Assembly (NCBI GenBank): GCA_040900375.1
Contig: JBBDZC010000014.1
Location: 33,130 to 94,711, forward strand
Source: Candidatus Anderseniibacteriota bacterium
GTDB taxonomy: Bacteria > Patescibacteriota > Andersenbacteria > UBA10190
Length of the DNA stretch: 61,582 nucleotides
Reading direction: 5' to 3'
Shown: one piece after another, positions 1 to 61,582 of the stretch
How positions within the stretch are numbered: the first letter of the stretch is position 1
Layout: the number at the start of each line of letters is the position of its first letter
The notes under the pieces: model-generated
The model's database searches: none
Told to the model about the DNA's origin: nothing
The model's input: the letters and a program-made list of their open reading frames with translations, nothing else
Made by a program: the position numbers and the translations under genes

Positions 1-205
1 TTACACTCGGAGAAGGTGAAGCAGAGGGTGAAGGAGATGGCGTCGGGCTGGGAGAGGGACTCGGTGAAGGACCGACACTCGGAGAGGGTGAAACACTAGG
101 AGAAGGGCTGGGAGAGGGACTTGGGCTAGGGCTGGGGCTCGGTGTCGGGCTTACACTCGGAGAAGGTGAAGCAGAGGGTGAAGGAGATGGCGTCGGGCTG
201 GGAGA
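1..205. repeat. In-frame tandem duplication with 150-bp period inside the Ser/Pro linker of the edge CDS
   Basis: The 55-nt string ttacactcggagaaggtgaagcagagggtgaaggagatggcgtcgggctgggaga occurs at 1-55 and again at 151-205. The offset of 150 nt equals 50 codons. Shorter related sub-repeats (cggagagggtgaa, ctgggagagggac) lie in between. Confidence 0.85.
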
Positions 206-1063
206 TATTACGGGACAGCGGCCGGCAGGGGTATGGTAAATAATGCCCAACACAACATAGTCGCCATTACTGCGCTGTTGGAAGGTCCAATACGGTTCAA
301 GATCAGTCTGGTAGTCACAATCGGGGATTCGGACCACAAAATTCCTCGTCTCTCCTGGTTGGACGACAACCCGCGCGGTCGCATCGAAGAGCTCTTGATG
401 CCCATCAGTGAAGAGCTTATACGACCCCATGCGAATTACAATCGGACAAGGGGAATTATTGGTGAAGAACGATTTATCATGGTCAATACCCCAGCGAATG
501 ATGCCCTGTTCAACATAGGTGGCAAATGCATCCGGGGAAGGACCGCCAATATCAAAGCAGGGGCCGCTTGGTGAGCCGGACACCGTAATATTCTTGGCAC
601 AGGTAGCCCCAAACCATTCCACTTGCTCCTCAAGCATTTTCCAGGCCATGGGGTGCACACCAGCTGTGGCGGGAGCCACAACCTCAAACTGAAAGGTAGC
701 AACCTGGCCAGGATTAATAGCATTCGCGGGTAACTCTAGACGCCCTGTACCCCAGCGGAGGTTATCTTGAGGGTTTTGGGAGCCAAGACGGTGCGGCGTG
801 GCAGAGTCCCTCGTCCATGAGCGCGTGCCGGTATTCTGCATTGCTACCTGAATAGTAAAGCGTTGGCCAGTCTGCACGACATCAGGCGCCACAAGCTCAA
901 GACAGGCAGCATTATTGCCTAAGGCAGTAGACGTTGCAGCTTGCAACGACTTCGTTGTCTGCGGTACGACAAAAAATGGCGTAGCCACGATGAGAGCAGC
1001 AAGGGTAAGGGGTAAGAACTGAACAGGTGAGATAGACCGAGGGCGGAAAATAGTGCTCAACAT
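1..1063 (-). CDS. Secreted protein, 3'-truncated by the window edge: signal peptide, NBR1/Ig-like beta-sandwich domain, Cys-containing domain, Ser/Pro-repeat linker
   Basis: The frame is open with no stop from the ATG at 1063 down to position 1 (354 codons). It is absent from the ORF track because it has no in-window stop. My own translation begins MLSTIFRPRSISPVQFLPLTLAALIVATPFFVVPQ and continues ...QTGQRFTIQVAMQNTGTRSWTRDSATPHRLGSQNPQDNLRWGTGRLELPANAINPGQVATFQFEVVAPATAGVHPMAWKMLEEQVEWFGATC... It ends in (SPSPxP)n repeats. Confidence 0.75.
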   Translation of the reverse strand, partial: MLSTIFRPRSISPVQFLPLTLAALIVATPFFVVPQTTKSLQAATSTALGNNAACLELVAPDVVQTGQRFTIQVAMQNTGTRSWTRDSATPHRLGSQNPQDNLRWGTGRLELPANAINPGQVATFQFEVVAPATAGVHPMAWKMLEEQVEWFGATCAKNITVSGSPSGPCFDIGGPSPDAFATYVEQGIIRWGIDHDKSFFTNNSPCPIVIRMGSYKLFTDGHQELFDATARVVVQPGETRNFVVRIPDCDYQTDLEPYWTFQQRSNGDYVVLGIIYHTPAGRCPVISPSPTPSPSPSASPSPSVSPTPSPSPSPSPSPSPSPSVSPSPSVGPSPSPSPSPTPSPSPSASPSPSV

Positions 1064-1203
1064 AGTGATAGGTAGTTATTAAACTAATTTTTTGAATTAA
1101 TTTGGTGTTCAGATATGTCTGTTCGATACATGTGCTTTCACCCGAGCAACTAACCTTTATACGTTTTCAGGACTAAAAAGTCAACGAGAAATTAAGGAAA
1201 TCT

Positions 1204-1311
1204 GTCAACCCATTCGACTCCACGGTCTAAAGGCCGTGGCTTGCTTAAGGGTTGACTCTAAAGCCGCGCGTATCTCCACCCTGACGGGTGGAGCTTGCGC
1301 GAGTCGAAGAG
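1204..1311 (+). repeat. 108-nt structured intergenic module (family A), copy 1
   Basis: Essentially identical to 40085-40192 (reverse strand) and 55870-55977. It contains four perfect helices arranged as a pseudoknot (see findings). Flanking sequence is unrelated between copies. Confidence 0.9.
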
Positions 1312-1460
1312 TCAAGCTTCGACGAGCTCAGCTTGACCCTGAGCCTGTCGAACGGGTCAAAAGCAAAAAACAAAAGAAAGCTTCTCCGGTGTCCTCGTAG
1401 AGAGCTGTTGCGAGTACCACAAAATTGTTGGGCCTTTAAAAGGCTTCTTAAAAAGAGTTT

Positions 1461-2828
1461 TTAAGGGCGGATTCGGACTCGCGCCGCTGTTCTGGTATCC
1501 CGACCGGTGGCGGCAATTTCTTGCAGAACGCACCATATACCCGTACAGGTATCCTGAAAGCCGTGGCGCTGCAAGGCTAATTCCCCTGCTCGCAGATGCC
1601 AGTTCGTAGGATTGCTGGTATCAATCATTGCGGCACGGGTTAATACTTGTCGCGCTTGTACTTCACTAGAACCGACCGTAGCCCACTCGCTACTATGACA
1701 TAGCCATAGACGAGGGCGGTCAATGGTAGGCATATAACAGTTATCATTGGCCGTAGGGTGAAAGATAGGGCGGGCTTCTCCTGGGACTTTTTCATAGCCA
1801 ATAGTCCCGTCGGGCAGGCGAAATGGCTTGGTTGCTAAACGGCTGCGTCGCTCCTCTTCCTGAAGAATTGCTGTTATACGGTCTTTAAAGGCTCCAGGAT
1901 CACTTTTGACCCCGAGAACAATATCATCGCCTGCGAACTGTACTGTCGCCCAAGAAGCGGTGGCCAATTCCGCCAATATATTAGGTCGGGTCAGTGTCAG
2001 GCCAAGTTTATGACGTATCAGCTCGTTCCATTTTGTCTGCAGGGCAGGTGGCACGCGCGCAAGCCATGCCCCAGGCACGGTCAACTCTACGACTGCGGTA
2101 TCAACGGTTGGTACAGAGGCAAGCCGCCCATGGTGAATCTCTTCCTGGCCCGAGAGAAACAGTAGGTGAACATCTTGCTGGTGAGCGCGTGCTACCAGGG
2201 TTAGAGACTGTGATAGAGATGGGATGACAGCAGGCCCACCTGCCGCCGGCGAGCCAGGCTCAATCACTACCACAGCCGCGGGCATGGTAGGCCACCGAGA
2301 CGCTACCAGCCGGGAAATATAGTCTTGTCCCGCTTCCGGCAACGTGGGCAGCCTTATCGCTTTTACCGCACTGGCTGGGCGATGGAGACGTAAGGCTAAA
2401 CCAAACCGTGTTACTTCCCACCCTTCCCTCTCCAGGTATTCGGCGATAGTTAACTGTTGTGTTAATCGCGGTATGAGAACCACTACCTGCTCGCCACCAT
2501 AATCTGCCCACGATAACTTAGTACTAGCCGGTACTAGTTCCTGGAGTTCCCCTGGTATATAGGGCATGAGTTGTGTGAGAAGCCGATTGTCGAGGCGGCC
2601 GATATCAAGCGCGGCCTGTATACGAGCTGGGGCTTGCCCGTCTGCCTGTCTGCCGGCAGGCCCGCCTGCCGGCGAGGCAGGCAACAACGCCCAGGTTAAC
2701 CACAGTGAGGTATTGAGGTACAGCAGCAATACCAGGAGCAAGGCTGGGAGACCGACCATAATGGCAATAAGCGAAGCTTTATGCCGGTTGCCTGCGGCAA
2801 GCTGGAGCGAGATTATATTATGGGGCAT
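1461..2828 (-). CDS. Membrane-anchored hypothetical protein
   Basis: 455-aa ORF with an N-terminal hydrophobic segment (LIAIMVGLPALLLVLLLYL) followed by a large soluble domain. It carries one intact and one degenerate copy of the in-frame PASPAGGPA palindromic insert. I recognise no family. Confidence 0.7.
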   Translation of the reverse strand: MPHNIISLQLAAGNRHKASLIAIMVGLPALLLVLLLYLNTSLWLTWALLPASPAGGPAGRQADGQAPARIQAALDIGRLDNRLLTQLMPYIPGELQELVPASTKLSWADYGGEQVVVLIPRLTQQLTIAEYLEREGWEVTRFGLALRLHRPASAVKAIRLPTLPEAGQDYISRLVASRWPTMPAAVVVIEPGSPAAGGPAVIPSLSQSLTLVARAHQQDVHLLFLSGQEEIHHGRLASVPTVDTAVVELTVPGAWLARVPPALQTKWNELIRHKLGLTLTRPNILAELATASWATVQFAGDDIVLGVKSDPGAFKDRITAILQEEERRSRLATKPFRLPDGTIGYEKVPGEARPIFHPTANDNCYMPTIDRPRLWLCHSSEWATVGSSEVQARQVLTRAAMIDTSNPTNWHLRAGELALQRHGFQDTCTGIWCVLQEIAATGRDTRTAARVRIRP

Positions 2829-2898
2829 ACCCAGTAGCCTAAAACGTAAATGAGAAAGCGAAAAGCGCTATAATCTCTGATTGGTACCACTCCTTGTT

Positions 2899-5355
2899 TT
2901 AAAAGCCCGGAGGAGATGCTTGTGGGGAAGTAATTGGCGTGGAAGCAGGAGATAACTCAATGATGGCTTGAGCCTTAGGGCTGGTTGGATCTCCCTGAAT
3001 TGCTAAACCAAATGGCAAGCCGGTTTCGCCCATGCGCGGCGGCAAGAATTGCCGCAGGGCGGGGAGCTGCAGGGTACCAAGCACAATGTCATGACTGGCA
3101 GGGAGCGAGCCCCAGTTGGTGAGAAGAGTTTGCCAGTTTCCTCCCCTGGTCAGTGAGGCGGCGCGCTGGCCGATTGTATCAAGCAGTGTTAACATGCTGT
3201 CTTTTGAGGTGGTAATTAACAGATGGGTGTCAGTTACCGCATAATCCAAAGTCGTGGTTACACCGACAAGGTTAACATAGCGTAGTGGGGTGCCTTCATA
3301 GATTCTTTCGGTAAAAGTAAGGGGAGGAATAGTGCGTTGATCAATCAGCAACGGAATTAGAGCGGGCAACGCTTCTTCGAGCGCTGGTTCGCCGAGAGTC
3401 ACTTTACCCTGCAGGATAAGCGGCAGCTCAATAATGAAGCCTAAGGCTTGGTTTCCCCCGCCAATGGTAGCAGGCTGTCTGCCACTCTGGGGGCTTGGGG
3501 AAGAGAGGGGAGGAGATGAAGAGGGGGATCCGTAAGTAAAATAGGCATAAGGGCCAGTCAGCTGCGCGAATAATTGCTGAACGAGGGGACGCTGGAGAAT
3601 ATCAGCCTCAACTGTATTGGTCATTGTCAACCACTCCTCCACATCCTCAAAAAAGTTAGCTCCCAGACGGGCAACAGTAACTTGAGCAGGGATCAAAGAG
3701 AGTAGCTGCTGGTTAGTCGAGGTGGCGGGGATTACACTACGCGCAGTCGCTGTGCCTGACAGTTCGAGATTATTGGAGAATTTTCCAGCAAGAGCGAGTT
3801 TTTGGAGCTTGCCGGCTAAGAAGTGCTCGCCTGCCTCGCCGGCAGGCGGGCCCGCTATGTCCTGGCGGAGCGTCGGCAGAACACTCTCGCCCAAGATCAG
3901 GCGCAGCGGTGCCCCTATGCCAGTATCTTGCAGGAGAGATTCTCCTCCCTGACTAGCGACAGTGCCCGCCGCTAGGGCTAAGAGGTAGGGATCGACCGTC
4001 AGTGGATGCACAATATACCAGCCTTCATACTCGACATAGTGGGCATCGCTATTCTCCTGCAGATTTTCTGTTAGAGCGGCAGTTTGGGGCACAACCAGGA
4101 AAGGCCGCGTCGAATCGGCAAGCGTTACATAGTAAAATTCTTCGATGTCAGAATCACTCAAGAGCAGACGGGGGTCGCCAGCAAGTAAGGTAGTAAAGCT
4201 TGCCTGGCTTGGAGCCGACTGAACTTGATTAGTCCAGGCGGCATTAATGTCACTGCGATCTTGGGCTGATTCCAGACGATATTGGACAATAATAAGGCTG
4301 TCACTAGGAAGCACTTGGACGGCGACGGCTGGTTGGCCTGGTTCAGGCGCAAAAGGATTATTCTCTTGGAAATAGAAAAACCAGGCTGCTGCTCCCCCAC
4401 CTGTCAGTAGGAGGAGAAAAATAATCAAGAAGAGTACTCTGGTAAGCCCGCGCCGTCGCCGCTTGCCAATGGGCGCCATCACCACTTTTTGAATATCGCT
4501 ACCTTGGGGGGGTAGGGGGAAGACACGGGGACTGCTGGCCGGCTGATCGGTCGGCTTAGCAGGCGGAGAGGCGGGCCTGCCTGCCGGCGAGGCGGGCACA
4601 GGGGGAACGGGAGAGAACCCCTGTTTTGCTTGTGCTCTAGGATCTTGACTTAATGGTCTTGGTGGAGCGGGTGCGCGAGCTTCACTGCTTTGTGGAGAGG
4701 GCGATGAGCGACCTTGTTTAATATCGTTAATGTCATCAACCATAGTGCGGATGACAATTTCTTCGGCCTGCCTGCTTGCTTGCCCGTCAGCCAGCTCGGG
4801 CAGACTAGTAGTAGATGGGTAGGTGGGGCGGCGAGCCGCAGGGCGAGCTGCACCGCTGGCAGGAATCTCGCTTGGGGCGGAGGACGGTACGGGCCCCGTT
4901 GATGTGTTGCCTACAGGTGAGAGCCGCTCCTGTTGTCGAACGGCTAATGGGGTGGGTGGCGGAGGAAGAGTCTTTACTGGCAGCGGGCCTCCGGGGTGTC
5001 CCTGGGCCTGCAGGGCAGGCTTGTCTACTTGCTTGTTGGCAGATAAACTCGGGCGGGCGGGCCCGCCTGCCGGCGAGGCAGGCCAGGTTGGTAAACCAGA
5101 TATATGCCCATACGAACTCTTTTGGGGGCTCCCTGATGAGGGAAGCTTAGTTGGTGAGAAGGGGGCGGGGCGAGCGCTATGCGGTCGCCCAACACTAATC
5201 TCACTATTGTCAGGCTGCCCTGCACCAGTCGTGCTTCTGGGCCTCTGTCTCCCCGGCTTGCCGGTTGCCTGGCCACCCGTGAGAGGCAAGCGAGGTGGTT
5301 TGGGCGGAACGGGCGGTGGGTACGAGCGGCGGATAGGCACAGATTGATCCTCCAT
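2899..5355 (-). CDS. Large single-pass membrane protein with a Pro/Ser/Ala-rich disordered N-terminus
   Basis: 818-aa ORF. About 300 aa of low-complexity N-terminus precede one TM segment (VLFLIIFLLLLTGGGAAAWFFYF) and a roughly 480-aa C-terminal domain. It contains three copies of the 24-nt palindrome, one of them inverted. Confidence 0.7.
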   Translation of the reverse strand: MEDQSVPIRRSYPPPVPPKPPRLPLTGGQATGKPGRQRPRSTTGAGQPDNSEISVGRPHSARPAPFSPTKLPSSGSPQKSSYGHISGLPTWPASPAGGPARPSLSANKQVDKPALQAQGHPGGPLPVKTLPPPPTPLAVRQQERLSPVGNTSTGPVPSSAPSEIPASGAARPAARRPTYPSTTSLPELADGQASRQAEEIVIRTMVDDINDIKQGRSSPSPQSSEARAPAPPRPLSQDPRAQAKQGFSPVPPVPASPAGRPASPPAKPTDQPASSPRVFPLPPQGSDIQKVVMAPIGKRRRRGLTRVLFLIIFLLLLTGGGAAAWFFYFQENNPFAPEPGQPAVAVQVLPSDSLIIVQYRLESAQDRSDINAAWTNQVQSAPSQASFTTLLAGDPRLLLSDSDIEEFYYVTLADSTRPFLVVPQTAALTENLQENSDAHYVEYEGWYIVHPLTVDPYLLALAAGTVASQGGESLLQDTGIGAPLRLILGESVLPTLRQDIAGPPAGEAGEHFLAGKLQKLALAGKFSNNLELSGTATARSVIPATSTNQQLLSLIPAQVTVARLGANFFEDVEEWLTMTNTVEADILQRPLVQQLFAQLTGPYAYFTYGSPSSSPPLSSPSPQSGRQPATIGGGNQALGFIIELPLILQGKVTLGEPALEEALPALIPLLIDQRTIPPLTFTERIYEGTPLRYVNLVGVTTTLDYAVTDTHLLITTSKDSMLTLLDTIGQRAASLTRGGNWQTLLTNWGSLPASHDIVLGTLQLPALRQFLPPRMGETGLPFGLAIQGDPTSPKAQAIIELSPASTPITSPQASPPGF

Positions 5356-5392
5356 AATCTTCGAGATCTTTAAATGAGATCAACACTACTAT

Positions 5393-7834
5393 CTACTCCC
5401 CTAGTGATGTAAGGGTAGCCCCCGGAAAGAGGGTTTCAAGGTCACGAACACTGACAGTGACATCGTCGCCGTCTTCATCAGTAACCACGATATCAAACTC
5501 GAGAAGCTTGCCGACTTCGACAGTATAGGTGTTTTCATCACTGGTAATCGCCGGCGCGGCATTGGCCGCTGGCTCTTCGTCATCAGCCTGTAGCGTAAAA
5601 CTATGCTCACCCGCGCCGCTTAAGGAAAAACGAGCGACGCCTTCATTGCTGACGGCGAGCGGGGTGGCCGCCTGGGTGTCAATGGCGACTTGCCAGGATT
5701 TTTGGGGATCGAGATCAAAGAGGAGGACATTTGTCGTCGGTGCGGTGGAAGTAACTGCAGCCGTAAATCCACTGGTATGGAGTGCCTCTCGCTTATGTTC
5801 GGCATTAAAGAGAGTTGCCACACTTGGCTGATTGGGCCGTTCAATGAGGGCACCTTCAGCGGCATTGTTTGTGCTCTTGATCACTTTACTAGTCACGCCT
5901 CCGGCAGTATCCGTCACGTTGACGACGTTGAGAAAAGTATCCCACTGTTGATCACGGGCAGGGATAACGCGGGCTTGCCATTTGCGCTCTTTTTCAGAAA
6001 CCTGCCAGGTGGCGACTCTGCCAGAAAAGAGGACTTTTTCGTCGAGAAACTCGAAGCGGCGCTCGGTAGGTAGCAACGGCGTGACTTGAACCGTCTGTTG
6101 GCCAGGCGTCTGCCACGCAAAGCCGGTGGGCGTCAGATCAGGCTTCACCGATGCATGAATTATCCATTGTTTTAAGGGAATGCCACCGGCCACATATTCC
6201 TCATGCCGCTTCATGAAATTCCAGTGGTATGGGCTACGATCGGCTAGTTGATTAACCGGTTGGTCGGCATCAACGCGGTCATAGATCACCACCGTATCGG
6301 CCGTGGCATCCTGGGTTGGCAGGTACACGAGCGCTCGCTGCCAGGAGTGTAGATACTCTTTAGCAATGGGCACATCATTACCATCTTTGCGGCCATACTT
6401 GAATGGACCGCCTGTCTCTCCTGCCAGCCAGTGATACCCCTCGCCGGACTCTTGGCCAGTGGCTTGGCGCAACATGAACGAGCCGGGCAAATTGCCAATG
6501 AGCATGGTATTAGTCCTTCCCAGGCCGTCGGCACTACCAAGATCATCGTAGCTCCAGGGATGCGTCACCACCCACTCCCCTTTGCGGTAGAGTTGCCAGT
6601 CGCCCATATAGTGCACGGGGTGATCCACATTGTTATAAGGAGGGGTGTGAGCCCCAAAGAGGCTGCTTAAGAGCTGCCAGCCATCGCGGGCATAGAGGAG
6701 GCCTTGGCCAGAGGCAAAGTGATTCAAGGGCAGCTTGGAGCGCCAGTTAGAATCAGCCGGCGCGTACGGGTCAGCAAAAAGATAGAAATCCGCGCGCGGT
6801 TTCTGATTATAGGTTTTATCTTGCTTCCCCATGAATTCATGGATAAAACCATAGAGAATGGGCCCGAGTTCATTATTTTTGTTAAGCTGCGCCAGGGAGG
6901 AAAACTGCGGCAGGAGAAAATCACCCCGACCAAGGCTGTGCATCCACAGCTCATCCATTGCCCCCCAGGACCACTGCTGGTTTAAATCTGGGGTGAGACG
7001 ATGGACCATGGCCCGGCCATAATCAGGCACGAGCGCGCGGTATTCAGGAAAGTGCTCTCGGCCGGTGATATCCTCCATCGCCTGGAGAGCTTGCCAGAGC
7101 TTGCCAGTTGTCCCGCGATTGTAGGTGGTTGATTCTAGCCATTCCCCTCCTTGGGCCAACGGAGCAAAGCTGGCGAGGCCATTACGCACAGTGGTGCGGT
7201 CCAGCGCCGTGGCTTTAAGCCCACCCATTTGCTCGAGGAGCGCAAACATCTCGGGATTCTGACTGACGTGTGCCCAGGCTGCTACACCAAAATAATACGA
7301 GGTTGATTCATCGCTGTCGCTGATGCGGACCTCGGCTGCCTTGCGGGCAAAGGCGTCGAGCTTGGCAGCAATTTGGGTGCGCTCGGCGTCACTCAAGGCC
7401 GGATAGAGCCACTCGTAACAAATAATGAGCCGCAGAAAGAGGCTACGTAAACCGTTGCCGGTGATAGTCTTGGCCGGATCAGTAGCGGCGGCCAGACTGT
7501 TGTCCCAGGCTTTCCGGGCCCACTTTACTTCACCGGTCATCTGGTAGAGCAGTGTCGGGTAGAAATTCTTATCAAAATAGTTATCAGGCGCGTCGTTGGG
7601 GTTCTCCGGGTCATCCGTCGCAGTTTCTAGCCAGAGGTACCAGGGATGCTGCTCGGCACGGGCGCGCTCCCATGAGGCTTGCCACTCGGGTGACCACATT
7701 ATGCGTGGTTCACGACCAGTAGGTGAAGGAGCGGTCGCCGCGTGTGTTGCTGGCGTAGACAATCCCCCAAGGCCAAGCGTCAGAGCAAGCAGGAGCAGGG
7801 CGACAGCGAGACTACGATATGACATGTAGGGCAT
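5393..7834 (-). CDS. Secreted protein, possibly a heparinase II/III-like or alginate-lyase-like polysaccharide lyase with a C-terminal Ig/cadherin-like domain
   Basis: 813-aa ORF with a signal peptide (LAVALLLLALTLGLGGLSTPATHA). The central region resembles heparinase II/III-type proteins by eye only (DHPVHYMGDWQLYRKGEWVVTHPW...). The C-terminus reads ...TYTVEVGKLLEFDIVVTDEDGDDVTVSV. Confidence 0.6.
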   Translation of the reverse strand: MPYMSYRSLAVALLLLALTLGLGGLSTPATHAATAPSPTGREPRIMWSPEWQASWERARAEQHPWYLWLETATDDPENPNDAPDNYFDKNFYPTLLYQMTGEVKWARKAWDNSLAAATDPAKTITGNGLRSLFLRLIICYEWLYPALSDAERTQIAAKLDAFARKAAEVRISDSDESTSYYFGVAAWAHVSQNPEMFALLEQMGGLKATALDRTTVRNGLASFAPLAQGGEWLESTTYNRGTTGKLWQALQAMEDITGREHFPEYRALVPDYGRAMVHRLTPDLNQQWSWGAMDELWMHSLGRGDFLLPQFSSLAQLNKNNELGPILYGFIHEFMGKQDKTYNQKPRADFYLFADPYAPADSNWRSKLPLNHFASGQGLLYARDGWQLLSSLFGAHTPPYNNVDHPVHYMGDWQLYRKGEWVVTHPWSYDDLGSADGLGRTNTMLIGNLPGSFMLRQATGQESGEGYHWLAGETGGPFKYGRKDGNDVPIAKEYLHSWQRALVYLPTQDATADTVVIYDRVDADQPVNQLADRSPYHWNFMKRHEEYVAGGIPLKQWIIHASVKPDLTPTGFAWQTPGQQTVQVTPLLPTERRFEFLDEKVLFSGRVATWQVSEKERKWQARVIPARDQQWDTFLNVVNVTDTAGGVTSKVIKSTNNAAEGALIERPNQPSVATLFNAEHKREALHTSGFTAAVTSTAPTTNVLLFDLDPQKSWQVAIDTQAATPLAVSNEGVARFSLSGAGEHSFTLQADDEEPAANAAPAITSDENTYTVEVGKLLEFDIVVTDEDGDDVTVSVRDLETLFPGATLTSLGE

Positions 7835-7835
7835 A

Positions 7836-8186
7836 TTAAAGAGTCTGATTTACCCCCAAAGAAGCTTCCGCGGGCCGGGCCTCTTGTAGACATAATTCCT
7901 GTTCAGCCTCGCACTCTGTATCGCATAAGCTATCAATCGTCAACGGATCATCCGCGCTGCAATCTTCGCCACACAAGCGCCGCTCCGCTTGGCACTCCGC
8001 CAGCGGGCGCGGGGACGTCACGACAAATTCTTTTTCTAGGAGAACGGGGGCCGTCGTTATGGCTAGCGGTGCCTCTTGGGACACAGGGTTGCTCTTCAGC
8101 AGATAGTTCTGCTGCCAGGTGAGAACAACTAACAAGAGCACGATGCTAGAAAAAACAGCGGCAGCGAGTATGAGCGGGCGGTTCAT
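7836..8186 (-). CDS. Small single-pass membrane protein with a Cys/acid-rich ectodomain
   Basis: 116-aa ORF. The N-terminus is MNRPLILAAAVFSSIVLLLVVLTWQQNYLLKSN and the C-terminal part contains 6 Cys. A paralogous N-terminus occurs at 8315..8473. Confidence 0.55.
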   Translation of the reverse strand: MNRPLILAAAVFSSIVLLLVVLTWQQNYLLKSNPVSQEAPLAITTAPVLLEKEFVVTSPRPLAECQAERRLCGEDCSADDPLTIDSLCDTECEAEQELCLQEARPAEASLGVNQTL

Positions 8187-8314
8187 GGCTCTTAAATTGA
8201 AGGAATGATTACTAAATGAAGAGGCTGTTATTAGTATAGCATCCTCGCCCTCTTAATGCAGCTTCCCCCTCTACTTTCCATAGTGGCGTTAGGGCAGCGG
8301 CAGGAAAGAGTATC

Positions 8315-8473
8315 TTAATTACGGGTAACGGGCGCCACTGGTGGTATACCGGGAGGCGGATCCGGAGCGACGATATTACTTTTGAGCAAATAATTTTGCT
8401 GCCAGGTGAGTAGGCCGATTAAAACCGCCACGAGCACAAACACGGCAGCCGCAAGAATGAGTGGGCGGTTCAT
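8315..8473 (-). CDS. 52-aa single-pass membrane protein, paralog of the N-terminus of 7836..8186
   Basis: Not in the ORF track because it is under 60 aa. My own translation is MNRPLILAAAVFVLVAVLIGLLTWQQNYLLKSNIVAPDPPPGIPPVAPVTRN followed by a stop. The first 33 residues are almost identical to those of the neighbouring gene. Confidence 0.5.
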   Translation of the reverse strand: MNRPLILAAAVFVLVAVLIGLLTWQQNYLLKSNIVAPDPPPGIPPVAPVTRN

Positions 8474-8568
8474 GGCGGGAAAATTAGTCACAAACTAGAG
8501 AGATTATAAGCAGTAGTATAGCACCCCCCTACCCAATCGGTAATTAGCACTCCCGAAAAAGAATTATC

Positions 8569-10764
8569 CTAGCGCGGTGGCCGGGGACCGCGAAACGGAC
8601 CAGCCCGGCGCGGGCCACGATCACGATCTCTACCCCCACGGTGCGGCGGACGGGCGCCACCGGCTGGTTCAGCATTACCGCCAGGCAAGGCAGCTTTGTG
8701 GGAAAGGTTAATGCGACCCATGGTGTCAATTTCAATGACAATGACGGGGATGATATCGCCGACTTTGACGACATCGCTGATGGAGTCAATGCGCTCGTCA
8801 CGAAATTGTGAGATATGCACCATACCCTCAACATTGGGTACGAGTTCTACAAAAGCGCCAAAGTCCATAATGCGCGTTACCCGCCCCTCAAAACGCTCCC
8901 CCGACTTAATTTCCCGGGTTAAATTATGGACCCACTCTTTCGCCTTCTCCATCGCCTGGCCATCATTAGAAGTAATTGATACTAAACCATCATCCTCAAT
9001 ATCAATCTCCACGCCTGTCTGTTCGATAATTTCGTTAATGTGCTTGCCTTTCGGGCCAATGAGGTCGCCAATTTTTTCGACCGGGATACGCATGTTGAAG
9101 ATCCGAGGCGCGTACGGCGAGAGCTCCGCCCGAGGCTGGTTGATGACCTTGTCCATAGCATCGAGGATCTCGAGGCGGGCCTTTTTTGCTTGGGCCAGAG
9201 CCTGGGAAAGAATTTCCCGCGTTAAGCCCGAGATTTTAATATCCATTTGCAAGGCGGTGATGCCATCACGGGTGCCAGCTATCTTAAAGTCCATGTCCCC
9301 TTTTTCGTCCTCGACTCCGGCGATATCCGTCAGAATTTTGTAGTTGGTGCCATCGGTTATTAATCCCATGGCGATACCACCAACGGGTTTTTTAATCGGC
9401 ACGCCGCTGTCCATGAGGGAGAGCGAGGAGGCGCAGACTGAACCCATGGAAGAAGAACCATTACTTTCCAGCACTTCAGAAACTAGGAGCATGGTATAGG
9501 GCCAGGTTTCTTTATCGGGCAAAACGGGCAGCAGTGCCCGCTCGGCGAGTGAGCCGTGGCCGATTTCCCGCCGGCCCGGCCCGCGATTAGGCTTAGCTTC
9601 ACCCACCGAATAGCCAGGGAAATTATAGTGGTGGATATACCGTTTCTTTGCTTCGATCTCCATCGTATCAATGAGCTGTACGTCCGAGGGACCACCGAGA
9701 GTGATCACATTCAAAATTTGCGTTTCGCCCCGCTGAAACAGCGATGAACCATGAGTGCGCGGGAGGACTCCCACTTTAATCGCGAGAGGTCGGACTTCAT
9801 CGAGCGCTCGCCCACCTTCACGCCAGCCATCTTGTAAGCCTCGTTCACGAGCATAGAGGCCATGGAGTTCATGCACGGCCGCAGCAATCTGTTTGGGCGT
9901 CATCATGGCTTGTTCTTCGGGAGAAAGTTGCGTCACCACGGCGGCCGCAGTGGCGGCCTCGGCTTGGCGAAGTTCTTCTTTGGTGCCGGCTGTCTGTAAT
10001 TTTTCGCTTAAGACAGGGCGAGCCAGGGCGTATAATTTATCGGTGAGCGCCGGGTTGCTCTTCATCATTACGGGTTCAACTTTAGCCCTCCCTGCTTCCT
10101 GCGTAAGTTGAGCTATAACCGGCACCATGAGCGCTAAAGCTTTTTGGGCTTCTTCAAGGGCATCAAGTATGATGTCTTCGGGGACTTCAGTAGCGCTAGC
10201 TTCAATCATCACGATCCGCTCACCAGTGCCGGCGACGACGAGGTCGAGCGTGCTCTGTTCCCGTTCCGAGACCGTCGGGTTAATCACGAATTTGTCTTCA
10301 ATGCGCCCTACGCGAACGGCGGCAAGGGGCCCATTCCAGGGAACACTGGAAACTGAAAGGGCGGCACAGGCAGCAATCATGGCGGGGATGTCAGCGTCGT
10401 TCTCGCCATCATACGACAATACGGTTAAAACCACCTGGATATTATTAATCATACCGTCGGGAAAAAGCGGCCGAATCGAGCGGTCAATAAAGCGCGCTGT
10501 CAGTGTAGCTTCATCACTGGGGCGGCCTTCACGTTTAATAAAACGACTGCCTTTGATTTTGCCGGCCGCATAGAATTTCTCCTCGTAATCAACGAGCAGT
10601 GGTAAAAAATCGCCATCCTCATACAAGGCGTTATTCATGGTGGCGGTGCCGAGCACGACGGTATCGCCGTACTGCACGACAACCGAGCCGCCAGCCTGTT
10701 TAGCGAGCTCTCCCGTGCTGATACAGAGTTCTTGACCGCCAATTTGCGCCGTGCACTTTGCCAT
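8569..10764 (-). CDS. pnp: Polyribonucleotide nucleotidyltransferase (PNPase)
   Basis: Full PNPase architecture is readable: two RNase PH domains, a KH domain (PVEKIGDLIGPKGKHINEI) and an S1 domain (GRVTRIMDFGAFVEL). The likely start is MAKCTAQIGGQEL at 10764, preceded by GGGGGT. The ORF track starts further upstream at 10842. The C-terminus is an Arg/Gly/Pro-rich tail. Confidence 0.95.
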   Translation of the reverse strand: MAKCTAQIGGQELCISTGELAKQAGGSVVVQYGDTVVLGTATMNNALYEDGDFLPLLVDYEEKFYAAGKIKGSRFIKREGRPSDEATLTARFIDRSIRPLFPDGMINNIQVVLTVLSYDGENDADIPAMIAACAALSVSSVPWNGPLAAVRVGRIEDKFVINPTVSEREQSTLDLVVAGTGERIVMIEASATEVPEDIILDALEEAQKALALMVPVIAQLTQEAGRAKVEPVMMKSNPALTDKLYALARPVLSEKLQTAGTKEELRQAEAATAAAVVTQLSPEEQAMMTPKQIAAAVHELHGLYARERGLQDGWREGGRALDEVRPLAIKVGVLPRTHGSSLFQRGETQILNVITLGGPSDVQLIDTMEIEAKKRYIHHYNFPGYSVGEAKPNRGPGRREIGHGSLAERALLPVLPDKETWPYTMLLVSEVLESNGSSSMGSVCASSLSLMDSGVPIKKPVGGIAMGLITDGTNYKILTDIAGVEDEKGDMDFKIAGTRDGITALQMDIKISGLTREILSQALAQAKKARLEILDAMDKVINQPRAELSPYAPRIFNMRIPVEKIGDLIGPKGKHINEIIEQTGVEIDIEDDGLVSITSNDGQAMEKAKEWVHNLTREIKSGERFEGRVTRIMDFGAFVELVPNVEGMVHISQFRDERIDSISDVVKVGDIIPVIVIEIDTMGRINLSHKAALPGGNAEPAGGARPPHRGGRDRDRGPRRAGPFRGPRPPR

Positions 10765-11037
10765 AGTGTGATTACCCCCACTAACCAGGGTAGATTCCTC
10801 AATCATAGATTGTGACACCACAGTCTGCGTACCCAGCCGCAAGTAATCTTCAGGACACTAATTCTTTACTTATAGCAGGGCCTGCTCCCCTGCCGCATCA
10901 CCCGCTTCAGTCGCTAGAATCAGTGTTCTAAAGATTAGCACTCGCTGTCTGGTTACAAACTGCTGTTTTAAGTTAAAGAGTGAACAGCTGCTGTCGTTTG
11001 CTCGCGCCCAAACTACAGCACCTCACATTCTTTAAGT

Positions 11038-11589
11038 CTACTTGATAATCTTGGGGATGCGGCGCCGTAAGCCCCCACCAGCACCGATTAAGAATGCCTT
11101 AGGATCGCCGGAGAGATCAATAAAACTATCAACTGTCTCCGTAAGCTGGGTTGAGGTGCTCTCCCGAAAACTCATCAGTTCGACCCGCAGCCCGTGCTCT
11201 TGGGCAAACTTAACCAGGGGAATAAAGTCACCATCACCGGTAACGAGGATGGCCACATCAATCTTGGGTTGCAAGCGCAAGATATCCATTGCCATGCCAA
11301 TATCCCAATCACCTTTCTTTTGTCCGCCCACAAAAGTCTGCAGCGGTTTTGTTTTTACTTCAAACCCCTGTTTACCCAGCGCATCGTGGAAGTCTTCTTC
11401 GTGCGCTTCTTCGGTCGTAATGCCATAGGCAAGCGCGCGGACAAGCTGTCGGCCTGCCACTCCGTGTTCTAAGATTGCCCGAAAATTGACCTTCTTGCCG
11501 TACAGTGAACGGGCAGAATAATACATGTTTTGAATATCGACAAAGACGCCGACGCGCTGTTGGGGAAATTGTCCGGGGCTGCTCATCAT
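11038..11589 (-). CDS. NYN (LabA/DUF88-like, PIN-related) domain protein
   Basis: 183-aa ORF with [14 protein letters not shown]...[10 protein letters not shown]...[13 protein letters not shown], typical of NYN domains. Its start overlaps the rpsO stop by 4 nt (ATGA). Confidence 0.8.
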
Positions 11590-11858
11590 TGGGCTTTCAA
11601 GCCTAGTTTTTTAGTAATCGAGCGATAGCGTTTTTCGTCTGATCGTTTAAGATAGGTCAGCAACCGCTTGCGCTTACTCACCATGCCGAGTAATCCCCGG
11701 CGGCTATGGTGATCCTTCTTATTCCGTTTGAGGTGCGCCGACAACTCATCAATTCTTTCCGTAAAAATGGCTACCTGAACTTCTGGTGAACCAGTGTCCT
11801 CGGCGTGGAGTTTATATTTTTTAATAATGTCTTGTTTACGCTCTTCGACTTTACTCAT
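11586..11858 (-). CDS. rpsO: 30S ribosomal protein S15
   Basis: 90-aa ORF with [37 protein letters not shown], the classic S15 signature. Confidence 0.95.
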
Positions 11859-12082
11859 AAACGAAAATCGCTTGGGTTATAGTTATATTAAAATACAGCA
11901 TACCATACCTAGGGTGCTTTAAAAAAGCAAATTGGCTCACTCGAGCTTGGTGAATAACTTCAGTAGCGAGCGGGTCGTGGCAGCACCTGCCCACGCTTCG
12001 CCGGAGGCTTTGGCGAGGCCTGCACCCCCGTCCGACCCGCCTTCGCTTCGGCAGGGCAGGCGGCTTTGACCCGGTGTGCCCA

Positions 12083-12134
12083 CCGGGACAGTGACAAAGC
12101 CCTTCATCCTCGGGCTTACGGGCTCCAGATAAAA
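12083..12134. repeat. 52-nt conserved non-coding motif (family D), copy 1
   Basis: ccgggacagtgacaaagcccttcatcctcgggcttacgggctccagataaa recurs at 33935-33986 with one substitution. It lies in the 337-nt ORF-free gap upstream of rpsO. Confidence 0.85.
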
Positions 12135-12195
12135 ACTCACTATATCGCTATAGTGAGTCGGAAAGCTGTGGCCTGGAGCAAAGAGCCACCATGTC

Positions 12196-12459
12196 TTAAT
12201 AGTACAGTGCCCCTAACCGGAGCGCATAGGCCCACCCCCGCAGAGCGCTCTCACTCATTTCTAGATACTGCGTGGCGCGCCTAATATGCCTTTTTTTGAT
12301 CCCCCGGTGCTGTCTGGCTCGCTTCGCTAAGCGGTCACTAGCCACACCAATGGCACTGGCAATCTCTCCAGGAGGAATGCCTTGGACTTGCGCACAGTCC
12401 AGAATCGCTTGAGCATAGTAGGCCGATATTGGCCGGCGGGGAAGGTGACGTTGAGCCAT
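12196..12459 (-). CDS. Small putative helix-turn-helix DNA-binding protein
   Basis: The AAGGAGG Shine-Dalgarno 7 nt upstream of the ATG at 12459 favours an 87-aa product (MAQRHLPRRPISAYYAQAILDCAQVQGIPPGEIASAIGVASDRLAKRARQ...). The gene is divergent from the recombinase gene. Confidence 0.55.
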   Translation of the reverse strand: MAQRHLPRRPISAYYAQAILDCAQVQGIPPGEIASAIGVASDRLAKRARQHRGIKKRHIRRATQYLEMSESALRGWAYALRLGALYY

Positions 12460-12543
12460 GATCAGCCTCCTTAAGAATCGAGAAGGAAGGTTTAAGGGCA
12501 AAGAGCAAACCACGAAAGATACGGTATACTTTAAGTAAGTATC

Positions 12544-13452
12544 ATGACTGCCTCCTTGAAACAACTCCATACTGACTTTTTAGAAGATCTCGAAATAGGT
12601 CAGGGGCGATCACAGAAGACGATTGCTAATTACGATCATTATCTGCAACGCTTTTACCACCAGGAAGCAATTAAAAGCATTAGCGATATTACCCTGGAAG
12701 CCGTGCGCCGTTTCCGTCGGCATTTAAACGAATCTCAAACTGGCGGGTTATCACTGGCCACGCAAAACTATCACTTAATTGCCGTGCGTCAGTTCCTTAA
12801 ATACCTAGCAAAACGTGACTTCCCCGCCCTCTCGCCCGAAAAGATTGGTTTAGCCAAGCTGCACGAGCGGGTCATTGATGTGCTCTATCCCGAGGAAGTC
12901 GAAATACTCCTCCGGGCCCCTAATGCTGCGACGCTTGAAGGAGCGCGGGATCAGGCCATTGTCTATATTCTCTTTTCGACGGGGCTGCGTATTGCCGAAG
13001 CCACCAGTCTTAACCGCGACGATATTCGGACTAACAGCAAGGAAATTCCCGTCCGGGGTAAAGGCAATAAGGTGCGCGTCGTCTTTCTTTCGCCGGAGGC
13101 TCACGACAGCGTTAAAGATTACGTCGCCAAGCGCATGGACACCGATCCAGCTCTCTTTATTCGCCACAAGAAAGGTTCGGTTGGGCCTGATGATGACCTC
13201 CGGCTCACTCCCCGGAGCATTCAGCGGCTGATTAAGAAATATGCGGCTAAGGCGGGCTTAACCAAAGACATTACCCCCCACACCCTGCGCCACTCTTTTG
13301 CCACAGATCTCTTAAGCAATGGCGCTGATGTCCGAGAAGTCCAACAACTCTTAGGCCACTCCTCGATTACCACGACGCAAATTTATACGCACTTAACCGA
13401 TGTTCACCTCCACCAAGTCCACGAGAAATATCACCGCAAGAAGAGCGCTTAA
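12544..13452 (+). CDS. Tyrosine recombinase, XerC/XerD family
   Basis: 302-aa ORF with an N-terminal SAM-like domain and catalytic motifs (LRIAEATSL, HTLRHSFAT, LLGHSSITTTQIYTH). It could be the chromosome dimer resolvase or an integrase. Confidence 0.9.
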   Translation: MTASLKQLHTDFLEDLEIGQGRSQKTIANYDHYLQRFYHQEAIKSISDITLEAVRRFRRHLNESQTGGLSLATQNYHLIAVRQFLKYLAKRDFPALSPEKIGLAKLHERVIDVLYPEEVEILLRAPNAATLEGARDQAIVYILFSTGLRIAEATSLNRDDIRTNSKEIPVRGKGNKVRVVFLSPEAHDSVKDYVAKRMDTDPALFIRHKKGSVGPDDDLRLTPRSIQRLIKKYAAKAGLTKDITPHTLRHSFATDLLSNGADVREVQQLLGHSSITTTQIYTHLTDVHLHQVHEKYHRKKSA

Positions 13453-13472
13453 CGTCACGCCTGACGCTTGTT

Positions 13473-14579
13473 TTAGACAAACCGCGAATTGACGTCCGGG
13501 GTCGCGCTTTCATACTCTCTGGAGAGCAATTCTAGACCGCAGGGAAGTTCTTGAGTCAGCTCGGCTTTAAACACGCTCGCTCCAATCGTGGTCCAGGTGA
13601 AGAGTGAGAGCTGGCCAAATTCCTCACTTAGGGTAATGAGTCCGTGGCGATGTAAGATATCGCGGATCATGAACTTTTCTAGAATGGTGGGCAGAGCATG
13701 TTGCTGAACGATAGGCAGAATCGCGGCCTGGCCCTGACCAATCTGGAGTAATCCCTCTTCTTCCCACAGAGGCGCAAAGGTCTCTAAGACTTCGAGCGCC
13801 CAGTGGCTACGATCAACTTGCTGACCAGGCTCTAAGTGCTCACCTAAGTCCCACAGGAGCGGTAAATAATCTTGGATAACACGGACAAACTTCCCCCACA
13901 TACCGGCAAACTCGGCCCAATCAACATGGTAGGTGTCAGCGTGCCACAGTAAGTAAAATTGCTGGGTGGCGGGAAATTTGCGAAAACGCTCATAACGCGA
14001 ACGGACAACCACTAAACGGCCCTTAACCGGGCGCACGAGGCGCAGCGCTTGGAGGGTGGCGCGCAGCCGGCGCAGCGGCAGGTAGGACCATTCGCTCTCC
14101 ACCGGCAAGGCGGGCATGAGGGCCTGTGATGGCAGTGAGCCCGCGATACGCAAAACATCGGCAGGGTTGAGAAGTAGTTCGCCCTGTTCTTCGACTAGAT
14201 CAGCGGGCTGGCAAAAGATTGCTTCGAGAAAGGCGTGGGCGTCTTGGAGCATGGGGACGGTGAGCACTTCGTCGGAAGATAACGCCAGCGAAGGCAAGAG
14301 CGGCACATGGGGATGGTGCATGGACCACCAGGCCATAATGGCACTGCGCCACTTACGTTCTAGTACCTCGGAAGTAACCGAAATCGTGCCGAGCACTGTC
14401 CGAACCGCTGTTTCTGGGTCAGGCGCCTGCTGCACCTTCCCGAGCAATCCCTGTAAATCAATTGTTTGGGGAACATTGCTTAACATGCACAAAGCACGCA
14501 GCTTCTCTTCGTGGCTTATCGCGGCAGGAGGAGAATCTTTAAGAATCATCTTTTCTACGATACCAATAGTTGCCGCCAA
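13473..14579 (-). CDS. Hypothetical protein
   Basis: 368-aa ORF filling the whole gap between flanking genes. I recognise no motifs. Confidence 0.6.
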   Translation of the reverse strand: MAATIGIVEKMILKDSPPAAISHEEKLRALCMLSNVPQTIDLQGLLGKVQQAPDPETAVRTVLGTISVTSEVLERKWRSAIMAWWSMHHPHVPLLPSLALSSDEVLTVPMLQDAHAFLEAIFCQPADLVEEQGELLLNPADVLRIAGSLPSQALMPALPVESEWSYLPLRRLRATLQALRLVRPVKGRLVVVRSRYERFRKFPATQQFYLLWHADTYHVDWAEFAGMWGKFVRVIQDYLPLLWDLGEHLEPGQQVDRSHWALEVLETFAPLWEEEGLLQIGQGQAAILPIVQQHALPTILEKFMIRDILHRHGLITLSEEFGQLSLFTWTTIGASVFKAELTQELPCGLELLSREYESATPDVNSRFV

Positions 14580-14629
14580 TGCAAAGGGGATGTTTATCCC
14601 GCCGCCCGCTCAAGAGGTCTCTTAACCTG

Positions 14630-17350
14630 TTATTTGGCGCTCGTGACTAAATCTTTCGTTTTACCAACCTTCGCAAAGGCAATGTCGTCGCCCTCGAGAT
14701 AGGCTTTAATAGTTGACCCCTTGGGGAACTGACCCATTAGCAGCGCCGTTGACAGCTTATTCTCCAGCCGTTGCTGGATCTCGCGCCGCAGGGGCCGGGC
14801 GCCGAACTGGGGATCAAACCCATCTTGGGCTAAACGGTTGCGCACCTCTTCGCCAATTTCTAACTTGAGCCCTTGGGCGTTCACCAAGCGTTTAACCTCA
14901 TTGAGCATGATGTCGGCAATGAGCTGAACATGCTCTTTCCGCAAGGCGTGGAAGACAATAACGTCGTCTACCCGGTTTAAAAACTCGGGACGGAAGGTTT
15001 CCTTAAGCTTGGTCATGAGTAACTCCTTTAAAACTTCCCACTCCTGGCCTGTCACCTGGCGGGCAGTAGCTTCTTGGATCATGGTGCTGCCGACGTTGCT
15101 CGTCATGATAATGAGCGTATTTTTGAAGTCGACGGTGCGGCCCTTGCTATCAGTCAGGCGCCCATCGTCTAATACCTGGAGCAAGATATTAAAAACATCA
15201 GGGTGCGCTTTTTCAATCTCGTCAAGCAGAATCACGGAGTAGGGCTTGCGCCGGACGCTCTCGGTAAGCTGCCCGCCCTCTTCATGACCTACGTAGCCAG
15301 GCGGCGAGCCAATCATCCGTGCAATAGAATGTTTTTCCATGTACTCTGACATGTCGAGCCGGATCATGGCTTCCTCGCTGCCAAAGAGGACTTCGGCCAG
15401 GGCGCGCGTGAGCTCCGTTTTGCCAACACCTGTCGGCCCTAAAAAGATACAAGAACCGATCGGCCGCTTAGGATCTTTCAAGCCGGCACGGTTGCGGCGA
15501 ATGGTTTCACTGACCGCTTGAATCGCTTCATCTTGGGCAATCACGCGCCGGTGCAGTTCGTCTTCTAAGTGCAGCAGTTTGTCTAATTCTTGCTCGGTAA
15601 TTTTTTCCACGGGGATACCAGTCCACGCGGCAATAATTGCTTCAATGTCTGCGGCGCGGACTTCGGCATGTCCCATGCCAGCTTTTTTCTTCCAGGCTTC
15701 TGCCAACGCAGCAATATCATGTTCAACTTTGGTGATCGTTGCTTTGAGCTCTTTGATTATTTTGGTTTTTTTGGCCCGCTGATTGGCAGCTAATTCTCGC
15801 TTCAGTTCTTTAAGTTTTTCCCGCAAGCCTATGAGCTCACCCGGTGGCTCTTGCGCACTTAGTCGAACTTTGGCAGCGGCTTCATCCATGAGGTCAATGG
15901 CTTTATCGGGCAAAAACCGGTCGCGTAAATACTTATCAGATAAGGTTACCGCGGCCACAATAGCTTCGTCGCTAATACTAACTTTGTGGTGGGCTTCATA
16001 GCGGTCTTTTAAGCCGCGCAAAATTTGAATAGCGTCTTCTACGGAGGGCTCTTCCACGAGCACAGGCTGAAACCGCCGCTCGAGAGCTCCATCCTTCTCA
16101 ATATACTTTTTATACTCATTCAAGGTGGTTGCCCCAATCGCTTGCAGCTCGCCCCGAGCAAGTGCGGGCTTTAAGATATTAGCGGCATCAAGTGTGCCGC
16201 CTTCGCCGCCGCTACCGGCTCCCATGACCGTGTGGAGTTCATCAATAAAGAGGATGACTTCTCCTTTGGCCGCCCGGATTTCCTCCACCACCTTGGTGAT
16301 GCGCTCTTCAAACTCTCCTCGGTATTTAGTGCCGGCTACCATGGCACCAAGGTCCAAGGATACCACCCGTTTGTCTTTCAGGGTGTCGGGGACATTACCG
16401 TTCACAATTCGTGTCGCTAATCCCTCGGCAATTGCGGTCTTCCCCGTGCCCGGCTCGCCAATGAGCACAGGATTATTCTTGGTGCGCCGAGAGAGGATGT
16501 GCACGACCCGCTGCACTTCTTTGCTGCGCCCAATCACCGGATCTAGCTTGCCGGCGCGAGCCAGCTCGGTGAGATCACGGCTATATTTGTCGAGCGTCGG
16601 CGTTTTACTCTTTTTGACAGCTGTCCCTGTCTTCTTACCCTTCTCACCCACGGCCGAGAGCACCGCTTGGCGCAGTTTCGTTTCGGTGAGGCCATACTTC
16701 TTGAGAGTCTGGGCGGCTAAACCTTCTTCTTCTGCTAGAAGCCCAAGCAAAATATGCTCGCTGCCGACATAGTCGTGTTCTAAATTACGCGCGGCGTGCC
16801 AGGCTAACTCTAAAGCCTGCTTGGCCCGGGGTGATAAATCAGGGGCGACGCCTTGCCCATATTCTTTGTGCCTCTTCGTCATATTCTCTTCTAAATAACC
16901 CACCAGTTGCGGTACATCAATATCGAGGTTTTGCAGGACTTGTCGGCCGACTTCGGTATCTTCCGCCACGCCAATTAAGAGATGCTCGGTATCGAGCGCG
17001 GGCGAGCCGGCTTTGATGGCACTTTCAGCAGCAGTTTGAATCACGCGCTTCGCCCGATCAGAAAAAGCATCCAAAATATTGACTTGCTCTGTCGCTTCCC
17101 CTGTTCCCCGGGGAGCGGCATCAGTGGGAATACCGCCATGATGATGGCGTCCCTGACCGAAAAAAGGATCGGCGAAAAAACCACCAAGGGGCGAATCGGC
17201 CGCGTTAAATCCTGGAAGCGAGCCAAAGGGCGAACGCACGCCAATTTCGGCGGCACACGCATGACACAGATGCTGCGTTACAGTGCGCCCGCCAGTGGTG
17301 CGGCTTACCTGGACACTAGCTTCACGAGTTTTACATCGTTCACACAACAT
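14630..17350 (-). CDS. clpC: ClpC-type AAA+ chaperone ATPase with an N-terminal McsA-like zinc finger
   Basis: 906-aa ORF with Clp_N repeats and two AAA+ modules ([13 protein letters not shown]; [15 protein letters not shown]) separated by a short coiled-coil middle domain. The extra N-terminus is [35 protein letters not shown] (CxxC...CxxC). Confidence 0.9.
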
Positions 17351-17430
17351 AGAGTCAGTAGTGGATTAAGATTTGAGTGTAGTATATGAGCTTTCGCCTG
17401 CAATATTCCAGTAATGGAAGCGTTGGTCAA

Positions 17431-17566
17431 CCCCGTTAGCCGTTCGACCCCGCTGCTCGACAACCCCGAGCTCGTAGCCGAGGGGAGCTTTAGGGTCGAG
17501 GGGAGCCAGGCCGCCCCAAGCGGCCGTAGCTGTCCCGCATAGCGGGAGGGCAGGTCTCTAACGGGG
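17431..17566. mobile_element. MITE-like element (family B), long variant, in the clpC upstream region
   Basis: The termini CCCCGTTAG (17431-17439) and CTAACGGGG (17558-17566) are perfect inverted repeats. They are flanked by a direct TCAA at 17427-17430 and 17567-17570. Confidence 0.65.
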
Positions 17567-17604
17567 TCAAGAACGTTTAGGTACAAGTATTAAGTTAGGT
17601 AAAG

Positions 17605-17633
17605 AAAAAAGCGCCTTGCCGAAGCAAAGCGCT
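17605..17633 (-). terminator. Rho-independent terminator of the 17665..18585 gene
   Basis: The reverse strand reads AGCGCTTTGC-TTCG-GCAAGGCGCT followed by TTTTTT. Confidence 0.8.
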
Positions 17634-17664
17634 TTAAAGAACTACGAACGAACAAATTTTCTCC

Positions 17665-18585
17665 TTAGCGACAGTAGGAGGGGTAGATTTTACGCTGCGG
17701 ATAGACATACATCGTCCGCCGCGCCGGGTGATCATCCAAGTACAGGTTGAAGGTGTTGTATTCCCTGATCTCCTGCCTGCGCAGAAGCTGGGGAACAATC
17801 GCCGGCGGAATCCGATCAGGATCAGCCAGGACCTTCACTTTCCCGTCTCGCTTGCGCATCTGGGCTTCCAACTCCATGAGGAAAGCCACTTTTTCCGCAT
17901 CAGCTTTCGCCACCAGCGCCTTGAGGTCATCCACCTTCACCGCGAGACCATCCATTTTCTCACATAATCCAGTAAGGCCGGTGGTGACAGTATCACCGAA
18001 TCCGCCGAGAGCTTGTTCGACTCCGAGCCGAACATTAGCCTGATCGCGCAGATCTTGCTCGATCCGCGCTTTCTCGGCTGCGGCAGCGTCCAGCTGCTCT
18101 TTGAGACGCTGAAGCGTCTCCCGCTCTTCCGCAGTGAGACCGCTCCCCGCAGGCGGAGTAGTCGCGCTCGCACTTTCGCTTCCGACCGTAGTTGCCGCCG
18201 CACTTCCCGCAGCGCGTCGCCGTTCAATCTCATTGGCAACGGTAATTGCCAAATCAACATCTCTGCGGCGCACCCCTTCCGCCAACGACTTCTGCTCCCC
18301 TGCTTCCAGTCCTGCCAGTTGCCGGAAGGATTTTCCTTGGGTGTCCTCTAAGTCGTTGACTCTATCGGCAAGAGCAGTGAAGTCACCAGCCAATCTACTA
18401 ACTTCGTTCTTGGTAGCAGTAGCCTCGGCCTTAACGTTCTTGATGCTCTGCACTGTCGCCTCGTGCTGTTTCTTGGTCGTCTCCAGAAAGTCCTTCTTGG
18501 TTAGAAGGACACCATCGCTCTTTCTCGCACAGCCAGCGATGCTAAGCATCGCTATCACTAGTGCACACAGCCAGCCGATTTTCAT
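17665..18585 (-). CDS. Coiled-coil lipoprotein, function unknown
   Basis: The AAGGAG Shine-Dalgarno upstream of the ATG at 18585 gives MKIGWLCALVIAMLSIAGC, which looks like a lipobox. The rest is long heptad-like Ala/Glu/Lys/Leu-rich sequence with a basic Tyr/Pro-rich C-terminus. The track ORF starts 50 codons upstream. Confidence 0.7.
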   Translation of the reverse strand: MKIGWLCALVIAMLSIAGCARKSDGVLLTKKDFLETTKKQHEATVQSIKNVKAEATATKNEVSRLAGDFTALADRVNDLEDTQGKSFRQLAGLEAGEQKSLAEGVRRRDVDLAITVANEIERRRAAGSAAATTVGSESASATTPPAGSGLTAEERETLQRLKEQLDAAAAEKARIEQDLRDQANVRLGVEQALGGFGDTVTTGLTGLCEKMDGLAVKVDDLKALVAKADAEKVAFLMELEAQMRKRDGKVKVLADPDRIPPAIVPQLLRRQEIREYNTFNLYLDDHPARRTMYVYPQRKIYPSYCR

Positions 18586-18637
18586 GTCAAACTCCTTCTT
18601 GTTTTGTTCACAATACAACGCGTAATTGCAGTCAGAT

Positions 18638-20242
18638 TCAGTCAACAACTTCAAAGGTGATGGGCGTTTCATCAAATTGCTCTTCACCAAAGGTGAAGTA
18701 GCCTTGGTCTCCCGCCCAGGCCAGGGCCACACCAATCAGGACAACCAAGGCTGCAACCTTGAGGAGATTTCCCAGGCTCCAGCCTTGTCGCGCTTCCGCT
18801 CGGCCTTCACGCTGGCCTTCACTCTTGGCCTGCTCCAGCCGCGTCGGAAATTCATCTCGCTCGCGGCGCAGACGGACCACTTCATCATTGAGCGTGGTAT
18901 AGTGCGCGACCAGTTGGCCCGGTTGCGCACCAACTCGCCCAATCTCTTCAGCCAAGTCTGCCTTGTCCTTCTGAAGATCAGAAACCTTCTGGGGCAGAGC
19001 CGATGGGTCAACGCCGGTGAGCTCACAGGCTTGCTCCAAATGACGAAGCTTCGTCTCGGTGTCGGGCGCCACGCTTCCGGTTGAAGCTTGTTGCGCTTTC
19101 GTTTCGGCCGCTTCCCTGGCCGCTTTCTCATGGTTCAGTTTCTGACCCAACTCGGTAATTTTCCCTAGTTGCGTCTGGCTCGCCTTGGTCCAGCCCTCAA
19201 GCTGGCCTTCGGCTCTCGTCAACTCTTGCCGGAGCCTAGTCACCTCCGACTCTTCCGCACTCGCCATGTCTGGCTCCTTTTCAGGGGTTTCTGGGGATTC
19301 ATGGTCGTCTGCTTTCTGCTCTACGGGAACAGGCTCACCTGCTATGTCGGTAGAGAGGACCGGACGGGCAGGTACCACAATTCCTGCTAACGGAGACGGA
19401 GGGGACTCCACTCCCACTCCCTCTGCTCGTAGCGCCTCGATGAGACTATCAGTTTCCTCGCGGCGGCTTTTGCGAAAGTCACCAAACCGCATTGTTTTCA
19501 CAGTCTGGGCTCGCGTTTTGTCGCCATCACAGATTCTCTGGAGCACCGAAAAGTGCGCCCGTCGCACGAGCTGTTGAGCCTCTTTTGCTCTTTCCTCGGT
19601 CGACATCAAGCCAAGTCCTTCCATGGCCCGCTTGAGGTTATTGTACCGCTGCTCAAAAGCCTGGGGATCGGTTTCGGCCTCTCGCCGGGCACTAGCATGA
19701 GAAAATGAGAAGTTGCATCCATATTCGCTCGTCGCGGCTTCTGACTTTTCATGCTCTTTGAGAGACCACCGATAGGCAATCATCTGCTTGATCCGGTGAT
19801 CAAGATCCCTTTCGCTTTTGCCGCCATCGCCGACATCTTTATTTTCGGCTGGAGTCTCTTCTTCATTGCCAGCTTCCCGAGATGACAGCGGGAGCTCAAC
19901 GCGATTGTTACTACTCTCTAAGCCTCCCCGCTTGGGGATGGCTTTGCGACCGTTGTCTTTCATGTCTTCTCCCTCCGTAGTTTTTTCCGTGACAAGTAGG
20001 TAACGATTAACAGTCTCTCCAGCGAGGGTAACGACACGCAGTCGTCCCGCTCTTACCTCACGGCCCAGCCTGCCTGCTACCTTTTGGGGTGAAGCAAGGC
20101 GGGGCGGGATGTTATAGCGCTTTTCTAGATGCTCTCGCACCTGGGCAGTGGTAAAACCATCCGCCTGGTGGGCGGCCAGCTCATGCAGTACACGAGGAAA
20201 AACCTCACGAAGTTTGACATCAAGCTCTTCAGCTTCATCCAT
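18638..20242 (-). CDS. Tail-anchored coiled-coil protein with an N-terminal winged-helix-like domain, function unknown
   Basis: 534-aa ORF. The first roughly 90 aa look like a wHTH (FTTAQVREHLEKRYNIPPRLASPQKVAGRLGREVRAGRL). A long charged coiled-coil region follows, then a C-terminal TM (LLKVAALVVLIGVALAWAG). It is co-oriented with, and 52 nt upstream of, the lipoprotein gene. Confidence 0.7.
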   Translation of the reverse strand: MDEAEELDVKLREVFPRVLHELAAHQADGFTTAQVREHLEKRYNIPPRLASPQKVAGRLGREVRAGRLRVVTLAGETVNRYLLVTEKTTEGEDMKDNGRKAIPKRGGLESSNNRVELPLSSREAGNEEETPAENKDVGDGGKSERDLDHRIKQMIAYRWSLKEHEKSEAATSEYGCNFSFSHASARREAETDPQAFEQRYNNLKRAMEGLGLMSTEERAKEAQQLVRRAHFSVLQRICDGDKTRAQTVKTMRFGDFRKSRREETDSLIEALRAEGVGVESPPSPLAGIVVPARPVLSTDIAGEPVPVEQKADDHESPETPEKEPDMASAEESEVTRLRQELTRAEGQLEGWTKASQTQLGKITELGQKLNHEKAAREAAETKAQQASTGSVAPDTETKLRHLEQACELTGVDPSALPQKVSDLQKDKADLAEEIGRVGAQPGQLVAHYTTLNDEVVRLRRERDEFPTRLEQAKSEGQREGRAEARQGWSLGNLLKVAALVVLIGVALAWAGDQGYFTFGEEQFDETPITFEVVD

Positions 20243-20380
20243 TAGTACCTCGGCAGTTGCGGTTGTTGTTCCTCGGGGGGTTTCCCCGGATTACTACCTT
20301 TAGGTTGTTAAGGTTCAACCATACCCGTGCCCGTTCCAGTCATTACGGTAACTAGCTACTATAAGCAAAGTTTTTCAATA

Positions 20381-20409
20381 TTGTCAAGTATTCCTCTCTA
20401 TGCTACAGT
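20381..20409 (+). promoter_or_regulatory. Candidate sigma70-type promoter for the glycosyltransferase gene
   Basis: TTGTCA (20381-20386), a 17-nt spacer, then TACAGT (20404-20409), about 40 nt upstream of the ATG at 20450. Confidence 0.4.
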
Positions 20410-20449
20410 GGCCGGTTCCTTAAGTTTACGGTCCTAGGGCATTAACCTC

Positions 20450-21583
20450 ATGAAAGTCATCTTTATTGGACAATTAGGCGTACGCGTTGGTTCTCCCGGC
20501 CAAAAAACCCCGCGGGAGGAGCGGATTATTAACCTTGGCCGGGCCTTAGCCCAGAGGGGGCATCGGGTCACCGTCGTCACGACAAAGCCATATAGTAACC
20601 CTACGCTACGTAACTACTATGGTATTACTTTTGTCCCCAAAGCCTCATTTGACCGAGAGTACCCTGGCGGCTGGCTCTATGTAATTTTAAGCTTACTGAC
20701 ACTGTGGCGGCAGCAACCAGATGTTGCCCACTTGCACGGCTGGCGCACGGCTTCCCTCGCCTGGTTGGCGGCACTCTTGAGTCCCGAAACTACTTTTATC
20801 TGGACGGTTGATGCCCTGCCGCAACATTTCCCGCTGGCTGCTCGCCTCGTCGCGCGCCAAGCGGGCCGGGTCTGCGATGTCATGACGACTCCTACCCGAA
20901 CGCTGCAATACTTGCTGCTACAGCACTATAATCTGCGGGCAGCGTACATTCCCGATGGATACACTCGTCAGTTGCTCAAAGATATTCCCCTGGCTTCCCT
21001 GGGATTAGGATTACGCAAAGAGCAGTATTGCCTCTTACTGGCGAGCGAAGTTACAACAATCCGGGCAGCCCTGCGCGCCTATGCAACGACCAAGAGCCGT
21101 AAAAAGCTCGTGATTGTGGCGGAGCCTACGGCCGCCTGGGAACGATTGATAAACCGGAAATCATTTGTCCACTTTATCGGCAAAAAATATGGGCGGCAGC
21201 TGCGCACGCTGGTGCGCCAGGCAGCCTGTGTTATTGCTACGGAAGATACCCCTAACCTTGAAGTACTGCTGCAGGCAATGGACAGCGGCCGGAGTATTAT
21301 TGCGGCTAACATATCCCTTTACCAAGAACTGCTGGGCGTTACCGCGCAATTTTACCGGTCTAAACGCCGCAATGAGCTATCGGGCCTCCTGCAGGCAACG
21401 ATCAAGCGGCGCTCGTTCCAGCGGGCGTGGGGTGCCACGGCACGCCAGCGGGCGCGGCATCACTTTACCTGGGAACGCGTTCTACCAGAGTATCTGGCCG
21501 CGTATCGCTACCGCGAAGTGGTGGTTGTACCGCTGGATTCCGTCCAACTAGTGGCATTGCCGCGCCCGGTTCGCGTACAATAA
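20450..21583 (+). CDS. Glycosyltransferase (GT-B fold, GT4-like)
   Basis: 377-aa ORF. The N-terminus (KVIFIGQLGVRVGSPGQKTPREERIINLGRALAQRGHRVTVVT) and overall length are typical of GT4-family enzymes. The assignment is by eye only. Confidence 0.6.
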   Translation: MKVIFIGQLGVRVGSPGQKTPREERIINLGRALAQRGHRVTVVTTKPYSNPTLRNYYGITFVPKASFDREYPGGWLYVILSLLTLWRQQPDVAHLHGWRTASLAWLAALLSPETTFIWTVDALPQHFPLAARLVARQAGRVCDVMTTPTRTLQYLLLQHYNLRAAYIPDGYTRQLLKDIPLASLGLGLRKEQYCLLLASEVTTIRAALRAYATTKSRKKLVIVAEPTAAWERLINRKSFVHFIGKKYGRQLRTLVRQAACVIATEDTPNLEVLLQAMDSGRSIIAANISLYQELLGVTAQFYRSKRRNELSGLLQATIKRRSFQRAWGATARQRARHHFTWERVLPEYLAAYRYREVVVVPLDSVQLVALPRPVRVQ

Positions 21584-21618
21584 GACAGCGCCTAACTACG
21601 GCGAGCGATTTGATAGGA

Positions 21619-21702
21619 GCCGGGGTGGTGAAATTGGCATACACGCTAGGTTTAGGACCTAGTGCCCTTACAGGCGTGCAGGTTCGAGTCCTGTCCCCGG
21701 CA
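21619..21702 (+). tRNA. tRNA-Leu(UAG)
   Basis: Manual cloverleaf: acceptor GCCGGGG/CCCCGGC, anticodon arm CTAGG-TTTAGGA-CCTAG, long variable arm, T arm GCAGG-TTCGAGT-CCTGT. No CCA is encoded. Confidence 0.9.
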
Positions 21703-21822
21703 CACCTTGACAAAGTCATTAATTAGTGTATATTTCAAGACTACTGTAGTTCTGGTGCTGGGTGCTATTGGCGGCACGTTAACAACCTACATATCCCCCA
21801 CTTTCAAGAAAAGGGTTAGGCC

Positions 21823-22938
21823 ATGAAATTCGCTGATGCGATTGACACGATGCTGTACGTGGTTGTTGTAGTTTTCATCTTCCTCGGCCTGCGTGAGCTC
21901 TCCTTCACTGATCCAGTAGCATTCTGGATCAATACCGTGGCGCTGATTGTAGTAGTTGTGTACCTCTTACTCACATCAGTCTATCTGATTGCCGCGGATA
22001 AAATGGTGGTGTCGATCTTCTTGGGAACGTACCGCGCGACATACATCTCGGGCACCTTTGCTAAAAGTGAAGATGTCAAGGGAAAACTGATGAGCAAGCG
22101 ACCCATGGCACACCGAGGGATCTTGGGTTCTGACATTGTTGTTTTACTCTGGCCACTGTGGCGCGTGCGAATATTCCCCACGACGGAGAATGTTCTGCGC
22201 GTTCATGCCAGCCGCGTGTACACCAAAGATGATGGCGAGAAATCGCCGAGTGTGCCAATTCTTGTAGATACCACCGTCGTCTTTCAGTTGGGGCCTGACT
22301 TGGGACCATTTATTCAAGCTTTTCCGGTGCTCGATGGTCCCCTGAATTTAGCCAAAACGTGCAACATTCGGGACAACATGTTTGATCCGAAGGATCCTGG
22401 TAACTACAAACATGTCTACCAGAGTACAGAGTTAGCCCGAATTGTGCTGGAGATTGTGCAGACTAACATTCTCGAAAAGGTTCGAACAGTTGGGGCACAG
22501 CATCCCTGGATGGGCGACAATAACATCAAGGGGCATATTGAGCAGTTTGAAAATGAGATCAAAGAAGCACTGGCGGAAAGCGAAGCTGCTTTTGTCCGAG
22601 GCGGTCTCCTGGAGGCTAAAACTGGCAACATCGGACCCTCGGCCACGGCCTTCGACTTTAACGTTGAGGATATTGACCTGGAAGACGAGGAGACACGGAA
22701 AGCTTTGGGTCAACCGCTCATTGGCATTCTGGAGGGAACCAGAAAGGGAAACTACTACAAGAAAATTCAAGAAGAATCGGGCATACCAGCGCGCGAGGTC
22801 CTTGTGGCCGAGACACTGGATAAATCCGAAGGAGATCTTAACATCTACACTGCCGGTGAAGGTTTACTCAATGTCTTCGCACCTTTACTCGGCAGGCTCA
22901 AGCAAACGAAAAAGAAACCCAAAAAAAAGTCACCCTAA
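21823..22938 (+). CDS. Membrane protein with an SPFH/band-7-like domain (tentative)
   Basis: 371-aa ORF with two N-terminal TM segments. The following region is reminiscent of SPFH domains (LWPLWRVRIFPTTENVLRVHASRVYTKDDGEKSPSVPILVDTTVVFQL). The C-terminus is Lys-rich. Confidence 0.6.
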   Translation: MKFADAIDTMLYVVVVVFIFLGLRELSFTDPVAFWINTVALIVVVVYLLLTSVYLIAADKMVVSIFLGTYRATYISGTFAKSEDVKGKLMSKRPMAHRGILGSDIVVLLWPLWRVRIFPTTENVLRVHASRVYTKDDGEKSPSVPILVDTTVVFQLGPDLGPFIQAFPVLDGPLNLAKTCNIRDNMFDPKDPGNYKHVYQSTELARIVLEIVQTNILEKVRTVGAQHPWMGDNNIKGHIEQFENEIKEALAESEAAFVRGGLLEAKTGNIGPSATAFDFNVEDIDLEDEETRKALGQPLIGILEGTRKGNYYKKIQEESGIPAREVLVAETLDKSEGDLNIYTAGEGLLNVFAPLLGRLKQTKKKPKKKSP

Positions 22939-22953
22939 AATAAGGAGAGTGTC

Positions 22954-24048
22954 ATGAGTGGGTGGGCAATCTTCGGTCTGGTAGTGGTCCTTATCGGTAT
23001 CACAGCACTTGGTGTTTGGTGGGCGTACGAGATTTATCGGGTTCGCCAAGCTCGGCAGCACGCTCACCCTGTCGGTGGCGCTGCTGCTCCTCCAGCAGCA
23101 GGTGCAGGGGGACGAATGGCATGGCAACTGTCGCCACAGAATTTCGTGGCAGCGGCAATTGGCATACCAGCGTACGCATTGTACCTCGCTGTGGTAATTT
23201 TCGTGCTCTTGGTGCTGTCCGCCATGATCTGTGGGATGGGTGGGTGTGCCATGCATGCTTTCTCGGCCGCTTTAGGCGCGACTAAGCAGGCGGGTACACT
23301 ACCGGAAAAGCCAGAAGAGCTTCCCCCGCTCTCGCAGGAGCAGCGGCGGCTGGTCACGGATCGGTTCTTGGACGCGCCAGTCGGGGAAAACGCCTGGCGA
23401 GTATCACCCCAGGAGGATAACCTCTACTACGATCGGCAGCGACCCGGCACCAGGTACGTGATGAATCTTACGTACATGGACAGCCTGGAGCAGCGGATTA
23501 CCGCGGGGAGAACTGGCACCAGTACTGTTCTCTATCGAGTGGTGGATGGTGGAGCGTGGCAGTATGTGCGTCCAACAGCGCACCTTGCTATTCCCCCCGG
23601 CTCGACATGCTTGCACATCGAGCCCACTCTTCGGCGGTGGCCGGCTACAGGGTCTGATCAGTACGTCGGTCTCTACTGGCGGACTCGTCCCCCATCCGAC
23701 GGCTCGGTTGTTATCCAAACCGAGACCCTCGTCAATGAAGGGACAGCGGCAATCTGGGGACCGCTGCTCACCCAGCTAGATGACCGGCCGCTCAAGTGGG
23801 AGATGACAATTGTCATGCTTGACGAAGCAGGTAACTACCTGCCACTCGACCGGTTTGGCAACTTTCCCCCGCTCCTTACCTTCGTCACGGAAGATGGAGC
23901 AAGGGTTGTTCATGTTCAGGCTTGTTATGAGCCGGTTACACTGCTCACACATGCGTCTGAACATGTCAGCCACGGCCGCCAGCTCGCACTACAAATTCCC
24001 GACGGATTCGGGAATGCGTCTGTGACGGTGAGCTTCAAGGTTCACTAA
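22954..24048 (+). CDS. Membrane protein, function unknown
   Basis: 364-aa ORF with an AAGGAGA Shine-Dalgarno. Two TM segments flank an Ala/Gly-rich loop, followed by a roughly 250-aa soluble domain. It starts 15 nt after the preceding gene. Confidence 0.65.
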   Translation: MSGWAIFGLVVVLIGITALGVWWAYEIYRVRQARQHAHPVGGAAAPPAAGAGGRMAWQLSPQNFVAAAIGIPAYALYLAVVIFVLLVLSAMICGMGGCAMHAFSAALGATKQAGTLPEKPEELPPLSQEQRRLVTDRFLDAPVGENAWRVSPQEDNLYYDRQRPGTRYVMNLTYMDSLEQRITAGRTGTSTVLYRVVDGGAWQYVRPTAHLAIPPGSTCLHIEPTLRRWPATGSDQYVGLYWRTRPPSDGSVVIQTETLVNEGTAAIWGPLLTQLDDRPLKWEMTIVMLDEAGNYLPLDRFGNFPPLLTFVTEDGARVVHVQACYEPVTLLTHASEHVSHGRQLALQIPDGFGNASVTVSFKVH

Positions 24049-24072
24049 GGTAGTAGTTGTTCTTTCCTCTTA

Positions 24073-24108
24073 CCCCCGCCCGGTTATATACCGTGCGGGG
24101 ATTTTTTT
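24073..24108 (+). terminator. Rho-independent terminator
   Basis: CCCCGCCCGG-TTATATA-CCGTGCGGGG followed by ATTTTTTT. Confidence 0.8.
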
Positions 24109-24114
24109 ACTCTG

Positions 24115-24166
24115 TTTTATTACACCCCGTGAATACCCCGTGGTCTAGCCGCGGGAGAGACTTCAT
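24115..24166 (+). repeat. Intergenic box family C, copy 1
   Basis: TTTTATTACACCCCGTGAATA + GC hairpin + GACTTCAT. It aligns with the copies at 33672, 34030(rc), 40198(rc) and 48857(rc). Confidence 0.75.
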
Positions 24167-24384
24167 ACCAGCGGCACAACTAAGTTAAATACCGAGGCGG
24201 CGATGCCGATTGCCAAGAGCAACAGCAGACAGCGGAGGATAATCCACTTCATGCGGTTTTGGACTTCAATATTGCCGTAGTTAAATTGGTGAGCAGAACC
24301 AGCCCGCATCATAATAATGGCGAGTACTAGGGCCAATATTAGCAACACCGCATTGACCCAAAAAACAAACGTCGTCAGGGGCAT
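24163..24384 (-). CDS. Small two-TM membrane protein
   Basis: 73-aa ORF (MPLTTFVFWVNAVLLILALVLAIIMM...WIILRCLLLLLAIGIAASVF). Its start codon lies in the left target duplication of the adjacent MITE-like element. Confidence 0.5.
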   Translation of the reverse strand: MPLTTFVFWVNAVLLILALVLAIIMMRAGSAHQFNYGNIEVQNRMKWIILRCLLLLLAIGIAASVFNLVVPLV

Positions 24385-24385
24385 A

Positions 24386-24519
24386 CCCCGTAGTAGAACT
24401 TCGGTTGAGTATTAAGCTTCATAGCAACAATTTCGCTGGTGGATACAAAGAGTGTAGTTTCTTTTAGAGAAGAGATACGAGTGAGCTTCTGGTGAAGCTA
24501 CCGAAGTTTCACTACGGGG
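24386..24519. mobile_element. MITE-like element (variant of family B)
   Basis: The termini CCCCGTAGTAGAACTTCGGT and ACCGAAGTTTCACTACGGGG are inverted repeats. They are flanked by a direct CATA at 24382-24385 and 24520-24523. The element contains no ORF. Confidence 0.65.
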
Positions 24520-24624
24520 CATACCTGCTAGTATACTGCAAGTGGTTAGGAAGCGGCGGGGTCAATAGCAAGCGGACTGGCTCACCAGTCCGCTTATAGC
24601 GACAACAACAAAGGCTGCTATCTC

Positions 24625-24987
24625 TTAGGCTCCTCCAGGATTACCCGCAACGGCGCCCAAAACAAAGTTGATAATCACTGCCGATAAGCCAATCACAATC
24701 AAACCGATGAGAGCATAGAGGATAGTATTCTTGGCCTTTTCGGTTTGGTCTTCATCACCTTGGGAGATGATATAGCGGACACCGCCAATGATGAGCATCA
24801 CGGCAGCAATAACGCCGACGATCATTAACATAACGTTAACGATGGTCTGAATAGCGCCACTTAAACTTCCTCCTTGAGTTCCGAGAAAGGGAGTTACGCC
24901 GGCTGACAAGCCCTGGGCGTGCGTTGCCACGGGAGCAACAAGCACCATTGCCATCAGCGCGCTTGATAGAATGACACGCAATTTCAT
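24625..24987 (-). CDS. Small pilin-like membrane protein (VirB2/TrbC-like), paralog 1 of 5
   Basis: The AAGGAGGTGA Shine-Dalgarno precedes the ATG at 24987. The protein has a signal peptide followed by two hydrophobic helices joined by the loop GGVRYIISQGDEDQTEKAKNTILYALIGL. Confidence 0.75.
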   Translation of the reverse strand: MKLRVILSSALMAMVLVAPVATHAQGLSAGVTPFLGTQGGSLSGAIQTIVNVMLMIVGVIAAVMLIIGGVRYIISQGDEDQTEKAKNTILYALIGLIVIGLSAVIINFVLGAVAGNPGGA

Positions 24988-25110
24988 GCTGCCCTCACCT
25001 CCTTTGAAAGAATCCACATAAGTAAAATGTCTCTTAACATAGAATACCAGAAAGCGCGTACGGTATCTACTGCTCTATTACTACGCGAGTGGTAAGAATA
25101 ATTTTCTTAC

Positions 25111-25482
25111 TTAAGGACCGCCGGCATTACCGCCCATAATAGCGCTCAAGACAAAATTAACAATCACGGCAGAGAGGCCAATCACAATCAGGCCAATCAA
25201 GGCGTAGAGAATAACGCGCTTGGCTTTGGCCGCTTCAGCTTCATCCCCGAGAGAGATAATGTACCGGACACCGCCATAGATAATCATGACCACGGCCACA
25301 ATACCTACGAGCGTCAGGAGAACGTTGACAACGTTCTGAATAGCTTCCAGTAAGGTGCCGGTCGATAAGTTAGAGCCGGGAACAGTTACCGTAGCCGGGA
25401 GTTGAGCGGAAACAGGAAAAACCGCTAACGACAGGGTGGCAACAGCAGTCACAAAGGCACACGTTCGCACAAATGATGACAT
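25111..25482 (-). CDS. Small pilin-like membrane protein, paralog 2 of 5
   Basis: 123-aa ORF with a signal peptide ending VSAQ. The core is IQNVVNVLLTLVGIVAVVMIIYGGVRYIISLGDEAEAAKAKRVILYALIGLIVIGLSAVIVNFVL. Confidence 0.75.
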   Translation of the reverse strand: MSSFVRTCAFVTAVATLSLAVFPVSAQLPATVTVPGSNLSTGTLLEAIQNVVNVLLTLVGIVAVVMIIYGGVRYIISLGDEAEAAKAKRVILYALIGLIVIGLSAVIVNFVLSAIMGGNAGGP

Positions 25483-25540
25483 ACGAGGTTTTAGCGATGA
25501 AGGATATATCAGGCAGTATAGCAGGAAGGGTGCGAGGAGA

Positions 25541-25858
25541 CTATTGGGCCAGGGTTAAAACTGTATTAACAATCACTGCCGAGAGAATAATGAGGGCGAG
25601 GCCAATAATGACATAGAGAATCATCTTCTTGGCCCGGGCAGCCTTAGCGTCATCGCCAAAGGACGTAATGTACATAATGCCGGCAATGACCAAAAAGAGG
25701 ACAGCGATAACACCCATGAGCGCCAGCAGGAAATTGATAACATTTTGGACGATTTGCACGGCACTAGCGTCAGTTTTAAGCCCGCCCCCGAGAGCAGCCA
25801 TCTTAGCTGCTTCTAAGCCTCGTTGGAGGCTCGCTTGGGTGAAGATGATATACGACAT
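25541..25858 (-). CDS. Small pilin-like membrane protein, paralog 3 of 5
   Basis: 105-aa ORF with the same two-helix core (VQNVINFLLALMGVIAVLFLVIAGIMYITSFGDDAKAARAKKMILYVIIGL). It has no obvious signal peptide. Confidence 0.7.
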   Translation of the reverse strand: MSYIIFTQASLQRGLEAAKMAALGGGLKTDASAVQIVQNVINFLLALMGVIAVLFLVIAGIMYITSFGDDAKAARAKKMILYVIIGLALIILSAVIVNTVLTLAQ

Positions 25859-25871
25859 AGCTTGGTAAAGT

Positions 25872-26258
25872 TTATGCGCCTAAGAATTCTTTGATAACTA
25901 GATTGATAATAACCCAGGCGAGTACCACAATGGTAATACCAATGACGGCCCAAAAGATAATTTTTTTGGCACCCGCCATTTGTTCTTCAGTGCCAAAACC
26001 GATAATGAGGCGGCCGCCGCTAATAATCAGCGCGAGGACAGCGATGACACCGACTAAGGCTAGAAGCCAGTTGATAATCCACACCAATGTATCGGTCAGA
26101 GATGTGTCCGGCAGTCCAAAACTACTAATTTCTGATTGCAGCGCGTTAAAACCAGTATCAAACGCACTGGCTTGGGCAATAAAAGTAACACCGGGAGTAA
26201 GCAACAAGACGTTTATGAGAAGCAGGGCTCTAAGAAAATTTGCTGACACACGAATCAT
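25872..26258 (-). CDS. Small pilin-like membrane protein, paralog 4 of 5
   Basis: 128-aa ORF with a signal peptide and the core IINWLLALVGVIAVLALIISGGRLIIGFGTEEQMAGAKKIIFWAVIGI. Confidence 0.75.
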   Translation of the reverse strand: MIRVSANFLRALLLINVLLLTPGVTFIAQASAFDTGFNALQSEISSFGLPDTSLTDTLVWIINWLLALVGVIAVLALIISGGRLIIGFGTEEQMAGAKKIIFWAVIGITIVVLAWVIINLVIKEFLGA

Positions 26259-26273
26259 ACAGCAAAAACCAAT

Positions 26274-26639
26274 TTAGGCTGCTCCTAATATTTCCCTCGC
26301 CACAATCTGTACAATCACCCAGGATAGCACGACGATTGTTAAGCCAACGATAGCCCACTTGATGATTTTTTTAGCGTCGGTAACCTGCTGCTCACTACCA
26401 AACGCCGCAATTAAGCGGATGCCGCCCCAAATAATAGCCAGCAGCGCCAGCAAGCCGACTAAGCCCAGTAAAAAATCAATTACATTTATAATGAAGCCAC
26501 TAATATCATTGGTATCTAACGGGTTCTCAAATCCTTCCTCTACCGCTTGGGCGCTCGCTATGTGCGGCGCCACTATACTGGTAGTTAGCAGCAGTGCTAT
26601 AGCCACTCTTACTGCTATTTTTTTATGGTGATTGGTCAT
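26274..26639 (-). CDS. Small pilin-like membrane protein, paralog 5 of 5
   Basis: The likely start is MTNHHKKIAVRVAIALLLTTSIVAPHIASAQA at 26639, which overlaps the upstream gene by 17 nt. The core is VIDFLLGLVGLLALLAIIWGGIRLIAAFGSEQQVTDAKKIIKWAIVGL. Confidence 0.75.
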   Translation of the reverse strand: MTNHHKKIAVRVAIALLLTTSIVAPHIASAQAVEEGFENPLDTNDISGFIINVIDFLLGLVGLLALLAIIWGGIRLIAAFGSEQQVTDAKKIIKWAIVGLTIVVLSWVIVQIVAREILGAA

Positions 26640-27921
26640 CGTTTTCACGTAACTGATTGAGCTGATCTTGCGCGCGGCGGAGTGCTTCACTGGGTGTGGT
26701 CGCCTCACCCTTCACTATACTATCAATCATGGTGTTAAAGATAACGTCCGTCGCCACAATATCGGGCCGCGCCCACGTGGCCGCCGTTAATACCTGATCA
26801 GCAAAGACTCCGAGGGTGGGATCACGCTGGAATTCTTCGACGCTATCGCGCCGGGCAGGCGGGACTTGCTGGGCATGGTTAATGAGGAGCGAGGGCTCGC
26901 GGCCCGTCATGAAGCGCACGAATTGCCAGGCCGTTTGCGGCGCGGGCGAAGAGGCCGACACGCCGTATGGCCAGTAGGCAGCAAAGTTTACTTTATTCTG
27001 CTCGCTGCTATCGGCAATTTGCGGCAGGGGCGCAATCGCAAAGTTAAGCCGGGGATTTTTAGCCCGGACGGTGGCCACGTGGTACGAGTAGTTGAGCATC
27101 ATCGCCGTATCGCCTTCGGCAAAGGCATCAATGGAAAAATCCTGGCTCAAATCCCAGGTGTAAACCTTCTTAGCCTTGTTCGCAAAATCGGTATAGAAAA
27201 CCAGGGCACGATCGCCAATATCATTGGCAATGCTGACTGTCCCCTGCTCGGTGAGAATGGGGAGGCCACTTTGCAGCATGAGCAGCTGTAAGATATCAGC
27301 CGCGCGATTAATATTCTGGGCGGTGCCGAGAGCGATGGCGCTTTGCTGAATACTGCCGATGCGACTGACTCTCGTTACGCGCTCGACCACGCGCTGCATG
27401 TCGGTCCAGGTGGCGGGTGGCCTGGGAATACCCGCGGCATTGAGAATGTCTTTATTATAGTAGAGCGCCAGCGTATCAACTGACGTGGGCAGAGCATAAA
27501 CGCGGTCATCGCGCACCACATCGCGGGCCACCACATCCACAAATTCTTCTTGCACTGCACGCGTATCAATAACTTCAGCCGGCGCGGGGTTCAAGAGTCC
27601 TCGTTTGCTCTCGACCCAGGTGTGGTGCACAACAAAAACGTCGGGACCACGACCCTGTGCTAAGGCTTCCAGCAAGAGACGTTCGTAGTTAGCGACAGAG
27701 CCAATCTTGCGATACTCGACCTCCACCCCAAATTGCTGTTCGAACGCCTCAACTACCGGTGCCATATGGCTACTCTCTTGCCACAAGCCCCAGACTTCCA
27801 AAGCTCCCTGGAGCTGCTCATTGGTATCAGTCGTACGCCGACAACCAAAACCGGTGAGCAGCACGGCGCTTAAAACCAAGAGCAGCGCCAGGCGCAGACG
27901 GAATCGCAGTGAGTAAGACAT
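26623..27921 (-). CDS. ABC-transporter extracellular solute-binding protein (family 1, sugar-type) lipoprotein
   Basis: 432-aa ORF with a lipobox (LLTGFGC). Its length and motifs are typical of family-1 SBPs (DVFVVHHTW..., YYNKDIL..AGI..PP.TW). No permease or ATPase gene is adjacent. Confidence 0.75.
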   Translation of the reverse strand: MSYSLRFRLRLALLLVLSAVLLTGFGCRRTTDTNEQLQGALEVWGLWQESSHMAPVVEAFEQQFGVEVEYRKIGSVANYERLLLEALAQGRGPDVFVVHHTWVESKRGLLNPAPAEVIDTRAVQEEFVDVVARDVVRDDRVYALPTSVDTLALYYNKDILNAAGIPRPPATWTDMQRVVERVTRVSRIGSIQQSAIALGTAQNINRAADILQLLMLQSGLPILTEQGTVSIANDIGDRALVFYTDFANKAKKVYTWDLSQDFSIDAFAEGDTAMMLNYSYHVATVRAKNPRLNFAIAPLPQIADSSEQNKVNFAAYWPYGVSASSPAPQTAWQFVRFMTGREPSLLINHAQQVPPARRDSVEEFQRDPTLGVFADQVLTAATWARPDIVATDVIFNTMIDSIVKGEATTPSEALRRAQDQLNQLRENDDQSP

Positions 27922-27932
27922 AGAGCTTTTGA

Positions 27933-28478
27933 TTAAATCGGCGTCAGCAAAATGCCGTAATGATACGGGCTCGGTGTAAAGAAGCTTTTGACTTTAAGGT
28001 CGCAGGTAGCGGCCACCTCAAGCACTCTGTCCCGCGAGATGCGTTGTTTAGGCGGCGGGCCAAGGGGTGTGGCGAGGGTGTCCCAGTCAACGACGACCAC
28101 GGCACCTTCCGAGTGGACAATGCGGCGGGCTTCGGTCAGCATTTTTTGCGGATCGGCCTGGTGCAAAATGTTAGCCACGAGGACCCAGTCGGCAAAAGCG
28201 GCCGGCAGCGTGCTGCCGGCAGACTCGAGGTCGGAACGTACGGTGCGAATAATTTTTTCTAGCCCGGCGCGCCGGGCGCGACCATCTGCTTCCGCCAGCA
28301 TATCAGGCAGAATGTCGACACCGATAACTTTCCCTTTGGGGCCCACAATCATGGCGGCAGGGATAAGATAAAAACCAGCGCCGCAACCTAAGTGAGCAAC
28401 TGTTTGTTCGGCACGTAAACCCACGTCACGCCAAAATTCTTCAGGACGAATGAAGGACGAAGCGCTACCAGTCTGCAT
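27933..28478 (-). CDS. Class I SAM-dependent methyltransferase
   Basis: 181-aa ORF with motif I VAHLGCGAGFYLIPAA and post-I VIGVDILPDML. Confidence 0.8.
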   Translation of the reverse strand: MQTGSASSFIRPEEFWRDVGLRAEQTVAHLGCGAGFYLIPAAMIVGPKGKVIGVDILPDMLAEADGRARRAGLEKIIRTVRSDLESAGSTLPAAFADWVLVANILHQADPQKMLTEARRIVHSEGAVVVVDWDTLATPLGPPPKQRISRDRVLEVAATCDLKVKSFFTPSPYHYGILLTPI

Positions 28479-28550
28479 TGATTTAGAATATCACAAAAGG
28501 GTTGGGGCCAAAAAGAAATGCGGCGGTCGCGCACACAGACAAGCGAGTAC

Positions 28551-31049
28551 TTACTCGCCTACCCACGTGGTAAATGTGGCTACTTTACCACTCTGGTCGC
28601 TGGAGCGCATGAGGCGCACTCCTTGGGTCGAGCGTCCTTGCTCACTAACAGTGTCAGCGGCAATGCGAATCACTTGGCCCTTTTGCGAGATCACGAGGAT
28701 ATCAGTCGCGGAGAGTTGAGACTGATTAATGATGGCAGCATTGACAACTTTGCCGGTTTTGGCCGTGAGGTTGGCTGTTTTAATCCCCGAGCCGCCGCGG
28801 CCCTGTCGTCGGTACTGGGTTAAGGGTGTGCGTTTCCCTAATCCCTCTTCGGTAATAACAACCACCTGTTTGTCTTTATCCTGGCCAGTCGGGATAACGT
28901 GCATGGCCACCACGAGGTCCCCGCGGCGCAGGCGCATGCCGCGGACACCAGCGGCAGTCCGCCCCATCGGCCGCACATCAGTTTCGGAAAAGAGAATGGC
29001 TTGACCTTGGTGTGAAACCAAAATGATTGCATCTTTGCCAGAGGAAACAGCAACCCATTCAAGCTGGTCGTTATTTTTGAGGGTGATGGCGCGCAATCCC
29101 GAGCGGCGGATGTTAGCAAAAGCTTCACGAGGCGTTTTCTTAATGAGGCCGGCACGAGTGGCCATAAGTAAGTATTTGCCATCATCATCACCGGGCAAGG
29201 CTTGGACAGCAGTGACTTTTTCCTGGGGGGCTAGTTCTAAAAAGTTCTGGAGCGCTTGCCCCTTGGCGGCTCGTGTGGTAGCCGGAATTTCGTAGGCCTT
29301 GGCAGCAAACACGCGGCCCTGGTTAGTGAAGAAGAGCAATTCTTTGTGGGTGGTGGTGGCTAAGAAAATATCTACCATGTCCTCTTCTTTCGTGACCATG
29401 CCGCGCACGCCCTTACCACCACGCCCTTGAACGTGATAAGCAGCCGTTGCCATGCGCTTGATATAGCCGCCACGGGTAATGGTTACGATGGTGGCATCAT
29501 CAGGAACGAGATCTTCTTGCGAAAAATCACCGACTGGCTGGGCAAAGACGCGTGTGCGGCGCTCATCGGCAAAAGCATTCTTGAGTGTCTGGTACTCACC
29601 CTTAATAATGCTGAAGATTTTTTTCTTATCGCGTAAAATACCTTCAAGTTCTTTAATGAGTTGCTTCTTCTCGCGTAACTCATCTTCTATTTTCTTACGC
29701 TCGAGGCCGGAGAGCGTTTGCAAGCGCATTTCTAAAATGGCGGTGGCTTGGGCTTCAGAAAGGCGAAACTCTTGCCGCAGATTCACATGCGCTGTTTCAC
29801 GGCTACGACTCTTTTTAATCGTGGCAATAACGGCATCGATATGATCAAGCGCTTTCTTTAAACCCTCTAAGATGTGGGCACGTTCACGGGCTTTCTTAAG
29901 GTCAAATTCTGTCCGACGTACGACTACTTCCTGACGGTGGTTAATGTGCTCGGATAAGACCTCTTTAAGTGTCAGTACCTTGGGTTGCTGGCCGCGGTCG
30001 ACAAGCGCCAGCATGTTGACGTGGAACGTTTTCTGTAAATCAGTGATGGCAAAGAGACGATTCAAAACCTTGCGAGGGTATGCGTCTTTCTTTAATTCAA
30101 TGACAACGCGAATACCATCTTTATCAGATTCGTCCCGTAAATCACGGATGCCCTCGAGGCGCTTATCTTTAACCCCATCGGCAATTTTGGTAAGCAGCGC
30201 TGATTTATTAACCAAGTAGGGAATTTCGCGCACGATAATGCGATGTGCCCCGCGCGCATCTTCCTCAATATCGGCTAAGGCCCGCATCACAATACTGCCT
30301 TTCCCTGTAGCATAGGCCTGAACTATTTCGCGACGATCATAAATTGCGGCACCTGTAGGAAGATCAGGGCCTTTAATAAACCGCATTAAGTCTGCTACGG
30401 TGGCGTCTGGGTTATCAATCAGATGGCTCGCCGCATCACAGACCTCACCGAGATTGTGGGGGGGAACATTGGTAGCCATACCGACAGCGATGCCGAGCGT
30501 ACCGTTAACTAAAAACTGGGGCAGGCGACTGGGCAAAACAATCGGTTCTTGCCGAGTGCCATCATAGTTATCCCGCATGTTCACGGTCTCTTTATCAATA
30601 TCGAGCATCATTTCATCAGCCACCTTGGCGAGGTGCGCTTCGGTATACCGCATCGCCGCCGGGGCATCGCCATCAATACTGCCCCAGTTACCCTGGCCTT
30701 CAATCAAGGGGTAGCGCATGGAAAAATCTTGCGTAAGGCGAGCTAAGGCATCGTAGAGGGCAATATCACCGTGAGGATGGTATTTGCCTAAAACATCACC
30801 AACAACATGGGCACTTTTGCGGAATTTACTCGAGGAACGTAGGCCCAAGCGCCACATGGAGTAGAGAATGCGGCGCGCCACAGGCTTCATACCATCGCGG
30901 ACATCGGGCAGGGCGCGCGCGACAATCACGCTCATGGCATAGTCCAAGTAACTCTTTTGAATTTCCGCAGAAAGACTCTGCTCAATCAGCTTGCCGATTG
31001 AAGCGCCAGGCGTATCACTACGTACCGAAGATTTTGGTGATTTCTTCAT
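28551..31049 (-). CDS. gyrA: DNA gyrase subunit A
   Basis: 832-aa ORF with [30 protein letters not shown], the AAMRYTEA active-site Tyr region and C-terminal beta-pinwheel repeats. Confidence 0.97.
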
Positions 31050-31073
31050 ACCCAGGACCAGCGATTGATTGTC

Positions 31074-31469
31074 TTACTCAACTTCGACAGGAGCCGTATT
31101 CTCCTGCAGTGCGGTAGGTAGCGGTGAGGGACTGACGGGCACGAAGGGTGAGGCAGGTCGAGTATCATTATTCAGAGGTAGTTGGGGAGTGGGTGTAGGG
31201 TTGACAGTACCAGCAACCTGGGAGCGCAGTGGAGGAAGTGGTTGACCGAGGAGATTAGAGGAAGGCAGAGGCGAAGGCGAGGGGATCAAGACTTGGCGGC
31301 CGGTAGCGTTATCTCCTCGGTTTAGTTTTAACTGGAGGGGCAAGAGAATCGTCAACCAGACAATCACCAGCACCACCCCCGAGGCAGCGGTCAGCAAGGA
31401 AGCGGCCCGGAGACGTACTGGCTCGGGTTGCTGTCGCAGATATTCAATTTTTTCCTTTATTTTCCTCAT
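31074..31469 (-). CDS. Single-pass membrane protein with a Pro-rich ectodomain
   Basis: 131-aa ORF with a TM segment (AASLLTAASGVVLVIVWLTILLPL) followed by Pro/Ser-rich sequence. Confidence 0.5.
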   Translation of the reverse strand: MRKIKEKIEYLRQQPEPVRLRAASLLTAASGVVLVIVWLTILLPLQLKLNRGDNATGRQVLIPSPSPLPSSNLLGQPLPPLRSQVAGTVNPTPTPQLPLNNDTRPASPFVPVSPSPLPTALQENTAPVEVE

Positions 31470-31503
31470 TAGTGAGACGGCTCCAAAGGGGTCTGCAACT
31501 ATA

Positions 31504-32145
31504 CTACGGCATCAGCAGGACAATAGCCAGCTCATCTTGGGGGATATTTTTGCGCTTAAGAATTAGTTTTTTCTCGCGCTGGGCAGGATTAACTCCCATT
31601 TCTTTAGCAAACTGCTCTACACCCTCAAGTTTATCCGTGAGCTTCGGCAGAGCAAAATGAATCGGAATTACGATCCGCGGCTCGAGCTTGCTGGTGAGTG
31701 CTAAAGCCTGGGATGCTGATAATGATCCGCCACCACCTACGGGAACAAAGAGAACGTCAATGTCTGTCTTTTCGAGCTCTTGGAGTTCATGATCAGTCAT
31801 CTCACGATTTAAAGCACCGACATGGAGCAAGACTATATCCTCAATTTGCCAACGCTGCAGGTTGTGCTCATGGCCTGCTTGATCGTGCCAACCCAAGGCG
31901 TGGAGCGTGAAGCCGTTGAGAGCATACTCACCGGCGCTGCTCAAGATGTGGGGTTCATCCTGGATACCACTGATATGCGACATTGTCGGATCCTCGGGAG
32001 AACTCAACGCGATAACATTTGCCTTGGAGCGAAATAAAGGCAGCCCCGTGGTCGGCGCATAAGGATCAAGCACGATTGTCGTCTCGCCCGTTTGGAGTTT
32101 CAAGGTAAATTGTCCATGCCAAGTAATGTGCATACTTGAGGACAC
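31504..32145 (-). CDS. Metallo-beta-lactamase-fold hydrolase (UPF0173-like)
   Basis: 213-aa ORF. MHITWHGQFTLKLQTGETTIVLDPY... and VGGGGSLSASQA resemble the UPF0173/MBL family. Confidence 0.65.
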   Translation of the reverse strand: MSSSMHITWHGQFTLKLQTGETTIVLDPYAPTTGLPLFRSKANVIALSSPEDPTMSHISGIQDEPHILSSAGEYALNGFTLHALGWHDQAGHEHNLQRWQIEDIVLLHVGALNREMTDHELQELEKTDIDVLFVPVGGGGSLSASQALALTSKLEPRIVIPIHFALPKLTDKLEGVEQFAKEMGVNPAQREKKLILKRKNIPQDELAIVLLMP

Positions 32146-32380
32146 GATACTCTATTTGCTCACTCTTTGGGAAGAGAGGTCTTTTGTTACTTGGTAGTTT
32201 TTGGGCGTATCTTAAAAAAGGTGGGTGGGGTGGGCTACTACACAATATTGCATTTTAAGAGAGTTTATGTCATTATTGCACCCCAAAGAATACCTTGCTG
32301 TTTATCCGCGGAGGTGCTTGATTGATTTTATATTTTAAAGATACTACAGTACTCACAGTATAAAATTTTTATCCGTAAAT

Positions 32381-33628
32381 ATGGCAACCGAAACTACAAC
32401 AAAGAAGCCGAGTGTTATGGAAGCGCTTTTAGCGCAGCATGAGCAATTGAGTACCGTGCCTTCTATCGGCGATATTATTACTGGCTCGATTCTTGATAAG
32501 GCTCGCAATGCCATGTACCTTGACCTCGGTACGCTAGGAGTAGGAGTCATTTACGGACGGGAGCTTTTTGATGACCTGGATACATTTAAGAACGCTAAAA
32601 TTGGCGATCCGATCCAGGCCACGATTCAGTCGATTGAAAATGATGAGGGTTATGTTGAATTATCACTGCGGACAGCTACCCGGGAGCGGAGTTGGGACGA
32701 ATTGCGTCGTAAGCTCGACCAAGGTGATATTTTTACGACAGAAATCTTGGACGCGAATAAAGGCGGATTGATTGTGCGGGTCAATGGCATCACAGGCTTC
32801 CTGCCAGTATCGCAACTTGCTCCTGACCACTACCCGCGGGTTGAGGGCGGTGATAAAAATCAAATATTAGAGCGTCTCAAGGGTTATGCCGGAGAACATT
32901 TCAAAGTGAAGGTCATCACGGCTGTCCAGGAAGAAGAAAAATTAATCGTCTCAGAAAAGGCAGCAATTGGTGATGAAATGAGTGAGCTACTCAAGAACCT
33001 GAAAGAGGGTACGGTGGTTCACGGTGAAGTCAGTGGCGTGGTAGATTTTGGTGTCTTTATCAAATTCCAAGAAGATGGCAACGATCTCGAGGGCTTGGTG
33101 CATATCTCGGAACTGGCGTGGCAGCGAATTGATAGCCCAGCAGATTTTGTGCGGGTGGGCGAAAAAGTTGATGCTAAAGTCATTGGCGTGGATGGGTTGC
33201 GCATCTCACTCTCAATGAAGCAACTCAAAGAAGATCCTTGGAAAAATGTTACTAAGAAATATAATCTGGGCGATCAAGTGAAGGGACAAATTCTGAAAGT
33301 CACCCCTTTTGGCGGATTCGTCAAACTGGATGAGGATATTCATGGCTTGGTGCATATTTCGGAACTGCCGGAAGAAGCGCAAAAAAATCCCTCGCTATTA
33401 CTGACCGCGGGCACAAGCAAAGAGTTTACAATTATTTCTCTTGAGCCTCATGAGCATCGCTTAGGCTTAAGTCTCCGTTCTCACCCCCCTGAAGCTACAG
33501 AAAAAAAGAAGCAGGCGCGGCCGGCAAAGGAAAAAGTGGAGGCGCACGATGAGTCGGGCGCAGAACCAAAAAAAACTTCGCCCAAGAAGAAAAAGAAGAA
33601 GGCTACCACAACAGCGTCGGGTGAGTAA
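32381..33628 (+). CDS. rpsA: 30S ribosomal protein S1-like (four S1 domains) with a Lys-rich tail
   Basis: 415-aa ORF with repeated S1 motifs (GDIITGSIL..., GTVVHGEVSGVVDFGVFIKF, GDQVKGQILKVTPFGGFVKL). The C-terminus is KKKQARPAKEKVEAHDESGAEPKKTSPKKKKKKATTT. Confidence 0.85.
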   Translation: MATETTTKKPSVMEALLAQHEQLSTVPSIGDIITGSILDKARNAMYLDLGTLGVGVIYGRELFDDLDTFKNAKIGDPIQATIQSIENDEGYVELSLRTATRERSWDELRRKLDQGDIFTTEILDANKGGLIVRVNGITGFLPVSQLAPDHYPRVEGGDKNQILERLKGYAGEHFKVKVITAVQEEEKLIVSEKAAIGDEMSELLKNLKEGTVVHGEVSGVVDFGVFIKFQEDGNDLEGLVHISELAWQRIDSPADFVRVGEKVDAKVIGVDGLRISLSMKQLKEDPWKNVTKKYNLGDQVKGQILKVTPFGGFVKLDEDIHGLVHISELPEEAQKNPSLLLTAGTSKEFTIISLEPHEHRLGLSLRSHPPEATEKKKQARPAKEKVEAHDESGAEPKKTSPKKKKKKATTTASGE

Positions 33629-33647
33629 CCTGATATTAAAGTGCACA

Positions 33648-33676
33648 ATCGCCATAGAATCATGGCGATTTTTTTA
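33648..33676 (+). terminator. Rho-independent terminator of rpsA
   Basis: ATCGCCAT-AGAATC-ATGGCGAT followed by TTTTTTT. Confidence 0.8.
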
Positions 33677-33723
33677 TTGCACCCCATAAATAGCCTGCGG
33701 TCTGGTTACGAGAGAAGCTTCAT
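33672..33723 (+). repeat. Intergenic box family C, copy 2
   Basis: TTTTATTGCACCCCATAAATAG...AGAAGCTTCAT. Confidence 0.7.
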
Positions 33724-33744
33724 GACTCGTTTATCTTGAAAATG

Positions 33745-33818
33745 TCGGGGATGCGAGATTCGAACTCGCGACCTCAGCGACCCGAACGCTGCGCGCTACC
33801 GGACTGCGCTAATCCCCG
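33745..33818 (-). tRNA. tRNA-Pro(CGG)
   Basis: Manual cloverleaf on the reverse strand: CGGGGAT-TA-GCGC..GCGC-G-CAGCG-TTCGGGT-CGCTG-AGGTC-GCGAG-TTCGAAT-CTCGC-ATCCCCG-A. Confidence 0.9.
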
Positions 33819-33934
33819 TCGTAGGATCACCATACTGAAATTCAGCCGCACACGCAAAGTAGTGCCTTATAAAAGTCACTACGGGTATAAGCCCGTGGTA
33901 TCGGGGGACTTTTGTCTGCGGCGTGCCGGCTCCG

Positions 33935-33986
33935 CCGGGACAGTGACAAAGCCCTTCATCCTCGGGCTTACGGACTCCAGATAAAG
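33935..33986. repeat. 52-nt conserved non-coding motif (family D), copy 2
   Basis: ccgggacagtgacaaagcccttcatcctcgggcttacggactccagataaa matches 12083-12134. It lies about 115 nt from the 5' end of tRNA-Pro. Confidence 0.85.
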
Positions 33987-34029
33987 AAAAAAACTCCGTC
34001 ATATCGAGAGTGAGGTATACTGAAGTGTA

Positions 34030-34080
34030 ATGAAGCCATCCCCGCCGCCAGCGGCGGGGTATTTGCGAGGTGCAATAAAA
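34030..34080 (-). repeat. Intergenic box family C, copy 3
   Basis: ATGAAGCC-ATCCCCGCCGCCAGCGGCGGGG-TATTTGCGAGGTGCAATAAAA, which is the reverse orientation of copies 1 and 2. Confidence 0.75.
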
Positions 34081-34103
34081 AACGCTCTAGCAATACTAGA
34101 TTA

Positions 34104-34718
34104 CTAGAGCTGAACGAGCCAGGGACGCGAGCGGCGATGCTGCCGCATTATCTCGAGTATTTCCAGTTCGCTCTGGTTATGATAATCGGCGATCAACATT
34201 GCCCCAAATTCTTCCCGGCTGCGATTGAGAGGAATTGGTCCCAACAAACTAGTTTGGGAAAAGAATAGCTCCGTCGTATCTTCATCCACCGTTGTTAATA
34301 ACCCTCGAGCAAAAGCGCGGGCGGCTAAGCGGTCAACGCAATCCCACTGGTGAAATCCACCCAATACCAGCTGTTCAGGATTTCGATCTTGGCAGAGACG
34401 AGTAATCAGTTTGTCAGAATCGGGATAAAGATCTTGGGTCGTATGGGCCTGGAATGAGACACCAGAAGCCATAACCTTATCGTGCTGGTCAATCACAATA
34501 TAAGGAGATTGAGTGATGCGATCAGGTTGCTCTCGGTCAGCCTCTATAGAGAAGAATAACCAGTAGATCATGTACCCCTGTCGTCGGTAACGATGATCAA
34601 TAATCTCATTGAGGCGATTAATGTCATACCCTTGTCGTTGACAATTGCGGAGCGAGATTCCCACTACCCCTTCCGTGAAGTATTCTTGAATCGGATAGCA
34701 GTAGAGAAACACTTTCAT
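34104..34718 (-). CDS. Hypothetical protein, possibly with an isochorismatase/cysteine-hydrolase-like fold
   Basis: An AAGGA Shine-Dalgarno precedes the ATG at 34718 (MKVFLYCYPIQEYF...). LVLGGFHQWDCVDRLAARAFARGLLTTVDEDTTE resembles the Cys-containing strand-helix of cysteine hydrolases. The functional call is weak. Confidence 0.55.
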   Translation of the reverse strand: MKVFLYCYPIQEYFTEGVVGISLRNCQRQGYDINRLNEIIDHRYRRQGYMIYWLFFSIEADREQPDRITQSPYIVIDQHDKVMASGVSFQAHTTQDLYPDSDKLITRLCQDRNPEQLVLGGFHQWDCVDRLAARAFARGLLTTVDEDTTELFFSQTSLLGPIPLNRSREEFGAMLIADYHNQSELEILEIMRQHRRSRPWLVQL

Positions 34719-34761
34719 GGTATGGCAGTCCTTATGTGATGGATTCAAAGAACAGGTATCA

Positions 34762-34837
34762 CCCCGTTAGAAGTAAGCCGTCTCTTGTGAGCGGCTGCCG
34801 CCCCCGCTTTGCGCGGGAAGGGGGACTTCTAACGGGG
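34762..34837. mobile_element. MITE-like element (family B), short variant, abutting the tRNA-Ala(CGC) 3' end
   Basis: The termini are CCCCGTTAG (34762-34770) and CTAACGGGG (34829-34837). The interior is homologous to the copy at 49265-49337, with one compensatory stem change. No clear target duplication is present at this copy. Confidence 0.6.
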
Positions 34838-34908
34838 TGGACCTGGGCGGAATCGGACCGCCGCCTCGGCAATGCGAATGCCGTGTTATACCACTTAACT
34901 ACAGGCCC
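34838..34908 (-). tRNA. tRNA-Ala(CGC)
   Basis: Manual cloverleaf: acceptor GGGCCTG/CAGGTCC with the G3:U70 alanine identity pair, anticodon loop TTCGCAT. Confidence 0.9.
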
Positions 34909-35058
34909 GTAGAGCAAGCTCGATATGTCCCGCTTTAGCGGGACGAAATATTACTTGTTTATAGAAGAATACACACTAAGGACTCATTTAGTCTAGTTCA
35001 GGACACATCGAAAAATCTTTCTGAACCCAGTATTTTTTGTAAGAAGTTTAGCGAGGCC

Positions 35059-35193
35059 CTTCGACTTCGTGTCTTAGCACTTCGCTCAGAGTTCTTCGTC
35101 TCGGCGCATACCAAAAAAGCTTTCTTAATACGAGAAAGCTTTCTAAGAGCGAAGGGTTTACTCTGAGCGAGGCGCCTTAGCGCCGAGTCGAAG
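35059..35193. repeat. 135-nt imperfect palindrome abutting the tRNA-Ala(GGC) 3' end
   Basis: Nested inverted repeats: CTTCGACT (35059-35066) with AGTCGAAG (35186-35193), TCGCTCAGAG (35082-35091) with CTCTGAGCGA (35161-35170), and AGCTTTCT with AGAAAGCT around the loop taatacg (35126-35132). Confidence 0.7.
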
Positions 35194-35195
35194 AG

Positions 35196-35268
35196 TGGAC
35201 CCAACCGGGATCGAACCGGTCACCTCATCCATGCCATGGATGCGCTCTACCAAATGAGCTATGGGCCC
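35196..35268 (-). tRNA. tRNA-Ala(GGC)
   Basis: Manual cloverleaf: acceptor GGGCCCA/TGGGTCC with G3:U70, anticodon arm CATCC-ATGGCAT-GGATG. Confidence 0.9.
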
Positions 35269-35339
35269 GTATGTTACAACGTAGTCATTCCCCTAAAATG
35301 TATTAGGCCATAATACCAACTTTTTTTAAAGTCGCAAGG

Positions 35340-36650
35340 ATGGATATTCCCACTTACGAGCAAAGAGGTAATACTACAGTGATGTCGCAAATTTTGGTTA
35401 TTATTATGGCTCTCCTGCTGACACTTGCCCCACTCCAGTGGCAACTGCCTCTCGTTAATTTTCAGGACGAATCTCGTCAGTCATGGAACGAAATTTTGCT
35501 ACTGCTATTAACTGTTCAAAGTATTTTTTATGGAGTGGTTTTTGTGCAAAGAAAAAAAATATTGAGTCCTTTTTTTGTCCAATTATCAGGAGTATTGTCA
35601 GGGTGGTTAATCGTTCTCTATCTGTGGCAATTGCCACTCTCCCCTAATCCGCAAGAATTTTTCCGTCTCCTCTTGGTCGTTTGGACGCTTCCCTTGTTGC
35701 ATTACTTAGTCGTTACTTTAACCACGCGAGGAGCAGTGCTTATTCTGATGAGCCTTCTTCTGCTCCATAGTTTTTGGGGCATCGGCCAGTTTATTCTGCA
35801 GCATGATCTTGGGCTGCATCTCATCGGTGAAACACAGCTTAGTCCTCACCTCCCCGGCGTAGCAAAATTCCAAAGTAGTGCTGGGACTAATATCCCTCCC
35901 TCGCCCCCCAAATTAATCAGGGCGTACGGCCCCTACCCTCATGCTAATAGTTTAGCTGGTTCCTTAGCAGCTGCTTTCTTAGTGGGAGTTGTTGCTCTAA
36001 AACGCTACCAACATCCCGTGCTGATCATAGGGTTACCCCTGCTGTTCTTGGGGTTACTCACTACGTTCTCTCGCGCGGCGGGAGCATCAGTGCTTAGTAC
36101 GATTGTGATTATGTCATTTTTATTCTGGCAGGATCGTGAAACAAAACTATGGGACTCTTGGCTGAAACTATGCCTGATTTATTTACTAACAATTATGGTG
36201 TTCACTCCTTTACTTGTAGACCGTATGATTGATGTTCAAGATCAGGCAGTAGGTGAGCGCTTAGCTGGGCTGCAGAGTGCGCACGCACTGCTGCGTGAGC
36301 ATCCCTGGCGAGGCCTTGGACTGGGAAACTATACTGATGCCCTGCATCACCATTTTGCTACCCATAACTACGCCTACCAGCCCTGGGAAATTGTCCCAAT
36401 TCACTCTGTACCAGTCCTTCTGCTTGCGGAATGGGGGCTGTTGGGAGTGATCATGCTCATCAGTATCCTGGTATGGTATCTGCGCCGGATACCCAGATAC
36501 TATATTTGGTACTTGCTCCCGCTCCTGCCGCTGCTTGTCTTTGATCACTACTTCTTCACTCAAGCTGCGCCTCTACTGTGGTTGGGATTGGCGCTCCTGC
36601 TGCTCCATCGTCTGGAATACTCAACGCTTCCGGTGAGGGTAAAACAATAA
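35340..36650 (+). CDS. Polytopic membrane protein, O-antigen ligase/polymerase (Wzy_C)-like
   Basis: 436-aa ORF with about 10 predicted TM helices and a central periplasmic loop (...LTTFSRAAGASVL...HAHNYAYQ-like region) typical of O-antigen ligase-family proteins. The assignment is by eye only. Confidence 0.6.
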   Translation: MDIPTYEQRGNTTVMSQILVIIMALLLTLAPLQWQLPLVNFQDESRQSWNEILLLLLTVQSIFYGVVFVQRKKILSPFFVQLSGVLSGWLIVLYLWQLPLSPNPQEFFRLLLVVWTLPLLHYLVVTLTTRGAVLILMSLLLLHSFWGIGQFILQHDLGLHLIGETQLSPHLPGVAKFQSSAGTNIPPSPPKLIRAYGPYPHANSLAGSLAAAFLVGVVALKRYQHPVLIIGLPLLFLGLLTTFSRAAGASVLSTIVIMSFLFWQDRETKLWDSWLKLCLIYLLTIMVFTPLLVDRMIDVQDQAVGERLAGLQSAHALLREHPWRGLGLGNYTDALHHHFATHNYAYQPWEIVPIHSVPVLLLAEWGLLGVIMLISILVWYLRRIPRYYIWYLLPLLPLLVFDHYFFTQAAPLLWLGLALLLLHRLEYSTLPVRVKQ

Positions 36651-36861
36651 ATTTCTCGATAACGTGAGTCCGCTCTTGGTACCATGTAAAGATGGCCATC
36701 ACGACTATCACTATCACGGCTGTAAGAATGAGGCGGCGGACATCATGCTGGAGATCGCTGCGGGAGGCGCTTGGATGGTTGTTTCGGCTTGCCATGGTAG
36801 AATGAAGCATACCAGGAATTAGTTGGTGGTAAAGTGCCACGTTTCCTTCACCCATGGTCAA
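36556..36861 (-). CDS. Possible small single-pass membrane protein (doubtful)
   Basis: 101-aa ORF with one TM segment (LILTAVIVIVVMAIFTWY). It overlaps the 3' end of the convergent 35340..36650 gene by 95 nt, so one of the two ends is probably mis-modelled. Confidence 0.3.
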   Translation of the reverse strand: MTMGEGNVALYHQLIPGMLHSTMASRNNHPSASRSDLQHDVRRLILTAVIVIVVMAIFTWYQERTHVIEKFIVLPSPEALSIPDDGAAGAPIPTTVEAQLE

Positions 36862-36874
36862 CTATCTGTAATCT

Positions 36875-39565
36875 GTGTCAAACCTCCCCGAAATTGATCC
36901 CACCAGCGTAGCAGCTATTCCCGTATATCGACAAAGTGCGAGAATGGTAACTACGGCATTGCGAGTCCTGCCAGCCCAGGGCTTAAGTAGCCGGGAAGTT
37001 GCCAGGCGCTTACAGCAGAATGGACCTAATATAGTGCCTTCGACTGGCCAACAATCGCTCTTCCGCTTGTTTTTTGCCCGTTTCCGCGAGTTGCTCGTGC
37101 TCTTCCTGATTGCGGCGGCCGTTATTTCCTGGCTGCTTGGAGAGCGTACTGATGCCCTAATTATTGCCGCTGTCATCGCTATGGATGTGCTCTTGAGTTT
37201 CACTCAAGTATGGCGCACGCAATACACGCTCACTAAACTGCGCCAGCAAGTGAGCTCTCTCGCCGCCGTTATTCGCGATGGCAAGCTGCATCGTGTACCG
37301 ACTAGTTATTTAGTCCCTGGTGATATTATTGAATTTCGCGACGGCGAAAAAATTCCCGCTGACGCGCGTTTGCTCCGCGTCAATGGCCTGCGTGTTGCCG
37401 AAGCCGCTCTGACCGGTGAGTCCCATGATGTCGAAAAACGAACTACTCGTCTGGTAAGCCGCACCCCGCTGGGCAACCGGTATAATATGGTCTACCTCGG
37501 CACAGTGGTGGTGAATGGTAGTGGTCAGGCTGTCGTGACAGCGACCGGAACACGCACCGAGTTCGGCAGAATTGCCCAAATGCTCAAAAGTCAGCCCTCG
37601 CCTTCCTCACCGCTGCGCCGCAAGCTTGAGCACAGTGGCTTGGTCATTGTCTGGATTATTATTGCCCTCGTCGGCTTTTCGACACTACTAGGCCTAGCCT
37701 TAGGCCAGGCCGGACAGCATATTCTCCATACAGCCATTACCCTCATTGTCAGTGCAATCCCGGAAGATCTTACCTTAATTCTCACGATTGCCCTGACTGT
37801 GGGGGTGAGTCGTATTCTTCGCCAACGCGGGGTCGTGCAAGAACTTAGTGCCGCCGAAACTTTAGGAGCCGCCACCGTCATTTGCACTGATAAAACGGGA
37901 ACCTTAACGGTAGGGGAGATGCAAGCGCACCACTTTGATTGTCTGCAAGGCACAATTGTAGACTCAACTCATCTCCCACACGACCCGTGGCATGCCTTAG
38001 CCCTTACTGGCTACGCTCTGGCAGCGGATGCGCACCGTATCTCGCCTACCGTGGCACAATATGTGGGATCAGCCACCGAGCGCACGGCAGTCGCTTTCGT
38101 GGAAAACCTTGGTTTTCTCCAACAAAAATTACGACAATCATGGCGGCTCCGCGATAGTATTAGCTTTAATCCGCAGTGGAAGTATCGGGCGACGCTCCAC
38201 GATCACCCAACCAATGAGTCGCGCGTAATTTTTGTCAGTGGCGCACCGGAAGTTCTCCTCGAACGTAGCTCGCACTGCCTTAATACTGATCACGAGCCGG
38301 TGTTGTTGACAGCGGCGCGGCGGGCCAAACTTCACCAGAAGATGGAAAGATATGCCGCGCGCGGGGAACGCCTACTAGCGATGGCCGTGCGCCCCCATTA
38401 CGAGCGAGCGGATCTCACCCACGATGACGTGGCTGGCTTAACTTTCTTGGGTGTCTTGATTATTTCTGACCCGCTGCGTCCGGAAATCCGCGAGAGTATT
38501 CACCAAACCCAGTCAGCCGGTGTATCCGTCAAGATTATCACGGGTGATTACGAAGCCACTGCCCGAGCGATTGCGCGTGATAGCGGGCTGACGGTAACGG
38601 ACGAAGCGGTCTGTTCAGGGGAGATGCTCCAAGATTTAAGCGACGGGGAGCTGCGCAAGATTATTGATCAGACCGTCATTTTTTCCCGCGTAAATCCGCT
38701 TGATAAACAACGCATTATCCGGGCACTGCAGGACCGAGGCCACATCGTGGCAATGACAGGAGATGGCGTCAATGACGCGGTGGCCCTCAAAGTGGCCGAT
38801 ATCGGCGTCGCCATGGGCTCGGGGAAGGATATTGCGAAAGATGCCGCCGACTTGGTGCTGCTGGACGACAATTTTGCCACGATTGTGCACGCTATCCGCG
38901 AAGGCCGCGTGATCCGCGATAATATCCGCAAAGTCATTGCCTTTCTCCTCGCCACGAACGTCGCCGAAGTGGCAGTTTTCCTCGGTAGCATTCTAGTACA
39001 GTGGCCCTTGCCGCTCCTGCCAGCGCAAATTCTTTGGATTAACCTTGTGACCAATGGCACGTCTGATATGGCCCTCGCGCTGGAACCCGATGAACGCAAT
39101 GTGATGCGTCGGTCACCCGAAAACCCCCAGGCTTCTCTTTTAACTACTACTGTCGGACTGCACATTTTTATCACCGGCTTAGTCTTTACTACCTTCGCCC
39201 TCGGACTCTACTGGTACCTCTGGCACCACCTCACCTTAGATTTGCCCTATACGCAAACTATGCTTTTTACCTTTCTGGCGGTGAGCTCACTGCTGTCAAC
39301 GTGGAGCTTCCGCTCGCTTACTGACTCACTCTATCGTCGGGGCTTATTTCAGAACCCATGGATAATCGTTTCGGCCGGTTTTTCGTTTTTCTTGCAACTG
39401 CTGGCTATTTACCTTCCGGCTCTGCAAAAAATCTTTAAGACAGTGCCGCTTGATCCATATGATTGGATTATCATTATCACCCTCTCGGTGACTGCCGTTG
39501 TGCTCCTGGACCTCCGTAAGGCAGTCATCCCTCACCTAACTACGCATGGCCGCGCGGAAACCTAG
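36875..39565 (+). CDS. P-type cation-transporting ATPase (P2-type, Ca2+/Mg2+-like)
   Basis: 896-aa ORF with the phosphorylation motif CTDKTGTLT, TGES, and the hinge MTGDGVNDAVALKVADIGVAMG. Confidence 0.93.
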   Translation: MSNLPEIDPTSVAAIPVYRQSARMVTTALRVLPAQGLSSREVARRLQQNGPNIVPSTGQQSLFRLFFARFRELLVLFLIAAAVISWLLGERTDALIIAAVIAMDVLLSFTQVWRTQYTLTKLRQQVSSLAAVIRDGKLHRVPTSYLVPGDIIEFRDGEKIPADARLLRVNGLRVAEAALTGESHDVEKRTTRLVSRTPLGNRYNMVYLGTVVVNGSGQAVVTATGTRTEFGRIAQMLKSQPSPSSPLRRKLEHSGLVIVWIIIALVGFSTLLGLALGQAGQHILHTAITLIVSAIPEDLTLILTIALTVGVSRILRQRGVVQELSAAETLGAATVICTDKTGTLTVGEMQAHHFDCLQGTIVDSTHLPHDPWHALALTGYALAADAHRISPTVAQYVGSATERTAVAFVENLGFLQQKLRQSWRLRDSISFNPQWKYRATLHDHPTNESRVIFVSGAPEVLLERSSHCLNTDHEPVLLTAARRAKLHQKMERYAARGERLLAMAVRPHYERADLTHDDVAGLTFLGVLIISDPLRPEIRESIHQTQSAGVSVKIITGDYEATARAIARDSGLTVTDEAVCSGEMLQDLSDGELRKIIDQTVIFSRVNPLDKQRIIRALQDRGHIVAMTGDGVNDAVALKVADIGVAMGSGKDIAKDAADLVLLDDNFATIVHAIREGRVIRDNIRKVIAFLLATNVAEVAVFLGSILVQWPLPLLPAQILWINLVTNGTSDMALALEPDERNVMRRSPENPQASLLTTTVGLHIFITGLVFTTFALGLYWYLWHHLTLDLPYTQTMLFTFLAVSSLLSTWSFRSLTDSLYRRGLFQNPWIIVSAGFSFFLQLLAIYLPALQKIFKTVPLDPYDWIIIITLSVTAVVLLDLRKAVIPHLTTHGRAET

Positions 39566-39622
39566 GCTAGGGGCGCTAGTATCCCTGTCGCCAGCAGCTA
39601 CTCTTAAAAAAAGCACTCCGTT

Positions 39623-39979
39623 ATGAGCAGCCCAACAGCGCGGGTGGGACAGTGGGGGGAAACCTATGCTCGTTATTATTTAGAAGAGCAAGGGTTGCAG
39701 TTTATCACCGCCAATTGGCGCTGCAAAGTAGGAGAAATAGATCTGATTATGCAAGATGGTTCCACCCGCGTCTTAGTTGAAGTGCGCCTGCGGCGTCCGA
39801 CATCGTTTGGCGAAGGCGGGGACACAGTGGGGCAGCAGAAACAACGAAAACTTCGGAGAGCGGCCCAGTACTACCAACAGTGTGAGGATTATTGGGGAGA
39901 TATCCGCTTTGACGTGGTAAGTATTATGCATGATCCCGAACAACCACCACAGGTTGAGCACATCACTGATGCGTTTTAA
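39623..39979 (+). CDS. yraN: YraN-family (UPF0102) endonuclease-like protein
   Basis: 118-aa ORF with GE..A..YL...G........R...GEIDLIM.DG...V.VEVR, typical of YraN. Confidence 0.85.
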   Translation: MSSPTARVGQWGETYARYYLEEQGLQFITANWRCKVGEIDLIMQDGSTRVLVEVRLRRPTSFGEGGDTVGQQKQRKLRRAAQYYQQCEDYWGDIRFDVVSIMHDPEQPPQVEHITDAF

Positions 39980-40084
39980 GGGATATCAGAAGTCTCCCCC
40001 GCGCGGACTCCGCGAGGTCAGCGTATATAATAAAAGCACTTGGCAAAACATGTACAACCCAACCCTTTCAATAATTTCTTTTGG

Positions 40085-40192
40085 CTCTTCGACTCGCGCA
40101 AGCTCCACCCGTCAGGGTGGAGATACGCGCGGCTTTAGAGTCAACCCTTAAGCAAGCCACGGCCTTTAGACCGTGGAGTCGAATGGGTTGAC
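40085..40192 (-). repeat. 108-nt structured intergenic module (family A), copy 2
   Basis: The reverse complement is identical to 1204-1311 over 108 nt. Confidence 0.9.
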
Positions 40193-40197
40193 AACAA

Positions 40198-40246
40198 ATG
40201 AAGCCGCCCCCGCCGCTGGCGGCGGGGGATTCACGGGGTGCAATAA
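40198..40246 (-). repeat. Intergenic box family C, copy 4
   Basis: ATGAAGCC-GCCCCCGCCGCTGGCGGCGGGGG-ATTCACGGGGTGCAATAA, located 5 nt from family A copy 2. Confidence 0.75.
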
Positions 40247-40298
40247 GCTGTGGTATACTGACCAAACGTTGGTTTAAGTATCTGACTTTTATTTACGC

Positions 40299-41102
40299 AT
40301 GTCCTCTCGCATTGCCTCGTTTATCAGGGCTATCATTCTCTTCCTCTTGCCGTTAGTCGTGCTCGGCTGGACCTCCATCCCTTCTCTGTCAGAGTACAGC
40401 GTGCACTTGGCCATGGTAGTTTTATTGGTGGTCATTGGCCTGTCGTTTGTCAAAAAAGACAGCTTGCAATTAACCAAAGTATCGCTGCAGACACTGACGA
40501 TTTTACTCCTGGTCGGTGCCACGGGCTGGTTTTTCTCGCCCTTTTTCTTCTTGTTGTACCTCGTGCCGCTTTATTTAGGCTTCCTGTATAATCCTTTGGT
40601 CGCCTTTGCCTTCCTCGCGGCCCTGCTGGTAATTTTCTCGTTTAGTGTGGGTGAGATTGATGCCGCCTACGATATTATGACGCTGCTCTCGCTCTTACTG
40701 GTTATTCCGCTCGTTATTTACCTGCGCAAAAAATATTTGATTCTGCGGCAATCACACAAAGACATTCTTATTTTGGAAGCAGATAGCGGCATTAAAAGCG
40801 TCGACACTATCGCCTATCTCTTAAACAACCGGGTCACTAACCTAGGAGTCACCGTGCGTCAGCCATTGACGTATATTAAACAAGCGGCAACGGTGTTGCT
40901 GGAAGAAGATTTAAATTTAGAAGAGGCTACTAATTATGTTGAGCGCATTCGTACAACGGCAACAGAAGCCCTTGATCATGTCCGTAAATTTGAAGGGGAC
41001 ACGTCAGCTAATGCGGTTTTGACGAATGAAAAAAAGGAGGTCCTAAATCAGGTCCCCTCCGCTCGCCCGGCTGCTCAAAATAGTGTTCGTAAGCCTTCTT
41101 AA
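40299..41102 (+). CDS. Multi-pass membrane protein with a degenerate HisKA-like C-terminal helical domain (no ATPase domain, no phospho-acceptor His)
   Basis: 267-aa ORF with about 5 TM helices. The sequence ...NRVTNLGVTVRQPLTYIKQAATVLLEE... aligns by eye to the H-box (sHELRTPLtsI) but has Val where the His should be. The ORF ends before any N/G1/G2 boxes. Confidence 0.6.
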   Translation: MSSRIASFIRAIILFLLPLVVLGWTSIPSLSEYSVHLAMVVLLVVIGLSFVKKDSLQLTKVSLQTLTILLLVGATGWFFSPFFFLLYLVPLYLGFLYNPLVAFAFLAALLVIFSFSVGEIDAAYDIMTLLSLLLVIPLVIYLRKKYLILRQSHKDILILEADSGIKSVDTIAYLLNNRVTNLGVTVRQPLTYIKQAATVLLEEDLNLEEATNYVERIRTTATEALDHVRKFEGDTSANAVLTNEKKEVLNQVPSARPAAQNSVRKPS

Positions 41103-41111
41103 GACCTACCT

Positions 41112-41525
41112 ATGGCCAAGAAAGTTCTGATTGTTGAAGACGATCAATTTATTCGCGAAATGTACGCGCTGATCCTGCGCAAGCGTCAGTACGAGGTTGT
41201 TGAGTCAGCGGATGGCGCTGTCGGCTTAGTCGAGGCGCGAAAAGGTGGCTTTGATATTATCTTGCTCGATCTTATGATGCCCCAGATGGATGGTTTAGGT
41301 TTTTTGCGAGAGCTCCAGAAACAACCCGCGAAAATACCCAATGGACCGATCATTGTCATGTCGAATTTGGCGTATAGCGACGCGAAAGAGGAGGCCATCA
41401 AACTGGGGGCGAAAGACTTCTTAGTCAAAGCTGATCTTGATCCCAAAGATGTCCTCGGCATTGTGGAAAAGGCGCTGGGGGATAGCGACAAGTTGACCCA
41501 TTCAACTAGTTCAGAGTCAAGCTGA
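41112..41525 (+). CDS. Stand-alone response-regulator receiver domain (CheY-like)
   Basis: 137-aa ORF: KVLIVEDDQFIREMY...FDIILLDLMMPQMDGLGFL...IIVMSNL...KLGAKDFLVK. Confidence 0.9.
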   Translation: MAKKVLIVEDDQFIREMYALILRKRQYEVVESADGAVGLVEARKGGFDIILLDLMMPQMDGLGFLRELQKQPAKIPNGPIIVMSNLAYSDAKEEAIKLGAKDFLVKADLDPKDVLGIVEKALGDSDKLTHSTSSESS

Positions 41526-41639
41526 AGCCTGTCGAAGCTTGACAAAGTAAGACCAACGAGAGTACCGTACAGAGCATCAGATTCCGCGGTGAGCCCGCGG
41601 AATTCTCATATTGACTTCTTAAAGATAGCAGATAGGCAT

Positions 41640-42881
41640 ATGGCAGATGAACAACCAACTTTTGGCTCCGCGATTGATCAAATTGTCGCCGAGAAAGGGA
41701 TTAGCAAAGAAAAAGTTCTTGAAACAATCGAGGCGGCCTTAGCGGCAGCTTATCGTAAAGATTACGGTGAGCGCGGTCAAGACATTCGCGCAGAATTTAA
41801 TGAAGATGATGGTACCGCCCGGATCTTTAAGGTCGTAACGGTGGTCGCTGACGAAGCAGTAGAAAATCCCGCCGCCCAGCTTGGTTTGATCGAAGCCCAG
41901 AAGGAAGACCCAGAGGCAGTCGTGGACAAAGAATATGTGGAAGAAGTCACACCAACTGACCCCAACTATGGTCGCGTCGCCGCCCAGACCGCCAAGCAGG
42001 TTATTATCCAACGGATTCGGGAAGCGGAACGCGAGGCGGTCTTTGATGAGTATAAAGAAAAAGAAGGCGAAATTATCTCGGGCATTGTGCAGCGTATCGA
42101 GGGCGATACGGTCTTTGTTGATATTGGACGCACGACTGGCATCTTATTCCCTAGTGAACAAGTGCAAGGGGAGCGTTATCGGGTTAATCAGCGCATCCGG
42201 GTATATGTCGTCAAAGTTGATCTCTCTAGCCGGGGGCCAGAAATTCTTGTGTCGCGCAGCCACCCTGGCATGCTTCGCCGCCTGTTTGAACTCGAAGTAC
42301 CAGAAATTTTTGCTGGCAGTGTGGAGATTAAAGCAATTGCCCGCGAGGCGAGCCAACGTTCTAAAATCGCCGTGTGGGCTAAAGAAGAAGGCATTGACCC
42401 GGTGGGGGCCTGTATTGGCCAGCGCGGCACCCGCATCCAAACAATTATCGCAGAGTTATCAGGAGAAAAAATCGACATTATTCAGTGGGACGAAGATCCC
42501 GCACGTTTTATTGCTAATGCGCTTTCGCCCGCTAAGGTAGTGGCAGTTGATGTCTATGAAGAAGAAAAGCGAGCGGTCGCGCACGTGGAAGAGTACCAGT
42601 TAAGCCTGGCGATTGGTAAAAAGGGCCAGAATGTTCGCCTGGCGGCCAAACTCACCGGCTGGCGTATTGACATTCTCAAAGCGGGGGCAGACGAAAGTCA
42701 ACTAGAAGCGGGCGCGACGCCGGAAGAGGCAAACCCCCTCGCCGATCATGCGCCAGCGGCAGTACCGACGCTTCCTGCCGGCGAAACACCGGCTGCCGAC
42801 CAGGCAGAGGGCGTAGTATCCGTCAACCTACCGCCAGCTGACACAACGGCACCGGCACCGGAAGAACAATCATCAACGTAA
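41640..42881 (+). CDS. nusA: Transcription termination/antitermination factor NusA
   Basis: An S1 domain, two KH domains and [31 protein letters not shown] are present. The likely start is [13 protein letters not shown] at 41640, whereas the track starts at 41589. The C-terminal tail is acidic and Pro/Ala-rich. Confidence 0.93.
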
Positions 42882-42906
42882 AGTATGCGACAAGGTAGTC
42901 GTTCTT

Positions 42907-42962
42907 AAAAACGTGCTCCGGGTGCAGGGAGGCAAGAACAACTTGCCAAAGCAGCACGTTTT
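42907..42962 (+). terminator. Possible terminator or stem-loop after nusA
   Basis: AAAACGTGCT ... AGCACGTTTT encloses an inner hairpin GGCAAG-AACAA-CTTGCC and ends in TTTT. Confidence 0.4.
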
Positions 42963-43006
42963 GACGTACAACAAGGAGTAAATTATTAAGCGTAATATAT
43001 TATCAT

Positions 43007-44995
43007 ATGCAGTATGAGTACTGGATTGGTGTGATAGCGGTTGTGGCCCTAGTGTATGCCGGATGGCGTGCCTGGAGTATTAACCGCATTGCTGTCAGTT
43101 CCCCTCGCGGCGCTGAGATTGCTGCTGCTATTCGCCAAGGAGCCTTTGCTTTTCTTAATCGTGAGTACCGTATTTTAGCAATCTTTGTCATTGCGATTGC
43201 CGTTATTTTATGGCTGACGCGGTTTTTTGGTACTGTCGAGCAAACGGTTGATACCCGGACTATTGTTGCTTATATTCTCGGCGCCATTGTCTCCATCGCG
43301 GCTGGCAACATTGGCATGCGCATTGCGACGCTCGCTAATATCCGCACGGCTGAGAGCGTGCAGCATAGTATTGCCCGCGGGCTGGCGACGGCTTTTGCGT
43401 CGGGGTCAGTGATGGGCATGTCGGTGGTGGGGTTAGGCCTGCTCGGGGTGACCACCTTATGGCTATTGTGGCAAGACCCTACCCCAATTTTCGGCTTTGG
43501 TTTTGGGGCTTCTTCCGTCGCTCTATTCGCGCGTGTCGGCGGCGGTATCTATACCAAAGCCGCAGACGTGGGCGCCGATCTCGTGGGTAAAGTTGAACAA
43601 GGTATTCCTGAAGATGATCCTCGTAATCCGGCGGTGATTGCTGATAATGTCGGAGATAACGTCGGCGATGTGGCCGGCATGGGTGCTGATCTCTTCGAGA
43701 GCTATGTTGGTTCCTTGGTTGCTGCCATGGCCCTGGGGCTCGTAACCCAGGCGGCTCTTGGTCTCCAGGCTGTTCTCTATCCTCTCGCGATTGCGGCCAT
43801 TGGCATTATCGCCAGCTTAGTAGGAACTTTTTTCGTGCGTACCAACGACGAGACTAAAATTACCTCGGCTATGAATCGCGGTACACTGGTAGCGGGCATT
43901 TTACTCCTGGGTGGCGCGTGGTGGTTGACAGATGCCTGGTTTGGTAATTTAGGACTTTTCTGGGTGGTGGTGACCGGCTTGGTGGCAGGCGGAGCGGTTG
44001 GCCTTATTACCGAATACTATACCAGCAATAGACGCCGCCCGGCTGTCGGAGTAGCTCATGCTGCTAAAACTGGCGCGGCCACCAATATCATCGCTGGGCT
44101 TAGCCTCGGTATGTTCTCCACAGCTTTGCCGGTCATTATCGTAGCGGCGGCTATTTTAATCTCCTATCGTTTGGCAGAAGTCTACGGGATCGCGATTGCC
44201 GCAGTAGGTATGCTCTCGACACTTGGTATTACGCTGGCGGCCGACACCTACGGCCCAGTCGCTGATAATGCGGCAGGGATTGCCGAGATGGCGGGCTTGG
44301 GCGCCACGGCTCGGGAACGAGCGGAAGCTCTCGATGCCGTGGGCAATACTACGGCTGCTATTGGTAAAGGTTTTGCGATTGGTTCAGCGGCGCTGACAGC
44401 TTTAGCCCTTTTGGTTAGTTTTATTGAGGTAGCCAATATTCCCGCAATCAATATCCTGGAGCCAAGGGTAATGGTCGGTCTCTTTATTGGCGGCATGTTG
44501 CCGTTTCTCTTTTCGGCCTTTGCCATGAAGGCTGTGGGGAAGTCAGCGATGAAGATGGTCCAAGAAGTGCGCCGCCAATTCCGGGAGATTACCGGGCTCA
44601 TGGAAGGGCAGAGCAAGCCTGATTACACTCGCTGTGTCGATATTGCTACGACCGCTGCTCTCCAAGAAATGATCGTGCCTGGCATACTCGCGCTTATCGT
44701 TCCGGTTCTCATTGGTTTCACTCTTGGACCAGCGGCCTTGGGTGGACTTCTCGGTGGCGCGGTCGTGACCGGGTTTCTGATGGCGGTGATGATGGCTAAT
44801 GCCGGAGGAGCGTGGGATAATGCCAAGAAATACATTGAATCGGGTAAGTTGGGAGGTAAGGGATCTGATACTCATAAAGCGGCGGTCATTGGGGATACGG
44901 TGGGCGATCCCTTTAAAGATACCGCCGGTCCCTCGCTCAACATTCTTATCAAGCTCATGAGTATTGTGGCGCTTATCATCGCCCCCTTACTGTAG
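43007..44995 (+). CDS. hppA: Membrane-bound proton/sodium-translocating pyrophosphatase
   Basis: 662-aa polytopic ORF with [41 protein letters not shown] and [16 protein letters not shown]. Confidence 0.96.
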
Positions 44996-45164
44996 ACTTT
45001 TTCAGCGCGTGGCCGATCGGTGTGGGAGCAACAGAAAAAATACGCCGAAAAAAACCCACTAATTGTTCTGGGCCGTTGGCTTGTCGTAAAATGAACTGAC
45101 GGCTTCTTTTTGCATTTTTCCCTTTTTTTCTTTAGGCTGGAGAAACTTAAATTTATTCCTACAC

Positions 45165-46469
45165 ATGGAAGTTACCATTCAACCCCAACCCGAGCGTTCA
45201 GAAGTGGCGCTGACTATCCACGTTACTCCCAAAGAGTTTACGCCCTACGCCAAACGAGCAGCGGCAAAGTTATCGATGAGTAATCCCCGTAAAGGTTTCC
45301 GACCTGGCAAGGTTTCCTTGAGCGTGGCGCAACAAGCTTACGGTACTGAACGAGTTCTCCAAACTGCGCTCGATGATGCGGTGCGACACTTTTTTGTCCA
45401 AGCGGTACTCGATCACGATGTGGAAGCGATTACCCGACCGGCACTCACGATTGAGACCGTAAGTCTAGAGGAAGGACTTAAATTTACCGCCACAGTGGCG
45501 GTATTGCCGACAGTCACCTTAGGTAATGTCAGGGCGATTACTATTACTAAGCGGCGACCAGTCGTGACTCAAGAAGAAGTAACCAAGGAGTTACACTACT
45601 TGGCCAAGATGCGCAGCACGCCTCTGGAGGTTGCCCGGCCCGCCCAGACCGGCGATACCGTAACCCTCGATTTTAAAGTATCGCAGAACGGCGGGGCCAT
45701 GGAGGGTGGGGAGAGCAAAAATCACCCAGTGCACTTAGGCGAAGGCCACTTTGTTCCAGACTTTGAAAAAAAGATCGAGGGCATGCGGGCAGGCGAGGAG
45801 CGAGAATTTAAAATTCATTTTCCGGCTGATTACGCCCAGGCAGCACTGCGCGGACAGGAAGCAACAGTCTGGGTTAAAGCCCACGCGGTGCAAAAACGAA
45901 TTATTCCGGCCCTCGACGATCAATTCGCCCAGAACTTAGGTAAGTTTTCCAGCCTGCAACAGTTGCAAGAGACGTTACAAGAAAATTTACAGCGCGAGAA
46001 AGAGCATAAAGAACAAGACCGCTTCCACGGCGAGCTGGCAGAAAAATTGGCAGAGAGCGCCACGTTTGGTCCGCTGCCCGAGATTCTCATTGAACGAGAA
46101 ATTGATCAGCGGCTGGCCGAGTTTTCCCAAATGCTTGCTTATCAACAAAAAACCGTTGATGATTACCTCCAGGAACAACAAAAAAAATTAAATGATATTC
46201 GCCAGGAACTTCAACCGGCTGCCGAAAAAGCGGTCAAGATTGGTTTAGCGATGCGCGCTTTCGCGCGACACCACAAAATTGATGTCACCGAAGCAGAAGT
46301 GAATGAAGAGGTTAACCGGTATCTGAAGCGCTACCCAACACCCGAGGCCGCCAGAAAAAAAGTTGACATTGCAGAGCTGAAAGATAACCTCTCGAGCACA
46401 CTGCGCAACCAAAAAGTATTCCAAAAGTTGACGGAATTGACACACGTGACGACTGCTGATCAAACGTAA
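45165..46469 (+). CDS. tig: Trigger factor
   Basis: 434-aa ORF with a ribosome-binding N-domain ([11 protein letters not shown]), an FKBP-like middle domain and a C-terminal arm domain. Confidence 0.9.
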
Positions 46470-46598
46470 AGCAGTAGACTCCTCAAGATAGTGCTATGAC
46501 AACCAGTCCCAGTTTGGCTTTTTTGTTTCTGCTTTTAACGGTATCCTAGAAAAACAGGGACAGCCACTACTAGGTATCTATCCTTAAATCAATCTCGT

Positions 46599-47183
46599 AT
46601 GAGCTATCTTATTCCCACGGTTTTAGAAAAATCACAGTATGGTGAACGGGCTTATGATATTTATTCCCGCCTCTTAAAAGAGCGCATTGTTTTTCTAGGG
46701 GGGCCAGTTGATGATGATGTGGCTAATTTAATCATTGCCCAGCTTATTTTTCTTGAGCACACTGATCCGAAGAAAGAAGTCAGGTTATACCTTAATTCTC
46801 CCGGTGGTTCGGTGACGGCCGGTATGGCAATTTACGACACCATGCAGTTCATTAAACCGAGCGTCTCGACTATTTGTATTGGCATGGCAGCCAGTATGGC
46901 AGCGGTGTTACTAGCAGCAGGCGAGAAGGGTAAGCGCTTGATTCTGCCTAATGGCGAAGTCATGATTCACCAGGTCATGGGTGGTGCTCAGGGGCAAGCT
47001 TCGGACATTGAAATTAACGCGCGTCACATCCTCCGCACGAAAGAGCGGCTCAATAGCATTTTAGCTAAGCATACTGGCCAAAATCTAAAAAAGGTGGAAA
47101 AAGATGCGGATCGGGATTATTATATGTCAGCAGAGGAAGCACTGGCCTACGGCATTGTTGATAAGATTGTAGAAAAAGGCTAA
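46599..47183 (+). CDS. clpP: ATP-dependent Clp protease proteolytic subunit
   Basis: 194-aa ORF with [19 protein letters not shown], catalytic GMAASMAA, and MIHQ. Confidence 0.97.
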
Positions 47184-47314
47184 GCAAAGTGTTTTCTTCA
47201 CGTTTTTATGCTCATTGCTCTATCTGCCTATAGGCACTAGGGCACCACAACCTAATTTATTAATCCCTCCGCTGAAGAACCTGTGAAATATGGAGGCACA
47301 AAGGAACAATTTCT

Positions 47315-48841
47315 ATGTCAGTCTCGGCCATCGTGCTGTTTGTTATTGCAGCACTCGCTGGTGTTGCTGCTGGCTACACCCTGCGTCGTCAACTCGGGAG
47401 TAAGCAAGCCCAGTCAATTGAACAAAAAATTGATCATAAATTAACAGCGGCTAAGGAAAAAATCGCCCAGCTCCGGCGACAAGCAGAAACAGAAGCACGG
47501 GAGATCCGTGAGCGAGCCGAAAAAGACTTAGACCGACGTCGGGAGCAGATTGTCGAGCTCGAGAAGCGTATTACTGAACGAGAAGGCCTGCTCACGGGTA
47601 AGCTCGAGAGCTTTGAAGCGAAAGAGGAAACCGTGGCTCGAACACAAGAAGCCTTAGCGCACCAAGAAGCAGAACTCAAAAAGCTGCGCTTTGAAGAAGA
47701 GCAAAAACTGGCAGAGATTTCTGGTTTGACGAGTGAACAAGCCGAAGCTCGTGTCCTTGAGTTAGCCGAGGCCCGCACCAAAGAAGAAATTGTTCGTCGG
47801 ATTCGTAAACTTGAACAAGAAGGAGAAAAACAGTGGGAAAATGAGGCCCGGGATATTCTGGCGACTGTTATTCAGCGCTATGCTTCATCGCACGTCGCCG
47901 AAACTACCACGGCCCATGTGACTGTGCCGGACGAGAGTATGATTGGCCGCGTCATTGGTAAAGAAGGCCGCAATATTCAGCATCTCGAGCGCCTCACCGG
48001 CTGTGAGATTGTTATTGACGAGACGCCCAATTCTATTATGGTGTCGGGATTTTCGCCAATTCGGCGCCAAGTGGCTAAAACTGCCCTGGAGCAACTTATG
48101 AAAGACGGGCGCATTCATCCTGGCCGCATTGAGGAAGTCGTCGAGGATGCCAAGAAAACAATTAATGATGATATTCGGGAAGCGGGAGAAGCAGCTGTCT
48201 ATGATCTGGGGATTGTTGATTTTCCCGATAAGCTCGTGCAGTTAATTGGCCGCATGAAATACCGCACGAGTTACCGCCAAAACATCCTCAAGCATAGTTG
48301 GGAAGCGGCCGCGATTGCCGCCATGCTTGCCGAAGAGCTGGGCGCTGATGTCACTATTGCGAAAAAAGCCACGTTACTGCACGACATTGGCAAAGCAATT
48401 GACCACGAAGTAGAAGGCAACCACGTGGAGATTGGCGAGAAGATCATGCGCAAATTTGGCATTGACGAGCGCATTATTAAAGCCGCGGCCGCGCACCACG
48501 AAGATTACCCCTTTGATACGGTGGAGGCGATTATTGTGCAGGTGGCGGACGCTATCTCGGCGGCCCGTCCCGGTGCCCGGCGGGACAGCCTGGAAAATTA
48601 CATTAAGCGCATGGAAGACCTCGAGAATATTGCCGCCAGTTATGAGGGTGTCCAGAAAGCCTACGCTATTCATGCCGGTCGAGAAATTCGTGTCTTTGTC
48701 GAACCAAAAAATATTGACGACCTCCAGGCAATTAAATTAGCCCAGATGATTGCGAAGCAGATTGAACAAGAATTAACCTATCCGGGGGAAGTAAAAGTAA
48801 ATGTCATTCGTGAGCTCCGCGCGAATGCCATGGCCCACTAA
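47315..48841 (+). CDS. rny: Ribonuclease Y
   Basis: 508-aa ORF with an N-terminal TM segment, a coiled coil, a KH domain (GRVIGKEGRNIQHLERLTG) and an HD domain (LLHDIGKA...AHHED). Confidence 0.95.
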   Translation: MSVSAIVLFVIAALAGVAAGYTLRRQLGSKQAQSIEQKIDHKLTAAKEKIAQLRRQAETEAREIRERAEKDLDRRREQIVELEKRITEREGLLTGKLESFEAKEETVARTQEALAHQEAELKKLRFEEEQKLAEISGLTSEQAEARVLELAEARTKEEIVRRIRKLEQEGEKQWENEARDILATVIQRYASSHVAETTTAHVTVPDESMIGRVIGKEGRNIQHLERLTGCEIVIDETPNSIMVSGFSPIRRQVAKTALEQLMKDGRIHPGRIEEVVEDAKKTINDDIREAGEAAVYDLGIVDFPDKLVQLIGRMKYRTSYRQNILKHSWEAAAIAAMLAEELGADVTIAKKATLLHDIGKAIDHEVEGNHVEIGEKIMRKFGIDERIIKAAAAHHEDYPFDTVEAIIVQVADAISAARPGARRDSLENYIKRMEDLENIAASYEGVQKAYAIHAGREIRVFVEPKNIDDLQAIKLAQMIAKQIEQELTYPGEVKVNVIRELRANAMAH

Positions 48842-48856
48842 AATAAGTCGCCAGTA

Positions 48857-48916
48857 ATGAAGCCGCCCTGATCCCCCGCCGCTGGCGGCAGGGGATTTTA
48901 CGGGGTGCAATAAAAA
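48857..48916 (-). repeat. Intergenic box family C, copy 5
   Basis: ATGAAGCCGCCCTGA-TCCCCCGCCGCTGGCGGCAGGGGA-TTTTACGGGGTGCAATAAAAAA. Confidence 0.75.
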
Positions 48917-48981
48917 AGCGCAGTCTCTTTACTAGAGTGGCTGCGCTGGTGTCCGGTCAGATATAACCTGATCGGGTAGGA

Positions 48982-49185
48982 CTACCAATCACGCTCGGGT
49001 GGGTCTATCCAAAAAGGATCGTCGTCCCGCTCACGATCTTGGGGAGGATAACTAACCCTCTTGTTCTCCGGTGGCTGCCCGCTTTCTGTGCTTCTCCCGT
49101 TGAAGTACGAGATAAGCACTATGGCGAGTCCCAGAAAAATCAAAATACCCAAACCAATAGCGAGAAACGCTGTGCTCGGCACCAT
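48982..49185 (-). CDS. Small single-pass membrane protein
   Basis: 67-aa ORF with a TM segment (AFLAIGLGILIFLGLAIVLISYF) followed by a charged tail. Confidence 0.45.
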   Translation of the reverse strand: MVPSTAFLAIGLGILIFLGLAIVLISYFNGRSTESGQPPENKRVSYPPQDRERDDDPFWIDPPERDW

Positions 49186-49264
49186 AGAACATCTCCATCA
49201 TTAAGTGGTCAAAGAACTTACGGTAGACTGTCCTGGTAGTACAGGGAACGAGGCTCGGTGTCAA

Positions 49265-49337
49265 CCCCGTTAGCAGTCCGCCTTCCCGCGCAAAGCGGCG
49301 GCGGCCGCTCACAAGAGGCGGCTTACTTCTAACGGGG
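49265..49337. mobile_element. MITE-like element (family B), short variant
   Basis: The termini are CCCCGTTAG (49265-49273) and CTAACGGGG (49329-49337). They are flanked by a direct TCAA at 49261-49264 and 49338-49341. The right-hand TCA is the stop codon of the downstream gene read on the reverse strand. Confidence 0.7.
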
Positions 49338-50093
49338 TCAACAGTATCGTCTAATCAGAGCTAAGCTCTCAGTTAAATGATCGCGGTGCTGGACAAGGTC
49401 GAACCGGGCGCCGGGTTCAAGCGTTATGCTAATCTCCTGTTGCTGGCTTTGTTGACGCAGTGCGCCTAAAAACTCGGGCCAATTAAGGTCACCGGTTCCC
49501 GGAAAGAGATGCTCAACCTGATCCTTGCGAGCATAATCGCTGACGTGCACGTGCCGCAGCCGTTGATTAAGTAAGCCGATATATTGGGTTGGATCTTCAT
49601 TCCAGGCAGCTACATGGGTCGTATCCAGCGTCGCGGCTACCTCGTGCTGGACAATATCGAGAAGCCAGTAGCGTGGCGCACGATACGCTTGTTGTAGCTC
49701 GTGAACTGGCGTCTTGGGACGCGACAGTACCTCGCAAGCAATGGTGCACCGATGCAGGACAGCATAATTCTTCAGTAAGTGCAGTCCTTGATGCACGTTC
49801 ATGGCTCCGCCACAACTAGGATGAGCCGAGGGCGGATGAATGGTCACTAACGTAGCTCCGAGTTGCCCTGCGACCGCCACTGCATCCTTCAGCGCCTGGG
49901 AAAAACGCGGAGAGTCATAATAATCGAGCGGCGCATGCACCGCATAGACATGGGTTAGGCCGTCGTAGTTGACTGGTGCCATTCTTTTGATGCGCGAGGG
50001 CATCACTACCTCAATGCCATCAAAACCCAGTTCGAGCGCGATTGCTTCAACCGCTTGCGGAGGGTGGGTCCGCGTCGAAAGTAAAACCTTCAT
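49338..50093 (-). CDS. Sugar phosphate isomerase/epimerase (xylose isomerase-like TIM barrel)
   Basis: 251-aa ORF: ...FDGIEV..., ...LVTIHPPS..., ...HVHVSDY...FPGTGDLNWPEFLGAL. Confidence 0.75.
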   Translation of the reverse strand: MKVLLSTRTHPPQAVEAIALELGFDGIEVVMPSRIKRMAPVNYDGLTHVYAVHAPLDYYDSPRFSQALKDAVAVAGQLGATLVTIHPPSAHPSCGGAMNVHQGLHLLKNYAVLHRCTIACEVLSRPKTPVHELQQAYRAPRYWLLDIVQHEVAATLDTTHVAAWNEDPTQYIGLLNQRLRHVHVSDYARKDQVEHLFPGTGDLNWPEFLGALRQQSQQQEISITLEPGARFDLVQHRDHLTESLALIRRYC

Positions 50094-50198
50094 GACCAGA
50101 AGCCTCCTCTCCCGGAAGATTTTAGATTAGAAAAGAGCAGTAATTATGGTATACCACAAGATTTGCGGCAGTTATACTATCTTGAGTACTGTTAGGTT

Positions 50199-51068
50199 AT
50201 GGGTAGTCAGCATCAACGCATTGGTCTCCATGTCTCGGCGGCCGGGGGGGTGGCAAATGCTCCAGAAAATGCCCGAGTTTTTGGCGCTGAATGTTTTCAA
50301 TTTTTCTCGCGGAGTCCGCGCGGGGGCAGAGCGCCCGTCATAGCTGACGAGGAAGCTGCTCTATTTCGCGCCCGCTGCCAAGAATATGGGTTCGAAAGCT
50401 ATATCCACACACCCTACTACATTAATTTCGCCTCGAAGAACAATAAGATTTACCACGGATCCATTGGCGTTGTCCGCGAAGAGCTCGAGCGGGGAACACG
50501 GCTCGGGGTGAAGTACGTCATGACTCACATGGGTAGTGCGCGTGATCACGGGGAGACAACAAATAAGAACCTGCCTACCAGCGCTCTCAAGCAGGCGATT
50601 AAGGGTCTCCAGCAAGTCTTTGCCGATCATCCGCCGTTCACCACCGAGCTGCTCCTTGAGATATCGGCCGGGGCAGGCGCCGTGCTTGGCGATACTTTTG
50701 AAGAGTTGGCAGCGCTGCTTGATGGCTTGGGCCGACGTGATGTTAATGTCTGTCTCGATACATGCCACCTATTTGCTTCTGGCTATGATTTACGGACCCC
50801 AGAAGCGCTCCAGGAAACCATGCGGCAGTTTAGGAAGACTTTGGGCAGTGCGCGCCTTAAGCTGGTCCACGTCAATGATTCCAAAACAGAGTTAGGGTCT
50901 CACCGGGACCGCCACGAACATATCGGCCGAGGTCTAATTGGCCGAGGCGCCTTTCAGGAATTACTTCATCACCCTGACTTTCAGAAAGTTAACTTTATAC
51001 TAGAAACTAAGCATGATCAGTTGATTGATACCGATATTGCTCTCTTAAAGAAATTAAGAAAATCATGA
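50199..51068 (+). CDS. nfo: Deoxyribonuclease IV (endonuclease IV)
   Basis: 289-aa ORF: IGLHVSAAGG..., YIHTPYYINFAS, VMHMG, CLDTCHLFASGYD, HVNDSK...GSHRDRHEHIG. Confidence 0.93.
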   Translation: MGSQHQRIGLHVSAAGGVANAPENARVFGAECFQFFSRSPRGGRAPVIADEEAALFRARCQEYGFESYIHTPYYINFASKNNKIYHGSIGVVREELERGTRLGVKYVMTHMGSARDHGETTNKNLPTSALKQAIKGLQQVFADHPPFTTELLLEISAGAGAVLGDTFEELAALLDGLGRRDVNVCLDTCHLFASGYDLRTPEALQETMRQFRKTLGSARLKLVHVNDSKTELGSHRDRHEHIGRGLIGRGAFQELLHHPDFQKVNFILETKHDQLIDTDIALLKKLRKS

Positions 51069-51715
51069 GTCAATCAAAAACACAATATAAGGAAAAGGCC
51101 TTACGGGAACTCTGTGAACGCATGAACACGCCTGATAAATGTCCGCTCTATACTACCGCCACCCATGTGGTCCCGGGTGAAGGGAACCCAGATGCCGAGA
51201 TTATGTTCATCGGTGAAGCACCGGGCAAAAATGAAGATGAGCAAGGCCGCCCGTTTGTCGGCGCGGCCGGCAAGTTCCTCGATCAATTGATCGCCTCTAC
51301 TGGCCGCCGCCGCGAGGATGTCTACATTGCCAACATCATCAAGCACCGACCTCCGGGTAACCGCGATCCCTTGCCCGACGAAATTGCGGCGTATGCGCCC
51401 TGGTTGGAAGAACAGATTAAGATTATTAACCCGCGGCTTATGGTGACGCTCGGTCGCTTCTCGATGGAGTATCTGCTGGGCCCCGGACACTCGATTACTA
51501 AAATCCATGGCCAACCTAAGCGCCGCAACGAGCGCGTGATTATGCCGATGTACCACCCCGCAGCCGCACTCTACCGCGGCGACCTGCGCCCCATCCTAGC
51601 CGCGGACTTCCAAAAAATACCGAAAGTCCTCCAACTTATTCAGGCAGGTAAATCAGCGACGGATGAAGTGACGGAAAAAGAACCGGTGGGTGACCAGCAA
51701 AAGTCGCTTCTCTAA
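51065..51715 (+). CDS. Uracil-DNA glycosylase, family 4-like
   Basis: 216-aa ORF: [35 protein letters not shown]...[13 protein letters not shown]...YHPAAALY. Its start overlaps the nfo stop (ATGA). Confidence 0.88.
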
Positions 51716-51775
51716 AAGACCGCGGGGCTTGCCTGCTCTCCCGATACTGATATAGTGTTGGTACTTATAAAAGGG

Positions 51776-51860
51776 GCTCAGGTGGTGGAACTGGTATACA
51801 CGCAGCCTTGAGGTGGCTGTGGGCTTAACGCCCGTGCAGGTTCAAGTCCTGTCCTGAGCA
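51776..51860 (+). tRNA. tRNA-Leu(GAG)
   Basis: Manual cloverleaf: acceptor GCTCAGG/CCTGAGC, anticodon arm CAGCC-TTGAGGT-GGCTG, long variable arm. Confidence 0.9.
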
Positions 51861-51870
51861 CAAAATATAT

Positions 51871-51942
51871 GGGCGGTTAGCTCAGTGGTAGAGCGTCCGG
51901 TTTACATCCGGCAGGTCGGGGGTTCAAATCCCTCACCGCCCA
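51871..51942 (+). tRNA. tRNA-Val(UAC)
   Basis: Manual cloverleaf: acceptor GGGCGGT/ACCGCCC, anticodon loop TTTACAT. The top pair of the anticodon stem (27:43) is a mismatch. Confidence 0.85.
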
Positions 51943-51983
51943 CTCGTTCGCCTATCTTACGGTTTGACGCCAAATGCGCCTGC

Positions 51984-53003
51984 TTAATAATGCAGCTTAC
52001 CCGAAAACCAGCGACGCAGCTGCACGATGTCATCATGGATTACATCAAGAACCACCCGCACGTCGGGCAGCCGATCAAGGCGTAGCTGCGCGGTTAGGCC
52101 GATGGCCACCAGAGCAATCAGAAGACCGGCGAGACTGTCGACGGCGTAGTGTTGGAGCGTATAGACCGTGGCGACATAGTTGAGCAACAAGTACGGCAGC
52201 CCGATCGCGAGCAGTGGACGCCAGGCACGCCAGCCATGATACACCACGGCGGTAACCCAGGCGACGTGCATACTCGGAATAGTCGTGACCGCTAAAAACC
52301 GTTCGTCGTCCTGTGCCCGCAGGGCTAAGATGCGCTCTAAAAATTTATCTAAGCGAGGATTGGGTTGATAGTGGGCTAGTAATGTCGCGACCTCCCCCGA
52401 GATGATTGGAGTTCCCACCGGGTGAACATAGCCTTCGAGAGGAGAGAGGGCTGGATAGAGGTACCACAGCGGCATACTCAAGAGAAGGGAGAGAATAAAC
52501 ACGGCAAACATTTGGGCGAAGAGGCGCCCATTGACCACCGCTAAAAAAATGAGCATGAGCCCCAACACAACGCTTAAGCTATTATAAGCCACCAGGAGTA
52601 GTGGGGCAGTAGTATCAAACCAAGGCTTCCATGGATTAGTGGTCGCCTGCAGCCAGAGGGGAGGATACGTGCCGAATAACATCCGGTCAGCCTCCATCAA
52701 GGTGTGGTTATGGGTAGTGATATCAGCGCGAGTGTCCGGGTAGGTATTAATAGTTTCAATGCCGATGCCGATGAGGAAAAAGAGGATAAGCAGCAGAGCT
52801 GTCAGACGCAGCGTGGCAGCAAGCACCCGGCGGGCTTTTGCGCGCGCTGAAGAATCTTTAAAAAAGTAGAATTCAACCAGCTGGGTGCCCATTTTCCAGC
52901 ACAGATACTCAATGAGCACCACAAAAAAGATCAGGAGAAAGTGCGCTTGGCCAAACTGAAGATAATACAAGAGAGACTGGAGCATGTGTCCCTTAGGGTA
53001 CAA
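51984..53003 (-). CDS. PAP2-superfamily membrane phosphatase/transferase
   Basis: 339-aa polytopic ORF with the C-terminal motifs IPSMHVAW and LQHYAVDSLAGLLIA, typical of PAP2_3-type proteins. Confidence 0.7.
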   Translation of the reverse strand: MYPKGHMLQSLLYYLQFGQAHFLLIFFVVLIEYLCWKMGTQLVEFYFFKDSSARAKARRVLAATLRLTALLLILFFLIGIGIETINTYPDTRADITTHNHTLMEADRMLFGTYPPLWLQATTNPWKPWFDTTAPLLLVAYNSLSVVLGLMLIFLAVVNGRLFAQMFAVFILSLLLSMPLWYLYPALSPLEGYVHPVGTPIISGEVATLLAHYQPNPRLDKFLERILALRAQDDERFLAVTTIPSMHVAWVTAVVYHGWRAWRPLLAIGLPYLLLNYVATVYTLQHYAVDSLAGLLIALVAIGLTAQLRLDRLPDVRVVLDVIHDDIVQLRRWFSGKLHY

Positions 53004-53197
53004 TAAAAATCTCCCCGAAAGTAAACAATAATGTTAAGTGCATTGGCATTACTTCTAAAGAACAGGAAGTAATTGAATTATTTAGAAAAGCACTGTTAAT
53101 CAAAAACAAAATGAGCAGGGCGGCGGGGTGGCTTCCTTAGTTCTATTCAAAGAAATTTCCGCAAAGTTTAGAATTTCCCACAAATAAATAAACTGAA

Positions 53198-53572
53198 TTA
53201 GAATTCCAACTTTCGTCCTTTATAGTTCATAGCCTCATTTAGAAACAATTGTTCACCCTTACTGCTGTGTTTAATAGTGTGACAGTTTGCACAAAGAAGG
53301 ACACACTTTTGCATTTCTAACTTAATGGCATCCCAACTCTTATTGGCAACATTACCAATAATAAAATCCTTTTTACTGGGGTCCAAGTGATGGAATTGCA
53401 AGGCAGCCTGATTACCATGCCACCCACATTCCACGCATTTACCACCTAAATACTTAATAGCAGCAGCTTTAGACCGGTACCTTCTAATTTTTGTATTGCA
53501 AGATCCGCACCGAGTTCTCAATTTACCTTGGTAATCTTTAAAGGTTTTCCCACATAATTTACAGAGATCCAT
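53198..53572 (-). CDS. Free-standing HNH endonuclease
   Basis: 124-aa ORF with CxxC...CxxC Zn knuckles, ...CVECGWHGNQAALQFHHLDPSKKDF... and LLCANCHTIKH. The gene and its flanks (about 53000-53670) are visibly more AT-rich than the neighbouring genes. Confidence 0.85.
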   Translation of the reverse strand: MDLCKLCGKTFKDYQGKLRTRCGSCNTKIRRYRSKAAAIKYLGGKCVECGWHGNQAALQFHHLDPSKKDFIIGNVANKSWDAIKLEMQKCVLLCANCHTIKHSSKGEQLFLNEAMNYKGRKLEF

Positions 53573-53674
53573 AACATCTAGTATAGCACGTTAGGATCTA
53601 CCAAAAATACTCTATTTCGGAAGAAACTTTGAAATAAATCTATTTTTCGCTATGCTCTAACAACAATTAAATAT

Positions 53675-53951
53675 GCCGCGGTAGCTCACCGGTAGAGCGC
53701 TGCCCTAAACTCTTTGGGGCCTCCCGCCGTAAGGTGGGATGACAAAACTGGGTGAACTCGGGGAAACTCTTGCTGATACAAGACAATCCCGAGCCAAGCT
53801 AGGAAGGGTTTGAGTTTCCTAGAAGGTGTAGAGACTAGTGAGTGAGTCCCAACAATACCCTCACATAAGCGCCCAGCTCCCTTCGTTGGGATGATGAGAT
53901 AGTCCGATTCGGAAGAGGCAGGCGTAGTCAGTTCGATTCTGACCCGCGGCA
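53675..53951 (+). tRNA. tRNA-Phe(GAA) interrupted by a group I intron between positions 33 and 34
   Basis: The 5' exon (53675-53706) is GCCGCGG-TA-GCTC-ACCGGTA-GAGC-G-CTGCC-CT. The 3' exon (53912-53951) is GAAGA-GGCAG-GCGTA-GTCAG-TTCGATT-CTGAC-CCGCGGC-A. Joined together they give a canonical 72-nt cloverleaf with anticodon loop CUGAAGA. Confidence 0.85.
53707..53911 (+). ncRNA. Group I intron, 205 nt, without an ORF
   Basis: P1 pairs exon GCCCU with the internal guide GGGGC, placing a U:G pair at the 5' splice site, and the intron ends in G. The conserved R-like (gtagAGACTAGtg) and S-like (gaGATAGTCCg) core elements form P7 (GACTA/TAGTC). P2 (CCCGCC/GGTGGG), P3 (CTGGG/CCCAG), P4 (CTCGGG/CCCGAG), P6 (CTAGGAA/TTCCTAG), P8 (GTGAG/CTCAC) and P9 (TCCC/GGGA) can all be drawn. 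Confidence 0.85.
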
Positions 53952-53995
53952 CTGTTGCTTGTTCTTTTAGGTACTTGCTAAAAATAGATACACCT

Positions 53996-54066
53996 GCGGG
54001 TATCGTATAATGGTATTACACCTGGTTGCCAATCAGGCGACAGGGGTTCGATTCCCCTTACCCGCT
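53996..54066 (+). tRNA. tRNA-Gly(GCC)
   Basis: Manual cloverleaf: acceptor GCGGGTA/TACCCGC, anticodon loop TTGCCAA, discriminator U. Confidence 0.9.
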
Positions 54067-54323
54067 CATTTTTTATAGTATTTTTTAAAACGCTTAACGC
54101 TCGTGCCGTTAACTCTGACAGTTTCGTTCCAATTAGTAAGCGTGCGCGCCCAGAGCGATCCGTGAGCCAGGCTGCGGTAAATCACCAGTGGCTCTAGTGT
54201 GTCTTCTTGAAGAGCACAGACTACTATTTCATATGCGCCACCTTTGTAGTGCTGATAGCATTCACCAGGTAGCGGAGCCACCGCGGTCATTCTTTCCTGC
54301 GCGCGATCTTTAGCGTCAGCCAT
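54066..54323 (-). CDS. DUF1653-like small protein
   Basis: 85-aa ORF. YQHYKGGAYEIVVCALQEDTLEPLVIYRSL..GSLWARTLTNW matches my recollection of the DUF1653 core. Confidence 0.65.
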   Translation of the reverse strand: MADAKDRAQERMTAVAPLPGECYQHYKGGAYEIVVCALQEDTLEPLVIYRSLAHGSLWARTLTNWNETVRVNGTSVKRFKKYYKK

Positions 54324-54544
54324 GGCACACTTTATTCAAGAACTGGCCGGGGACGAACGGGTGGGGGGAAAAGAAGGTTACGATAAACACCAGAACTCTC
54401 ATAATGTGCTCCCAGCATAGCACATTCGTATTGTAGCTACTATTGGCCAGAGGCGGTCTCATCCTGCGGGTACTAGACAAGAATTTCTAATTAATTGGCC
54501 ATAATAAGCCATTTTTTATATTTGACAAAACAATAAAACCGTGG

Positions 54545-54573
54545 TTGACAATATCCCCAGCTTGTGCTAGGAT
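54545..54573 (+). promoter_or_regulatory. Sigma70-type promoter upstream of the RlpA-like gene leader
   Basis: TTGACA (54545-54550), a 17-nt spacer, then TAGGAT (54568-54573). Confidence 0.55.
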
Positions 54574-54594
54574 ATTAGGTTAAAAATTCAAAGG

Positions 54595-54624
54595 TCCTAC
54601 TAGATCTATCTAGTAGGATTTTTT
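54595..54624 (+). terminator. Intrinsic terminator/attenuator hairpin inside the leader
   Basis: TCCTACTAGA-TCTA-TCTAGTAGGA followed by TTTTTT. It lies only about 20 nt downstream of the predicted transcription start and 60 nt upstream of the ATG at 54684. Confidence 0.6.
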
Positions 54625-54683
54625 GTTGGCCGCATACGTGCCAACCCCGCGCTCATGCGGGGTTATCTCTAAACTGCCCGCAA

Positions 54684-55394
54684 ATGTATACACGCATTTT
54701 CGGACACAAACACGGGCACAAACATACAACTTTAATTGCCTTAACCGCTTTCACGTTTGTGACAGTGATGCCGGCAAACGCCTTGGCTTTTGAAGCGGGA
54801 CTTTCTATCTCACCGATGCCGCGGTTTACCGCGATGGTACAACTGGCTGGTCGCGATCCTTACTTAGCCCAAGCAATTGATAATTTACCGAGTTACCGCT
54901 ACACCAGTGCTGGCAGCGTGGTAAGCTCGCCTTCACCAATGACGACGGTGGGTATATGGCCAGTCAAACGAACGTGGACACCTGTGGCTCCTTTCCCCGT
55001 CGTGGCTACCCCAACCCCCTCGCCGGTGATTAATCCTTCACCTGCTCCAACCACAACTGACCGTAATTCCTTGCTGGTGATGGAGGGAGAGGCAAGCTAC
55101 TACAGCCGAGCCGGTTGTTTAGGCTGTGACCCCCGATTCATCATGGCGAATGGTCAACCCTTAAATGACAATGCCTTGACGATGGCGATTGGGGCTGACA
55201 AGAAACATTTTGTTGGCCGCACTGCTCGGGTCACCAGTCTTGCGACCGGCAAATCAGTTGAGGTGCGGATTACCGATACCGGCGGATTCTACCAGGCCAA
55301 GTATGGCCACCGCGTGGCCGACTTAACGGTGGCGACCAAGCAAGCCATTGGCATGGCCGGGGGTGTTGGCCAAGTCCGCGTTGAAGTCTTCTAA
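54684..55394 (+). CDS. RlpA-like lytic transglycosylase (double-psi beta-barrel) protein
   Basis: 236-aa ORF with a signal peptide and a Pro/Thr linker. The C-terminal domain is GEASYYS....G..TANG...N...TMAI........GRTARVTSLATGKSVEVRITDTGGF. Confidence 0.8.
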   Translation: MYTRIFGHKHGHKHTTLIALTAFTFVTVMPANALAFEAGLSISPMPRFTAMVQLAGRDPYLAQAIDNLPSYRYTSAGSVVSSPSPMTTVGIWPVKRTWTPVAPFPVVATPTPSPVINPSPAPTTTDRNSLLVMEGEASYYSRAGCLGCDPRFIMANGQPLNDNALTMAIGADKKHFVGRTARVTSLATGKSVEVRITDTGGFYQAKYGHRVADLTVATKQAIGMAGGVGQVRVEVF

Positions 55395-55419
55395 GCTGCT
55401 GGCTCGAGCTCAAGCCAAA

Positions 55420-55456
55420 GTACCCCTCGTGGCAGTCTGACGAGGGGTACTTTTTT
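55420..55456 (+). terminator. Rho-independent terminator
   Basis: GTACCCCTCG-tggcagtctga-CGAGGGGTAC followed by TTTTTT. Confidence 0.85.
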
Positions 55457-55555
55457 ATTGGTAATCCGCCACGGTTACAGTACAGATTCTATATAAAAGC
55501 CTCTTGGTGGAACACCGTAAGAGGCTGGGCACGAGAATATCATACGGCATCTCGT

Positions 55556-55783
55556 TTAAGTCATTGAGGCATCAAGATCGGGCATTGGCTCCAGGCGATA
55601 CTCACTCGGCTTGAATCCTTTGTTCTGTAGCTGACGCACTAAATCGAGAATAGTCGACTGCGACGCCAGGATTGTACCGCCGTCGCGACTGAAGGCAACC
55701 CACTGACCTTGGTACGGCGCTAAATCTTCCGCCGAGAACTTGCGACGGTTAGCCGCGTATACCTGCGTTGATGATGCTGTCAT
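55556..55783 (-). CDS. Small hypothetical protein
   Basis: 75-aa ORF (…LAPYQGQWVAFSRDGGTILASQSTILDLVRQLQNKGF…). It resembles short antitoxin-like/DUF5678-type proteins only vaguely. Confidence 0.5.
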   Translation of the reverse strand: MTASSTQVYAANRRKFSAEDLAPYQGQWVAFSRDGGTILASQSTILDLVRQLQNKGFKPSEYRLEPMPDLDASMT

Positions 55784-55869
55784 GGTTTCTCCTTAAAAAA
55801 TGAACAACTCTCACAGTGAGATCCTCATCTATAAACTCTCTGGTATAGTTTGTCACGGCGGCATTAGGA

Positions 55870-55977
55870 GTCAACCCATTCGACTCCACGGTCTAAAGGC
55901 CGTGGCTTGCTTAAGGGTTGACTCTAAAGCCGCGCGTATCTCCACCCTGAAGGGTGGAGCTTGCGCGAGTCGAAGAG
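55870..55977 (+). repeat. 108-nt structured intergenic module (family A), copy 3
   Basis: Identical to copy 1 except for one base in the terminal loop of the fourth helix (tgaA versus tgaC). Confidence 0.9.
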
Positions 55978-56046
55978 TCAACTTTCCCGGCCGTTATTTC
56001 GTCTACCGCGATGCAGGAGGGGTGTTTTCGCTGGGGAGTGGGTATA

Positions 56047-56075
56047 TTGACCAATAAGCAAAAATGTGATATAAT
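56047..56075 (+). promoter_or_regulatory. Strong sigma70-type promoter with extended -10
   Basis: TTGACC (56047-56052), a 17-nt spacer ending in TGa, then TATAAT (56070-56075), 54 nt upstream of the ATG at 56129. Confidence 0.7.
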
Positions 56076-56128
56076 GGGTCCGTAGCTTGATTCTTCTTTG
56101 AGTCAGGCTTTTTCATACCAACACCCAC

Positions 56129-56734
56129 ATGCCCATTCCCTGGCAGGGGACTAACTTCATACGAAAGACCACCATCGCCTTCCTAGACGTAGGTCATGAT
56201 ATATTGCAGCTGCTGCCCGTAGCTGCCTTTTTGTTTATTAGCAGCATACCGGCGGAATCACTCGCTTTTGTGGACCAGATCGAATTATCGCACCAGCCCC
56301 TCGTCTTTGTCCGTGACCCCAGTTTAGCCGATACCGCGATTGTCGGGATTGAGGCCTTTCCGCGCCACACACGGGCTGGTCCTCTTTTACGTTCTCCGGC
56401 CTCGCGTATTCCCAGTGCGCCGCGGCAGCTGGCTTCCGGCATGGCCGTGCGGGTGATGGCGACGGCGTACTCCTCGACGGTTGATCAAACTGATGGCAAC
56501 CCGTGGGCAACCGCTTCGGGCACCACCGTCCATCGCGGTACCCTGGCCGCTAATTTCCTGCCCTTTGGCAGCCAAGTCCGGATTGGCAATCAACTCTACA
56601 CTGTTGAGGATCGTCTTAACGCACGCTACAACGGCAAATATATTGTCGACTTGTGGTTACCCAGCCGCGCCGAGGCGATCCAATATGGTGTCCGCGTCGT
56701 GGAAATGGAAATTATCTCCTTGCCAGGAGAATAA
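56129..56734 (+). CDS. 3D-domain (MltA-like) cell-wall-binding/hydrolase protein
   Basis: 201-aa ORF. The C-terminus is VMATAYSSTVDQTDGNPWATASGTTVHRGTLAANFLPFGSQVRI...YTVEDRLNARYNGKYIVDLW, which carries the three conserved Asp residues of the 3D domain. Confidence 0.8.
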   Translation: MPIPWQGTNFIRKTTIAFLDVGHDILQLLPVAAFLFISSIPAESLAFVDQIELSHQPLVFVRDPSLADTAIVGIEAFPRHTRAGPLLRSPASRIPSAPRQLASGMAVRVMATAYSSTVDQTDGNPWATASGTTVHRGTLAANFLPFGSQVRIGNQLYTVEDRLNARYNGKYIVDLWLPSRAEAIQYGVRVVEMEIISLPGE

Positions 56735-56889
56735 TCAGAAATTATATTTTACAGTTTTCTGATGGGTGAGAGAATTGATTCGGTATCATAAGAATAGTGA
56801 TGAGCGGTGCTTGCGCACCATGGGCGCGTATCGAGGTAGCTCTACTGGGCTTGCACAATTTATGTTTTCAACTATACTTGCCACTACCT

Positions 56890-57372
56890 ATGGATCTCGT
56901 CCGCTATTTTGAACAACAGCAAATTAAGACGACCACGCGGCCCCGACTGAAGGCAGGCGATATCGTCCGCGTGGAAACAAAGATTACGGAAGGGGAAAAA
57001 ACTCGCCTGCAAACCTTTGAAGGGACAATTCTTGGCATCCGGGGGAGCGGTCCCTCGGCCAGCTTCACCGTGAGGCGCGAGACTGCCGGTTTTGCTGTCG
57101 AACGTATTTTCCCCGTCTACAGTCCCCTGATTACCTCTATCGAAATCATTAAGCGACAAAAAGTCCGCCGGGCTAAGCTCCACTACCTCCGTCATGCGGG
57201 GCGGCGGCGGATTAAGAAAGACGAGCTCTCCATGCAGCGGCACGTCAAAGAAGAAGCGGATAAAAAGCGCCTCGCGGCTGAAGCCAAAAAGCGGGTGCAG
57301 GATGAAGAAGTGGCGGCTGAAGCTAAGGCTAAGCGTGAGACAGAACAAGCGGCAGAGGCACTGAAAGCCTAA
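56890..57372 (+). CDS. rplS: 50S ribosomal protein L19 with a charged C-terminal extension
   Basis: The likely start is MDLVRYFEQQQ at 56890, whereas the track starts at 56797. The core is LKAGDIVRVETKITEGEKTRLQTFEGTILGIRGSG..ASFTVRR...GFAVERIFPVYSP. An extra Lys/Glu/Ala-rich tail of about 50 aa follows. Confidence 0.92.
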   Translation: MDLVRYFEQQQIKTTTRPRLKAGDIVRVETKITEGEKTRLQTFEGTILGIRGSGPSASFTVRRETAGFAVERIFPVYSPLITSIEIIKRQKVRRAKLHYLRHAGRRRIKKDELSMQRHVKEEADKKRLAAEAKKRVQDEEVAAEAKAKRETEQAAEALKA

Positions 57373-57394
57373 GAGAACCTTGTATTTTAAAAAA

Positions 57395-57419
57395 CTGACT
57401 CGCCGCCGAGTCAGTTTTC
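57395..57419 (+). terminator. Rho-independent terminator of rplS
   Basis: CTGACTCG-CCGC-CGAGTCAG followed by TTTTCT. Confidence 0.8.
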
Positions 57420-57435
57420 TGCTACTAAAAGTATA

Positions 57436-57507
57436 CGGCGCAGTGGCGAAGTAGTAACGCAGCGGTCTGCAAAACCGCCATGCATGGGTGCAACTCCCAT
57501 CTGCGCC
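57436..57507 (+). tRNA. tRNA-Cys(GCA)
   Basis: Manual cloverleaf: acceptor GGCGCAG/CTGCGCC, anticodon loop CTGCAAA, discriminator U, T loop TGCAACT. Confidence 0.88.
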
Positions 57508-57523
57508 TCAACAGTAATCTACA

Positions 57524-58030
57524 TTGTATGTTCGTTTACTGTTTGGTACACTTTACATTGTGAAGAAGAGGTCGTGGACTGTTAAACAACTACAAGAAGC
57601 AGTAAAGAGCTCCTTTAGTTATCGGCAAGTTATTACCAAGTTAGGCCTTCGTCCAGCAGGTGGTAATTACGCACAGCTTCAGAAATATATCCTGGAGAAT
57701 AATCTAGATATTGCACACTTCAAGGGACGCGGTTGGAACTTAGGGTTACGCGGAATTGGCAAACCACGTGTAGCGCTTGATCAAGTGCTCTGTAAGAATA
57801 GTTCTTTCCAGAGCTATAAGGTAAAGCATCGCTTATTTGCGGCGGGCCTTAAACCACAGTATTGCGAACTATGTGGTTGGACAAAAAGAAGTCCAAATGG
57901 GTATCTGCCTTTAGAACTTGATCACATCAATGGTGATAGGACTGACAATAGATTAGAAAACTTGCGAATTTTGTGTCCGAATTGCCACAGTATGACTGAT
58001 AACTATCGTAGCCGTCCACGAACAAGATAA
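57524..58030 (+). CDS. HNH endonuclease wedged between two tRNA genes
   Basis: 168-aa ORF with the C-terminal HNH motif CELCGW....LELDHINGDRTDNRLENLRILCPNCH. It starts 16 nt after tRNA-Cys, and its stop codon (58028-58030) directly abuts tRNA-Leu(UAA). Confidence 0.85.
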   Translation: MYVRLLFGTLYIVKKRSWTVKQLQEAVKSSFSYRQVITKLGLRPAGGNYAQLQKYILENNLDIAHFKGRGWNLGLRGIGKPRVALDQVLCKNSSFQSYKVKHRLFAAGLKPQYCELCGWTKRSPNGYLPLELDHINGDRTDNRLENLRILCPNCHSMTDNYRSRPRTR

Positions 58031-58113
58031 GCCCAGGTGGCGGAATGGTATACGCTGCGGCCTTAAAAGCCGCTGCCAGTAATGGCTTGCGAGTTCGAGT
58101 CTCGCCCTGGGCA
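58031..58113 (+). tRNA. tRNA-Leu(UAA)
   Basis: Manual cloverleaf: acceptor GCCCAGG/CCTGGGC, anticodon arm GCGGC-CTTAAAA-GCCGC, long variable arm. Confidence 0.9.
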
Positions 58114-58197
58114 CAGAACGGAACGAGCATCTCCAAAAACCTTCGCTCGTTTCTCAACAGAGCCGCATGTGGTAAAGGTTCACCTTTACTCTCCTTG

Positions 58198-58548
58198 CTA
58201 GGTAAGCGGTCTTTGTCTAATGCCTAGTACGCCATTGTATTGCTTTCTTTTTTCTTCGGGATACCTTCGTTCCAGCCGTTCAAGTTGATCCTGCTTGGTA
58301 CGGTGTGGCTCGATGTAACCATACTGGTCGCAGTAATCAAGCAGTTCTGCGAAGGTCGGATAGCGCAGCAGTTCCAGCACTTCAACCCTCACGATTTCAG
58401 TTCGTTCAGGTTCAAGGCCGTACTCAATAATGTCGCCTACAGCCATATCTTTCCATTCCGGTTTATTCAGCCGATATTCGACTGGTTTGCCTTCTTTTGT
58501 TCGTTGCCATGGATCCGGCTCTAAACCTAACTTCCAGACTCTTGGCAT
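58198..58548 (-). CDS. ASCH-domain protein
   Basis: An AAGGAG Shine-Dalgarno precedes the ATG at 58548. MPRVWKLGLEPDPWQRTKEGKPVEYRLNKPEWKDMAVGDIIEY...VRVEVLELLRYPTFAELL resembles the ASC-1 homology beta-barrel. Confidence 0.65.
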   Translation of the reverse strand: MPRVWKLGLEPDPWQRTKEGKPVEYRLNKPEWKDMAVGDIIEYGLEPERTEIVRVEVLELLRYPTFAELLDYCDQYGYIEPHRTKQDQLERLERRYPEEKRKQYNGVLGIRQRPLT

Positions 58549-58730
58549 CTTACAACTCCTTGGTGTATTGAACCTCTTTGCTGGTCGCTCCACAGACAGT
58601 TCCGGACACCTCATCCTCAAAACAGCCACGATAGGCCACTTTCCAGGCCGCTACATGCAGTTCAGTGATAGCTTGGGCATCAGTAGGCCCAGAGTGTTGC
58701 ACTTACTTGTTGAACCTAAAGAAATCAGGT

Positions 58731-58759
58731 TTGACAGGAGTAGTGAATTGTGCTACATT
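58731..58759 (+). promoter_or_regulatory. Sigma70-type promoter with extended -10 for the 58833-59855 small-ORF operon
   Basis: TTGACA (58731-58736), a 17-nt spacer ending in TGc, then TACATT (58754-58759). Confidence 0.6.
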
Positions 58760-58832
58760 ACTACATCTTCGTCAAGGGTTTGGCGAAGTCGCCCTTTTCA
58801 CCCCTTTCCTGTCTTTTTAAGGAGGCGTACCG

Positions 58833-59141
58833 ATGGAACAAGTCCTGGTGACCATCCTGCGGCGCGATGAGACTGACCTGACTCCTCAAGAGCGTGAGGC
58901 GATCCTCGCCGCGTTCCAGGGCAAGGAGGTTGTGTTCAAGCGCACCGACCCGAAGGACTTTATGGAACACGCCGAGCAGTGTCGGCAACTCAAGCCTGTT
59001 GCCGTCGTGCTGCCGCGCGAGCGACCCATCCCCGCCGTGGCGATGGAAGAAGGCTTTCAGCACATCACCGTTCTTCCCCATCGGGGAGTGGTGGAGCTGG
59101 AGCCGCTCGTGCCGAAGTTCAAGCCGTTCGTGCCGAAGTAG
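58833..59141 (+). CDS. Hypothetical protein
   Basis: 102-aa ORF with a perfect TAAGGAGG Shine-Dalgarno. I recognise no family. Confidence 0.6.
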   Translation: MEQVLVTILRRDETDLTPQEREAILAAFQGKEVVFKRTDPKDFMEHAEQCRQLKPVAVVLPRERPIPAVAMEEGFQHITVLPHRGVVELEPLVPKFKPFVPK

Positions 59142-59272
59142 CAGATCATCCTTTGGACACGATGTCCTTTCAATCATTTGGGTGACATGGAAACGTCGCC
59201 CTTCTTTCTAAGCCCTGTACTATGTGTTCAGGGTTGAGATAAGAAAACAGTTCCTTTTACAGGAGGCCAGCA

Positions 59273-59605
59273 ATGGCTGACAATCAAGAGAAAGAAACGC
59301 CCATTGCCGTGCATAACCGCACGCTGGAGGAGATCGAGTGGTATTTGAAATCCATGCAGGGTTTCCCGAACCGACAGATCGCTGCCGCAGCAGCCTCAGC
59401 TTTTGAGGATTGGCAACGGGGTAACCGCAAATCAGCCCAGACTGTCCTCATCCGTTGGTACAACACTGTCAAACAGGGTACTAACCATACCCTAAATGAA
59501 GGGTGCGCCGAGGCTTTGAACATGGAGGAAGTCCTGATGAGCAACGATGTGAAGCTGCACATGGATTTGTTGGTGCAAATGATCGTGACCCTGCAACGCC
59601 AGTAG
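59273..59605 (+). CDS. Hypothetical protein
   Basis: 110-aa ORF with a CAGGAGG Shine-Dalgarno. I recognise no family. Confidence 0.6.
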   Translation: MADNQEKETPIAVHNRTLEEIEWYLKSMQGFPNRQIAAAAASAFEDWQRGNRKSAQTVLIRWYNTVKQGTNHTLNEGCAEALNMEEVLMSNDVKLHMDLLVQMIVTLQRQ

Positions 59606-59642
59606 TATGGTCGAAACCCAACACCCTTCAAAGGAGACCACC

Positions 59643-59855
59643 ATGGGTCTGCGCGTCGTCGGCTGGGGCTGTCAGGATGACGAGATGTGCGCCTTCTGTG
59701 ACAAGAACAAGGCGACCATCTATGTCGAAGACACACAGGACAGGTGCATGGAGATGATCCCTGCCTGTAACACCTGTGTGCCACCCCAGAGCTGCCCCGA
59801 CCCCATCGCCGATGTGTTTGCGCGAGTGATCGCGAAAGCACAGGCGACCCAGTAA
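59643..59855 (+). CDS. Cys-rich small protein (8 Cys in 70 aa)
   Basis: An AAAGGAGA Shine-Dalgarno precedes the ATG at 59643. The product is MGLRVVGWGCQDDEMCAFCDKNKATIYVEDTQDRCMEMIPACNTCVPPQSCPDP... The track starts at 59607. Confidence 0.55.
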   Translation: MGLRVVGWGCQDDEMCAFCDKNKATIYVEDTQDRCMEMIPACNTCVPPQSCPDPIADVFARVIAKAQATQ

Positions 59856-60019
59856 ACTAAGTGAGCTGTGACAAGCTCACCGCCCCTAGTAACTCAATGA
59901 GTGAACGGGGCTTCTTTTTATGCTAAAGCCAATAACTCTTGTACCTCGTTTAATAAAACCTGTGGCGCAGTTACTTGATCCAGCCACTTCATTGTTCTAA
60001 AATCGTCCCATTGCTTGCA

Positions 60020-60367
60020 CTAGATAATGAAGCTACTCACCGCTGCTCCCTGCGCGTGTGGGGCGTAATCGCTGAATTGAGCTACAGTATTTGCCAACAA
60101 ACACTGTTCGAGTTCGCTACGGGGGATAATAAACAATTGCACAGTTGTGTCAGTATACGGCAGCCGGACACGCACAATATCTACGCCGTGAGGCCGCCAA
60201 CGCTCCCAAAGCTCCACGCCCTTTTCTCGATCCTCGCCCGGGAATACATCGAGGAGACGGTCATCACGCTCCACGCGCTGGAAGCCGGCAGAGAATAGCG
60301 CACGGATGAGCGTGCTATATTCTTGGGCACTGTCACTTTCGCTGCGAGACTGGCGGTTATTTTTCAT
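60020..60367 (-). CDS. Hypothetical protein
   Basis: 115-aa ORF. Its start overlaps the rluD-like stop by 1 nt. I recognise no family. Confidence 0.5.
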   Translation of the reverse strand: MKNNRQSRSESDSAQEYSTLIRALFSAGFQRVERDDRLLDVFPGEDREKGVELWERWRPHGVDIVRVRLPYTDTTVQLFIIPRSELEQCLLANTVAQFSDYAPHAQGAAVSSFII

Positions 60368-61329
60368 TATTGCTTGAGTGCATCTAAGACCTGCTGAAAG
60401 TCGGGCGGCAGGGGAGCAGTAAATGTTTTCCGCTTGCCAGTGAGCAGCGTGACAGTTAGTCGCTGGGCGTGGAGCAAGTGGCGCATGACGCCATGCGGCG
60501 GACGCTGGCGCTTAAAGGTATAGAGAGCGTCGCCAACGATGGGGAAGCCTAAGAAATGCAGGTGGGCACGAATCTGGTGGGTGCGGCCAGTTAAGGGAAA
60601 CACACGTAAGAGAGTAAAGCGGCCCGCTAATTTTTCTTCGAGACGCCACTCGGTCACGGCGTCTTTCGGCGCCCCGCGTAGCCCCTCGGGCGAAGTGGGG
60701 ACCGACTCACTAGCAATCGTACGGCGCAGAGGATTGCGCCGACTGCGCGTCAGCGCGCGATTAATCCGCCCCTTGGTCTCACCGGGTTGACCAAAAACTA
60801 GCGCCAAGTACTCCTTGTGGGCGCGGCGGCGCTGGAATTGCTCTTTGAGATGTTCGTAGGCGGCTTGGGTTTTCGCGATGATTAGCGCCCCGCTAGTCTC
60901 CCTATCAAGCCGATGCACAATGCCAGGGCGCTGGGCATCCTCGCCGACGGTGCCAATTGCTGGATAGCGCTGTTCGAGCCAGCTCACCACGGTGGGCGCT
61001 TCTCGACCATTGCCCGCGTGCACGACTACACCTGCCGGCTTGTTGATTACCACGACGTCTCTGTCCTCATACAGAATGGGGAAGGTGAGCGAGGCAGGAG
61101 CGCCTGCTTGTTCCTCTGGACGATGAGCCGAGGCAGGAAGAGCGATAGTAATAACATCTCCCTCACTGACGATTTGCCGGGGTTTACCCGTAGTATTGTT
61201 AATCTTAATCTGGTCTTCTCGAATAGCTCGCTGGAGAGCGGCGCGGGAATAGCCGGGCAACTGACTGACACAAAAAACGTCTAGTCGTTGGCCAGCATCT
61301 GCAGCTGATACGGTAAGTAGTTTTTCCAT
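60367..61329 (-). CDS. rluD: RluA-family 23S rRNA pseudouridine synthase (RluD-like)
   Basis: 320-aa ORF with an S4 domain (QRLDVFCVSQL..SRAALQRAI), the catalytic motif HRLDRETSGALIIAK, and ...GRTHQIRAHL. Confidence 0.92.
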   Translation of the reverse strand: MEKLLTVSAADAGQRLDVFCVSQLPGYSRAALQRAIREDQIKINNTTGKPRQIVSEGDVITIALPASAHRPEEQAGAPASLTFPILYEDRDVVVINKPAGVVVHAGNGREAPTVVSWLEQRYPAIGTVGEDAQRPGIVHRLDRETSGALIIAKTQAAYEHLKEQFQRRRAHKEYLALVFGQPGETKGRINRALTRSRRNPLRRTIASESVPTSPEGLRGAPKDAVTEWRLEEKLAGRFTLLRVFPLTGRTHQIRAHLHFLGFPIVGDALYTFKRQRPPHGVMRHLLHAQRLTVTLLTGKRKTFTAPLPPDFQQVLDALKQ

Positions 61330-61346
61330 GGCTTAAGTAAAGAGGG

Positions 61347-61419
61347 TGCGCATGGTAGGAATCGAACCTACTGCCCCTCCCATGTCAAGGGAGTGCTCTG
61401 ACCAGTGAGCTACACGCGC
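61347..61419 (-). tRNA. tRNA-Val(GAC)
   Basis: Manual cloverleaf on the reverse strand: acceptor GCGCGTG/CATGCGC, anticodon arm CTCCC-TTGACAT-GGGAG. Confidence 0.9.
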
Positions 61420-61507
61420 CAAACTAAACGGTATGGCAAACTATAGCCAAAAGCACTATAAGGTGCAATAAATATAGTTACTTGCTCTGGCATAGCCAGC
61501 GTAGTCT

Positions 61508-61582
61508 AGGCCCGTAGCTCAGCGGTAGAGCGGCACTCTTATACAGTGTACGTCGCAGGTTCGATCCCTGCCGGGCCTACCA
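61508..61582 (+). tRNA. tRNA-Ile(UAU), CCA encoded
   Basis: Manual cloverleaf: acceptor AGGCCCG/CGGGCCT (the Ile-type AGGCC... start), anticodon arm GCACT-CTTATAC-AGTGT, T arm GCAGG-TTCGATC-CCTGC, then ACCA at the window end. Confidence 0.85.

Follow-up and report, generated by a model that had tools for sequence, protein, structure and literature searches.

A Group I Intron of the Known Phe.2Ug Class Interrupting the Gene for tRNA-Phe(GAA) in a Sediment-Metagenome Member of the Patescibacteria

Introduction

A scan of about 80,000 bacterial genomes (K.P. Williams, bioRxiv 2020, doi 10.1101/2020.01.27.920355) raised the number of interrupted tRNA types from the four classical ones to 21. In the nomenclature of that study, the classical introns are Leu.3Ug, Arg.5Ug, fMet.2Ug, and Ile2.5Ug. 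Position 2 of the anticodon loop (i.e., 33/34) is thus the site of a classical intron already, that of fMet, and the initial annotation of the locus described here erred in placing all classical bacterial tRNA introns at other loop positions than this one. The seed alignment of the same study also includes Mba55.Phe.2Ug, an intron with a tRNA-Phe host and the 33/34 insertion site. In addition, a preprint (Nakagawa et al. 2025, bioRxiv 2025.07.03.662931; cited in PMC12641178) is concerned with group I introns in Patescibacteria tRNA genes and may already cover parts of the observations presented here.

Other described systems relevant to this locus include the Azoarcus-type intron of tRNA-Ile(CAU) (Aol6.Ile2.5Ug in the Williams seed alignment, subgroup IC3), an ORF-less intron located in the anticodon loop, with a host in the Proteobacteria. 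This intron is reportedly 205 nt long. Introns of subgroup IC3 are characterized by P2 and P9 with tetraloop contacts and by the lack of P7.1 and P7.2. The cyanobacterial tRNA-fMet intron (fMet.2Ug), which is among the subjects of Biniszkiewicz et al. 1994, and the Lys.2Ug and Asn.4Ug introns of the Williams seed alignment (Dba165 and Pam37) are further points of comparison.

Results

A tRNA-Phe(GAA) gene was identified at positions 53675-53951 of the window (i.e., the whole stretch of 61,582 nucleotides analyzed here) as two exons separated by 205 nt (Table 1). The 5′ exon reads GCCGCGG-UA-GCUC-ACCGGUA-GAGC-G-CUGCC-CU, and the 3′ exon reads GAA-GA-GGCAG-GCGUA-GUCAG-UUCGAUU-CUGAC-CCGCGGC-A; CCA is not encoded. 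In its default mode (no introns), ARAGORN reported 11 tRNA genes in the window, with tRNA-Phe not among them; with introns allowed, it reported tRNA-Phe(gaa) i(33,205), and no further tRNA-Phe gene was found by ARAGORN in the 61.6-kb window. The tRNA spliced in silico (72 nt) folds as a canonical cloverleaf in ARAGORN, with an anticodon loop of CU-GAA-GA and discriminator A73; the initial annotation had likewise described the joined exons as a canonical tRNA-Phe. The spliced tRNA shares 68-76% sequence identity and an identical anticodon loop with intron-less tRNA-Phe genes of Patescibacteria. The predicted junction of the ligated exons is GCCCU followed by GAAGAGGC, and the predicted 72-nt product reads GCUGCCCU followed directly by GAAGAGGCAG across this junction.

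The Rfam model Intron_gpI (RF00028) matched positions 53697-53921 with 52.8 bits, above the gathering score of 50 (E-value 1.4e-10 when the full window was searched, 9e-13 with a 401-nt stretch); no second Intron_gpI match was found in the whole window. An independent Logan contig (7295 nt, word depth ~180) from a sediment metagenome run, to which the source was traced by k-mers, carried an identical locus, with 0 differences over positions 53000-54400, and no intron-less allele was seen in this independent assembly at a depth of ~180; the source organism is an abundant member of the sediment community. The presence of a group I intron in this tRNA-Phe gene is confirmed and lies far beyond chance.

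Table 1. Features of the interrupted tRNA-Phe gene and of the neighboring HNH gene. All positions refer to the window; window coordinate = 53706 + intron position.
Feature	Coordinates	Strand	Evidence or remarks
HNH gene, 124 aa	53198-53572	-	phage-type HNH families; phrog_2255, E 1e-28
tRNA-Phe 5′ exon, nt 1-33, U33 last	53675-53706	+	ARAGORN with introns; sequence
P1 hairpin: exon GCCCU plus intron AAA (53702-53709), loop CUC, guide strand UUUGGGGC (53713-53720)	53702-53720	+	
Group I intron, 205 nt, no ORF of its own, ωG = 53911	53707-53911	+	Rfam RF00028, 52.8 bits; ARAGORN; family alignment
P10 guide CUCUUU, partner 3′ exon GAAGAG (53912-53917), 6 contiguous pairs	53710-53715	+	
P2, 7 bp, GUAA (GNAA) tetraloop	53722-53739	+	all 7 pairs vary on both sides
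P3 5′ strand CUGGGUG, partner 53870-53876	53748-53754	+	100% of cells paired
P4 (53758-53763 / 53787-53792) around P5 (53768-53772 / 53779-53783)	53758-53792	+	
P6 (53793-53795 / 53825-53827) plus P6a (53799-53805 / 53816-53822); apical GGG 53806-53808	53793-53827	+	
P7 5′ strand G-(A)-GACUA, part of the G-binding helix, partner UAGUCC 53900-53905	53831-53837	+	56/56 invariant
Extra hairpin between P7 and P3′ (P7.1 position): stem GUGAG/CUCAC, conserved loop UGAGUCCCAACAAUAC; CCC 53848-53850	53838-53864	+	
P3 3′ strand CGCCCAG	53870-53876	+	
P8, short: 4 bp UCCC/GGGA, 6-nt loop	53878-53891	+	84% paired in family, covaries
P7 3′ strand UAGUCC; J8/7 UGAUGAGA just before	53900-53905	+	
Tail GAUUC, 5 nt, before ωG	53906-53910	+	without P9 hairpin
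tRNA-Phe 3′ exon, G34 A35 A36 G37 ... A73, no CCA	53912-53951	+	ARAGORN; sequence

All base pairs of P1 to P8 in the window copy are standard pairs. The 5′ splice site is marked by a wobble pair in P1 between U33 (53706) and G (53716), and the intron ends in ωG, both as initially annotated. Because the CUCUUU guide also pairs with GAAGAG of the 3′ exon (P10), both exons align on eleven consecutive guide nucleotides. Plain MFE folding recovered the nested helices except P6; P7, which forms a pseudoknot with P3, is outside the reach of MFE folding. The initial annotation had further claimed that P2 to P9 can all be drawn, which holds for P2 to P8; no P9 hairpin is found in the window copy, where only 5 nt (GAUUC) separate the P7 3′ strand from ωG, and the "P9" of the Rfam alignment reaches past the splice site and takes in exon sequence. 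In the Rfam Intron_gpI alignment, the extra hairpin between P7 and P3′ appears as a 30-nt insertion; the CCC in its loop is complementary to the GGG at the tip of P6a. Because the 3′ tail is unusually short, P8 has 4 bp, and P9 is missing, splicing of the window copy might depend on a protein helper or on high Mg2+.

The window intron and Mba55.Phe.2Ug are 77% identical (160/208 aligned positions) and have in common the tRNA-Phe(GAA) host, the insertion after loop nucleotide 2 (33/34), U-1, and ωG. The two introns also present the same P1 and guide (GCCCU/AAA...UUUGGGGC, with the slash at the splice site), the same P3 (CUGGGUG/CGCCCAG), the same J8/7-P7, and the same loop of the extra hairpin (UGAGUCCCAACAAUA), whereas the stems of P2, P5, P6a, and the extra hairpin show compensatory differences. 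However, the window intron is shorter (205 nt vs. about 234 nt), its P8 has 4 bp as compared to a long P8 in Mba55.Phe.2Ug, and its tail before ωG consists of 5 nt as compared to a small hairpin-like tail in Mba55.Phe.2Ug.

The Azoarcus-type intron is in the same size class as the window intron and has nearly identical core strings (CCGAGCCAAG and GAAGGUGUAGAGACUAG); J3/4-P4, P6, and J6/7-P7 of the Azoarcus-type tRNA introns form a core nearly as in the window intron. However, the Azoarcus intron is inserted after nt 36 (loop position 5) rather than at 33/34, carries a GAAA-capped P9 hairpin, which the window copy lacks, and does not have the hairpin between P7 and P3′ that is present in the window lineage. 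The fMet.2Ug intron shares loop position 2 (33/34) and U-1/ωG with the window intron but has a different host tRNA, and its seed member lacks a P7.1-type hairpin and has a P9 domain. In Lys.2Ug and Asn.4Ug, in contrast, an extra hairpin likewise lies between P7 and P3′, and its loop reads ...AAC(C)AAUAA; these introns also share P3′ AGCGCCC and J8/7 AUGAGAUAGUCC with the window lineage. Both have other host tRNAs than Phe.2Ug, and Asn.4Ug also has another loop position.

To assess selection on the intron fold, the 56 shortest family members, the window copy included, were placed in an unguided MAFFT alignment. The model of P1 to P8 paired 93.8% of cells in this alignment, as compared to 33-51% when the 3′ partners were slid by 1-3 columns. 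Changes on both sides were found for 33 of the 58 pairs, with 581 compensatory cells, and neither the observed paired fraction nor the covariation score was reached in any of 500 shuffles. Every pair covaries in P2, in P5 (5 pairs), in P6a (7/7; 97.9% paired), and in the stem of the extra hairpin, and the outer two pairs of P3 covary as well (CG/UA/GC and UA/CG). P3, P4, P6, and P7 are 96-100% paired in the 56 introns; P4 is near-invariant (99.7% paired), and the two strands of P7, the helix already recognized in the initial annotation, are invariant in 56/56 introns and 100% paired. Among the 61 invariant columns, which include the G..AA of the P2 loop, the window copy is identical at all, being itself part of the alignment. 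This strong compensatory evolution in the family indicates selection on the fold.

The exon-guide pairings are conserved to a similar degree across the family: P1 with U-1·G is present in 99/99 sequences, with 4-7 exon-guide pairs, and P10 comprises at least 4 bp in 98/99 sequences. Nucleotide 37 of the tRNA and its guide partner in P10 covary perfectly (65 G-C and 34 A-U, no exceptions), which fixes the register of the splice sites.

A tRNA-Phe-specific pattern requiring the P3′ strand, J8/7-P7, ωG, GAARA, and the T-arm had one match in the window and none in 100 shuffles. In species-representative genomes, at least 120 matches to this pattern were found, and nearly all of the matches listed are in Patescibacteria MAGs; they include Paceibacterota/Parcubacteria, Doudna-, Moran-, Falkow-, Magasanik-, Yanofsky-, Wolfe-, and Berkelbacteria, as well as some Saccharibacteria-labelled bins and a few records with other labels. 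At least 98 of the matches listed resolve as tRNA-Phe(GAA) in ARAGORN, and all of these resolved homologues (98/98) present U-1, ωG, and a 3′ exon starting with GAA after normalization of a one-base ambiguity. Intron length in the 98 resolved homologues among the matches listed ranges from 200 to 336 nt (median 228), and one further locus (L252) has a 194-nt intron. A tRNA-Phe host with a 33/34 insertion site, which had initially been taken as unusual, is thus a combination catalogued as Phe.2Ug in 2020 and present in at least 98 species-level genomes, and a length of 205 nt, initially regarded as near the lower size limit of the class, is ordinary in this family. Viral contigs yielded 0 matches to the tRNA-Phe-specific pattern; a broad core pattern found introns in many tRNA types among the matches listed for viral contigs. 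Two viral loci (L038 and L113) reported as tRNA-Phe by ARAGORN proved, with ωG enforced, to be tRNAs with a UAA anticodon that are split at 34/35.

The genes neighboring the tRNA-Phe gene are bacterial housekeeping genes, including those encoding RNase Y, AP endonucleases, UDG, L19, and a RluD-type pseudouridine synthase. Two MAG contigs, L225 and L232, share synteny with the window and represent its closest syntenic genomes, with amino acid identities of 74 and 71% for RNase Y, 70 and 70% for AP endonuclease, and 74 and 67% for L19, respectively. The orthologous tRNA-Phe gene is interrupted by the intron on both contigs, with nucleotide identities of 84% (L225) and 79% (L232), and the intron is thus inherited vertically in this lineage.

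The HNH gene found beside the tRNA-Phe gene (Table 1) is located 102 nt upstream and is divergently oriented. Its family comprises at least 628 clusters, and the best 120 of these all encode proteins of about 124 aa that are 68-79% identical. Each of the ten HNH homologues that were looked up lies upstream of a tRNA-Phe(GAA) gene at a distance of about 75-95 nt, and these loci represent at least five different neighborhoods; four of these ten tRNA-Phe genes have an intron and six do not, and the anticodon-loop sequence CCCU/GAAGAG is the same in 4/4 aligned intron-less genes (of the six). An HNH gene at the same position was found in 7 of 88 other intron-bearing loci and was absent from the remaining 81.

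The exact complement of the triplet in the extra-hairpin loop was found in the P6a apex of 62/62 introns with the loop motif; variants of the loop:apex combination include CUC:GAG (3 introns), GCC:GGC (2), AUC:GAU (1), and UCC:GGA (1). In the 56-intron alignment, double changes occur at 3/3 pairs of this loop-loop contact, with observed values that were reached in 0/500 shuffles, and members with a different extra-hairpin loop are also without the P6a GGG. At the same two places, Lys.2Ug presents AUGGC/GCCAU and Asn.4Ug presents GCCU/AGGC in the seed alignment, as judged by eye.

The 7-8 nt that precede ωG in most G37-type members copy the 5′ strand of the anticodon stem. The G37-type tail can pair with tRNA nt 37-43 and covaries with the anticodon stem; at informative positions, 66-92% of the tail/3′-exon pairings are formed in register, as compared to 11-32% when shifted.

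Discussion

We consider it highly probable (a probability of roughly 0.88) that a functional group I intron of the known Phe.2Ug class interrupts the tRNA-Phe(GAA) gene of this uncultured, ultra-small Patescibacteria (CPR) bacterium from a sediment metagenome. The P3-P8 core with P7, the U·G pair in P1, and ωG together with P10 identify the intron as group I, and its tRNA-Phe(GAA) host, its position at 33/34 with U at -1 and G at ω, and its homology to the seed identify it as Phe.2Ug. The initial description of the gene as a tRNA-Phe(GAA) split at 33/34 by a compact ORF-less group I intron is thus borne out, and the intron adds to a class that has been known from bioinformatic cataloguing since 2020 and that is widespread in Patescibacteria; its host, site, and size are ordinary for this class. 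The intron is intact and almost certainly functional, and we infer from its sequence that it splices.

A splicing mechanism can be proposed from the anatomy of the intron and established group I chemistry. In the precursor, G29-U33 would leave the anticodon stem and pair with the intron guide, giving P1 and placing U33·G at the cleavage site, and an external guanosine bound at P7 would attack after U33. GAAGAG of the 3′ exon would then displace the AAA at the 5′ end of the intron from the guide (P10), and the terminal G (53911) would enter the G site; ligation of the exons would yield the anticodon loop CU-GAA-GA. No RNA of the source organism was found among the RNA runs, in which the matching runs hold 5-7% of words. 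The contigs of these runs come from relatives; some contain related introns, others a CPR-type tRNA-Phe free of interruption, and the two kinds of contig cannot be traced to a single gene; the uninterrupted CPR-type tRNA-Phe contigs in runs X19, X23, and X24 belong to other organisms.

Two other readings of the interrupted gene concern its integrity and its splice sites. The gene could be a dead copy with an inactive intron, the work being done by an intact gene elsewhere in the genome, of which 61.6 kb are visible here; the absence of P9 and a 3′ tail of the shortest type in the family would fit such decay. We regard this as very improbable, however, since all core helices are intact and all family-invariant positions are kept, the Rfam score is above threshold, the intron is maintained under the same constraints in the orthologs from L225 and L232, compensatory evolution is family-wide, and short tails are also found in L126, L139, and L190. 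Patescibacteria genomes are about 1 Mb in size, and their tRNA genes are mostly single-copy. Alternatively, the splice sites could lie one base off, with A53707 as the end of the 5′ exon, ωG at 53912, and an AAA anticodon or another exon reading; the GG at the end of the intron places a terminal G in two registers, and ARAGORN alone, with registers mis-assigned at other loci, cannot choose between them. Yet U-1 in a U·G pair plus ωG occurs only in the 33/34 register, to which all 98 homologues normalize (U-1/ωG/GAA), and in this register P10 pairs GAAGAG with the guide, with perfect covariation of nt 37, whereas an AAA anticodon would need an A-U pair at the cleavage site. A shifted assignment is thus exceedingly improbable, and the alternative registers with an AAA anticodon are ruled out by U-1/ωG and the P10 covariation.

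The neighboring HNH gene raises the further question of mobility. In collaborative homing, as described for some phage introns, a free-standing endonuclease encoded next to the intron would mobilize it by cutting the intron-less gene, here tRNA-Phe. The phage-type character of the HNH gene, its position next to the tRNA-Phe gene, and its close homologues at the same position in a few other intron-bearing loci would be consistent with such a role, as would a patchy distribution combined with 68-76% identity to the window copy, even in L159, where L19 is just 36% identical. On the other hand, all ten homologues looked up are located beside tRNA-Phe whether or not it is interrupted, the aligned intron-less genes keep CCCU/GAAGAG, so that cleavage of intron-less tRNA-Phe at the insertion site would be directed against the genome that encodes the enzyme, and the large majority of intron-bearing loci (81/88) do without the HNH gene. 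We therefore find it very unlikely that this endonuclease mobilizes the intron, and an intron-specific link was rejected, as six of the ten flanked tRNA-Phe genes are intron-less. Because the HNH gene occurs beside tRNA-Phe with or without an intron, it is tied to the tRNA-Phe locus rather than to the intron. Given its patchy distribution, its strong conservation, and its fixed site, the HNH gene is a candidate site-specific selfish endonuclease gene.

The Phe.2Ug intron of the window is presumably essential to its host, since the sole visible tRNA-Phe gene needs splicing to be usable. Standard tRNA finders miss genes of this kind, as illustrated by the default ARAGORN run reported above, and Patescibacteria genomes can therefore appear to lack tRNA-Phe. 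The intron itself changes little, as its class is catalogued and very common in Patescibacteria; only the P6a/P7.1 contact, the tail/3′-exon helix, and the linkage of HNH and tRNA-Phe genes may be new. The family also provides more than 100 natural variants of a ribozyme of ~200 nt for work on structure and folding.

Tentatively, Phe.2Ug, Lys.2Ug, and Asn.4Ug could represent a distinct, undescribed group I subclass, in which a compact core would be held by means foreign to classical IC3, although we consider this grouping somewhat doubtful. The means proposed, with the same reservation, would be a kissing helix of 3-5 bp between P6a and P7.1 and, in most G37-type members, a helix between the tail and the anticodon stem. 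In the latter helix, the partner of the tail would be the 3′ strand of the anticodon stem, freed on formation of P1, and ωG and the anticodon would lie in a GGAA loop. In the window copy, the loop-loop contact is complete, and the tail/3′-exon helix is a remnant of 3 bp.

Predicted interactions within the intron and with the tRNA

In most family members with G at tRNA nt 37 (G37-type), the 7–8 intron nt preceding the terminal G (ωG) repeat the sequence of the anticodon stem's 5′ strand; this tail is able to pair with tRNA nt 37–43 and covaries with the anticodon stem, and the resulting helix would leave ωG and GAA as a GGAA loop. The window copy retains a remnant of the helix between tail and 3′ exon. 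In A37-type members, by contrast, the intron has an ordinary P9 hairpin capped by a GNRA loop.

The GGG tip of P6a pairs with CCC in the conserved loop of an extra P7.1-type hairpin, and this loop-loop pairing covaries in A1, an unguided MAFFT alignment of the 56 shortest family introns. Among the matches listed, all 62 introns with the loop motif contained its complement; variants of the pair are CUC:GAG, GCC:GGC, AUC:GAU, and UCC:GGA. Lys.2Ug and Asn.4Ug members of the published seed alignment show analogous complements at the corresponding loops.

Features of the window and of related loci
Feature	Location	Strand	Remark
HNH endonuclease gene	53198–53572	minus	124 aa; phrog_2255, E 1e-28
P6a tip (GGG)	53806–53808
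Hairpin loop (CCC)	53848–53850
Loop-loop pairing	A1 columns 130–133/214–216		covariation
Remnant of tail/3′-exon helix	53906–53918
tRNA-Ile (UAU)	61508–61582	plus	at window end
Related locus L129	5418–5655	minus	example of a locus with the tail copy; further examples: L120, L136, L158, L180
Intron-bearing UAA tRNA region, viral contig L038	8380–9300
Serine recombinase gene, related locus L255	1–1414

Contigs from RNA-labelled sequencing runs

Compared with window positions 53600–54000, contigs from runs X19, X23, and X24 contained uninterrupted CPR-type tRNA-Phe of related organisms, with the junction between ...CCCU and GAAGAGGC...; X23 and X24 additionally contain contigs with related intron sequence. 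Provided that both forms stem from one gene, these contig sequences could be evidence of splicing in the relatives.

An HNH gene associated with tRNA-Phe

Besides the window, the analysis of the HNH gene covered the related loci L240–L255, L121, L132, L136, L159, L163, L164, L225, and L239. In all ten homologues looked up, tRNA-Phe(GAA) has a divergent HNH gene approximately 75–100 nt upstream; these ten pairs lie in at least five different gene neighbourhoods, and the tRNA-Phe contains an intron in four and none in six. The HNH gene was found at 7 of 88 intron-bearing loci among the matches listed. HNH protein identity across Patescibacteria is 68–79% (best 120 of at least 628 clusters); L19 identity goes down to 36%. 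The HNH gene appears to be a selfish endonuclease gene that is site-specific and linked to the tRNA-Phe locus.

At L255, a large serine recombinase gene (Resolvase/Recombinase/Zn_ribbon_recom) adjoins an intron-less tRNA-Phe/HNH pair, which suggests that tRNA-Phe also serves as an integration site in the phylum Patescibacteria.

Related introns in viral contigs and other tRNA genes

Among the matches listed, IMG/VR contigs (L010, L012, L017, L029, L042, L044, L045, L062, L071, L076, L098, L106, and L107) carry group I introns in many tRNA types, with the same core strings as the window intron. The host tRNAs, as called in the uncorrected ARAGORN registers, include Arg(CCU), Pro(UGG), Thr(UGU), Lys(CUU), Gln(UUG), Asn(GUU), Arg(CCG), Ala(GGC), and Leu(UAG), as well as tRNAs with the stop-codon-reading anticodons UCA (three contigs) and UUA (one). 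With ωG enforced, L038 has a 258-nt group I intron at 34/35 of a UAA tRNA; this tRNA has a short variable arm (type I). The classical UAA host, tRNA-Leu, has a long one.

The window contains twelve tRNA genes in 61.6 kb, of which at least tRNA-Phe lacks an encoded CCA; another is a tRNA-Ile with a UAU anticodon, which is uncommon in bacteria.

Follow-up and report, generated by a model that had tools for sequence, protein, structure and literature searches.

A family of very small, gene-less repeats in a Candidatus Anderseniibacteriota genome and in unrelated bacteria, probably mobile DNA with ends read by an internal guide

The window analysed here (the whole stretch of DNA, 61.6 kb) contains three copies of a 112-nt unit that begins with GTCAACCC and finishes with GAGTCGAAGAG[T/C]CAA, as well as two mini elements, D1 and D2 (Table 1). 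Copy 1 lies beyond the 3' end of an ORF at 1461-2828 on the minus strand; copy 2 is antisense, between yraN and an ORF at 40299-41102; and copy 3 separates two divergent genes, upstream of the promoter predicted for the downstream one (56047-56075). The copies show no common relation to genes, and their orientation is inconsistent. Genes for an ATPase, YraN, NusA, and IF2 are adjacent in 14 relatives; in the window, yraN and nusA are separated by an additional 1.6 kb, a segment that starts with copy 2. The NusA encoded in the window is 79-86% identical to that of Candidatus Andersenbacteria-group MAGs. D1 abuts copy 1 at its right flank, the terminal GTCAA being common to both. All copies are intergenic, as an earlier note on this DNA had stated, and ORFs 40068..40265 and 55800..56057 do, as it had also stated, merely run through the repeat; the peptide common to these ORFs has no homologue in the protein collection searched.

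Table 1. Element copies in the window, and the parts of copy 3.
Feature	Position	Strand	Basis or remark
Element copy 1, A type, 112 nt	1204..1315	+	Repeat and profile search
Mini element D1, 50 nt	1311..1360	+	Same words as copy 1; sequence comparison
Element copy 2, A type, 112 nt	40081..40192	-	Repeat and profile search
Mini element D2, 51 nt, between response-regulator gene and nusA	41493..41543	-	nhmmer E=5.5e-6 against D1
Element copy 3, A type, 112 nt	55870..55981	+	Repeats; profile nhmmer E=8e-21
Left boundary pentanucleotide GTCAA	55870..55874	+	In all family members; single in the empty hemL site
TTCGAC, outer stem 5' strand, core of P2; partner GTCGAA at 55969-55974	55879..55884	+	100% paired, fixed by the retrieval pattern
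HP1 (= P3), CCACGGTC-TAAA-GGCCGTGG; accessory hairpin	55886..55905	+	Fold and family comparison
Central hairpin, weak stem GCTTAAG/CTAAAGC, 10-nt loop GGGTTGACTC at 55915-55924	55909..55930	+	Fold and covariation
HP2 (= P4 and extension), CGCGCG..CTCCACCC-TGAA-GGGTGGAG..TGCGCG; accessory hairpin	55930..55967	+	Fold and family comparison
GTCGAA (outer stem 3' strand), GA (N'N', covaries with the loop), and right-terminal GTCAA	55969..55981	+	Alignment

The presence of three near-identical copies, reported in the earlier note, is borne out by a scan in which 20-22-mers of the unit match three times at ≤3 mismatches against an expectation of zero; the same scan detects no diverged fourth copy in the 61.6-kb window. 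The length first given for the unit, 108 nt, is too short, as the shared sequence continues 4 nt further 3'. A single variable base had been described, and this holds within the 108 nt (position 81, C/C/A, the sole variable loop base, in HP2), but a second lies at position 109 (T/C/T), where the right terminus of copy 2 is mutated to GCCAA, giving an A.C mismatch with the loop. Several near-identical non-coding copies that occupy unrelated sites (three in 61.6 kb, with one or two differences) are a feature of miniature inverted-repeat elements (MITEs). The near-identity of the copies implies a spread in this genome that was probably recent, and a host role is not needed to explain them. Exact-protein matches place the same organism in SRR27977660 alone, where its short-read Logan contigs stop ~30 nt inside each copy, as expected because the repeat is multi-copy. 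The span given for copy 3 includes the left GTCAA, which may be the target motif or the left half of a 5-bp duplication. Another repeat family in the window carries true terminal inverted repeats of 9 bp (CCCCGTTAG/CTAACGGGG) and adjoins GTCAA in two of its three copies.

The family layout is GTCAA|C-CC-N-TTCGAC-[HP1]-CTT-GCTCA-(GGG TTGAC NN)-TGAGC-[HP2]-GTCGAA-N'N'-GTCAA. The minimal unit, ~47-52 nt, is one imperfect hairpin with a 10-nt loop, and comprises a 6-bp stem (TTCGAC/GTCGAA), a short central stem, and the loop GGG-TTGAC-NN; the 112-nt window copies consist of this minimal unit plus two accessory hairpins. D1, for instance, reads GTCAAG-C-TTCGAC-GA-GCTCAG-CTTGACC-CTGAGC-CT-GTCGAA-CGG-GTCAA. 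HP1 and HP2 are hairpins in every full-length member, with sequences that vary by subfamily while pairing is kept; HP1 is absent from one locus (L067), and both are absent from the minis D1, D2, and L060. Tandem elements with one common GTCAA occur twice, as two minis in L060 and as copy 1 with D1 in the window. Pairs of the type TCAA...TCAA with inner inverted repeats number 4-5 in the window against 1.1 expected, with a shuffle maximum of 5, a count that is weak when taken alone.

Metagenomes were scanned with a pattern that specifies the termini only, GTCAACNNNTTCGAC-N{70,100}-GTCGAANNGTCAA, which retrieves 30 loci in 21 distinct flank contexts (sites). The central motif CAGGGTTGACNNTGAG is not in the search pattern and is present in 25 of these 30 loci, and their profile E-values range from 1e-9 to 5e-30; the loci are therefore not chance matches. 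GTCAAC, TTCGAC, GTCGAA, and GTCAA are fixed by the search pattern, so that their invariance among the retrieved loci is an ascertainment effect. GTCAA is found at both ends free of this constraint in the A copies of the window, D1, and D2, with the exception of the right end of copy 2 (GCCAA). L075 comes closest to the window copies, at 84% identity. Host contigs have a GC content of 0.38-0.59, and one host is named 'Deltaproteobacteria bacterium GWA2_57_13' (NCBI); the elements occur in unrelated bacteria, namely CPR and a Deltaproteobacterium-like lineage. The neighbours of the metagenome loci are unrelated housekeeping genes in inconsistent orientation, and no mobility gene was seen adjoining these homologues.

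The exact 20-mers GGGTTGACTCTAAAGCCGCG and CCACGGTCTAAAGGCCGTGG have no matches in viral contigs, and GGGTTGACTCTAAAGCCGCG has none in the genome or metagenome collections either; the window subfamily is therefore rare, or collapsed in assemblies. Searches of phages and plasmids by blastn return nothing relevant, and neither the termini pattern nor a central-loop pattern matches viral contigs. The 14-base left end has 120 viral-contig matches, which we regard as chance, none of them carrying the rest of the element. The repeat is also absent from 697 kb of DNA around mostly nusA homologues (nhmmer and blastn-short), including 14 close Andersenbacteria-like relatives. Rfam 15 does not represent the family, and literature searches by sequence and topic yield no description of it; it is previously uncatalogued, absent from Rfam 15 and from the literature searched.

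All four helices drawn in the earlier note are present as perfect Watson-Crick complements, with C17 and G98 each serving twice in that drawing (positions are counted from the first base of the unit). The predicted fold is far more stable than those of shuffled sequences both as RNA (z = -6.5 for the plus strand, -6.3 for the minus strand) and as DNA (z = -5.0 and -5.3). Two features are absent from that drawing: the central stem around the GGGTTGACTC loop, and a competing helix between 49-55 (TTGACTC) and 106-112 (GAGTCAA), which is in the RNA minimum-free-energy fold and exists because GTCAA stands at both ends and its complement TTGAC in the middle. The loop GGGTTGACTC is complementary to both the left boundary GTCAACCC and the right end GAGTCAA, and we propose that it is an internal guide.

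Pairing was counted in an alignment of 24 family sequences (A1). P1, in which GTCAACCC (1-8; GTCAA and the CCC at 55875-55877 form its 5' strand) pairs with GGGTTGAC (46-53), is 99.5% paired; two positions have changed in compensatory fashion, C:G being swapped for G:C at position 6 in D1 and D2, and at position 8 in L067. Between the 3' part of the loop and the right end (TTGAC-NN with N'N'-GTCAA), pairing reaches 99.4%, and here the covariation is stronger than in P1: the two NN/N'N' column pairs are GC12/AU6/UA3/CG2/UG1 and CG12/GC11/GU1, covering four Watson-Crick combinations. P2 (TTCGAC/GTCGAA) is always paired, but is fixed by the retrieval pattern and so is not an independent test. The crossing strand order described earlier (P1, P2, P3, P1', P4, P2') is real, as P1 covaries and P3 and P4 stay paired across subfamilies; P1 is in the RNA minimum-free-energy fold of 8 of 12 members. 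Because G.T and A.C mismatches are equally frequent (5 vs. 5), the decay of individual copies looks neutral, and strand-specific selection at the RNA level shows no sign in the alignment.

The two loop pairings both use TTGAC, and are thus mutually exclusive on one loop. Taken jointly, they correspond to the junction N'N'GTCAA|CCC, which is physically present where elements abut (L060; copy 1 and D1). In the mini form, the loop is ~14 bp of rod away from its own tails. Both pairings are supported by covariation, and evidently the ends would be read by base pairing with the internal loop.

An empty and a filled state of one site can be compared in the hemL-atpI spacer, where the element of locus L062 overlaps the hemL stop codon; the spacer was examined across contigs of HemL homologues of this locus. 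The empty spacer is 35 nt, ...gaaggTTGA|CCCTCAGCGC (also written ...gaaggTTGA|CCCTCAGCGCAATTCC), and is found in three contigs with HemL identities to the query of 95% (L095 and L096) and 86% (L098); a fourth contig has the gene spacing of the empty state, judged by spacing alone. The filled spacer is 143-144 nt (L062, L085-87, L091, and L094; HemL identity 97-100%) and reads ...TTGAC-GGTTCGAC...GTCGAATGGG-TTGAC-CCTCA, i.e., TTGAC-GG-TTCGAC...GTCGAA-TGGG-TTGAC-CCTCA. Spacers of 183 and 208 nt have extra nested pieces (L084 and L089; L088, L090, L092, and L093). The flanks are otherwise the same in all three states. TTGAC, the complement of GTCAA, occurs once in the empty spacer, whereas two copies flank the 108-109-nt element in the filled spacer; therefore, the element was inserted at the single TTGAC. 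This pair of states belongs to the GG/CC subfamily in a Deltaproteobacterium, the window copies being of another subfamily. The earlier note had held that consistent target-site duplications in other genomes would indicate a purely DNA-level mobile repeat, and such a duplication is what the hemL-atpI spacer contains. At four independent loci (hemL and three more), a convergent gene has its TGA stop within the terminal GTCAA, and insertion therefore left the gene intact. It is highly probable that the elements are mobile DNA that targets GTCAA and inserts precisely, with GTCAA on both sides afterwards. The structure fits a 5-bp duplication by a DDE transposase and insertion 3' of GTCAA by a GTCAA-ending element alike, and these cannot be told apart.

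We consider it likely that the module belongs to a family of very small mobile DNA elements, non-coding and non-autonomous, with ends that are read by an internal guide in a manner comparable to IS200/IS605. As an internal DNA guide, the loop would display to a transposase the two cleavage sites and also the GTCAA target; because the element carries no gene, mobilisation would be in trans. The logic would be that of single-strand 'peel-and-paste' IS200/IS605 elements, in which flanking and terminal motifs pair with internal guides. A joined right-end/left-end junction, N'N'GTCAACCC, would pair all 10 loop bases, and the loop may pair in trans, in another conformer, or in an intermediate that is circular or tandem. 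The fit of this guide model to IS200/IS605 is one of logic, not of membership; to a single-strand mechanism like that of IS200/IS605 we would give slightly less than even weight. It is conceivable, if unlikely, that there is a new kind of mobile element guided by nucleic acid and that these are its smallest members, in which the loop of a ~47-52-nt hairpin splints the element's own ends and selects GTCAA, in distant phyla including CPR, with an enzyme other than the known IS200/IS605 TnpA and possibly belonging to the host.

Two other accounts also treat the family as mobile or recombining DNA. In a DDE-type MITE, a cut-and-paste or copy-out transposase would read duplex ends, 5-bp staggered cuts would duplicate GTCAA, and the internal complementarity would be a by-product, for example of self-nesting. 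The empty site does contain one GTCAA and the filled site two, a 6-bp inverted repeat (TTCGAC/GTCGAA) lies near both ends, and the second repeat family of the window combines true terminal inverted repeats with adjoining GTCAA. Circles formed by IS3-type copy-out transposition carry a bridge of duplication length between the ends, which would give the same junction N'N'GTCAACCC. However, the inverted repeat here is subterminal, a fixed 5-bp target is unusual for DDE elements, and no autonomous partner with these ends is present in the DNA collected. Furthermore, the right-tip dinucleotide is CC, GT, GA, or GG according to subfamily and changes with the loop, which a protein-read terminus does not predict; we regard the DDE account as quite unlikely. 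A folded, single-strand element for site-specific recombination would use the circular junction N'N'GTCAACCC paired with the loop GGGTTGACNN as a duplex site, which a recombinase would exchange with GTCAA; analogues are integron attC, the folded attP of phage CTX, and, in the bridge RNA of IS110, the donor-binding loop. All 10 bases of the would-be junction find their complement in the loop, that junction exists in the tandem L060, and the common core GTCAA at both boundaries resembles attL/attR. The attC core is RYYYAA|C, with crossover between AA and C, and a crossover at GTCAA|C would fall likewise; a XerC/D-like tyrosine recombinase gene is present in the window. This recombinase, however, resembles an ordinary chromosomal Xer protein, known tyrosine-recombinase sites are much longer than a 10-11-bp duplex, GTCAAC/GTTGAC lacks one base of the attC consensus, the copies are scattered in both orientations rather than forming an array beside an integrase, and no circular form was seen, all of which make recombination of this kind very unlikely.

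A functional RNA, whether a self-cleaving ribozyme (HDV-like or new) or some structured small RNA, and perhaps one that travels on a mobile element, would account for a very stable predicted fold, for helices conserved with compensatory changes, and for conservation that begins exactly at G1. HDV-like ribozymes are found at the 5' junction of some retroelements; no reverse transcriptase is nearby in this case. The HDV-like ribozyme put forward in the earlier note is not supported by models, G1 pair, P3, J4/2, or core. The Rfam models named there as a check (HDV, twister, pistol, hatchet, and hammerhead) give no match even at E<=10, a threshold at which 55800-56050 yields solely mir-564 (29 bits) and RNAI (22 bits), which are noise; at the gathering score, Rfam 15 has no match on the window repeat or on the element in 19 homologous loci. 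That no known RNA family fits the module, as was suspected at the outset, thus stands. G1 pairs with C rather than U, as the note had observed, columns 1 and 57 being G-C in 24 of 24 sequences. P3 is non-canonical in being longer than that of HDV, but at 7-8 bp rather than the 6 bp first described, and the HP1 loop varies (TAAA, ACA, TTAAAG, and others). There is no conserved C at J4/2: the junction before the outer stem 3' strand is 0-5 nt long and has A, C, or T (A1 column 113). Nearly all conserved bases lie in helices, leaving no conserved unpaired core; mini members (47-52 nt) are without P3 and P4; and the P1' strand also pairs with the 3' terminus. The strand order is HDV-like because a subterminal inverted repeat (P2) is combined with a guide loop that pairs with the left boundary (P1). 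Given also that orientation and distance to genes are inconsistent, with copy 3 upstream of a predicted promoter, and that G.T pairs are no commoner than A.C mismatches, we consider a functional RNA extremely improbable. Other candidates were rejected: for the hammerhead, CUGANGG stands in place of CUGANGA and no model matches; for a cis-regulatory leader or terminator, the copies lack both a consistent gene context and a T run; and for CRISPR, retron, or DGR repeats and integron attC, the architecture is wrong.

As regards the enzyme that would move a guide-read element, no transposase, reverse transcriptase, or HUH/TnpA gene is present in the 61.6-kb window (Pfam) or beside the homologues. 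Relevant Pfam matches in the window comprise one XerC/D-like tyrosine recombinase gene (12544-13452) and two HNH proteins. An IS200 TnpA query has no tblastn match in 2 Mb of collected DNA, which is a small part of any host genome, and no longer or autonomous element with the same ends is present in the DNA collected.

In place of a candidate ribozyme, the analysis offers a concrete mobile-element family that can be tested and that is polymorphic between closely related strains. Relative to known small non-autonomous elements, what is new is the single loop guide for both ends, the size, and the fixed pentanucleotide target. The NN/N'N' correspondence is a simple covariation rule that can be tested by mutation, and the family could point to the enzyme that moves it. 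In addition, such elements break short-read assemblies and create spurious ORFs, so that recognising them improves the annotation of metagenome-assembled genomes.

Among known systems, IS200/IS605 elements recognise their cleavage sites through base pairing with internal guide sequences (PMC3201880); covariation links these guides to the flanking and terminal motifs, and derivatives without genes (PATEs) are known (PMC10055086). PATEs, which are moved as single-stranded DNA by the Y1 HUH TnpA, resemble the present elements in being short, non-coding, and hairpin-rich, and in inserting precisely, with the flank restored, beside a specific 4-5-nt motif, with a similar motif ending the element (here GTCAA at both, as required by the pattern in the metagenome members). 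In PATEs, both motifs pair and covary with internal guides (PMC3201880; PMC10055086); here, pairing and covariation with an internal sequence are clear, but the arrangement is another one. IS200/IS605 has a pair of guides, one 5' of the foot of each subterminal hairpin, whereas here one candidate guide in a central hairpin loop would serve both ends; pairing here is 7-8 bp and Watson-Crick, compared with 4-5 nt with non-canonical contacts; and the minimal unit is ~47-52 nt. PATEs have similar imperfect palindromes near both ends, to which TnpA binds, whereas HP1 is unlike HP2 in every subfamily and both are dispensable, and no TnpA was found in the window or the homologue neighbourhoods.

Classical MITEs (Correia of Neisseria, ERIC, and RUP) are likewise ~100-150 nt, intergenic, multi-copy, and near-identical within a genome, and occur in both orientations with stable folds and a short flanking duplication; empty and filled orthologous sites with a short duplicated target are found here for the GG/CC subfamily. 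Unlike the present elements, they bear true inverted repeats at their termini, which a DDE transposase reads, and they lack an internal loop covarying with the tips. In the present family, a fixed pentanucleotide serves as the target or is duplicated, and the 6-bp repeat is subterminal rather than lying at the very tips and matching an autonomous IS. HDV-like ribozymes (HDV_ribozyme, HDV-F-prausnitzii, and drz) share the strand order and the start of conservation at G, but have a G1.U wobble at the cleavage-site end of a 7-bp P1, a 3-bp P3, P1.1 (formed by L3 with J1/4), and a conserved catalytic C in J4/2, in place of which the module has G1-C, a 7-8-bp P3, and neither of the other two.

In integron attC and the attP(+) of phage CTX, as in the present elements, inverted core copies pair within one strand, with the crossover (putative in the present elements) beside AAC/GTT. 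The core here is one base short of RYYYAAC/GTTRRRY and the duplex is just 10 bp, and the copies are 15-39 kb apart on both strands, with no cassette array and no adjacent integron integrase. The bridge (seek) RNA of IS110/IS1111 is ~150-200 nt with two internal loops and belongs to 1.2-1.6-kb recombinase-encoding elements, whereas the whole element here is 47-115 nt, with one hairpin loop and no gene. The donor-binding loop of that RNA nevertheless resembles the present loop in being an internal loop complementary to the element's own joined ends, with a core common with the target, and in both cases the pairing was found through covariation between loop and boundary.

In relatives, yraN and nusA are directly adjacent, whereas the window carries an extra 1.6 kb between them (39980-41588), in which a membrane-protein ORF and a response regulator are encoded (see table). 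The edges of this segment are formed by copy 2 of the element (the 112-nt mobile repeat) and by the mini element D2 (its 51-nt short form), both on the minus strand. A hairpin repeat, GC-rich and roughly 50 nt long (AATGAAGCCG..CCCCCGCCGCTGGCGGCGGGGGATTCACGGGGTGCAATAA), is present twice in the window.

The element inserted in the hemL-atpI spacer of related strains has nested variants (contigs L084/L089 and L088/L090/L092/L093). One carries an additional 39 nt (TGGTTCGACCTTGCTCACCATCCTGAGCTTGTCGAAGGG) within the loop of the accessory hairpin HP1, and another carries an additional 25 nt immediately 3' of GTCAACCC in the central (guide) loop. A second flanking GTCAA is absent for both the 39-nt and the 25-nt piece, and therefore these are not canonical insertions. 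Elements were also found on two contigs (L069 and L071) upstream of M48 peptidase genes whose products are 61% identical; the guide loop has been lost from the L071 copy. This arrangement could reflect either an old shared insertion or repeated insertion.

Three further short structured elements in the window make up a second family, marked by terminal inverted repeats of 9 bp (CCCCGTTAG/CTAACGGGG). GTCAA lies on both sides of two of these copies, and one copy abuts the 3' end of tRNA-Ala. An element resembling this family is present in a distant CPR MAG (L020 3157-3233). An internal TTGAC loop was found neither in the three window copies nor in the L020 element.

Among other repeats, a 54-nt direct repeat is present in two copies (96% identity), and the start of the window (1-205) holds 55-nt repeats in tandem. 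Two large ORFs, 1461-2828(-) and 2899-5355(-), contain internal GC-rich 31-nt repeats coding for PAGGPAG-like peptide motifs; neither ORF has a Pfam match.

Features of the window and of compared contigs (L069, L071)
Feature	Position	Strand	Remark
Membrane-protein ORF	40299-41102		within extra yraN-nusA segment
Response regulator	41112-41525		within extra yraN-nusA segment
Element	L069 472-584		5' end ~80 nt upstream of M48 peptidase gene
Element	L071 7857-7959		5' end ~80 nt upstream of M48 peptidase gene
Second family	49260-49342	+	
Second family	34757-34846	-	
Second family	17426-17572	+	147 nt; interior unlike other copies
GC-rich hairpin repeat	40197-40246	+	adjoins element copy 2
GC-rich hairpin repeat	48856-48913	+	just downstream of RNase Y gene
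54-nt direct repeat	12080-12133		~400 nt from XerC/D-like recombinase gene (12544-13452)
54-nt direct repeat	33932-33985		~115 nt from tRNA-Pro
Putative split tRNA gene; putative intron	53673-53950; 53697-53921	+	Rfam Intron_gpI
HNH endonuclease ORF	53198-53572	-	adjoins putative intron-split tRNA gene
HNH endonuclease ORF	57524-58030	+	between tRNA-Cys and tRNA-Leu

In a quick trial, ARAGORN called no tRNA on the joined exons of the putative split tRNA gene; the sequences on either side of the intron can be read as the two halves of a tRNA (GCCGCGGTAGCTCACCGGTAGAGCGC and GTAGTCAGTTCGATTCTGACCCGCGGCA). This gene appears to be interrupted by a group I intron, with a match to the Rfam model Intron_gpI at 52.8 bits.
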